From positions 2,550,001 to 2,582,000 of the forward strand of contig NC_010814.1 of NCBI RefSeq assembly GCF_000020385.1: DNA of 32,000 nucleotides. Reading direction: 5' to 3'. The notes under the pieces are model-generated. The model saw only the letters and a program-made list of their open reading frames with translations. It was not told the DNA's origin and did not search any database. Made by a program: the position numbers and the translations under genes. Below, in pieces: positions 1 through 32,000 of the stretch; position 1 is the first letter of the stretch; each line of letters starts with the position of its first letter. This DNA is from Trichlorobacter lovleyi SZ (GTDB lineage: Bacteria > Desulfobacterota > Desulfuromonadia > Geobacterales > Pseudopelobacteraceae).

Positions 1-1383
1 CCCCAGCATCCCCCCCATAAACAGCACCGGAATAAACACCGCAACCAGTGAGATGGTCATGGAAACAATCGTAAACCCGATTTCCCGCGATCCGCGCAGG
101 GCCGCCTCCATCGGCTTCATCCCCTCCTCAATGTGGCGCACGATATTTTCCAGCATCACAATGGCGTCATCCACGACAAAACCAACCGACAGGGTCAGCG
201 CCAGCAGGCTGATATTGTTGATGGAAATACCCAGGCCGCTCATGACGGCAAAGGTCCCGACAATCGAGAGGGGCACTGCCAGGCTGGGGATCAGGGTGGC
301 CGGCAGGTTGCGCAGAAAGAGAAAGATCACCATGATCACCAGGCAGATGGTCAAGACCAGCGTAAACTTGACTTCATCAACCGACTCCCGGATCGAAACC
401 GTCCGGTCGTAGAGGACATTCATCTGAAGGGCGGCAGGGAGCTGGTTCTGGAATTCCGGCAGGAGTTGCTTGATGGCATCCACCATCTCAATGGTATTGG
501 CGCCCGGCTGACGCTGGACCGCCAGCACAATGGCCCGGGTCGCAAACTCCCTGCGATTGTACCAGGCCGCCACCTTATCGTTCTCCACGCTGTCCAGCGT
601 GGTACCGACATCCTGTACCCGCACCGGCGAACCGTTCTTCCAGGCAATGATGGTCGGCCTGAAGGCCTCTGCCTTCAGGAGCGGCGCATTGGTTTGGATC
701 GTCAGGGCCTGCTGCTTCCCCTGCAGCACACCGGTGGGAAGGTTCGAGTTTGCACGGGCCAGGGCTGAGGCAACCTCATCAATCCCGATCCCGCGGGCCG
801 CCAGCTGACGCGGATCGACCTGCACCCGGGCAGCGTATTTCTGCGAGCCATAGACCAGTACCTGGGCCACACCGCTTACCATGGAGATCCGCTGTGCCAG
901 CATGGTATCGGCGTACTCGTTCACCTGATGCAACGGCATGCTTTCCGAGTTGAGCGCAAGGTAGAGCACCGGCGAATCAGCGGGGTTGACCTTGCGGTAG
1001 GAAGGCGGGGTTGTCATGTCGGCCGGCAGCTTGCGCATCGCCTTCGCAATGGCGGCCTGTACATCCAGCGCAGCTGCATCGATATTGCGTTTCAGGGTAA
1101 ATTTCAGCGTGATGATAGAGATCCCCTGCCCATTGGTAGAGGTCATGGAGTCCAGACCGGCAATGGTGGAAAACTCCCGTTCAAGCGGGGTGGCCACCGC
1201 AGAGGCCATGGTTTCGGGGCTGGCGCCGGGCAGGTTGGAGGTTACCTGTATCGTGGGAAAATCAACCGTGGGCAGGTCATTAACCGGCAGGCCGCGATAG
1301 GCCAGCAGACCGAACACCAGCACGGCCAGCATGACCAGGCTGGTGGCAATCGGCCTGCGGATAAAGAGTTCGGAAACATTCAT
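1..1383 (-). CDS. RND (AcrB/MdtB/MdtC-type) inner-membrane efflux permease, N-terminal 461 codons; the 3' end runs off the window
   Basis: Absent from the ORF track because there is no stop inside the window. Hand translation of the minus strand from the ATG at 1383-1381 gives MNVSELFIRRPIATSLVMLAVLVFGLLAYRGLPVNDLPTVDFPTIQV...SPETMASAVATPLEREF...VVDDAIVMLENIVRHIEEG. This is the canonical RND N-terminus, and it stays open to base 1. The plus-strand ORFs listed between 53 and 1449 are shadow frames. Confidence 0.9.
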   Translation of the reverse strand, partial: MNVSELFIRRPIATSLVMLAVLVFGLLAYRGLPVNDLPTVDFPTIQVTSNLPGASPETMASAVATPLEREFSTIAGLDSMTSTNGQGISIITLKFTLKRNIDAAALDVQAAIAKAMRKLPADMTTPPSYRKVNPADSPVLYLALNSESMPLHQVNEYADTMLAQRISMVSGVAQVLVYGSQKYAARVQVDPRQLAARGIGIDEVASALARANSNLPTGVLQGKQQALTIQTNAPLLKAEAFRPTIIAWKNGSPVRVQDVGTTLDSVENDKVAAWYNRREFATRAIVLAVQRQPGANTIEMVDAIKQLLPEFQNQLPAALQMNVLYDRTVSIRESVDEVKFTLVLTICLVIMVIFLFLRNLPATLIPSLAVPLSIVGTFAVMSGLGISINNISLLALTLSVGFVVDDAIVMLENIVRHIEEGMKPMEAALRGSREIGFTIVSMTISLVAVFIPVLFMGGMLG

Positions 1384-1555
1384 GGCTGCCCTGTGCCCAA
1401 GAAAACAGTCAGACGGATACGCCTTTCGCCTGATCACTGGTTAGTGTAACGTTTTTCTTTTCGGCAGAAAGGGAAGATAACTTGTGCTGATATGCGCTTC
1501 CGGGTTGTTTTTGCAAAATGCGGTAAAATGGATGGAACTGTTGCAGGCAGGCCGG

Positions 1556-3301
1556 TCAAGGCTGTCCGGCACCGCCTGCGCTCTGAAGAATGGTTATCCG
1601 CTGTTCATCTGAATTGCTGACTGTACCGAGTTTTTTCAGATATTCCCTGAAGGCATCGCTGTCGATAATCCCGCTATCACTCCGAAATCCTGCAGCATTT
1701 TTTACGGCAGCAAAACCATCACCGCCGCCAGCCACAAAGGTGTTGACGACGGTACGGTACAGCGCAGCAGGCTCAACCGGCTGAAAGTTCCCCCTGCTGT
1801 CCCTGACGGTCAGGGCTGTCACCCGTGAACCTCTGGGGGCTGACAACTGTACGTTAAACCTGATGCCGGCAACATAGGGCATAACCGGCTGTTTGAGACC
1901 ATACTTGGCAATCAGAAAATCAATATTCCCCTCCAGGGCAGCTTGCAGTTCAGAACCGTTCAGATCAATCAGCACCAGGGTGTCGGCAAAGGGCATCACC
2001 TCCAGCAGATCCCCTTCTGAAATCATGCCGGACAACAGGCTTTTTCTCACACCGCCGTAGTTCAAAAGCGCCACTTGAGCATTGGGGAGCGCTCCCAGCA
2101 TGGCATCAGCAACCAGGGGACCAGGCCCGCTGTTCACCCCCCGTTTCAGGTCTTCTACAGCCCGGGCAACAACAGCCGTATGAAACTGTGCAAGCTGCCG
2201 CTGGTAGGGTGCCAGGGCTGCCAGCACCGCCGGATCTTCGGCAACGATCTGCGCTGTTCCGCTTTGGGCCAGCACATTGACAATGGCCTGATACTGGCTG
2301 CTCTCCGGAGACACCGAGGTACCGTCACGGCTGAAGCGCTCCCCGACCGGGATCACCTGTTTAGCGCTGTAACCGGACACCACCCCTGCCCTGTCAAACT
2401 GGACGTTCAGCCTGCCCAGCAGATGCCCCCACTGCCAGGCCTGGGCCACCAGCACCGGCCTGCCGTCCAGTGCCGCCAGCTCAGTCGGATAGGCCCCATC
2501 CGGTACAAGGCCGACAACAGCCAGTCGCGTTGTATCACCCAGCAGACTGTGGCTGTGCCCGCCGATAATCAGGTCAACCCCGGCGACCTGGCTGGCCAGC
2601 TGCAGATCCTGCTGATATCCCAGGTGGGACAGCAGAATGATCTTGTTGATCCCCTGGGCGGTCAAGGCTGCCACCTGCCGGCGGGTACTGGCCACGGCGT
2701 CGTTAAAGCGCACCCTGCCCACATCATGGGTGGTCTGAGGGGTTGTCTCGGTGGTGACACCGATAATGGCCACTTTTTCACCGGCCACGGTCTTGATCAG
2801 ATACGGTTTGACCAGGGGAGCTATGGCCGGTTCAGCTGAAAAATCGATATTTGCCGAAAGCCAGGGGAAGCGGGAACGTTTGATCCAGCCCGGAATCGGG
2901 GCGGTGCCCCGGTCAAATTCATGGTTGCCGAATGTCATGGCATCCAGCCCCAGCAGGTTCAGGAAATCGAACTCCAGACCGCCATTGAACAGGGTAAAGT
3001 AGAGGGTGCCCTGCAGGGCATCACCGCCATGCAGGAGCAGCAGATCAGGTTCGGACGCCCGCATCCGGTCAAGCACCGTCTTAATCCTGGCAAAGCCCCC
3101 CAGCTCTGCGGTGGTGCTGCCGACACCGTCTATCTCCAGAGTGACCGGTACCGCCTCAAGGTGGGAATGGGTGTCATTCAGGTGCAGCAATGTCAGGCTG
3201 AAGTGTGCCGGAGGAGTGCTGCAGGCGCTTACAACCATGATCAGTACAAACGCTGCCAGCGCCTGCACAAAGGTCCTCAATCTATTTTGCACGGTACGCA
3301 T
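1556..3301 (-). CDS. Bifunctional metallophosphatase/5'-nucleotidase (UshA family), lipoprotein
   Basis: Calcineurin-like phosphoesterase motifs are present: LHLNDTHSH, HGGDALQG, GNHEFD, IIGGHSHS. A C-terminal 5'-nucleotidase-type domain follows. Signal peptide with lipobox VVSAC. Confidence 0.9.
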   Translation of the reverse strand: MRTVQNRLRTFVQALAAFVLIMVVSACSTPPAHFSLTLLHLNDTHSHLEAVPVTLEIDGVGSTTAELGGFARIKTVLDRMRASEPDLLLLHGGDALQGTLYFTLFNGGLEFDFLNLLGLDAMTFGNHEFDRGTAPIPGWIKRSRFPWLSANIDFSAEPAIAPLVKPYLIKTVAGEKVAIIGVTTETTPQTTHDVGRVRFNDAVASTRRQVAALTAQGINKIILLSHLGYQQDLQLASQVAGVDLIIGGHSHSLLGDTTRLAVVGLVPDGAYPTELAALDGRPVLVAQAWQWGHLLGRLNVQFDRAGVVSGYSAKQVIPVGERFSRDGTSVSPESSQYQAIVNVLAQSGTAQIVAEDPAVLAALAPYQRQLAQFHTAVVARAVEDLKRGVNSGPGPLVADAMLGALPNAQVALLNYGGVRKSLLSGMISEGDLLEVMPFADTLVLIDLNGSELQAALEGNIDFLIAKYGLKQPVMPYVAGIRFNVQLSAPRGSRVTALTVRDSRGNFQPVEPAALYRTVVNTFVAGGGDGFAAVKNAAGFRSDSGIIDSDAFREYLKKLGTVSNSDEQRITILQSAGGAGQP

Positions 3302-3366
3302 CCTTTAACCTGGTCAGACAAGCTGCCGGCACCAGCCGGAGAAGAGGTTCACAATACCACATGGAA

Positions 3367-4275
3367 TCACTGCATAAAATACTCAGCCGTGGTCTTGACC
3401 GACCTGATGCCGACCGAGATGTACTTCGGTGCCCCCTGTTCATCGATCCGGTTGCCATGGGCCACGAATTCGCTCAGACCGACATGCCCCGGACTGCCCC
3501 AGTCATAGGTATAGCCCAGCCGCGTCCAGGGATAGGGCAGCGGAGCAGAACTGCTGTTTGCCGGATAAGGGTAGCTGTAAATAAACTGGGTACGGTTATC
3601 AAACCAGCCCCGGTACTCCATGAATTCAGACAGGCCCCCCTCGGTTGCCTTGACCTTCTCCTGCGCCGAAAAGCTCCAGAACATGCTGTAGGGAAAATCG
3701 GTCTGGCATTCCCGGTCAGTTATCTCCGGGTCGGGACAGGGCCTGAACAGATCGTTGGGCGAGACCCACAACTCCAGAAAATAAAGCGCTTCCTTCGGGT
3801 TGCCCGGTGTTGCATACTCAGGCGGCAGCCCCAGCAGCTGTGCAATCCGCAGCGCAGAAGGTGCCGTCCCGCCAAAGTAGTTTTTCAGTTCAGGGGCCAC
3901 CGTCACCCAGGTATCCCAGCGGTAGGTGGGACACTCCTTGCCCTCCTTGCAGGTATCGCCGGCAGAGCAGCCTCCGGGCGGACATTTGTAGTAGGCGCCG
4001 GCACTCCCCATCCAGGTCGTCACCAGGATCCGGCTTCCCACCACGCCGTTTTCCCAGATCAGTTGCGGGTTATCATTGGTGATCGGCGTCAAGCCCTGAT
4101 AGATCTTGGCAGGGGTTACCAGACTGGAATCCAGAACCGCCTGCACGTAAGCAGACTGGGGGTCCGGGTTTGTCTGCGCCGTATCATTTCCGCAGGCGGC
4201 AACCAGAAGCGACAGGGCAACCAGCAGGAGCTGCACCACCACCAGACTCTTTTTCCGCAACATGTTCATACCCAT
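3367..4275 (-). CDS. Exported lipoprotein of unknown function, Cys-rich in the middle (KCPPGGCSAGDTCKEGKECP)
   Basis: Long ORF with signal peptide and lipobox LVAACGND. The start is placed at the internal ATG 4275, preceded by GGAGA; the track start is 4296. I recognise no family motif. Confidence 0.6.
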   Translation of the reverse strand: MGMNMLRKKSLVVVQLLLVALSLLVAACGNDTAQTNPDPQSAYVQAVLDSSLVTPAKIYQGLTPITNDNPQLIWENGVVGSRILVTTWMGSAGAYYKCPPGGCSAGDTCKEGKECPTYRWDTWVTVAPELKNYFGGTAPSALRIAQLLGLPPEYATPGNPKEALYFLELWVSPNDLFRPCPDPEITDRECQTDFPYSMFWSFSAQEKVKATEGGLSEFMEYRGWFDNRTQFIYSYPYPANSSSAPLPYPWTRLGYTYDWGSPGHVGLSEFVAHGNRIDEQGAPKYISVGIRSVKTTAEYFMQ

Positions 4276-4373
4276 GGCAGTCTCCAGGGCCTGCATCCGG
4301 CCCGGATAGCAGTACAGGCCCCCCTGTCCTTTGGCCGGATGGTATCAGACCGGCAGCTCAGTAACGCACGCGC

Positions 4374-4787
4374 CTACTCTTCAACGCAGCTCTTCAATCC
4401 GCCGTTTTCAAAGAAGGCAATCGGCTGTCCCTGCATGCATTTTTTAGCTCCGACAACCGCCGGCTTGGTCAGGGTACAGGACTGCAGCTTACCGGAGGGA
4501 TACAACACCAGTGTGGCAAGGTCACCGCAGGTGACACCGCCGATGGCCAGATCCTCGTATAGTACACAGGAACGCAGTGACCCGTTTTTAAAGAAGCTGA
4601 TCTTGCTGTAGGCGTTACACTTCAGACTGCCCTGCTCATAGACCTTTTTCAGGTCGCATGACTGCAGTGTGCCGTTGGCATGGAAGGCACTATCGGCATC
4701 GGGATTACAGATGGACGGATCTGCCGCATAGACGCTCCCGGCCAGCAGTGACAGACACACCATCAGGTTCAATGTCGGTATCTTCAT
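4374..4787 (-). CDS. Small secreted protein built from about 3.5 copies of a roughly 29-aa Cys-containing repeat
   Basis: The start at ATG 4787 has an AAGGAG RBS; the track start is 4808. Signal peptide ends ...GSVYA/ADP. Repeat units are FHANGTLQSC..GSLKC, FFKNGSLRSC..GGVTC, LYPSGKLQSC..GAKKC and FFENGGLKSC. They loosely recall MORN-variant or LRR-variant repeats. Confidence 0.6.
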   Translation of the reverse strand: MKIPTLNLMVCLSLLAGSVYAADPSICNPDADSAFHANGTLQSCDLKKVYEQGSLKCNAYSKISFFKNGSLRSCVLYEDLAIGGVTCGDLATLVLYPSGKLQSCTLTKPAVVGAKKCMQGQPIAFFENGGLKSCVEE

Positions 4788-4856
4788 GGTCAGTCTCCTT
4801 GTGTTCATAGGTTTGGGGTTTGCAATACAGGCACGATCCGGCTCACTGAGTACCCG

Positions 4857-5705
4857 CTACTGGCCGACAATCCGGATCGCGTGATCGGCGCGGGTTGCAT
4901 ACCATGAATCGGAACGGAACGGCCGCAGGTGAATACCATCCGGGATCAATGCACCATTTTCATCCCGCACATCAGCGCCATGGCTGTCCAGAATCAGCGG
5001 CCGGCCACCCGGCATCCCCCACTGACCGATCCAGATCACCACATGGGAAACCGTCTCACTGCTGCGCGGCCGGATAAAGAGCAGATCTCCCGGCTTCAGT
5101 ACCCTGGCCCACGCCTCAACCGAATCCTGACGGGGGATCAGCCTGACCGGCAGTTCCTGTTCAGTTCCGTTGACCGTCACCGTTTCAATGGCGGCCTGTT
5201 TGTGAATATCCGAGCTGAAACGTATTCCCAGCCCCTGATTATAGACAAACGAGGTAAAATTACTGCAATCTACCCCCCTGCCGTCATGGCGGGTACCGCC
5301 CGGTTTGGGATTGTACCAGCCCGGCGGCGGATCCCAGTCCGGAATATAGTGATGGCGGTAGTGGTAGCCGATGAAACGGAGGGCCGTTGCAATAATCCGG
5401 GCCCGTTTCCAGTCGTCACTCTTCCCTTCGGCAAGTTTGGGCGGTTTGTACTTGTGCGGTAACGGTCCCCAGGGGCCGACCCAGGGATGGCTGTGGCTGT
5501 ACCATTCCGATTCAGGCAGCTTGGCTTCACGGGCGGCCTCCCCCCGTTTTCCCTCCAGCAGATCAGGGATCAGCTCAGGTATCGGCCAGGGCAGTTTTAC
5601 CCCGTAGGGAGACTGATAATCGGCCCCGCCGTTATCAGCGGCAAACCCGACCGGCACGATGACCAGCAGCAGTACGAGCAACAGGCTTGAAACAAGACCT
5701 CCCAT
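4857..5705 (-). CDS. Secreted NlpC/P60 (C40) family peptidoglycan endopeptidase/amidase-like protein
   Basis: Signal peptide present. The catalytic Cys context is GVDCSNFTSFVY and the His context is VSHVVIWIG, followed by DSHG. The start lies 11 nt after the upstream stop and has a GGTGG RBS. Confidence 0.85.
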   Translation of the reverse strand: MGGLVSSLLLVLLLVIVPVGFAADNGGADYQSPYGVKLPWPIPELIPDLLEGKRGEAAREAKLPESEWYSHSHPWVGPWGPLPHKYKPPKLAEGKSDDWKRARIIATALRFIGYHYRHHYIPDWDPPPGWYNPKPGGTRHDGRGVDCSNFTSFVYNQGLGIRFSSDIHKQAAIETVTVNGTEQELPVRLIPRQDSVEAWARVLKPGDLLFIRPRSSETVSHVVIWIGQWGMPGGRPLILDSHGADVRDENGALIPDGIHLRPFRSDSWYATRADHAIRIVGQ

Positions 5706-5716
5706 GCCACCACCCC

Positions 5717-6814
5717 TTAATTCTGTTCTATGGCCAGATAGCTGTAAAATGAGACGAATTCGTCAAAGCTCAGGGCAAAGATCCCCTTTTTACGGGCATA
5801 GCCGTTTTCCGGTCCGGACGGACCGCGGGGAGTAAAGTCGGTTCCCCACGGATTCCAGATAGTGACGGCATCCGTTTCCGGATCAAACCCCATAATGGCA
5901 TAGACATGGTCATAGGCCAGTTTTGCCGGGGGGCGATGCAGCAGCAGCGAGGTTGCCAGTGACTTGCGCTCCTGCATCCTGATCAGCGCCCTGCGCACCT
6001 GATCCCGCTGCACTCGCGCGCCGAGGTGATACATCTTCACCTCGCGGCCGGTCCAGCGTTTGACAACACTGCCGATCGGTATGCCGGCCGTGTCAATCGC
6101 CACGGTCGGATCAGGGATTGCAGCGGACTTGCTGTAGGAGCGGGCCTGAATGGTACCGGTGGCCTTCTCCAGCACGGACATCCAGAGTCCGTCCTGCAGG
6201 GTGGAGTCGGAATCATTGATTGCCAGTTCCGCATCGGTGGGAGCCGTTACCGTGGCCTGATCGCCATTGGCAAAACGAACACGAAAACGCCCGTCATCCA
6301 GCCGGGTAATGGCGTTCATCACCTCGGCAGGCCGGTTCCTGGCCATCCAGCCTGAAGCGGAGAAAAAATAGCAATCCCCCACCGGCCCCTGCTGCAACAG
6401 CTCAAAGGTCGGTTGCCCGTTGGCAAACAGCACCCGCTTGGCCTGCCGCAGCTTCAGCACATTGCGGTAGTAGCGCTCAATAATCTTCGGGTCGTTAATG
6501 GCAGCGGCACCGGCCAGATCAACCGGCGGGTTTTTCTTCAGATAGATCTCCAGCGCCACCAGTGCTGCAGCATCCTCCCCCCGGTAGGCAGGGCTGGCCA
6601 TCTGTGCGATCAGGTCCAGCTTGCTCACCGTCTGATTATCCTGCGACCAGTTTTTCCAGTTACGCTGGACAACAGCGGCAAACGGGACAATCCCTTTCAG
6701 CTGCTCTGCCGTCAACGGGATAACGGCAAGGTCATTGGCCCGGCTGGTAACCGGCAACGACAACGCACCGGCGAGGACCGACAGAAATACAACAGACACC
6801 AGACCCCGTCCCAT
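5717..6814 (-). CDS. Secreted calpain-type (peptidase C2) cysteine protease
   Basis: Signal peptide present and AAGGAG RBS. The calpain triad contexts are readable: QQGPVGDCYFFSASGW (Cys), YDHVYAIMGFD (His) and TIWNPWG (Asn). Confidence 0.85.
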   Translation of the reverse strand: MGRGLVSVVFLSVLAGALSLPVTSRANDLAVIPLTAEQLKGIVPFAAVVQRNWKNWSQDNQTVSKLDLIAQMASPAYRGEDAAALVALEIYLKKNPPVDLAGAAAINDPKIIERYYRNVLKLRQAKRVLFANGQPTFELLQQGPVGDCYFFSASGWMARNRPAEVMNAITRLDDGRFRVRFANGDQATVTAPTDAELAINDSDSTLQDGLWMSVLEKATGTIQARSYSKSAAIPDPTVAIDTAGIPIGSVVKRWTGREVKMYHLGARVQRDQVRRALIRMQERKSLATSLLLHRPPAKLAYDHVYAIMGFDPETDAVTIWNPWGTDFTPRGPSGPENGYARKKGIFALSFDEFVSFYSYLAIEQN

Positions 6815-6911
6815 AACCTGCTCCTTTCAGATCCGTGACAGGCACAAGCGACACCGGATCATTCGCTGATAAAAAACCGCTTGAATCACCGTTGGCGGCA
6901 GGACTGGCCAG

Positions 6912-7592
6912 CTACCTTCTGACCACATTCGGCTGATTCTTGATTCCGGTATAAAAGACCACCAGCCGGACCGGCTCGGTCCCCCTGTTGCTGCCGTTGT
7001 GAAAGGCATCCACCACCTCGATAATGGCATCACCGGCTTTGTAGGCAATGCGCTGGCCACCTTCCAGCTCAACCTCGATCACGCCGGCCAGCACATAGGC
7101 ATAGACCGGTATGGCATGTTTGTGCCAGCCGGTTTCAGCACCGGGGGCCAGATCAACAGTCATGGCCGTCACCTCGGCCCGGTCAGTAACGGGATAGGCA
7201 ATCTTCTGGCCGTTGGCGGTCAGCGTGGTCTGCTTCAACAGCTTTGAGGTTACGCCGCCTTTATACCCTGCCGCCGGAGCCGGTCCCCCTTCAAACAGCA
7301 GCTTTTCACCGACAAAGTAGCGCCCGATCCCCTGATGTTCCCAGAAGGTGCGGGTGCCGTCACTGTAGCGGGCACCCGAGCCGGACACGGCAACGGGCAG
7401 CACCACCCTGCTGCCGTCAGCCAGCCCGACCGTGACATTTTTACGCACAAGATCAAAACAGGCCTGTAACTGCTCACCGCCGGCTGCAGCATAGGTTGCG
7501 GACACCTGCTGCGCCCCGCTGCACGGCAATGTGGCGGCAGACAGCGGCAACGCACACAACAACAGTATTCCTGCAATAGCCAGACGAACCAT
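6912..7592 (-). CDS. Exported fusion of an MliC-like (lysozyme-inhibitor fold) N-domain and a cupin C-domain
   Basis: The start is placed at ATG 7592 with a GGGAGAG RBS. The track start at 7655 would overlap the upstream gene. Signal peptide present. The N-domain reads CSG..ATY....LQACFD...VAVSGSGARYSDG..FWEHQG, which is MliC-like. The C-domain reads GWHKH...YVLAG.....G......GD......HNG, which is cupin-like. Confidence 0.65.
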   Translation of the reverse strand: MVRLAIAGILLLCALPLSAATLPCSGAQQVSATYAAAGGEQLQACFDLVRKNVTVGLADGSRVVLPVAVSGSGARYSDGTRTFWEHQGIGRYFVGEKLLFEGGPAPAAGYKGGVTSKLLKQTTLTANGQKIAYPVTDRAEVTAMTVDLAPGAETGWHKHAIPVYAYVLAGVIEVELEGGQRIAYKAGDAIIEVVDAFHNGSNRGTEPVRLVVFYTGIKNQPNVVRR

Positions 7593-7611
7593 GGTCTCTC
7601 CCTTCATCCTG

Positions 7612-8049
7612 TCAGACTCCGATATCCTCGTTCCACAGCTCCGGTTTTTCCGCAATAAACTGTTCCATCAACCGGATGCAGCGTTCATCCTGCAGCACCT
7701 CCAGCTGTACCCCCCGTGAGCGTAGCAGCTCCTCTTCTCCCAGGAAGGTACGGTTCTCGCCAATCACCACCCTGGGGATGCCGTACAGCAGGATGGCGCC
7801 ACTGCACATCGGGCAGGGAGAGAGGGTGGTATAGAGCACCGCTTCCCGGTAGACCGAGGCCGGTTGACGTCCGGCACGTTCCAGGGCATCCATCTCACCG
7901 TGCAGAATGGCGCTCCCCTGCTGTACCCGCCGGTTATGGCCACGGCCGATAATCCGGTTATTATGGACAATCACCGAGCCGATCGGGATGCCGCCTTCTG
8001 CCAGCCCGGCCTCTGCCTCTTCAATGGCTGCCTGCATGAAACTATCCAT
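7612..8049 (-). CDS. Cytosine deaminase of the yeast Fcy1 / CDA-fold type (cytidine/deoxycytidylate deaminase superfamily)
   Basis: Zinc motifs HGEMDALE and SPCPMCSGA are present. The whole length resembles S. cerevisiae Fcy1 as I remember it (GGVPIG...GRGHN.R...GSA.LHGE...LYTTLSPC.MC.GAI..YGIPR.V.GEN...DERC...M..FI...P..W.EDIG). Confidence 0.8.
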   Translation of the reverse strand: MDSFMQAAIEEAEAGLAEGGIPIGSVIVHNNRIIGRGHNRRVQQGSAILHGEMDALERAGRQPASVYREAVLYTTLSPCPMCSGAILLYGIPRVVIGENRTFLGEEELLRSRGVQLEVLQDERCIRLMEQFIAEKPELWNEDIGV

Positions 8050-8084
8050 AGTCCCCCCTTTTCAGGACCTCAGCCCGGATCAGT

Positions 8085-8879
8085 TCAGGCTGGTTTCAGA
8101 AAATCAACCACAGCGCGGACAAACAGCTCCGGCTGTTCCGTCTGGAGCGAATGCGGCGCACCCTGCAGAACCGTCAGCACGGCATCGGGTAACTGCCGGA
8201 CCAGGTCGTTTGACTGTTCAAGCGGCATCAATCGATCCAGCTCACCTGCCAGCACGCAGGTCGGCACGTTCAGCTGTCCGAGCCATCCCCGTGCATCAAA
8301 TGCCGCGATTGCCCGGATCTGCTGCCTGAATGCCGCTGCCGACTGGGGCCAGGGATAGTTGAGCAGGTACTCCAGCGTCAGTTGCAGCAACCGTTGATCC
8401 TCAAAAAAACGTTCCGTGAAGATCCAGTACAGGAGGCTGCGAAACCAGACGGCACGGTCGCAACCGGCGTCATACAGGTCAGCCCAGTCCTGAAACAGCA
8501 GATTGTTGCGAACCGGATTTCTTGCAGCCGTGGCAGCCAGCAGCAGCCGTTCAACCAGCTCCGGATGGCGACGGGCACACTCCAGTGCCACCATCCCTCC
8601 CATGGAATGTCCCAGCAGGCTGACCCGCGTCAATCTCAGGTAACGGATCAGGGCAGCACAGTCATCGGCCATCAGGCTGATGCTGATCGCGCAATCCTGG
8701 CTTGAACGGCCGACGCCCCGGTTATCCAGCAGGATCAGGGTAAACCGTTCCGCCAGGCCGGGCAGCACCGCCGGCCAGCTCCGGGAATCAGAGGCCAGCC
8801 CGGCAAGCAGCAGCAAGGGTGGCCCGCTGCCGTGCTGTTCAAAATACAGCTGTATCCCGTCATGATCCAAAAACGGCAT
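8085..8879 (-). CDS. Alpha/beta-fold hydrolase
   Basis: Nucleophile elbow LLGHSMGG, an N-terminal HGSGPPLLLLAG oxyanion region, and a C-terminal GAPHS histidine context. Confidence 0.8.
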   Translation of the reverse strand: MPFLDHDGIQLYFEQHGSGPPLLLLAGLASDSRSWPAVLPGLAERFTLILLDNRGVGRSSQDCAISISLMADDCAALIRYLRLTRVSLLGHSMGGMVALECARRHPELVERLLLAATAARNPVRNNLLFQDWADLYDAGCDRAVWFRSLLYWIFTERFFEDQRLLQLTLEYLLNYPWPQSAAAFRQQIRAIAAFDARGWLGQLNVPTCVLAGELDRLMPLEQSNDLVRQLPDAVLTVLQGAPHSLQTEQPELFVRAVVDFLKPA

Positions 8880-8935
8880 AGCACCCTTTCTGCCACAGCT
8901 TCAGACAGCCGCAGCCATACGTGTGCAAGCAAGTG

Positions 8936-10171
8936 TCAGAGCATCCCCACCACGGCGCCGGTCATCAATGATGCCAGTACACCGGCCAGCAATGCCTTGA
9001 GCCCCAGGCCAACGATCTCATTGCGGCGCTCCGGGCAGAGCGTGCCCAGTCCGCCGATCAGGATCCCCAGGCTGCCGAGATTGGCAAAGCTGCACATGGC
9101 ATAGGTCATGATGAGCCTGCTTTTGGGACTGAGCGCTGCCTCCGGCAGGCCGGAAAACTGGATATAGGCCAGAAACTCGTTCAGCACGATCTTGATCCCC
9201 ATCAGCGACCCGGCGGTGACCGCCTCCTGCCAGGGCACCCCGATCAACCAGACCACCGGGGCCAGCAGCAGTCCCAGCATCCGTTCCAGGGTCAGCGGGG
9301 CACCGGCAATATCGGGCAGCTCTCCCAGCCCGATATTGGCCAGCTTCACCAGGGCAACAAACACAATCAGGAGCGCCACAATATTAACCAGGATCTTCAG
9401 GCCGTCCCAGGTCCCCTTGGTCAGCGCATCCATGGCGCTTGAGGCATCATAGGAGGAGATTTCTCCCCCCAGGGTCTGCTCTTCGGTCTCGGGTACGATG
9501 ATGGAGGCAACAACCAGTGCGGCAGGAGCATGGATAATGGAGGCGGTCAGGATATGTCCCAGTGCATCAGGGATGACCTTCTGCAACACCGTGGCGTACA
9601 GCACCAGCATGGTACCGGCAATGCAGGACAGCCCGGTGGCCATCATGGCAAACAGCTCACTGCGGGTCATACGGACCAGATAGGGCCGGATCAACAGCGG
9701 TGCCTCGATCATTCCGAGAAAGATGCAGCCGGAGGCCACCACCCCCAGCGCGCCACCGATCCCCATGGTCGTGCGCAGCAGCCATGAAAAGGCCTGTACC
9801 ACCTTGGGCAGGATACGCCAGTAGTAGAACAACGCGGTCAGGGCACCGATCACCAGCACCATCGGCAGGGCCTGAAAGGCAAGGGAAAAAGAGCCGCCCG
9901 GCGCTGTCTCGACAAACGGCAGCGGCCCGCCCCCCAGGTAACCGAAGACAAAGGAGGTGCCGGCCCGTGTGGCTGTTTCCAGAGCGCCGACCATGGCGTT
10001 TAACCCCAGAAACAGCTGGCGGAACGGCGCGGCCTTCAGCATCAGCAGGGCAATGACAATTTGAAGAGAGACTCCGGCTACGATCAGCCGCCAGTGGATC
10101 ACGCGCCGGTTTTCACTCACCAGCCAGGCAACCCCCAACAGGACAACCATTCCGACAACAGCATGCAGCAT
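8936..10171 (-). CDS. nupC: NupC/NupG-family (CNT) nucleoside:cation symporter
   Basis: Polytopic membrane protein with CNT-family blocks (GTSFVFG, LGLLLAPVVWLIGVPW, MGIKIVLNEFLAY, MCSFANLGSLGI). The ATG at 10171 has an AAGGAG RBS 7 nt upstream; the track uses the TTG at 10174. Confidence 0.85.
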   Translation of the reverse strand: MLHAVVGMVVLLGVAWLVSENRRVIHWRLIVAGVSLQIVIALLMLKAAPFRQLFLGLNAMVGALETATRAGTSFVFGYLGGGPLPFVETAPGGSFSLAFQALPMVLVIGALTALFYYWRILPKVVQAFSWLLRTTMGIGGALGVVASGCIFLGMIEAPLLIRPYLVRMTRSELFAMMATGLSCIAGTMLVLYATVLQKVIPDALGHILTASIIHAPAALVVASIIVPETEEQTLGGEISSYDASSAMDALTKGTWDGLKILVNIVALLIVFVALVKLANIGLGELPDIAGAPLTLERMLGLLLAPVVWLIGVPWQEAVTAGSLMGIKIVLNEFLAYIQFSGLPEAALSPKSRLIMTYAMCSFANLGSLGILIGGLGTLCPERRNEIVGLGLKALLAGVLASLMTGAVVGML

Positions 10172-10394
10172 CAAACAACTCCTTTTCCAGTATCAGCAGA
10201 GGTCTGCCCGGTAGCCGGCAGTTTCCCTCTGCATCCGGCACAACCCGGTGCTGTCTGTAACCATAGCAGACAAATGATGTCAGGCAACCGCTTGCGTCAA
10301 AAATATTCGGCGTTATACTCAAGCCAGCTCAGGGTAGCACCGGGCTGGACCAGCCGGCCGGGACAAACCGGCACCGGCTTTCGAGGAGGGATCT

Positions 10395-11024
10395 ATGACC
10401 GTTCTGAAAATGCTTATCAGGATTGTACCGGCAGCCGTAGCCCTGTTAGCCCTGGCAGGCTGTGCAACCACCAAGATTTCCTCCAGCTGGAAAGACCCGG
10501 CCTACCATGGCCATCCCAACAGGATCATGGTCATCGGAATGACCAAACAGGTCACCAACAGAAGGGTGTTTGAGGATGAATTCGTCCGGTTGATCAAGGC
10601 CGCTGGAACTGACGCGATTGCCAGCTACACGGTACTCTCCGGCAAACTGGATACTGATCACACAGGCATAACCGCAGCAATGAAGCGCCAGGGGGCTGAC
10701 GCGGTCCTGATCACCCGCCTGCTGGAGATCAAGACTGAAAACATCTATGTGCCCGGCACCGTGGATGCCTTGCCGATGCGCTACGAGAGCTGGTCCTATC
10801 ACTACCGCTTTGGCTATGACATGATGTACTCTCCCGGCTATATGGCGGAGGAGCGGTATGCCGTGGTTGAAACCAGCCTGTACGACACAACCGATGACAG
10901 GTTGCTCTGGTCTGCCAAATCCAGAACAGAGCTTAAGGGCGCTGACCACCAGCAGATCAAGTCTATTGTCAAGGCACTGGTCAGCAGTATGACCGAGGAA
11001 CAGATCCTGAAACCGCTCCAATGA
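10395..11024 (+). CDS. Lipoprotein of unknown function (possibly DUF4136-like)
   Basis: GAGGAGGG RBS and signal peptide with lipobox LALAGCATT. No catalytic motif. The family assignment is from memory only. Confidence 0.6.
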   Translation: MTVLKMLIRIVPAAVALLALAGCATTKISSSWKDPAYHGHPNRIMVIGMTKQVTNRRVFEDEFVRLIKAAGTDAIASYTVLSGKLDTDHTGITAAMKRQGADAVLITRLLEIKTENIYVPGTVDALPMRYESWSYHYRFGYDMMYSPGYMAEERYAVVETSLYDTTDDRLLWSAKSRTELKGADHQQIKSIVKALVSSMTEEQILKPLQ

Positions 11025-11063
11025 AAACCGGGCAGGCAACCGGACAGGTGAGAAGCCGTCCCG

Positions 11064-12062
11064 CTATCCCCGGGCTGTGGCCGGCAGCCAGGCGGTGTTG
11101 ACCACGTTGATCGGTTTCCCCTGCAGATACCCGGCCAGATTTGCCGCTACAATGGCGGTCAGTCGCTGCCGGGCCGCCAGTGAGGCCCAGGCGATGTGGG
11201 GGGTAAAGATACAGTTGGGGGCTTGCAGCAACGGGTTTTCCGGCAGCATCGGCTCCACCGACACCACATCCAGACCCGCCCCGGCAATCACACCATCCCG
11301 CAGTGCTGCTGCCAGGTCAGACTCATTCACCAGCCCTCCCCTGGCCACATTGATCAGGAAGGCGCTCCGCTTCATCCGCTCCAGTAGGACTGCATTGACA
11401 AAGCCGCCATTCTCAGTGGTCTGGGGACAGTTAAGTGAGACCACATCCGCCTGGCCGAACAGCTCGTCAAGAGAGACAAACCGCACCAGAGGAAACTCCG
11501 TTGCTGCAGGAGGGCGGGGGGTATAGGCGACAACCTGCATCCCGAAGGCGCTCCCGATCCGGGCCACGGCCCGGCCAATGGCGCCGAATCCGACAATGCC
11601 GAGGGTCAGGCCGGCCAGTTCCACAATCGGCCTCTTCCAGAAGGAGTGGTCCGGGGAGCGAACCCACTCGCCCTGTTTGACCGCCTGATCATGCAGACCG
11701 GCATGGGTGGTCAGCTCCAGCAGCAGGGCAAAGGTGGTCTGGGCCACAGAATCGGTGGAATAGGCCGGTACGTTGGAAACCGTGATCCCCAGCCGTCCGG
11801 CTGCCTCAACATCCACATTATTGTAACCGGTGGCCAGCAGCGAAATAAACCGCAGACCGGGCAGTTGCTGCAGGATAGCGGCAGTCAGCTTGACCTTGCT
11901 GGTCAGGATCACCTCGGCTCCGGCAGCTCTTTCCAGCACCAGTTCTGCAGGGGTGCGGTCATAGATGCTGCAGCGGCCCAGGGCAGTAACCGCATCCCAG
12001 GGATTGTCACCCGGATTGATGGTATAGCCGTCCAGAATAACGATTGCAGGTTCTTCAGACAT
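11064..12062 (-). CDS. D-isomer-specific 2-hydroxyacid dehydrogenase (glycerate/hydroxypyruvate reductase-like)
   Basis: NAD-binding loop GIVGFGAIGRAV, plus NVARGGLV and TPHIAW catalytic contexts. The start is placed at ATG 12062 with a GGGAGGA RBS; the track start is 12083. Confidence 0.85.
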   Translation of the reverse strand: MSEEPAIVILDGYTINPGDNPWDAVTALGRCSIYDRTPAELVLERAAGAEVILTSKVKLTAAILQQLPGLRFISLLATGYNNVDVEAAGRLGITVSNVPAYSTDSVAQTTFALLLELTTHAGLHDQAVKQGEWVRSPDHSFWKRPIVELAGLTLGIVGFGAIGRAVARIGSAFGMQVVAYTPRPPAATEFPLVRFVSLDELFGQADVVSLNCPQTTENGGFVNAVLLERMKRSAFLINVARGGLVNESDLAAALRDGVIAGAGLDVVSVEPMLPENPLLQAPNCIFTPHIAWASLAARQRLTAIVAANLAGYLQGKPINVVNTAWLPATARG

Positions 12063-12175
12063 CGTGTTCCTCCCGGTTCTCAACAGTGCAAGGCTGTTCA
12101 GAGTAGCACAGCGCTCTGATCCGTCAATAGCCTGCTTTGTATACGTAGATTAACGACAGCAAGGCAACTCATTAA

Positions 12176-12204
12176 TTGACGGCACCAAAAAATATTTTTA
12201 TATT
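12176..12204 (+). promoter_or_regulatory. Predicted sigma70-type promoter, TTGACG-17 nt-TATATT, upstream of the CC-motif gene and cstA
   Basis: TTGACG at 12176-12181 and TATATT at 12199-12204, inside an AT-rich divergent intergenic region (12084-12258). Confidence 0.45.
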
Positions 12205-12258
12205 TCAAAACATTCGCCCATGTCTGCGTTGCCCCGATCACCCGGAAAGGCCGTTCGC

Positions 12259-12564
12259 ATGCAACAGCTTCCTGATATAGTTCTCAGCAGCAAGGTGCTG
12301 GCCTACCTGCTCCGGAAGCAGGCCAGCTGCCTGACACTGGAACTGAAACCGCTCATGAGCTGCTGTGTTCCCTACAGCCCGCCCCCCCATATCACCCTGT
12401 CACCACCCGAGATACGATCCCGTTTTCATATGATTCAGCAGGACAGTATCACTATCTACCTGGACCGGTCACTCTGCGATATTCAGCGTCTGACCATTGA
12501 TAAACTCGGCTTCAGTATTTTTTCCTGGCTTTCGGTGACTGACTGGCGGCCTCTGCCGCTCTGA
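12259..12564 (+). CDS. Small (101-aa) protein with a central CC motif; possibly the Cys form of the CC/Se-motif (seleno)protein family
   Basis: The ATG at 12259 is preceded by GGAAAGG; the track start is 12220. The layout is VLAYLLRKQASCLTLELKPLMSCCVPY...ITIYLDRSL. The gene ends 36 nt before cstA. The family recall is from memory and unverified. Confidence 0.45.
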   Translation: MQQLPDIVLSSKVLAYLLRKQASCLTLELKPLMSCCVPYSPPPHITLSPPEIRSRFHMIQQDSITIYLDRSLCDIQRLTIDKLGFSIFSWLSVTDWRPLPL

Positions 12565-12600
12565 TGCACCGGGCCGGTTATTTCCCTTGAAGGAGGCATC

Positions 12601-14544
12601 ATGAATGCCCTGACCCTGGTCTTTGTCGCACTGTGTGTCTTTGCTCTGGCCTACCGCTACTACGGCCTGTTCATAGCCAACAAGGTCCTGAACCTGCAGG
12701 CGGAACGGGCCACCCCGGCGGTGACCCAGGCTGATGGCCACGACTACGTGGCCACCAACAAGTACGTGCTGTTCGGGCACCACTTTGCCGCCATTGCGGC
12801 GGCTGGCCCTTTATTGGGACCGGTGCTGGCAGCCCAGTTCGGTTTCCTGCCCGGTGCACTCTGGATCATCATCGGTGCGGTGGTTGCCGGAGCGGTGCAT
12901 GATATGATCGTGCTGTTCGCCTCGGTGCGTCACCGCGGCAAAAGTCTGTCCCGGATCGCCGAGGTGGAGATCGGCACCGTGATCGGCAAGGTGGCCTCGG
13001 TAGCGATCCTGTTCATCCTGATCCTGACCCTGGCCGGTCTGGCCATCGCCGTGGTCAATGCCATGTACAACAGCCCCTGGAGCACCTTCACCGTGGTCTG
13101 CACCATCCCTATCGCGCTGATCATGGGGCTCTACCTGCATGTGATCCGGCCCGGCGATGTCAAGGGAGCCAGCGTGATCGGCGTGGTGCTGCTGTTCATT
13201 GCCATCCTGGCAGGACCGCAGGTGGTTGCCAACCCGACCCTGGCCGCCATGTTTACCTTCTCCAAAAAGCAGATCGCCCTGATGATCCCGGTCTACGGTT
13301 TCTTTGCCTCGGTGCTGCCGGTCTGGCTGCTGCTCTGTCCCCGTGACTACCTCTCCACCTACCTCAAGATCGGCACCATTGTGGCCCTGGCCCTGGGGAT
13401 CGCGGTAGTGCATCCCGACCTGCAGATGGCACCGCTCACCAAGTACACTGGTGGTGGCGGACCGGTCATTCCGGGGGCGGTCTTCCCCTACATCTTCATC
13501 ACCATCGCCTGCGGTGCCCTCTCCGGCTTCCATGCCATCATCGGCACCGGTACCACCCCCAAGATGATCAGCAACGAGCGCGATGTGCTGTTTGTGGGGT
13601 ACGGTGCCATGCTGACCGAGGGTTTCGTGGCGATCATGGCCCTGATAGCGGCCTGCGTGCTGGTGCCGGCCGACTATTTTGCCATCAACACCACCCCGGC
13701 CATCTTCCAGAAGCTGGGGATGGCCACCGTCAACCTGACCGAGCTTTCCACCCAGGTGGGTGAACAGGTCCAGGGCCGACCCGGCGGTGCGGTCTCGCTG
13801 GCAGTGGGCATGGCCTACATCTTTTCCTCAATTCCGTTCATGAAGGGGATGATGGCCTACTGGTACCACTTTGCGATCATGTTTGAGGCGGTCTTCATCC
13901 TGACCGCCGTGGATACCGGCACACGGGTGGGACGCTACATGCTGCAGGAGATGCTGGGCAAGGTCTGGGTTCGTTTCACCGACAATCGCTGGACCCCCGG
14001 CATCGCCGTTACCAGTCTGATCTTTACCGGAGCCTGGGGCTACCTGGTCTACACCGGCGACATCGGCACCATCTGGCCCCTGTTCGGCATGAGCAATCAG
14101 CTGCTGGCCACCTGCGGTCTGATTGTCGGTACCACCATGCTGATCAGGCTGGGCAAAGTCAGATACGCCTGGATCACCGCCATTCCCGGCTTCTTCATGA
14201 TCCCGGTCACCATGAGCGCCGGCTACCTTAACATCACCCAAAACTACATCCCCAAGCTGCTGGGATCAAAAAAGGCGATCGAGGCTGCCACTGCCCTGGG
14301 GCAGAAACCGCTGCCGGCTGATCTGGCCCTGCAGCACCAGATGCCGATCCTGATCACCCTTTCCGTGATCCTGATGATCATGATGGCGATTGTCTTTGTG
14401 GGGGCCTTTTACCGCTGGTACCAGCTGTTCAGGATTCAGGAAACAGTACAGGACAGCCATGGCGATTCCGTACTGGCATTGGCTGAAATACCGCCTGACC
14501 CGGTGGGCATGCAGCGGGAACCGTTGATGACCTCGGAACCGTAG
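12601..14544 (+). CDS. cstA: Carbon starvation protein A (CstA family peptide/pyruvate transporter)
   Basis: 647-aa polytopic protein with GAAGGAGG RBS. The characteristic CstA N-terminus is present (ALAYRYYGLFIANKVL, GHHFAAIAAAGPLLGPVLAAQFG..PG.LWI) along with central blocks (ACGALSGFHA...GTTPKM). Confidence 0.95.
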   Translation: MNALTLVFVALCVFALAYRYYGLFIANKVLNLQAERATPAVTQADGHDYVATNKYVLFGHHFAAIAAAGPLLGPVLAAQFGFLPGALWIIIGAVVAGAVHDMIVLFASVRHRGKSLSRIAEVEIGTVIGKVASVAILFILILTLAGLAIAVVNAMYNSPWSTFTVVCTIPIALIMGLYLHVIRPGDVKGASVIGVVLLFIAILAGPQVVANPTLAAMFTFSKKQIALMIPVYGFFASVLPVWLLLCPRDYLSTYLKIGTIVALALGIAVVHPDLQMAPLTKYTGGGGPVIPGAVFPYIFITIACGALSGFHAIIGTGTTPKMISNERDVLFVGYGAMLTEGFVAIMALIAACVLVPADYFAINTTPAIFQKLGMATVNLTELSTQVGEQVQGRPGGAVSLAVGMAYIFSSIPFMKGMMAYWYHFAIMFEAVFILTAVDTGTRVGRYMLQEMLGKVWVRFTDNRWTPGIAVTSLIFTGAWGYLVYTGDIGTIWPLFGMSNQLLATCGLIVGTTMLIRLGKVRYAWITAIPGFFMIPVTMSAGYLNITQNYIPKLLGSKKAIEAATALGQKPLPADLALQHQMPILITLSVILMIMMAIVFVGAFYRWYQLFRIQETVQDSHGDSVLALAEIPPDPVGMQREPLMTSEP

Positions 14545-14567
14545 GATCAAACAACTTCCCACGTACA

Positions 14568-14597
14568 AACAGGGCCTCCCGCCGGGGAGGCCCTGTT
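14568..14597. terminator. Bidirectional intrinsic-terminator-like hairpin between convergent cstA and the GNAT gene
   Basis: A perfect 13-bp GC-rich stem, AACAGGGCCTCCC / GGGAGGCCCTGTT, with a 4-nt loop. It sits 24 nt after the cstA stop. The flanks are only moderately A/T-rich, so U-tract support is weak. Confidence 0.7.
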
Positions 14598-14630
14598 GTG
14601 TCTGCTCTTGATGTATCGTTACATGACAGC

Positions 14631-15473
14631 TCACCCCAACTCAAAGCTGGTGATGCCGTAGATCTGGTCCAACGGCAGCTCCGGCGCGGGACCACGGTAG
14701 ACACGGGCCGTTTCAAAGACCTTCTGCATCTGATACCGTTCCGCCAACTCCTGCGCAGCCTGGTTGCAGACCGGAATATCCAGGAATACCGGTTGATCAA
14801 CAGCCAGGCCGGCCAGTTCCCGAAAGAGCTGATCCGCAATCTCCGGCGTGTCGGCAAACAACGGTGCAATCTTGAAGCCGCGGTAACAGGGTCGCAGCAG
14901 GCCGTAGCCCACCAGACGGTCGCCATCAGTGACGACACGCCCCTGGCTGCCGGGACGGCTGATCCAGCTCTGCAGAAAGGCTGTCCGCGGGGCCGGGAAG
15001 AAGCGGCGGTCATAGCGTTCCAGTTCCTCAAACGGAACTGACGAAATATCCGCCAGTGTCGCTTCCGCAGGCCTGCCGGCACCTTCGTAGCGGGCGTTGT
15101 AGTGGGCGATGGCAACCCCCATCTGCTGTACATATTTGTCCAGCATCGCCACCACCCCGTCAAGTCCGTAGACGCGGTCACCCATATACTCCATCAAGGC
15201 ATCGCAAAGCTTCATGCCGATGCCGAGGTGCCGCAGCTCCTCTTTTACGATATAGAACCCCAGAAAGCCGTAACGGTCATCGTAGGCAACGGCAGAGGCG
15301 GTGCCGACCGGCTCTCCGTTGATCTCGGCAATAAAGAAACCGTTCGGGTCTGCGGCGTAAAAGGGATCGGCATCATGCAGCCCCGGATTCCAGCCTTCCT
15401 TTTGAGCCCACTCAACAGCCAGCTGCAGATCGTCTTTGTTCATGCGGCGGACAGCTATCGTATTGTTTGACAT
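14631..15473 (-). CDS. GNAT N-acetyltransferase with a YitH-type C-terminal domain
   Basis: The start is placed at ATG 15473 with a GAGGGAA RBS. The track start at 15665 overlaps the upstream gene and is Trp/Arg/Cys-rich junk. The GNAT core reads FFIAEINGEPVGTASAV...FYIVKEELRHLGIGMKL. Confidence 0.8.
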   Translation of the reverse strand: MSNNTIAVRRMNKDDLQLAVEWAQKEGWNPGLHDADPFYAADPNGFFIAEINGEPVGTASAVAYDDRYGFLGFYIVKEELRHLGIGMKLCDALMEYMGDRVYGLDGVVAMLDKYVQQMGVAIAHYNARYEGAGRPAEATLADISSVPFEELERYDRRFFPAPRTAFLQSWISRPGSQGRVVTDGDRLVGYGLLRPCYRGFKIAPLFADTPEIADQLFRELAGLAVDQPVFLDIPVCNQAAQELAERYQMQKVFETARVYRGPAPELPLDQIYGITSFELG

Positions 15474-15513
15474 GGCGATTCCCTCATAGTGTGAATGCAG
15501 CAGGTCTGTGCCG

Positions 15514-16296
15514 TTACTTGGCTCCCTCCACCAGCACCTGCGTCCTGATCCATTTAGCCAGGATCTCCTGCAGGCGCCCTTCGCGCCGCATCCGGGCCAG
15601 TTCCTGATTAAGCTGATCCAGCAGGGCCGGATCATTCTTGCGCACGGCCCAGGCCAGCGGCTCATCGGTCAACGGTTCAAACAGGCCGACCAGCCCCTGA
15701 TGCTGGGTGGCAAGATCTGCGCTGAACCTCCAGACCGTGGGGGCATCATGCACAAAGCAGTCGATACTGCCCTGCTCAAGCGCCCTGATCCCCGCCTCGG
15801 TGGTATCAAAGTGGATGACACCGCCCCAGGCAAAGGTTTTGAGTGCGTATTGTTCTCCGGTACTGCCCTTCTCCACGCCGACCCTGACGCCTGCTGACTG
15901 GTCAAATAGTGCCCTGGGGAAACGTTTGATATCCTTTTCCCGTATCAGCAGCATCTGCCCCACTTTCAGGTAGCTGTTAGTAAAACTGATCTGGCCCTGG
16001 CGTTCAGCGGTTATCGACATCCCGGCCATGATCAGATCTACTTGACCACTCTGCAATGCGGTGATCAGGCGGTCAAACGGGATGATCTCATAGCGGACCC
16101 TGCGACCGGTCTGTTTGGCCAGCTGCTGCGCCAGATCAGGTTCGATCCCGGCCAGTACCCCATCCTGCATAAACGCCAGCGGCGGATAGGTGGGGGCGAT
16201 GCCCACCCGCAGATCAGGGCCGCTTGCACAGCCGCCCATCACCCCCAATAACATCAACAGAAGTGCCAGCACCAACCACTTAAATCCAGATCCCAT
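15514..16296 (-). CDS. Periplasmic solute-binding protein, family 3 (polar amino acid type), lipoprotein; no cognate permease or ATPase in the window
   Basis: The ATG at 16296 has a GAGGAG RBS 8 nt upstream. Lipobox VMGGCASG. SBP_bac_3-like blocks are present (YPPLAF, DLIMAGMSIT.ER, AWAVRKND..L...LN). Confidence 0.8.
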   Translation of the reverse strand: MGSGFKWLVLALLLMLLGVMGGCASGPDLRVGIAPTYPPLAFMQDGVLAGIEPDLAQQLAKQTGRRVRYEIIPFDRLITALQSGQVDLIMAGMSITAERQGQISFTNSYLKVGQMLLIREKDIKRFPRALFDQSAGVRVGVEKGSTGEQYALKTFAWGGVIHFDTTEAGIRALEQGSIDCFVHDAPTVWRFSADLATQHQGLVGLFEPLTDEPLAWAVRKNDPALLDQLNQELARMRREGRLQEILAKWIRTQVLVEGAK

Positions 16297-16357
16297 CGTT
16301 CCCACTCCTCATCATGTTGTACGTGCGCAGCATGCTGACCGGCAGCAGGGGTGCCTG

Positions 16358-18010
16358 CTACCCTTTGCGCATGGTGGCCCCAAGTCGGCGCAGCCCTGCG
16401 GAACAGTCCAGCTTCTGCACACACATCTCGATCAACACCAGTTTATCCGGTGCTGCAGCTGCGGTCTGCAGGGCGGCATGCAGTTCGCCTTCAGTTGTTA
16501 CCCGGATGCCGAGCCCGCCTGAACCTGCATTGAACAGCTCCGGAAGCGCAGCATAGCGCCACATCCGGATATCATTGTAGGGACCGTCCTCATGCAGCAT
16601 CCGCTCAACCAGGTAGCCGTCGTTGTTGATCACCAGCACAACTGCCGGAATCTGTAACCGCACCAGGGTTGAAACCTCCTGGGCAGTCATCTGGAAAGCG
16701 CCGTCACCGGTCATGACCACCGGTCGTCTGCCGGGCCGGGCCAGCCTTGCCCCCAGCGCAGCAGGGGTGCAGTAGCCGATTGAGGAGTAGAAGGACTGGA
16801 CAATGAAGCGCTCCGCCTCTTCAATGGTAAACTCCGGTGCTGCACAGAAGGCATCACCCGGTTCCGCTAACAGAATCATGCTGTCATCCAGAAAACCGTG
16901 GATCGCCTCGTACATCCTCGCTGCCGTAAGCGCAGTTGCGGTATCAGGAACAAACGCTCCGCAGGCGGCGCGCGGTTCACCGGGGTGCAGTTCCAGATAG
17001 GAACGGGGACGCAGTCTAGGCACGAGTTCCCGGATCAGATCGCCCGGCAGGATATCGGGATACTGACGATCGCCGATCCGTACCGCATCCCGCCCCACCT
17101 CGATCACCCGCTGTGGATCGATATGGATGCTGAAGATGCCGGTATCCAGGTCAGTCATCCAGGCCCCCAGTGACAGCAGGCAATCGGCCGACTCGATCTG
17201 CTGCTGAACCGCCGGTCTGCTCCAGCCCCCCTGATAGAGGCCGATAAACTGGGGATGCAGCTCCGGCAGGACCGATTTGCTGCTGAGCATGGTGGCAAAG
17301 GGCAGTTCGGCCTGCTCAACCAGCTGCAACAGTGCCGGCCCCAGACCGAAACGGGACACCTCGATACCGGCCAGGATGGCGGGATTGACGGCCCTGTTCA
17401 GAAGCGCTGCAGCGGCATCTGCACAGGCCTTCAGGCTGTCCGGGGCGGAACTTCTGGCAGCCGGCAGCAGGGGCGCAGAGGGGGGCAGGCAGGCAGCGCG
17501 GGCCATATCGGCAGGCAGTTCCAGATAGACCGGCAGTTTGCGGCTGATACAGGTTGCCAGCAGGCGGTCGATCAGTGCCGGTGCCGTCTCCGGGTTATCC
17601 AGCAGGGCAGCATCAACCGTCACCTTCTGGAATATCTCCAGCTGCCGGTTGTAATCCGCCACCAGGTGGTGCACCAGCGCCCCGGCCTTGCGCCGTCCGG
17701 TGGGAGGAGCGCCGCTGATCAGCACCAGCGGCACCATCTCCGCAAACGCACCCGCCACGGCATTCAGAATACTGAAGCCCCCCACCCCGTAGGTCACCAC
17801 GGCACCGCCCAGGCCGTTCAGACGGGCATAGCCGTCGGCGGCATAACCGGCATTCAGTTCATTGCAGGTGCCGACCCACGCAAGCGGGCTCTCGATCACC
17901 TGGTCAAGAAAATCCAGCACGTAATCGCCCGGCACACCAAAGAGATGATTGACTCCCAGCTCCTTCAGGCGCTGCAGCAGATAGGTTGAAACCGTAGATT
18001 CAGTTGGCAT
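16358..18010 (-). CDS. Thiamine-diphosphate-dependent 2-keto-acid decarboxylase (indolepyruvate/phenylpyruvate/pyruvate decarboxylase family)
   Basis: The N-terminus is TVSTYLLQRLKELGVNHLFGVPGDYVLDFLD. The ThDP motif is GDGAFQMTAQEVSTLVRLQIPAVVLVINNDGY. The start is ambiguous between ATG 18010 (used here) and ATG 18049. Confidence 0.8.
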   Translation of the reverse strand: MPTESTVSTYLLQRLKELGVNHLFGVPGDYVLDFLDQVIESPLAWVGTCNELNAGYAADGYARLNGLGGAVVTYGVGGFSILNAVAGAFAEMVPLVLISGAPPTGRRKAGALVHHLVADYNRQLEIFQKVTVDAALLDNPETAPALIDRLLATCISRKLPVYLELPADMARAACLPPSAPLLPAARSSAPDSLKACADAAAALLNRAVNPAILAGIEVSRFGLGPALLQLVEQAELPFATMLSSKSVLPELHPQFIGLYQGGWSRPAVQQQIESADCLLSLGAWMTDLDTGIFSIHIDPQRVIEVGRDAVRIGDRQYPDILPGDLIRELVPRLRPRSYLELHPGEPRAACGAFVPDTATALTAARMYEAIHGFLDDSMILLAEPGDAFCAAPEFTIEEAERFIVQSFYSSIGYCTPAALGARLARPGRRPVVMTGDGAFQMTAQEVSTLVRLQIPAVVLVINNDGYLVERMLHEDGPYNDIRMWRYAALPELFNAGSGGLGIRVTTEGELHAALQTAAAAPDKLVLIEMCVQKLDCSAGLRRLGATMRKG

Positions 18011-18070
18011 CTCTTGGTGCCCCCTTCCATCGGAGATCTGGATAGTCATGGTGCATGATTCCGGCCGGCA

Positions 18071-19513
18071 TCATTCCACAGCCGCCGCCACGACACTGCC
18101 TTCCCGGGCCAGCAGCGAGCTGACCGCAGCCACGGCAAACAGAACCGCACCGACCGCATAGACCGTACTGAAGGCTGACAGCAGCTGGGTACGTTCGACC
18201 GCCTTCAGCGCATCAGCGTGCAGCTTGCCGGCCTGCAGCGCTGCCAGGGCAAAGATGGTCTGGAACAGGCAGACCCCAACCGTCATCCCCACCCGCCCCA
18301 CCATCCTGAAACTGCCGGATACCGCCCCCTGCTTGCCCGGCGGCGCCATGCCCATCACCACGTTGTTATTGGACGGGATAAAGGTGGCCATTACCAGTGC
18401 CAACCCCACAAAATAGCCGTACACCGGCAGCATCCCTTCAGCGTTCAGGAAGAGGCTGAAACCGAAAGAGACCAGCACCCCTGCCAGCAAGGCCGTTGTA
18501 CAGAGGATGCGTGGGTTGACCCGCTTTGAAAGCTGTCCGGCCAGAGGTCCCATCCCCATGTAGATCAGCGAATAGAGCAGAAAGACCGTACCGGCCCGTT
18601 CAGTAGGCAGACCTTTGACGGTCATCAGGTAAAAAGGGGTGATAAAGTTATGACCGGCCAGATAGCACAGACAGAGAAAATTGGCCAGGTTGCCGTAATT
18701 GAAGGCAGGTGAGCGGAACAGGCTGTAGTCCAGCAAGGGATGAGCAACCTTGCGCTCCCAGAGGACAAAGACCATCAGACTGGCCACAAACAACACCGCA
18801 GCCCCCAGCACCGTCGGTGCCAGCCCGAGGCTGTTCAGCTTGCTGAAGCTGTAGATCAGACTGACCAGGGCCAGGGCACTGAAGGCTGAACCAACGTAAT
18901 CAAAGGCGGGCAAGGATGCCTTTTCAGCAGCGCACAGATCGGCCGGCAGGACCCGTTTGGCAACCAGCATCGCCACGATCCCGATCGGGATATTGATCAA
19001 AAAGGCCCAGTGCCAGGACAACAGACCGGTGATCAGTCCGCCCAGCGGCGTGCCGACCGAGATCCCCAGGGCCGCCGCCGTTGCCAGGGCACCAAAGGCC
19101 GGACCGCGCTGTTCCGGCGGCAGGTAGCGCGGCACCATGGCCGGGGTCAGGGCATACAGAACAGAGGCACCGATCCCCTGCAGGGCCCGGCTGGCCACCA
19201 GCCAGCCCAAAGTGGGCGAGACGGCACAGAAGAGGGAGCTGACCGTAAAAACAGCATAGCCCAGCATGAACAAGCGCTTGATGCCGATCCGGTCACCCAG
19301 GGTGCCGAACACCAGCAACAACGCCGTTACGGTCAGTTGGTAGGACATCACCACCCAGGAAACCGCCTCGGTACCGACCTTGAAATAACCGGAGATAACC
19401 GGCAACGAGATATTCACGATGTAGGAGTCAGCATTGACCATAAAGGTGGCAAAGGCGATGCTGAACAGAACCCAGAGACCGCGTTTTTTTGTACCGTCCT
19501 GAACTGCGGTCAC
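18071..19513 (-). CDS. MFS transporter, 14-TMS DHA2/EmrB-like drug:H+ antiporter type
   Basis: 480 aa with multiple TM segments and an MFS motif-A-like GTLGDRIGIKR. Its GTG start overlaps the upstream stop as GTGA (19510-19513). Confidence 0.85.
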   Translation of the reverse strand: MTAVQDGTKKRGLWVLFSIAFATFMVNADSYIVNISLPVISGYFKVGTEAVSWVVMSYQLTVTALLLVFGTLGDRIGIKRLFMLGYAVFTVSSLFCAVSPTLGWLVASRALQGIGASVLYALTPAMVPRYLPPEQRGPAFGALATAAALGISVGTPLGGLITGLLSWHWAFLINIPIGIVAMLVAKRVLPADLCAAEKASLPAFDYVGSAFSALALVSLIYSFSKLNSLGLAPTVLGAAVLFVASLMVFVLWERKVAHPLLDYSLFRSPAFNYGNLANFLCLCYLAGHNFITPFYLMTVKGLPTERAGTVFLLYSLIYMGMGPLAGQLSKRVNPRILCTTALLAGVLVSFGFSLFLNAEGMLPVYGYFVGLALVMATFIPSNNNVVMGMAPPGKQGAVSGSFRMVGRVGMTVGVCLFQTIFALAALQAGKLHADALKAVERTQLLSAFSTVYAVGAVLFAVAAVSSLLAREGSVVAAAVE

Positions 19514-20607
19514 AGCGTTCCTTCCAGGGCATAACGGGCCATCTGTTGCCCGTTCATGCCGGACAGCCCCATCTTTTCAACGGTCCTGCCGCTTGACCAG
19601 TAATCAACACCATTGGCCATGCAGGCCACATTCACCATCGCCTCGATCCGCGGCACCGGTACACCGATCTGCCTGCCGATTGCCGCAATGGTGGCCAGAC
19701 CATAGGGGATATCCTCGGTAACATAGCGATGGTTCAGACTGTCCGGCGCCATCTGGACGTTATGGGCCGAGACCTGGTACATAATGTCGTAGGCGCTCTC
19801 TCCCTTGACCTTGTACAGCACCTGCATGGTGTCCATAAACGAGAAGGTCTCACGGCAGAGCAGCCTGGCCACCTCCATCCGCTCCTGGTCCACCGCCTCC
19901 ATGATCCGCCCCACGGAAGGGGTGATATCGTAGTGGGAGTTGCGGTACGGCCCCATCTGCTCGATCCGGCTCATGTTCATCAGGGTGGAGATCGGGTGGA
20001 TGATCAGGCCCGGCGCATCAATACTGGTCTGCAGCACCCCCATACTGGGGGAGAGCTGGGGATAGAGATCGGTCAGGATCCAGAGCGCCTCGGCAGTCCG
20101 CTTGGCCGGAAGGGCGGCAAAGGGCAGTTCCTCCTTGGCTGCCTTGATGTTGACATGACCCAGCCCCTTGGTCTTGGCAGCAAAGATAAACGAGGTGGTC
20201 TCGCCGATAATGAAATCATTAAAACGCCCAGCCTCCCGCAGCATCTTTGCAAAGACCAGGGTGCCGAACTTGCCGGGATTGAAGACCACGATCTGCCCCT
20301 TTTCGCCATGCTCAATCAGGGCCTGCATATACGGTTCCTGGCCAAAGGCAGGCACCACCACCATCACCACCTCGGCCCCTTTGATGGCGGCGGCGACATC
20401 GGTGGTCATCATGGCCGGTTTGGCAAACCCCACCGGAGCGCCACTGGAGGTGACCCCCTCCACCATAATCCCGCCAAAGGCCATCAACAGTTGCAGGTTG
20501 GAGGCGTGGTTCGCAGCTGCGGCCAACCGCACCTCATGGCCTGCCAGGGTCAGATCGCCGGCCATGGCAATCCCGCCGTGACCGGCGCCAAGAATTGCTA
20601 CTTTCAT
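19510..20607 (-). CDS. NAD(P)-dependent octopine/nopaline (opine) dehydrogenase family protein
   Basis: N-terminal Rossmann motif MKVAILGAGHGGIAMAGDL. Length and C-terminal helical domain are typical of the opine dehydrogenase family. GAGGTG RBS. Confidence 0.7.
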   Translation of the reverse strand: MKVAILGAGHGGIAMAGDLTLAGHEVRLAAAANHASNLQLLMAFGGIMVEGVTSSGAPVGFAKPAMMTTDVAAAIKGAEVVMVVVPAFGQEPYMQALIEHGEKGQIVVFNPGKFGTLVFAKMLREAGRFNDFIIGETTSFIFAAKTKGLGHVNIKAAKEELPFAALPAKRTAEALWILTDLYPQLSPSMGVLQTSIDAPGLIIHPISTLMNMSRIEQMGPYRNSHYDITPSVGRIMEAVDQERMEVARLLCRETFSFMDTMQVLYKVKGESAYDIMYQVSAHNVQMAPDSLNHRYVTEDIPYGLATIAAIGRQIGVPVPRIEAMVNVACMANGVDYWSSGRTVEKMGLSGMNGQQMARYALEGTL

Positions 20608-20713
20608 AGGTACACCTCATCGCATCAGGTAAACAGCAGTTGCAAGTATGCCACAGCTTCTCTAAATGTGAAGCGCTGCTGGTGTTTTTTGTTTATTGTG
20701 GTAAAAACCCAGA

Positions 20714-20742
20714 TTGACGGTAATTTTTCATCAGCGTATGGT
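20714..20742 (+). promoter_or_regulatory. Predicted sigma70-type promoter, TTGACG-17 nt-TATGGT, for the histidine-kinase operon
   Basis: TTGACG at 20714-20719 and TATGGT at 20737-20742, in the AT-rich divergent intergenic region about 55 nt upstream of ATG 20796. Confidence 0.4.
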
Positions 20743-20795
20743 GCGTAAACATATTTTTGCTCTCTTTTATAGCAGCATCTCACCATGAGGAAGCG

Positions 20796-23003
20796 ATGCC
20801 CAGCACCCCCGAACAGGATCAACAGGCACTCAAGCATTACTGCACGCTGCGCTGCAGAATCATCTCCAGTGTGCTGCTGCTGCTGACGGTACTGCTGATC
20901 ATCTCAAGCTGGCACAGCTACAAAGGGTATCAGGTCGCCATCACCAATGCCGAGCATCAATCCCAGAGTTATGCCCGTGCCCTGAAAGAGCATGCTGAAC
21001 GGGCCTTTTCCGAGGCCGACCAATCCATCCACTACACGATTCACCAGATCTCCAACCGGGGCGGCCTGCAGTCCTTTTCACGCCGGGAGCTGTCTGATCT
21101 GTTAGCTCAAAATGCAGGCAACATCGCCCAGATCGGCACCATTGCAATCATTGATGCCAACGGCCGGATGCTGGCGGCATCCGGCAACACCCCCTCACTG
21201 CCGTCGGACATCACCTTCCGGGACTACTTCAAACACCACCGTTCAAACCCGTCGCCGGAGCTCTTCTTCGGTCCGCCCATCAAATCGATCATTGCCGGCA
21301 ACCGCTGGCACTTTACCGTTTCGCGCCGGATCAACACCCCTGCCGGCGCTTTTGCCGGCATTGTACGTGTCGCCTTTGATATTAGCTACTTTGAAGAGTT
21401 GTACAGCTCAATCGTTGCCGGCCGCAATGGCCGCTTTACGCTGGCCACCACAACCGGCGGCGACTATCTGGTGCTGGTCCCCTCGGAAGAAAAAGTCTAT
21501 GCCAGCGGCAAAAAGACCGCCCCTTTTTTCCGCACCTATGTGGCAGAACAGGCCGTCCGCACCTATCACAACAAAAAATCAAACATTGCCGGAGAATACC
21601 GGATCATCTCCTATCACCGGCTGGACCATTATCCGGTGGTGGCCATCAGCTCTTTTGGCCGGGATCAGGCGACTGCTGAATGGAAAGAAACCACTATCAA
21701 ACAGGGCATTATCACCGCCCTGCTCTGTCTGCTGGCCCTGTTGCTGACCCGTATCCTGCTGGTCCAGATCAAGCAGCTTGACCTGACCAACCGGCTGCTG
21801 CAACTGCAGCAGGAAGAGCTGCGGGCGGCCAAAGAGACGGCCGAAGCGGCCACCCAGGCAAAAAGCGAATTTCTGGCCAACATGAGCCATGAGATCCGTA
21901 CCCCGATGAATGCAATTATCGGTCTGGCACAATTAACCCTTGAAACCCGTCTGGATCCGCAACAGAAGAGTTATCTTGAGCGTTTGAGAAATGCATCTAC
22001 CGCCCTGCTGTCCATCATCAACGACATCCTTGATTTCTCAAAGATCGAGGCCCACAAGATCGAGATCGCCCATCTTGAGCTGAACCTGGCTGACATCCTG
22101 CAGGATGGTGTGACCCTCTTTCAGACTGCAGCAAAGGAAAAGGGACTCAAACTCAGTCTTGAGATTGCTGACGATATCCCGCAGCACCTGATCGGCGACC
22201 CGCTACGTCTGGGGCAGGTACTGAACAACCTGATCAGTAACGCCGTCAAGTTTACCGAGCGGGGAAGTGTCACAGTGCGGGCCGAACTGGCCGACAGAGA
22301 TGATCAACAGGTGATCATCCGGATTCTGGTCAGTGACACCGGAATCGGTATCGACAAAGAGCAGTCCGAACGTCTTTTCCAGCCCTTTACCCAGGCCGAC
22401 GGTTCGATTGTACGCCGCTTTGGCGGCACCGGGCTGGGGCTTTCCATTGCCCGTAATCTGGTTGAGCTCATGGGCGGCAGCATCACCCTCTCCAGTTGCC
22501 CCGATCAGGGCAGTACCTTTGCCTTTACCACCCGCCTTGACCTGGCGGCAACCGTACCATCGCAGCCCGATCAGCCTCAGCACACCCCCTATGAGATTGC
22601 CGGACCGATCCACGGTGCCCGGATACTGCTGGTGGAAGATAACGAGGTAAACCAGTTTGTTGCACGGGAGTTCCTGACCAAGGCCGGCCTGAAAGTCACC
22701 TGTGCAGCCCATGGCGGCGAAGGGGTTGAATGGATCAAAAACTCGGTATTCGATGCCGTCCTGATGGATATGCAGATGCCGGTCATGGACGGGGTGCAGG
22801 CCACGCAGCTGATCAGAAAGCTGCCCGCGGGCAGGCAACTGCCGATTATCGCCATGACGGCGGCAGCCATGGAGGCGGATCGCCAAACCTGCCTCGATGC
22901 CGGCATGGATGACTACCTTTCCAAACCGATTGTACCGCTTGAGATATTGGAAAAGCTGATCAAATGGATTACAGCCAAGAAACGGCAGCTCCATGAATCG
23001 TAA
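20796..23003 (+). CDS. Hybrid sensor histidine kinase/response regulator with a periplasmic Cache/PDC-like sensor domain
   Basis: Two TM segments flank a periplasmic domain of about 270 aa. H-box is [12 protein letters not shown] box is [11 protein letters not shown] boxes are DTGIGI and GGTGLGLSI. The C-terminal receiver shows [21 protein letters not shown] and YLSKP. The start is placed at ATG 20796; the track uses the TTG at 20757. Confidence 0.9.
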
Positions 23004-24327
23004 TCTGTTTACAAACCTGTCAACCATTGCCCTGTTGGCGGTTGCACCGTACAACAGTGCAGCCCAACCGGTTGCGCTTGATCCCCTGCTGCTGCAGCAG
23101 ATGCAGGAGACCATCCGGCAGCAACAGCAACAGTTGCAGCAGCAGGCTGAACAGATCAAGGCCCAGGCCGAAGTGTTGCAGCGGTTACAGCAGCAGATCA
23201 GCACCCTGCAGCAGGCGGCAGTACCCGCCCCAAAAACTGTGCAGACTACACCGCAAGTGACACCTCCTGCTCCCCAAGCACCACCCATAACCTCTGGTAA
23301 TAACAAGATCAGGCTGGCTCTTTCCGGGCAGATCAACCGGGCGGTGGTGGTGGCCAACGACGGCTACAACAGCACCCTCTACCATGTGGACAACACGGTC
23401 AGCAACAGCCGCTTCCGTCTGGTGGGGACTGCCGGAGTCAACAATGATCTGATCCTGGGCACCCGGCTGGAGGTAGCGGTATCGCCTGACCGTTCGTCTG
23501 CGGTATCCCAGAAAGACAAGACCAGTGGCGACCTGTTTGACCAGCGTTGGGTAGAGATCTCATTCACCAGCAAGACCTTTGGCAAGCTCTCGATCGGCAA
23601 GGGGGATACGGCCTCCAACACCACGGCCGAGGTGGATCTTTCGCGGACCGATGTGGTGCAGTACGCCAGTATCGCCGATATGGGGGGCGGCTTCCTGTTC
23701 CGCAGCAAAAACGGTACACAATCGTTTATTCCCAACGGTACAAGCAGCCTGAAGGTATCCGATGCCTTCAGCAGCTTTGACGGACTCTCCCGCCAGTCGC
23801 GCCTGCGGTACGACAGCCCCCACCTCTACGGCTTCAGCCTGGCCGGTTCTCTGGTCAGCAACCAGCGTTCCGACCTGGCCCTGTTCTGGGGCGGCCAGGG
23901 GTACGGCTTCAAAGGAGCCGGAGCCTTTGCGGTTTCCAACCCAAAACTTGCAAGCGGCGGGCTGCTGTATGATGGTTCTTTTTCCCTGCTGCACAGCACG
24001 AGTGGCCTCAACCTGACCCTGTCCGGCGCCATGCAGGAGTACAACCTTAGAAAGAACGCCACCAACCTGTACGCCAAACTGGGCTGGCTGGCCAGCCTGA
24101 CCAGCCTCGGCTACACCGCCTTCGGGGTTGACTACACCCGCTCCGAACATCAGGCACAAAACGGGGACAAAGGCTATTCAGTGGGAGCAGCAGTGGTGCA
24201 GACCTTTGAAAAGATTGCCACCGAGCTGTATCTTCAGTACCGGATCTTCTCCCTTGACCGGGCCGGAGGAACTACCCCGGTTGCCGATATCAACATCGGC
24301 ACCTTCGGGGCCAGGGTAAAATTCTGA
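22993..24327 (+). CDS. Outer-membrane porin with an N-terminal Gln-rich coiled coil (DcaP-like architecture)
   Basis: Signal peptide, then a heptad-like Q/L/A-rich segment (residues about 31-75), then alternating beta-strand sequence ending in the C-terminal F (GARVKF). The start overlaps the kinase stop by 11 nt. The DcaP comparison rests on architecture only. Confidence 0.6.
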
Positions 24328-24518
24328 TGAAAACTGTTTTCAGTTTGCTGTTTCTGATACTGCTGGCCGGTTGCAGCGGTATCATGCTGTACCAGCCTCC
24401 CAACCACCGTGAAGAAGGACCACAACAGGGACTGTTCACCGGAGAAAAGGGAGCATTTGAGATTGGCATACTGCCCGAAAGTAACCGCCCATTGAGGCAG
24501 AAGGAGGAAACGCGATGA
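24327..24518 (+). CDS. Small (63-aa) lipoprotein
   Basis: The ATG overlaps the porin stop (TGATG). Lipobox LLAGCSG. Its stop overlaps the next ATG (ATGA). This tight coupling on both sides argues that it is real. Confidence 0.5.
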   Translation: MKTVFSLLFLILLAGCSGIMLYQPPNHREEGPQQGLFTGEKGAFEIGILPESNRPLRQKEETR

Positions 24519-25240
24519 AGATGCTATCAAGAATGATCATGCTTCTGGCTGTTCTGCTGGTTCCCGGTATCTCTCAGGCTTTCAGTGTTGCCGGCAGCTA
24601 TTCAAGCAGCGAAGGTGCCGTTACCCTGCATCAATCAGGAGACCGCGTCACCGGACGTTACACGAACGACAATGGAGAGTTGACCGGCCTGATGTTCGGC
24701 AACATCTTTGAGGGGTTCTGGATCGAAGACGGATCGGACCGGCGCTGCTCGACCCCCAAGAATGGCCGCTACCATTGGGGACGTGTTACCCTTACCTTTG
24801 ACGGAAACGGTTTCAACGGTGTCTGGGGTCATTGCGACGACAAGCCGGCCCGCCCCTGGAACGGCTCCCGCAGTTCCGGCAGTCAGGGGGGCACACCACC
24901 TGCCGATCCCGGCCATGATCCCTTTAGCGTTACCAGCGACGGCCCCGGCATTGAGGGACTCTGGGGCTCTTCAGAGGGCGACATCAGGTTCCGCCAGCAG
25001 GGCAACCGGGTGGCGGGGCGTTACAGCAGCGATAACGGCGAGCTTGTCGGGACGCTGCAGAGCGGCACCCTGAGCGGTTACTGGATCGAAGACCACTCGG
25101 CCCAGCGCTGCATAACCCCCAGAAACGGACGGTACTTCTGGGGCAGGATTGAATTCAGCTTCTCGGGCAACAGATTCACCGGACGCTGGGGCTACTGCGA
25201 CGGCCCCCTGACCGGCAACTGGGGCGGTGAACGCAAGTGA
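24515..25240 (+). CDS. Secreted protein made of two homologous modules of about 94 aa; unknown family
   Basis: AAGGAGGA RBS and signal peptide ending ...GISQA/FS. The modules align along their length and are joined by a G/S/P-rich linker. Module 1: GDRVTGRYTNDNGELTG...GFWIEDGSDRRCSTPKNGRYHWGRVTLTFDGNGFNGVWGHCD. Module 2: GNRVAGRYSSDNGELVG...GYWIEDHSAQRCITPRNGRYFWGRIEFSFSGNRFTGRWGYCD. Confidence 0.65.
   Translation: MKMLSRMIMLLAVLLVPGISQAFSVAGSYSSSEGAVTLHQSGDRVTGRYTNDNGELTGLMFGNIFEGFWIEDGSDRRCSTPKNGRYHWGRVTLTFDGNGFNGVWGHCDDKPARPWNGSRSSGSQGGTPPADPGHDPFSVTSDGPGIEGLWGSSEGDIRFRQQGNRVAGRYSSDNGELVGTLQSGTLSGYWIEDHSAQRCITPRNGRYFWGRIEFSFSGNRFTGRWGYCDGPLTGNWGGERK
24590..25234 (+). repeat. Intragenic tandem duplication (module 1 about 24590-24871, module 2 about 24953-25234)
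   Basis: Protein-level repeat as described above. Each copy holds two conserved Cys. The copies have diverged at the DNA level. Confidence 0.7.
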
Positions 25241-25255
25241 CAACGGAGCTCAGCC

Positions 25256-26761
25256 ATGCCTGACCAGATCCCTGCAGCTGCAAATCTCGCCATCGCCCTG
25301 CTTGGTCCCAACCTTGCCAGGCAGCCGGACAAAACCGCCTATATCTGTAACGGCGAGGCTGTCAGCTATCAACAACTGGCTGACCGGGCCTGCCGGTTTG
25401 CCACCCTGCTGCAGCAGAACGGTATCGCAGCCGGAGATCGCGTACTGCTGATACTGCCTGACAGTCCGGTCTTTGTTGCCGCCTTTCTGGGTGCCGTGTT
25501 GCATGGTGCCGTTGCCGTACCGGTCAGCACTGCCCTGACGGCTGATGACTACCGCTACATCCTGCAGGACTCCGGCGCACGCTTCCTGCTATACTCCTCT
25601 GCAGTTCCTCCGGCTGCAGAACTTGCGAGTACAGCACTGACCAACCTTGTCTGTACCGAGACCTTGACCGGCTGGCTGGATCACTGCCCGGCTGCACGGC
25701 TGGCCGCAGCAGCGCCGGAGGAGGATGAGCTGGCCTTCATGCTCTACACCTCCGGTTCAACCGGCAAACCGAAGGGGGTGCCTCACCGGCACCGAGACCT
25801 GCTGGTTGCTGCCCGTCAGTACGCCGTTCAGGTCCTGGGCATGCAGCAGGATGATCTGATCTTTTCAGCCAGCAAGCTGTTCTTTGCCTACGGTCTGGGC
25901 AACAGCCTGGCCTTTCCGCTCTATACCGGGGCAACCGCGATCCTGTACCCCGGCAAGCCGTTGCCTGATGAGCTGCTGCATCTGATCGCACAGCACCGCC
26001 CCACCCTGTTTTTCTGCGTCCCCACGGTCTATGCCCAGATCATCCTCTCCACCGCCGCTCCAGAGCTGACCCTGCCGATGCGGCTCTGCATCTCTGCCGG
26101 TGAAGGATTGCCGGGTGCCGTGCTTGACGAGTGGCAGCGCCTGACCGGTCTTGCCATTCTGGATGGGATCGGCACCACAGAACTGACCCATATCTTTATC
26201 TCCAACTACCCGGACCGGATACGGAGCGGATCTGCGGGACAGGCCGTCCCCGGCTACCGGATCCGTCTGGTGGATGATGAGGGTAATCTGGTTCAGAGCG
26301 GTACGCCGGGTCACCTGCAGGTACAGGGAGACAGCACCGCCCCCTGTTACTGGAATCTGCCGGAGAAGAGTGCCGCCACCATGCTGCCGGACGGCTTCAT
26401 CAAAACCGGCGATGTCTTTCTGGAGCAAGACGGCTATTACTACCATCGGGGACGCAGTGACGACATGCTGAAGGTCGGAGGGCAGTGGATCTCGCCGGTA
26501 CAGGTGGAAGAGGTGCTGCGCTCCCACCCCGCAGTGGAGGATTGCGCCGTGGCGGCCTGCCAGATCTGGGGACTGATGCGACCGGCAGCCCACCTGATCC
26601 TCAAACCGGGCAGCACAACAGACCCGGCCTTTGAACGTGAGCTGCGCAGCTTCATGGCTGCCCGGCTGCCTGACTACATGGTACCGGTGCGTTACCACCT
26701 GGTGGATGACCTGCCCCGCACCGCCACCGGCAAGGTCCAGCGTTTCAAGCTCAGAAGCTGA
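25256..26761 (+). CDS. Adenylate-forming aryl-acid ligase of the benzoate-CoA / 4-hydroxybenzoate-CoA ligase family
   Basis: ANL-superfamily cores are present: MLYTSGSTGKPKGV, DGIGTTE, GD.F..D.DGYYYHRGRSDDMLKVGGQWISP, and the C-terminal PRTATGKVQRFKLR. GGAG RBS. Confidence 0.85.
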   Translation: MPDQIPAAANLAIALLGPNLARQPDKTAYICNGEAVSYQQLADRACRFATLLQQNGIAAGDRVLLILPDSPVFVAAFLGAVLHGAVAVPVSTALTADDYRYILQDSGARFLLYSSAVPPAAELASTALTNLVCTETLTGWLDHCPAARLAAAAPEEDELAFMLYTSGSTGKPKGVPHRHRDLLVAARQYAVQVLGMQQDDLIFSASKLFFAYGLGNSLAFPLYTGATAILYPGKPLPDELLHLIAQHRPTLFFCVPTVYAQIILSTAAPELTLPMRLCISAGEGLPGAVLDEWQRLTGLAILDGIGTTELTHIFISNYPDRIRSGSAGQAVPGYRIRLVDDEGNLVQSGTPGHLQVQGDSTAPCYWNLPEKSAATMLPDGFIKTGDVFLEQDGYYYHRGRSDDMLKVGGQWISPVQVEEVLRSHPAVEDCAVAACQIWGLMRPAAHLILKPGSTTDPAFERELRSFMAARLPDYMVPVRYHLVDDLPRTATGKVQRFKLRS

Positions 26762-27551
26762 TTTCGTTACCGAAGCGGATGCCGATCAGGGCCGCCCCCA
26801 GCGCAGCAACAAACTGCCGCATCCCGTCAGCGGGCAGCCGGACCTGGCTGCCCAGTTTCTGCTGCAGCAGTTCAGCTGCGGTCGCAAAATGCAGCACTCC
26901 TCCCGCCAGCACCAGCTCATCCTGCCGACCGGCCTGCCGCAGGATCTGCAAGGCACGCTCAACACAGGCGATCAGCGCCCCCTGCATGATATCCTGCGGG
27001 AGGACCGCCTGCATCAACTGGCTGATGATCTCCGATTCGGCAAAGACGGCGCAGATTGATGAAATCGGTGCAGGGTGCAGCGACTGCCGTGCCAGCGCAT
27101 CAACCTGATCAAGCCCCACCCCCATGATCCGGGCGGTCCGTTCCAGAAAGGCGCCGGTACCGGACGCACATTTTTCATTCAGCCGAAAAGCCAGAATCCT
27201 GCCCCGCTCATCAAACCTGCAGGCCTTGATGGTCTGCCCGCCAAGATCCAGCACCGACCCTGCAGCGGGAAACAGCAGCCGTGCCCCATGGGTTGCGGCG
27301 GTCAGCTCGGTCACCGCCCGATGCCGCATTGAGGCCAGATGCCGGGCAAAGCCGGTGCTGACAACGACGGACAGGTCGTCCTGTGCCAGACCTGCGGCCT
27401 CCAGTGCGCCTGCCAGGCAGCGTGCAGCCGCCCGGTCAGGCTGAAAGCCGGTCTTTTCCAGGCTGCTGGCCAGCACCCGGTAGTCGCCATCAATGACAAC
27501 CGCCTTGGTACAGGCAGCCCCCAGATCAATGCCGGCAGCAAAGCGTGTCAT
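26751..27551 (-). CDS. BcrAD/BadFG-type ATPase subunit 2 (BcrD/BadG-like electron-activating subunit)
   Basis: Actin-fold ATPase with the two cluster-ligand contexts NEKCASGTGAFLE and SSICAVFAESE. The phosphate-1 loop is divergent (GIDLGAACTK). The ATGA start/stop overlap with the upstream gene is at 27548-27551. Confidence 0.85.
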   Translation of the reverse strand: MTRFAAGIDLGAACTKAVVIDGDYRVLASSLEKTGFQPDRAAARCLAGALEAAGLAQDDLSVVVSTGFARHLASMRHRAVTELTAATHGARLLFPAAGSVLDLGGQTIKACRFDERGRILAFRLNEKCASGTGAFLERTARIMGVGLDQVDALARQSLHPAPISSICAVFAESEIISQLMQAVLPQDIMQGALIACVERALQILRQAGRQDELVLAGGVLHFATAAELLQQKLGSQVRLPADGMRQFVAALGAALIGIRFGNEISF

Positions 27552-28366
27552 CCCTGTAGTTCCTGCCGACCGGCCAATAGCCGGTCACGGGCAAACAGGG
27601 CCGCCCCCAGGGCACCGGCAAAGGGGGTCTGCTCCCCCACCTGCAACCGGCATCCGAGCAGCTGTTCAAGCTGGTCAACCATGCAGCTGTTGCGGGAGAC
27701 ACCACCGGTAAAGGTGATGGCCAGTTGCAGCCCCACCCGCTTCAGCAGGGCCAGGGAGCGGTTGGCAATCGCCTGGTGGACCCCCAGCAGGATGTCGTTA
27801 ACCGGTTTGCCCCGAGCCACCCAGGCCAGGATCTCGGTCTCTGCAAAGACGGTACAGGTGGTACTGATGGTGACCGGATTAGCGCCGGTGGCGGCAACAG
27901 CGGCCAGCTCATCCAGCGGCATCTCCAGCACTGCGGCAGCGGCTGACAGAAACCGGCCGGTCCCGGCAGCGCATTTGTCATTCATGCAGAAATCGATCAC
28001 CCCGCCATCGGCGGCCACCCTGATCGCCTTGGTGTCCTGCCCCCCCATGTCAAGCACGGTCCCGGTGGCGGGAAAGAGATGGACCGCTCCGCGGGCATGG
28101 CAACTGATCTCGGTTACCTGCAAATCTCCGAAGGCTATCCTGAAACGGCCATAGCCGGTGCCGGCAACGTACGAGACGGCGTCAGCCCCCAGTCCCGCAG
28201 CTGTCAGCAGCCGTGCATAGACGGTGCGGGCGGCGGCATCGATATCAAAGCCGGTGTCGATCAGCGCGGTCCCGGCAATCCGGGCCGAGACATCCAGCAG
28301 CACCGCCTTGGTCTGGGTTGAACCGACATCAATCCCGGCGGTAAAGGGGGGATTGAAGCCGGTCAT
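27548..28366 (-). CDS. BcrAD/BadFG-type ATPase subunit 1 (BcrA/BadF- or HgdC-like)
   Basis: Motifs GIDVGSTQTKAV, DMGGQDTK, NDKCAAGTGRFL, STCTVFAETE and TGGVS.N. The 4-nt overlap with the upstream gene is at 28363-28366. Confidence 0.85.
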   Translation of the reverse strand: MTGFNPPFTAGIDVGSTQTKAVLLDVSARIAGTALIDTGFDIDAAARTVYARLLTAAGLGADAVSYVAGTGYGRFRIAFGDLQVTEISCHARGAVHLFPATGTVLDMGGQDTKAIRVAADGGVIDFCMNDKCAAGTGRFLSAAAAVLEMPLDELAAVAATGANPVTISTTCTVFAETEILAWVARGKPVNDILLGVHQAIANRSLALLKRVGLQLAITFTGGVSRNSCMVDQLEQLLGCRLQVGEQTPFAGALGAALFARDRLLAGRQELQG

Positions 28367-29640
28367 GGCGCACCGGCCTGCCTGCGCAGACGCAGGGTTT
28401 CAAAAAATGCATCAATCCGGTTCTGCATCTGGGCCGGTGAGATCAGACGGCGGTCCATCATGTCTGATTCAAGCAGCAGGGTCGGTACGGAAGAGCGGGA
28501 CAGCAGGGCCAGCCGGGCATCGGCCAGCCCGGTTGAAACGGTGCGGCAGCTCTTGACCCCGTGGAAGACCACCCCATCGGCTTTGCAGGCGGCCTGAGCC
28601 TCAAAGAGGCGGTCTCCGGCCAGAAACATACTGTCCATCGCCTCACGGGTGGTCAACAGCAGCCCTTCGGCAAAACTCTCCACCGGCCGCCCCGTATCGA
28701 ACCGGTACTCAAGGTTTGCGCCGCCTGAGGCGAACTGCAGGTAGGTTGAGCGGACAAACAGACCGCCCTGGGTGCTGAACATCCTGATGAAGCTGCTGTA
28801 GAGCGGGTAGCAGGGCAGCCCGGCAAACAGCAGCCGGAAAGGGGCTTCAGCGGGCGGTTCCCGCAGGCAGCGCTGCCTGATCTGCAGCAACTCCTCCAGT
28901 GCATTCCTGAAATAGCGCACCCCGGCCTCGCTTCCCCGATAGGCATTGAAGACCCCCAGATAGGCGCCCCCCTGCCGCACCGCATCAAAACAGGCCGGTT
29001 CCTGCCGGTTCATTGCCAGCATCTGCCGGAAGGCATCTCCCATCCGGTTGGTGCAGTCCAGGGCATGGCTGAGACGGTCAGGATCTAGGCGTCTGCCGCT
29101 AATCCGTTCGCACAGGCTGATCAGGCTGCGGACCTGCTCCATCACATAGGCCAGGTCTGCGGCAAAGCCCGGATCACCGGGCCAGGATGGCCGGGCAGGA
29201 TTGCGGGAACCGGGAATATCAAACACAAACAGCGGCATGTCGTAGAGCCGCTGCCAGATCTCGGCCCATTTGATATAGGTATTGCAGGCCGTGCTGGCAA
29301 TGGCCAGACAGGGAGCGGGCAGACGTTTATGCGGCAACCGTCGCCCCTGCAGATGCAGGCCGACATCCGCCTTGAGATAGTTGCAGATGTCGGAGGGGTA
29401 GCCCTGCTCTTCGGCGTGCTGCAGCAGTCCCTGCGCGGTCCCGTTGACGGCGCTCTGCAGACAGTTGATCTCCGGCAGGAACAGCGGTATCTCAAAGGCT
29501 GCCAGCAGTTCGGCACAGCTTCCCATCACAAAGGCGTAGGCTGCCGTGCGCTGCTGTTGGGCAAGCAGGTCCAGCCGCTCTGACCAGTCCTCCAGCAGCG
29601 AAGTTGCCTCAATCTTTGCCCGCACGGCCGGAAAGGTCAT
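28363..29640 (-). CDS. 2-hydroxyacyl-CoA dehydratase / benzoyl-CoA reductase B/C-family subunit (425 aa)
   Basis: Length, operon position and conserved Cys contexts (IASTACNTY, GLPCYP, GVKSCRT) are typical of HgdA/B- and BcrB/C-type FeS subunits. The 4-nt overlap with the upstream gene is at 29637-29640. Confidence 0.75.
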   Translation of the reverse strand: MTFPAVRAKIEATSLLEDWSERLDLLAQQQRTAAYAFVMGSCAELLAAFEIPLFLPEINCLQSAVNGTAQGLLQHAEEQGYPSDICNYLKADVGLHLQGRRLPHKRLPAPCLAIASTACNTYIKWAEIWQRLYDMPLFVFDIPGSRNPARPSWPGDPGFAADLAYVMEQVRSLISLCERISGRRLDPDRLSHALDCTNRMGDAFRQMLAMNRQEPACFDAVRQGGAYLGVFNAYRGSEAGVRYFRNALEELLQIRQRCLREPPAEAPFRLLFAGLPCYPLYSSFIRMFSTQGGLFVRSTYLQFASGGANLEYRFDTGRPVESFAEGLLLTTREAMDSMFLAGDRLFEAQAACKADGVVFHGVKSCRTVSTGLADARLALLSRSSVPTLLLESDMMDRRLISPAQMQNRIDAFFETLRLRRQAGAP

Positions 29641-30830
29641 GGCAGCTCCCCGGCATAAAGAATGTTTTCGCTGAAGGTCTCCACCTGCAGCTCCACCAGC
29701 TCAAAGGAGTTCATCCCCTGTTCAAACTCGCAGATACAGCTGGGTATGCCGGCCCCGGTCAGGGCGGCAACCGCCGGAACCAGCTCATCCAGTCCCGGCT
29801 CACACATCTTGGGGGCCGTGATGATCACCGCCTGGGCTCCCTGTTGTTTGACCTGCTTCAGCAGCAGGTCTGCCGTCTGCCTGTGGGGGTCGTGCTGCAC
29901 CGGACTGCGGGATAAGCCGGTGCAGTAAGCATGGGCCAGGGCAGCCAGCGGATCCCCCTGAACATCCACATCGCCGGTCAGCCAGCGTAGCCCGATCAAC
30001 AGGTCATCGCTAACCACATGGCAGCAGCGGGCAATCGCCTCCAGCATCCCCAGCGGCGGCTGTTCGCAAAAGCAGCCGCACAGCACCACCCTGATCTTGT
30101 CCTGCTGTTGGCGCTGCCGCATGGCCAGCAGGGGCAGCACCCGCTCCAGCAGACGGTTATGCTCTCCGGGCGGCAGCAGGCTCCCCACAGCGGTCAGCAG
30201 GTAGTATTCATCCAGCGCCAGCTTTCGGGGTTCACGGGATTTCAGGGCCTGCAGCTCACGCAGCAGCCTGCGATGACGGTTATAGACAGCGATTGAGCGC
30301 CGCACCGCCTCCAGCTCCAGCGGTCTGCCGGTCACCTCGCTCACCACGGCGGCAAGGCCGGCGTACTCCTGCCGCAGATAGTTCTCAGCAGCGGGAGCGG
30401 TACTGTTTTGCGGCAGGTAGAGCGTCCGGCAGGGGGTACTGAAATTGCGGGACCAGATGGCAGGCAGGTTACGGGCCGCATCACAGATGGAAGGGACAAT
30501 CAACAGATCCAGGCTGAGATCGCCCCCCTCCACCAGATTAAAGACCTGCTTGACCACTGAACAGAGGTAGGAACCGAAATGGGCGCCACCCGCCCCGCCG
30601 TTGCCGGTGGTACAGCCCAGCTTCACCGCCAGCATCCCGGCAGCATCGGCAATCTCTTCAGGCATGTAGACCTGAAAATGCCCCAGCACCCTGCCCCCCT
30701 GCTCCTGCCAGAGCCGGAGCGTGGGGAAGGTTGCATCGCAGAGCAGCTCCCGGCAGGCATCAAGGATCTCTTCCAGGGATGCATCGCAGGGCAGGCTCTG
30801 ACCGAAAAAGAGAGGGGCACGCAGGTCCAT
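29637..30830 (-). CDS. 2-hydroxyacyl-CoA dehydratase / benzoyl-CoA reductase B/C-family subunit (397 aa)
   Basis: N-terminal W.E.GG.V.G.F..Y.PEEI..AAGM block, then PSICDAARN, GCFCE and APKMCEPG Cys contexts typical of this family. First gene of the four-gene unit. No Shine-Dalgarno sequence is visible before ATG 30830. Confidence 0.75.
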   Translation of the reverse strand: MDLRAPLFFGQSLPCDASLEEILDACRELLCDATFPTLRLWQEQGGRVLGHFQVYMPEEIADAAGMLAVKLGCTTGNGGAGGAHFGSYLCSVVKQVFNLVEGGDLSLDLLIVPSICDAARNLPAIWSRNFSTPCRTLYLPQNSTAPAAENYLRQEYAGLAAVVSEVTGRPLELEAVRRSIAVYNRHRRLLRELQALKSREPRKLALDEYYLLTAVGSLLPPGEHNRLLERVLPLLAMRQRQQQDKIRVVLCGCFCEQPPLGMLEAIARCCHVVSDDLLIGLRWLTGDVDVQGDPLAALAHAYCTGLSRSPVQHDPHRQTADLLLKQVKQQGAQAVIITAPKMCEPGLDELVPAVAALTGAGIPSCICEFEQGMNSFELVELQVETFSENILYAGELP

Positions 30831-30867
30831 GGGCGAGCCATAGCACTCTTGAGCGGCAGGGTCAAAC

Positions 30868-30898
30868 AGAAACCTGCCGGTTGCACTTTCAGGTTTCT
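30868..30898. promoter_or_regulatory. Perfect 9-bp inverted repeat, AGAAACCTG-N13-CAGGTTTCT; candidate operator in the divergent promoter region
   Basis: The arms lie at 30868-30876 and 30890-30898. The repeat overlaps a predicted plus-strand promoter, TTGCAC (30881-30886)-16 nt-TATGAT (30903-30908). It abuts a predicted minus-strand promoter, TTGACC (30865-30860)-17 nt-TATGGC (30842-30837). Confidence 0.5.
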
Positions 30899-30958
30899 TT
30901 GCTATGATTCAAGCACCATTCAGGGCGTAGCACCCCACACTGTAAAGGAGAACACACC

Positions 30959-31195
30959 ATGGCCGCGACCGTAGATGAGATGAAAGAGCTGATGCTGCAG
31001 ATCGGGATGGACAAAGAACTGGTAGCCGGGCTTGACCCTGTTGCGCCGTTGGCAGGACAGGGGGTTGATTCAGTGGACTGCCCCGCCTTTGCGGTGGCAC
31101 TGGAAAACAGGTACAAGGTCAAGATATCCGACTCCGATTCCATGCAACTGAGGGCCATCAACGACTTTGTCGCCTTTGTGAACCGGACGGCATGA
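30959..31195 (+). CDS. Stand-alone acyl/aryl carrier protein (phosphopantetheine-binding)
   Basis: 78 aa with AAGGAG RBS. The attachment-site context is GQGVDSVDCPAFAVALE, inside a four-helix-sized acidic protein. Confidence 0.75.
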   Translation: MAATVDEMKELMLQIGMDKELVAGLDPVAPLAGQGVDSVDCPAFAVALENRYKVKISDSDSMQLRAINDFVAFVNRTA

Positions 31196-32000
31196 CCCTG
31201 CGACAGGAAGCGATCAGGCGACTGGCAGCGGACAGCCGTCCGCTGCCGGAGACCGAGCCGTTCTCGACACGACTGTATCAGCCGGAAGACGGCTACGGGG
31301 TAACACGGCTGTTCTATGCCGTATATGGCGACGGCTATCCGGTCGACACCTTCTACCTGCCGGAACAGCTGACCGAAGAAAACCGGGCCGGCCGGATCAG
31401 GAGTGTCGTGGCCCGGACTGAGGACGGCCAGGTGGTCTCGCACATCGCCTTGTACCGCAGCTCTGCCCCCAACCCGGACCTGTATGAGTACGGCCTGGGG
31501 CTCACCCTGCCCGCCTACCGTGCCAGCCTTGCCTTTGCCCGCTGCAACAGCCTGTTGCTGTCACTGGTGGAAGATGGCGTTGTAGACTCTTTTTTTGGCG
31601 AGGCGGTCTGCAACCACATCATCACCCAGAAGCTTACCAGACAGAGCGGTGCCATAGAGACTGCGCTTGAAGCGGCACTGATGCCGGCCCGTGCCTACGA
31701 GGCAGAGCAGAGCGCAGACGGCAGGGTCGGCTGCATCATGTCATTCAAGGTCTGCCGTGACCGGATCCGGCCCCTCTGCATTCCCTCCTGTTACCACCAG
31801 GAACTGACATTCGCCATGGAGGGACTGAAGCTTGGGCGTGAACTGATTCCTGACAACGGCCAGCTCTCAGACGAGGGCTCACAGTTTGACACCGTCCGGT
31901 TTGACCATGCCGGTGTTGCCCGTTGTACCATCACCGCCCCGGGCAGAGACCTTGTCCCGCGGCTGTTGTCACTTGAAACAGAACTCCGGCAGGCCGGGTA
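31192..32000 (+). CDS. GNAT-like acyltransferase-fold protein, N-terminal 269 codons; continues beyond the window
   Basis: Absent from the track because there is no stop in the window. The ATG at 31192 overlaps the carrier-protein stop as ATGA. Hand translation gives MTLRQEAIRRLAADSRPLPETEPFSTRLYQPEDGYGVTRLFYAVYGDGYPVDTFYLPEQLTEENRAGRIRSVVARTEDGQVVSHIALYRS..., open to base 32000. The fold assignment is a weak impression, not a motif match. Confidence 0.45.
   Translation, partial: MTLRQEAIRRLAADSRPLPETEPFSTRLYQPEDGYGVTRLFYAVYGDGYPVDTFYLPEQLTEENRAGRIRSVVARTEDGQVVSHIALYRSSAPNPDLYEYGLGLTLPAYRASLAFARCNSLLLSLVEDGVVDSFFGEAVCNHIITQKLTRQSGAIETALEAALMPARAYEAEQSADGRVGCIMSFKVCRDRIRPLCIPSCYHQELTFAMEGLKLGRELIPDNGQLSDEGSQFDTVRFDHAGVARCTITAPGRDLVPRLLSLETELRQAG

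Follow-up and report, generated by a model that had tools for sequence, protein, structure and literature searches.

The bacterium Trichlorobacter (Geobacter) lovleyi SZ carries, in the 32,000-nucleotide stretch of DNA analysed here (the window), a four-gene operon that we consider likely to encode an ATP-dependent class I aryl-thioester reductase with the architecture of the methylbenzoyl-CoA reductases (MBR type). Judged from its sequence, this enzyme would dearomatise its substrate and serve a carrier-protein-linked acyl-transfer pathway. The link of the reductase to an aryl-acid ligase, an acyl carrier protein (ACP) and GNAT acyltransferases, instead of ring-degradation genes, suggests that it was recruited to another, probably biosynthetic, pathway.

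Operon layout, subunit identity and phylogeny

The operon lies on the minus strand in the order gamma-beta-alpha-delta (C-B-A-D). It encodes a BcrC/MbdN-like gamma subunit (29637–30830, 397 aa, ACD96117) with a predicted role in electron transfer, a BcrB/MbdO-like beta subunit (28363–29640, 425 aa, ACD96116) that is the putative active-site subunit, a BcrA/MbdQ-like alpha ATPase (27548–28366, 272 aa, ACD96115) whose ATP-binding motifs are canonical, and a BcrD/MbdP-like delta ATPase (26751–27551, 266 aa, ACD96114) whose phosphate-1 loop is degenerate. At each of the three junctions, the start codon of one gene and the stop codon of the preceding gene overlap as ATGA. Gamma and beta matched Pfam HGD-D (7.5e-61 and 1e-55), and alpha and delta matched BcrAD_BadFG (1.8e-53 and 1.2e-40). 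A preliminary description of this DNA had reported four coupled minus-strand genes for two dehydratase/reductase-type subunits and two different BcrAD/BadFG ATPases, and the reading frames were found exactly where it had placed them. It had also called the ATPases, at about 270 aa, minimal in size; the length is right, but it is what MBR-type enzymes normally have (MbdQ 269 aa, MbdP 273 aa).

That description had pointed to a class I benzoyl-CoA reductase (BCR), and this was borne out subunit by subunit. The solved reference is 3-methylbenzoyl-CoA reductase, MbdONQP, an MBR-type class I BCR (PDB 9G87, 9GAI, 9GAL and 9GBA), which gave the best PDB match for gamma (MbdN, E 1.4e-108, 46% identity), beta (MbdO, 7e-102, 40%), alpha (MbdQ, 1.8e-97, 59%) and delta (MbdP, 6e-56, 39%). 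Each of the two ATPases has its own orthologue among the BCR subunits, and identity between them is only 40%, so that their duplication appears ancient and BCR-like; by sequence, the two are an old pair and not a recent duplicate. The reductase belongs to a small subclade, found mostly in Geobacteraceae/Pelobacter genomes, that was monophyletic in 200 of 200 bootstraps and fell inside the MbdO-containing group in just 5 of 200. Thus we found neither nesting in a characterised BCR clade with its pathway genes nearby nor clustering with ordinary 2-hydroxyacyl-CoA dehydratases together with a recent ATPase duplicate.

The preliminary description had also allowed for a dehydratase. In this reading, a ketyl radical enzyme of the Hgd/Had/Fld-like 2-hydroxyacyl-CoA dehydratase type with a duplicated activator would act on an amino-acid-derived 2-hydroxyacyl thioester. 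The public annotation does read '2-hydroxyacyl-CoA dehydratase' and 'activase', both kinds of enzyme form one superfamily with a common fold and Cys ligands, a HisC-type aminotransferase gene lies in the operon divergent from the reductase, and the window also encodes a D-2-hydroxyacid dehydrogenase (11064–12083) at a distance of about 15 kb. However, HadB and HadC matched at 7e-20 and 1e-31 compared with 7e-102 and 1e-108 for MbdO and MbdN, the ATPases are orthologous to different BCR subunits, and the neighbouring ligase is of the aryl-carboxylate type. Furthermore, the aminotransferase is not in the conserved minimal module, and the 2-hydroxyacid dehydrogenase is separated from the operon by unrelated genes and absent from other clade loci. 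Similarity to the MBR subunits is far better, and we consider a dehydratase very unlikely.

Clusters, active site and ATP sites

The roles of the cluster ligands and of the catalytic-site motif were taken from PMC11971306. In alpha, the motifs GIDVGSTQTK (residues 11–20), DMGGQDTK, NDKC132AAGTG and STTC171TVFAETE were found, with both nucleotide-binding motifs, C132 and C171 conserved as in about 75 relatives; all bridging Cys reported earlier are present in both ATPases, although one T had been dropped from the second Cys motif of alpha. In delta, the bridging C128 (NEKC128ASGTG) and C167 (SSIC167AVFAESE) are retained, whereas the P-loop reads GIDLGAACTK (residues 7–16; 27504–27533) in place of the GSTYTK of about 75 other MBR-like delta subunits. 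This deviation, already pointed out in the preliminary description, is real and is kept across the clade as G(A/S/T)(A/G)(C/Y)TK. The degenerate site suggests that only the alpha ATP site is fully competent.

The gamma subunit contains the universal C90, C116 and C343, and C255, which is additionally present in MBR-like proteins. Four more residues, C73, C253, C365 and C367, are invariant in all nine clade loci compared, and equivalents were absent from MbdN, HadC, BzdN and each of 70 other MBR-like sequences. These extra Cys and the degenerate delta ATP site are two subclade-specific traits; the extra Cys suggest an enlarged or additional FeS site. In beta, C86, C119 and C365 align with BzdO C95, C128 and C380, and Y88 aligns with BzdO Y97. 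E57, within PEIN, aligns with the same motif of MbdO and HadB, and it corresponds to BzdO E65 by position only, E65 lying outside the aligned stretch. Thirteen substitutions in beta are clade-specific, including L55 and C60 around E57 and T117 beside C119.

The loss of the conserved Ser-Thr pair from the delta P-loop, together with a DxGGQ motif that also deviates in some clade members, could point to a decaying or reduced relic, in which delta no longer binds nucleotide and the complex has no activity or serves merely as a scaffold. We regard this as highly improbable, because the four reading frames are intact and translationally coupled, and because they are conserved across genomes from 100% down to about 57–66% identity, with every cluster Cys retained and further invariant Cys acquired. 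Such a pattern is one of purifying selection and neofunctionalisation, not decay.

Partner genes and genomic context

A plus-strand gene (25256–26761, ACD96113) is convergent with the operon, its 3' end sharing 11 nt with the delta gene. It encodes a 501-aa aryl-acid adenylating ligase of the benzoate-CoA ligase family (TIGR02262, 470.8 bits; cutoff 375), with benzoate-CoA ligase 2V7B (6.7e-114) and anthranilate-CoA ligase 4WV3 as best PDB matches, and its orthologues (45–100% identity) adjoin the reductase in nearly all clade loci. On the other side, a 128-bp intergenic region separates the reductase from a divergent gene for a dedicated ACP (30959–31195, plus strand, 78 aa, ACD96118) with a GVDSVD motif, a PP-binding match (4.4e-05) and ACP matches in NCBIfam. 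Orthologues of this ACP (43–100% identity) lie beside the reductase in all clade loci but one (L007), where two other ACPs occur.

Translationally coupled to the ACP gene is a gene for a 349-aa protein, the 5' part of which (31192–32000, plus strand) lies in the window and which runs past its end. Pfam and NCBIfam scans returned no matches for it; its AlphaFold model (pLDDT 90.8) was matched by Foldseek to GNAT acetyltransferases with a probability of 1.0, a confident assignment of the GNAT fold. Among the 596 members of this family is one ACP fusion (P0144). Further on, the region encodes a 367-aa paralogue with 59% identity, another ACP and an E1-lipoyl-KAS III fusion. Instead of carrying intermediates, the GNAT-type proteins could regulate the ligase by lysine acylation, by analogy with R. 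palustris BadA, which is regulated in this way.

The preliminary description held that the window contains no ferredoxin and no hydratase, dehydrogenase or ring hydrolase of a benzoyl-CoA pathway, which was upheld by Pfam scans of all window genes. Its claim that the rest of the pathway is missing is correct for the canonical downstream genes, none of which occurred in the window or in about 15 kb sampled past its right end, but the neighbouring gene of the aryl-CoA ligase family and the ACP gene had escaped it. The cluster likewise contained no gene for a ferredoxin or other electron donor.

A comparison of 97 loci, including about 10 independent subclade loci and about 75 loci of the neighbouring sister clade, gave a clean split by context. 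The ACP, ligase and GNAT-like genes, orthologous across genomes, accompany the reductase in the subclade loci and occurred only with a beta subunit of at least 66% identity. A dch/had/oah-like ECH/ECH/Zn-ADH trio showed the reverse distribution: it occurred only where beta identity was 52% or lower, in none of the subclade loci and in most of the sister-clade loci. The cluster of ligase, ACP, GNAT and aminotransferase also exists without the reductase (L017), and a related reductase-less variant (L098) carries a phosphopantetheinyl transferase. The real oddity of the operon is this conserved, different set of partners (ligase, ACP and GNAT-fold proteins) and not its isolation.

These data also bear on whether the operon encodes an ordinary catabolic class I (substituted) benzoyl-CoA reductase, with the hydratase, dehydrogenase and ring hydrolase encoded elsewhere and the ACP and GNAT proteins unrelated or regulators. 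Homology to MBR-type BCRs and the adjacent ligase are in line with this reading. So are the genes ahead of the ligase (20757–25240, plus strand, tightly spaced or overlapping), where a hybrid histidine kinase with a dCache sensor (Pfam dCache_1, HisKA, HATPase_c and Response_reg) and a porin-like protein (444 aa) would suit a cell that takes up an external aromatic acid and degrades it. A lipoprotein (63 aa) and a secreted two-repeat protein (241 aa) are also encoded there and, like the porin-like protein, had no family match in the Pfam and NCBIfam scans. It is uncertain that these genes are part of the reductase system; their conservation is limited to the closest relatives (L019 and L020, 58–71% identity).

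Moreover, genes for a 3-hydroxyacyl-CoA dehydrogenase (in T. lovleyi) and for an enoyl-CoA hydratase (at another locus, L009) lie within 10 kb. However, the dehydrogenase and KAS III are also encoded in clusters that lack the reductase, such as L098, and thus are not downstream enzymes specific to it. The distribution of the trio argues against catabolism, as does the conservation of ACP, ligase and GNAT-like genes with the reductase in genomes only 43–66% identical. Neither the genome paper of T. lovleyi nor a 2026 review reports an aromatic substrate or aromatic catabolism for it, and two ATP per ring would be a high price for a strict anaerobe; Geobacter relatives that degrade aromatic compounds rely on the class II enzyme (PMC11971306). 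We therefore consider a catabolic role unlikely.

For the favoured carrier-protein-linked reductase, a mechanism can be proposed by homology to MbdONQP/BzdNO, its dearomatising activity being suggested by 39–59% identity to one characterised enzyme. The ligase would convert an aromatic acid to a CoA or ACP thioester. The alpha-delta dimer, with a [4Fe-4S] cluster bridged by C132/C171 of alpha and C128/C167 of delta, would take an electron from a low-potential donor, and ATP hydrolysis would drive it through the gamma FeS centre to the three-Cys [4Fe-4S] cluster of beta (C86, C119 and C365). There the ring of the ligase-made thioester would be reduced to a cyclic dienoyl thioester. The alicyclic acyl group would then be handed on, instead of degraded, by GNAT-type and possibly KAS III enzymes of the larger carrier-protein cluster.

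Comparison with known systems

The window enzyme agrees with MbdONQP in the families and sizes of its four subunits, with ATPases of about 270 aa, and has kept the cluster Cys of beta, alpha and delta. It differs in its separate lineage, in its degenerate delta P-loop (intact GSTYIK in MbdP), in the four extra gamma Cys that MbdN lacks, in the clade-specific beta substitutions and in having ligase, ACP and GNAT genes instead of dch/had/oah neighbours.

Thauera aromatica BcrCBAD and Rhodopseudomonas palustris BadDEFG have the same gene order and likewise couple a heterodimeric ATPase to a catalytic dimer. Their NCBIfam models TIGR02263, TIGR02260, TIGR02259 and TIGR02261 were matched by the window proteins, with scores far under the equivalog cutoffs (220/421, 151/486, 172/578 and 119/313); all MBR-like representatives were also far below them (190–297 bits). 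Alpha covers only positions 230–432 of the 432-position BcrA model, and thus lacks the N-terminal part of BcrA. With the BZD-type class I enzyme of Aromatoleum, BzdNOPQ (BzdNO structure 8S02, PMC11971306), the window enzyme shares the three-Cys aqua-[4Fe-4S] active-site arrangement and the thioester-hydrogen-bonding Tyr, whereas the PE motif with its catalytic Glu is common to window beta, MbdO and HadB. In sequence, BzdNOPQ is only weakly similar (E 1e-18 to 6e-21), Tyr122 stands where BzdO has His131, and the extra Cys of BzdN that ligate its [8Fe-9S] double cubane do not align with the gamma Cys.

HadBC/HadI and HgdAB/HgdC belong to the same superfamily, with an ASKHA ATPase, a bridging [4Fe-4S] cluster and HGD-D catalytic subunits. 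These 2-hydroxyacyl-CoA dehydratases use one homodimeric activator, which acts catalytically, in contrast to the two distinct, operon-coupled ATPase genes of the window, and their similarity to the window subunits is much below that of MBR. The partner set is that of modules made up of an aryl-acid:carrier-protein ligase and a GNAT-type N-acyl transferase, such as the benzoate:ACP ligase EncN, XanA2/XanC and the N-acyl amino acid synthases. We know of none that includes a BCR-type ring reductase, and the GNAT-like family of the window differs from theirs in having no Pfam or NCBIfam model. Nevertheless, both combine a GNAT-fold enzyme with a ligase that adenylates aryl acids and a small, dedicated ACP, and the ACP–GNAT fusion found in the GNAT-like family adds to this likeness.

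Operon and enzyme class

The four minus-strand genes were found exactly where the preliminary description had placed them. They encode a gamma subunit (29637-30830, 397 aa), a beta subunit (28363-29640, 425 aa), an alpha ATPase (27548-28366, 272 aa) and a delta ATPase (26751-27551, 266 aa), and the start/stop overlap described at each of the three junctions was ATGA in every case. Profile searches bore out the domain assignments, with Pfam HGD-D in gamma and beta and BcrAD_BadFG in two different ATPases. The Cys contexts and both P-loops quoted earlier were also present, except that the alpha motif had been misquoted and reads STTCTVFAETE. The size given for the ATPases, about 270 aa, was right, but it is the norm for enzymes of the 3-methylbenzoyl-CoA reductase (MBR) type and not a peculiarity. 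A ligase gene (25256-26761, plus strand) and an ACP gene (30959-31195, plus strand) flank the operon, and all six proteins are identical to ACD96113-ACD96118 of T. lovleyi SZ, a species formerly called Geobacter lovleyi. The window DNA was matched in assembly GCA_050171295.1. In public records the reductase proteins are named '2-hydroxyacyl-CoA dehydratase' and 'acyl-CoA dehydratase activase', and the neighbours 'benzoate-CoA ligase family protein' and 'phosphopantetheine-binding protein'. An Rfam scan of the window returned no match, and a promoter and terminator scan gave a signal no better than that in shuffled sequence.

Next, the subunit sequences were searched against all PDB chains. The top match was MbdN for gamma (E 1.4e-108, 46% identity), MbdO for beta (E 7e-102, 40%), MbdQ for alpha (E 1.8e-97, 59%) and MbdP for delta (E 6e-56, 39%). 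Delta was closer to MbdP than to MbdQ, and alpha closer to MbdQ than to MbdP. HadBC/HadI and BzdNO scored far lower than the Mbd subunits in this search (74 bits for HadB vs 344 for MbdO; 113 bits for HadC vs 367 for MbdN). As in MBR-type enzymes, there are four genes for two HGD-D proteins and two different BcrAD_BadFG ATPases in the order gamma-beta-alpha-delta, and every subunit is orthologous to its Mbd counterpart. Class I benzoyl-CoA reductases (BCRs) comprise the BCR, MBR and BZD types, of which the MBR type forms a stable heterotetramer (PMC11971306). Literature searches on MbdONQP or MBR structure, on a G. lovleyi BCR or bamA, and on BCRs with ACPs or biosynthetic clusters returned nothing relevant beyond that paper.

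The preliminary description had considered that the operon might encode a dehydratase whose second ATPase is a recent duplicate. We found that alpha and delta are only 40% identical and that each is matched to a different Mbd subunit, indicating that the ATPase duplication is old and BCR-like. In place of a single homodimeric activator there are two ATPase paralogues, orthologous to different BCR subunits. The orthology pattern and the identities led us to reject a recently duplicated activator. A search near the operon for a CoA-transferase, as a dehydratase-type linkage, found none. Orthology and conservation both speak against a dehydratase-type enzyme, which we consider very improbable. 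D-isomer-specific 2-hydroxyacid dehydrogenases feed 2-hydroxyacyl-CoA dehydratases. The only 2-Hacid_dh protein found is encoded at 11064-12083 (minus strand), about 15 kb from the operon with unrelated genes between, and is not conserved near the reductase in other loci of its clade.

Scores against the NCBIfam models TIGR02259-02263 were all below cutoff (220, 151, 172 and 119 bits against 421, 486, 578 and 313), as were those against the bzdN and bzdO models (69 against 454 and 71 against 449 bits). Ten other MBR-like representatives likewise fell short of the equivalog cutoffs, so that these scores show only that a curated MBR-type model is absent. Judged by the equivalog models, the Thauera/Rhodopseudomonas type is excluded, but class I as such is not. 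The enzyme is best described as a subclade of MBR-type ATP-dependent ring reductases coupled to a module of aryl ligase, ACP and GNAT proteins. The earlier reading, a class I BCR-type enzyme in a non-canonical context, was correct in kind and incomplete in its account, having missed the ligase and ACP neighbours.

Relatives and gene neighbourhoods

Homologues of beta fell into two tiers by identity. Among the scanned GTDB species genomes, the small one (64-100%) was limited to MAGs of Geobacter, Geobacteraceae and Pelobacter, to which a protein search added a Desulfobulbaceae MAG; the very large one (45-52%) included Gemmatimonadota, Acidobacteriota, Chloroflexota and others. In a neighbour-joining tree of beta, a purely distance-based one, the clade holding the window enzyme was monophyletic in 200 of 200 bootstraps. 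It had been suggested that the subunits might nest within a characterised BCR clade; the beta clade lay inside the common ancestor of MbdO and the tier with canonical context in only 5 of 200. On this tree, the clade is a lineage neighbouring the MbdO group.

When the presence and absence of genes at 97 loci were tabulated by tblastn, the two groups separated cleanly in context. Where beta was at least 66% identical (about 10 independent genomes), the loci carried the ACP, the ligase and a GNAT-like gene, and a trio of enoyl-CoA hydratase, hydratase and Zn-alcohol dehydrogenase was detected by tblastn in none of about 10 clade loci. About 75 loci with beta at or below 52% showed the reverse pattern, with the trio in most of them and without the ACP, ligase and GNAT-like set. 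One such locus (L011) has a TetR gene, two ECH genes, the four reductase genes and a Zn-ADH gene. Across the clade genomes the partners were 43-75% (ACP), 45-64% (ligase) and 47-66% (GNAT-like) identical and, judging from these values, are true orthologues. In the Desulfobulbaceae protein P0144, the ACP is fused to the GNAT-like domain.

The ligase gene converges on the reductase operon, and its product (501 aa) scored above cutoff with TIGR02262 (470.8 bits); its closest solved relatives are benzoate- and anthranilate-CoA ligases. The 3' ends of the ligase and delta genes overlap by 11 nt (26751-26761), an overlap (~11-12 nt) also kept in the Geobacteraceae locus L009, and transcription of ligase and reductase may interfere or terminate within each other. 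Upstream of the ligase, on the same strand and with short gaps, is a gene for a 444-aa protein (22993-24327, plus strand) that begins with a Gln-rich coiled coil and, in the manner of outer-membrane porins, ends with Phe. The start of this gene lies within the end of one for a dCache hybrid histidine kinase (20757-23003), and the two may together take up and sense the substrate of the ligase. A 63-aa lipoprotein gene and the ligase gene flank the gene for a secreted 241-aa protein (24515-25240, plus strand) that has no family match and is kept (68-71% identity) only in the closest relatives. Its two internal repeats of about 100 aa follow the pattern G-RY-x-DNGEL-G ... WIED-S-x-RC-TP-NGRY-WGR ... 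F-G-WG-CD. Farther off, a MliC-Cupin_2 fusion (6912-7655, minus strand) is 63% identical to a protein encoded directly beside the ligase in L009. In two loci of other genomes a cupin gene likewise comes before the ligase (L017) or the reductase (L007), and the MliC-Cupin_2 protein may belong to this system and have been displaced.

A conventional catabolic BCR with unlinked downstream genes would fit the adjoining ligase of the benzoate-CoA family and the sensor-kinase and porin genes upstream of it, the latter conserved only in the closest relatives. The canonical pathway genes had been envisaged just outside the window. We found none of the trio of dienoyl-CoA hydratase, hydroxyacyl-CoA dehydrogenase and ring hydrolase in the window or over about 15 kb past its right end (L001 and the T. 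lovleyi-type contig L099), nor a ferredoxin gene in the cluster, and we consider a conventional catabolic role unlikely.

The ACP (78 aa) is encoded by the first gene of a divergent operon, 128 bp upstream of gamma, which runs past the right end of the window. It is followed by genes for a 349-aa and a 426-aa protein, neither with a family match, a HisC-type aminotransferase and a 367-aa paralogue of the 349-aa protein. Beyond these are genes for a 3-hydroxyacyl-CoA dehydrogenase (3HCDH), KAS III, a STAS protein, MocA/XdhC, an MFS transporter and two Mo-hydroxylase small subunits, and last a second ACP and a 1,110-aa E1-lipoyl-KAS III fusion. Structure prediction (pLDDT 90.8) and Foldseek assigned a GNAT fold to the 349-aa protein. 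The 426-aa protein (L001:7305-8585, minus strand) is predicted (pLDDT 82) to join an RsbW/SpoIIAB-like anti-sigma kinase domain to a GNAT domain; the protein has no Pfam match, and its family is narrow (36 matches). A STAS (RsbV-like) gene lies nearby (L001:2774-3112), and together, going by the predicted fold, the two resemble a partner-switching module that either controls an acyltransferase or forms part of one.

About 14 kb past the right end (L099:19794-21104, minus strand), the second ACP (80 aa) is encoded beside the 1,110-aa protein. The latter combines 2-oxoacid dehydrogenase E1 (alpha and beta), a lipoyl domain and KAS III, an unusual architecture which suggests that starter units derived from 2-oxoacids are fed directly to a condensing enzyme. 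The Mo-hydroxylase genes for the FAD (290 aa) and 2Fe-2S (159 aa) subunits (L099:16044-17964, minus strand) are split by ORFs of 85 and 91 aa. The maturation genes for XdhC and MocA are there too, but over some 10 kb of L099 beyond the gene for the 367-aa protein no large molybdopterin subunit was found. All three Mo-hydroxylase subunits occur in L017, and the large subunit may in T. lovleyi be lost, relocated or further upstream. We considered the Mo-hydroxylase as a 4-hydroxybenzoyl-CoA reductase; at 276-290 aa its FAD subunit is short, and L017, which has no reductase, carries these genes as well.

In L017, genes for SpoIIE, STAS, RsbW and a cupin come before a cluster of ligase, ACP and GNAT-like genes that also encodes a 440-aa protein, an aminotransferase, the Mo-hydroxylase and an MFS transporter. 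A related variant without the reductase (L098) has a phosphopantetheinyl transferase. Because the cluster also exists on its own, the reductase seems to be an optional extra in a cluster that depends on a carrier protein. 3HCDH, KAS III and ECH were rejected as reductase-specific ring-opening enzymes, since they recur in reductase-less clusters (L098), and 3HCDH and KAS III are thus not ring-opening enzymes. A further context of the GNAT-like family was seen in a Nitrospiraceae MAG (L015/L016:2984-9059), where the ACP and GNAT-like pair adjoins a 1,504-aa single-chain carboxyltransferase and biotin carboxylase (ACC-like), and an AMP-binding gene is present only as a remnant.

Sequence features of the subunits

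The Cys residues that bridge the [4Fe-4S] cluster (C132 and C171 in alpha, C128 and C167 in delta) were invariant across loci, and the ATP-binding motifs of alpha were canonical. The delta P-loop is GAACTK in the window enzyme vs the near-invariant GSTYTK elsewhere (GSTYIK in MbdP). Every clade member has the form G(A/S/T)(A/G)(C/Y)TK, and DxGGQ of delta is also altered in some of them. Whereas MBR-type enzymes have intact ATP motifs in both ATPases (2 ATP per 2 electrons), delta deviates, suggesting that ATP use may be asymmetric or confined to a single site.

In gamma, C73, C253, C365 and C367 were invariant in all nine clade loci and absent from all 70 other MBR-like sequences, as well as from MbdN, HadC and BzdN. 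By reference to the description of BzdN, these four residues would lie at strand ends, turned towards the cavity of the inter-domain cluster, and they suggest a larger FeS centre, or a further one, in gamma. A BzdN-like site was considered and rejected: in BZD-type enzymes the N-like subunit has an [8Fe-9S] double-cubane site with six Cys, and the extra Cys of BzdN do not align with Cys in gamma.

The active-site [4Fe-4S] ligands of beta (C86, C119 and C365) and Y88 align with C95, C128, C380 and Y97 of BzdO, whose roles are taken from PMC11971306. E57 lies in a PE(I)N motif common to MbdO and HadB and corresponds by position only to BzdO E65, which is outside the aligned stretch. Conservation of these five beta residues was 97% or higher across the clade and the sequences neighbouring it. 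Thirteen substitutions in beta are clade-specific, including L55 and C60 flanking E57 and T117 beside C119, and are consistent with an altered substrate pocket. When they were mapped onto the CoA-binding helices of BzdO, no argument for a switch from CoA to ACP emerged, as D219 and R286 also occur in BzdO. The orthology and conservation evidence also speaks against a decaying relic, which we regard as extremely improbable.

Proposed role and comparison with known reductases

From homology, we infer that the alpha-delta ATPase dimer would drive a low-potential electron through gamma to the aqua-[4Fe-4S] cluster of beta, which would reduce an aryl thioester to a dienoyl thioester. The gene context suggests that the ligase would supply this thioester, on CoA or ACP, and that the alicyclic product would be passed to GNAT or KAS III enzymes and not be cleaved. 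Thus, we tentatively propose, as a possible though still doubtful scenario, that a Birch-type ATP-driven reductase was recruited from catabolism into carrier-protein-dependent acyl assembly. The enzyme, by then re-engineered so that a single ATP site is competent and gamma has gained or enlarged an FeS centre, would convert an aryl thioester, possibly aryl-S-ACP rather than aryl-CoA, to an alicyclic dienoyl unit that GNAT-fold acyltransferases or KAS III would build into an exported or signalling metabolite. The genes are those of type strain SZ (ACD96113-ACD96118), which makes experiments feasible. They also point to a fairly widespread, uncharacterised cluster of ligase, ACP, GNAT-like protein (~350 aa), RsbW-GNAT fusion, STAS protein, aminotransferase and MFS transporter.

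The known role of class I BCRs is catabolic, and they occur chiefly in facultative anaerobes; in aromatic-degrading strict anaerobes, for example Geobacter metallireducens, the class II enzyme, which needs no ATP, takes their place (PMC11971306). The electron donors reported for T. lovleyi are acetate, pyruvate and H2, and neither its 2012 genome paper nor a 2026 review of the species mentions aromatic metabolism. The enzyme described here differs from the known systems in its host, a cultured strict anaerobe without reported aromatic catabolism, and in its partners, which are consistently an aryl-acid ligase, a dedicated ACP and GNAT acyltransferases and not enzymes of ring cleavage. Its sequence, too, has innovations of its own: the second ATP site is degenerate, and four invariant Cys are new. 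If active, it would provide a first example of an enzyme performing Birch-type reduction for a purpose other than degradation, would offer a test by nature of the need for both ATP sites, and might have a new FeS arrangement for the BCR/HAD radical enzyme family.
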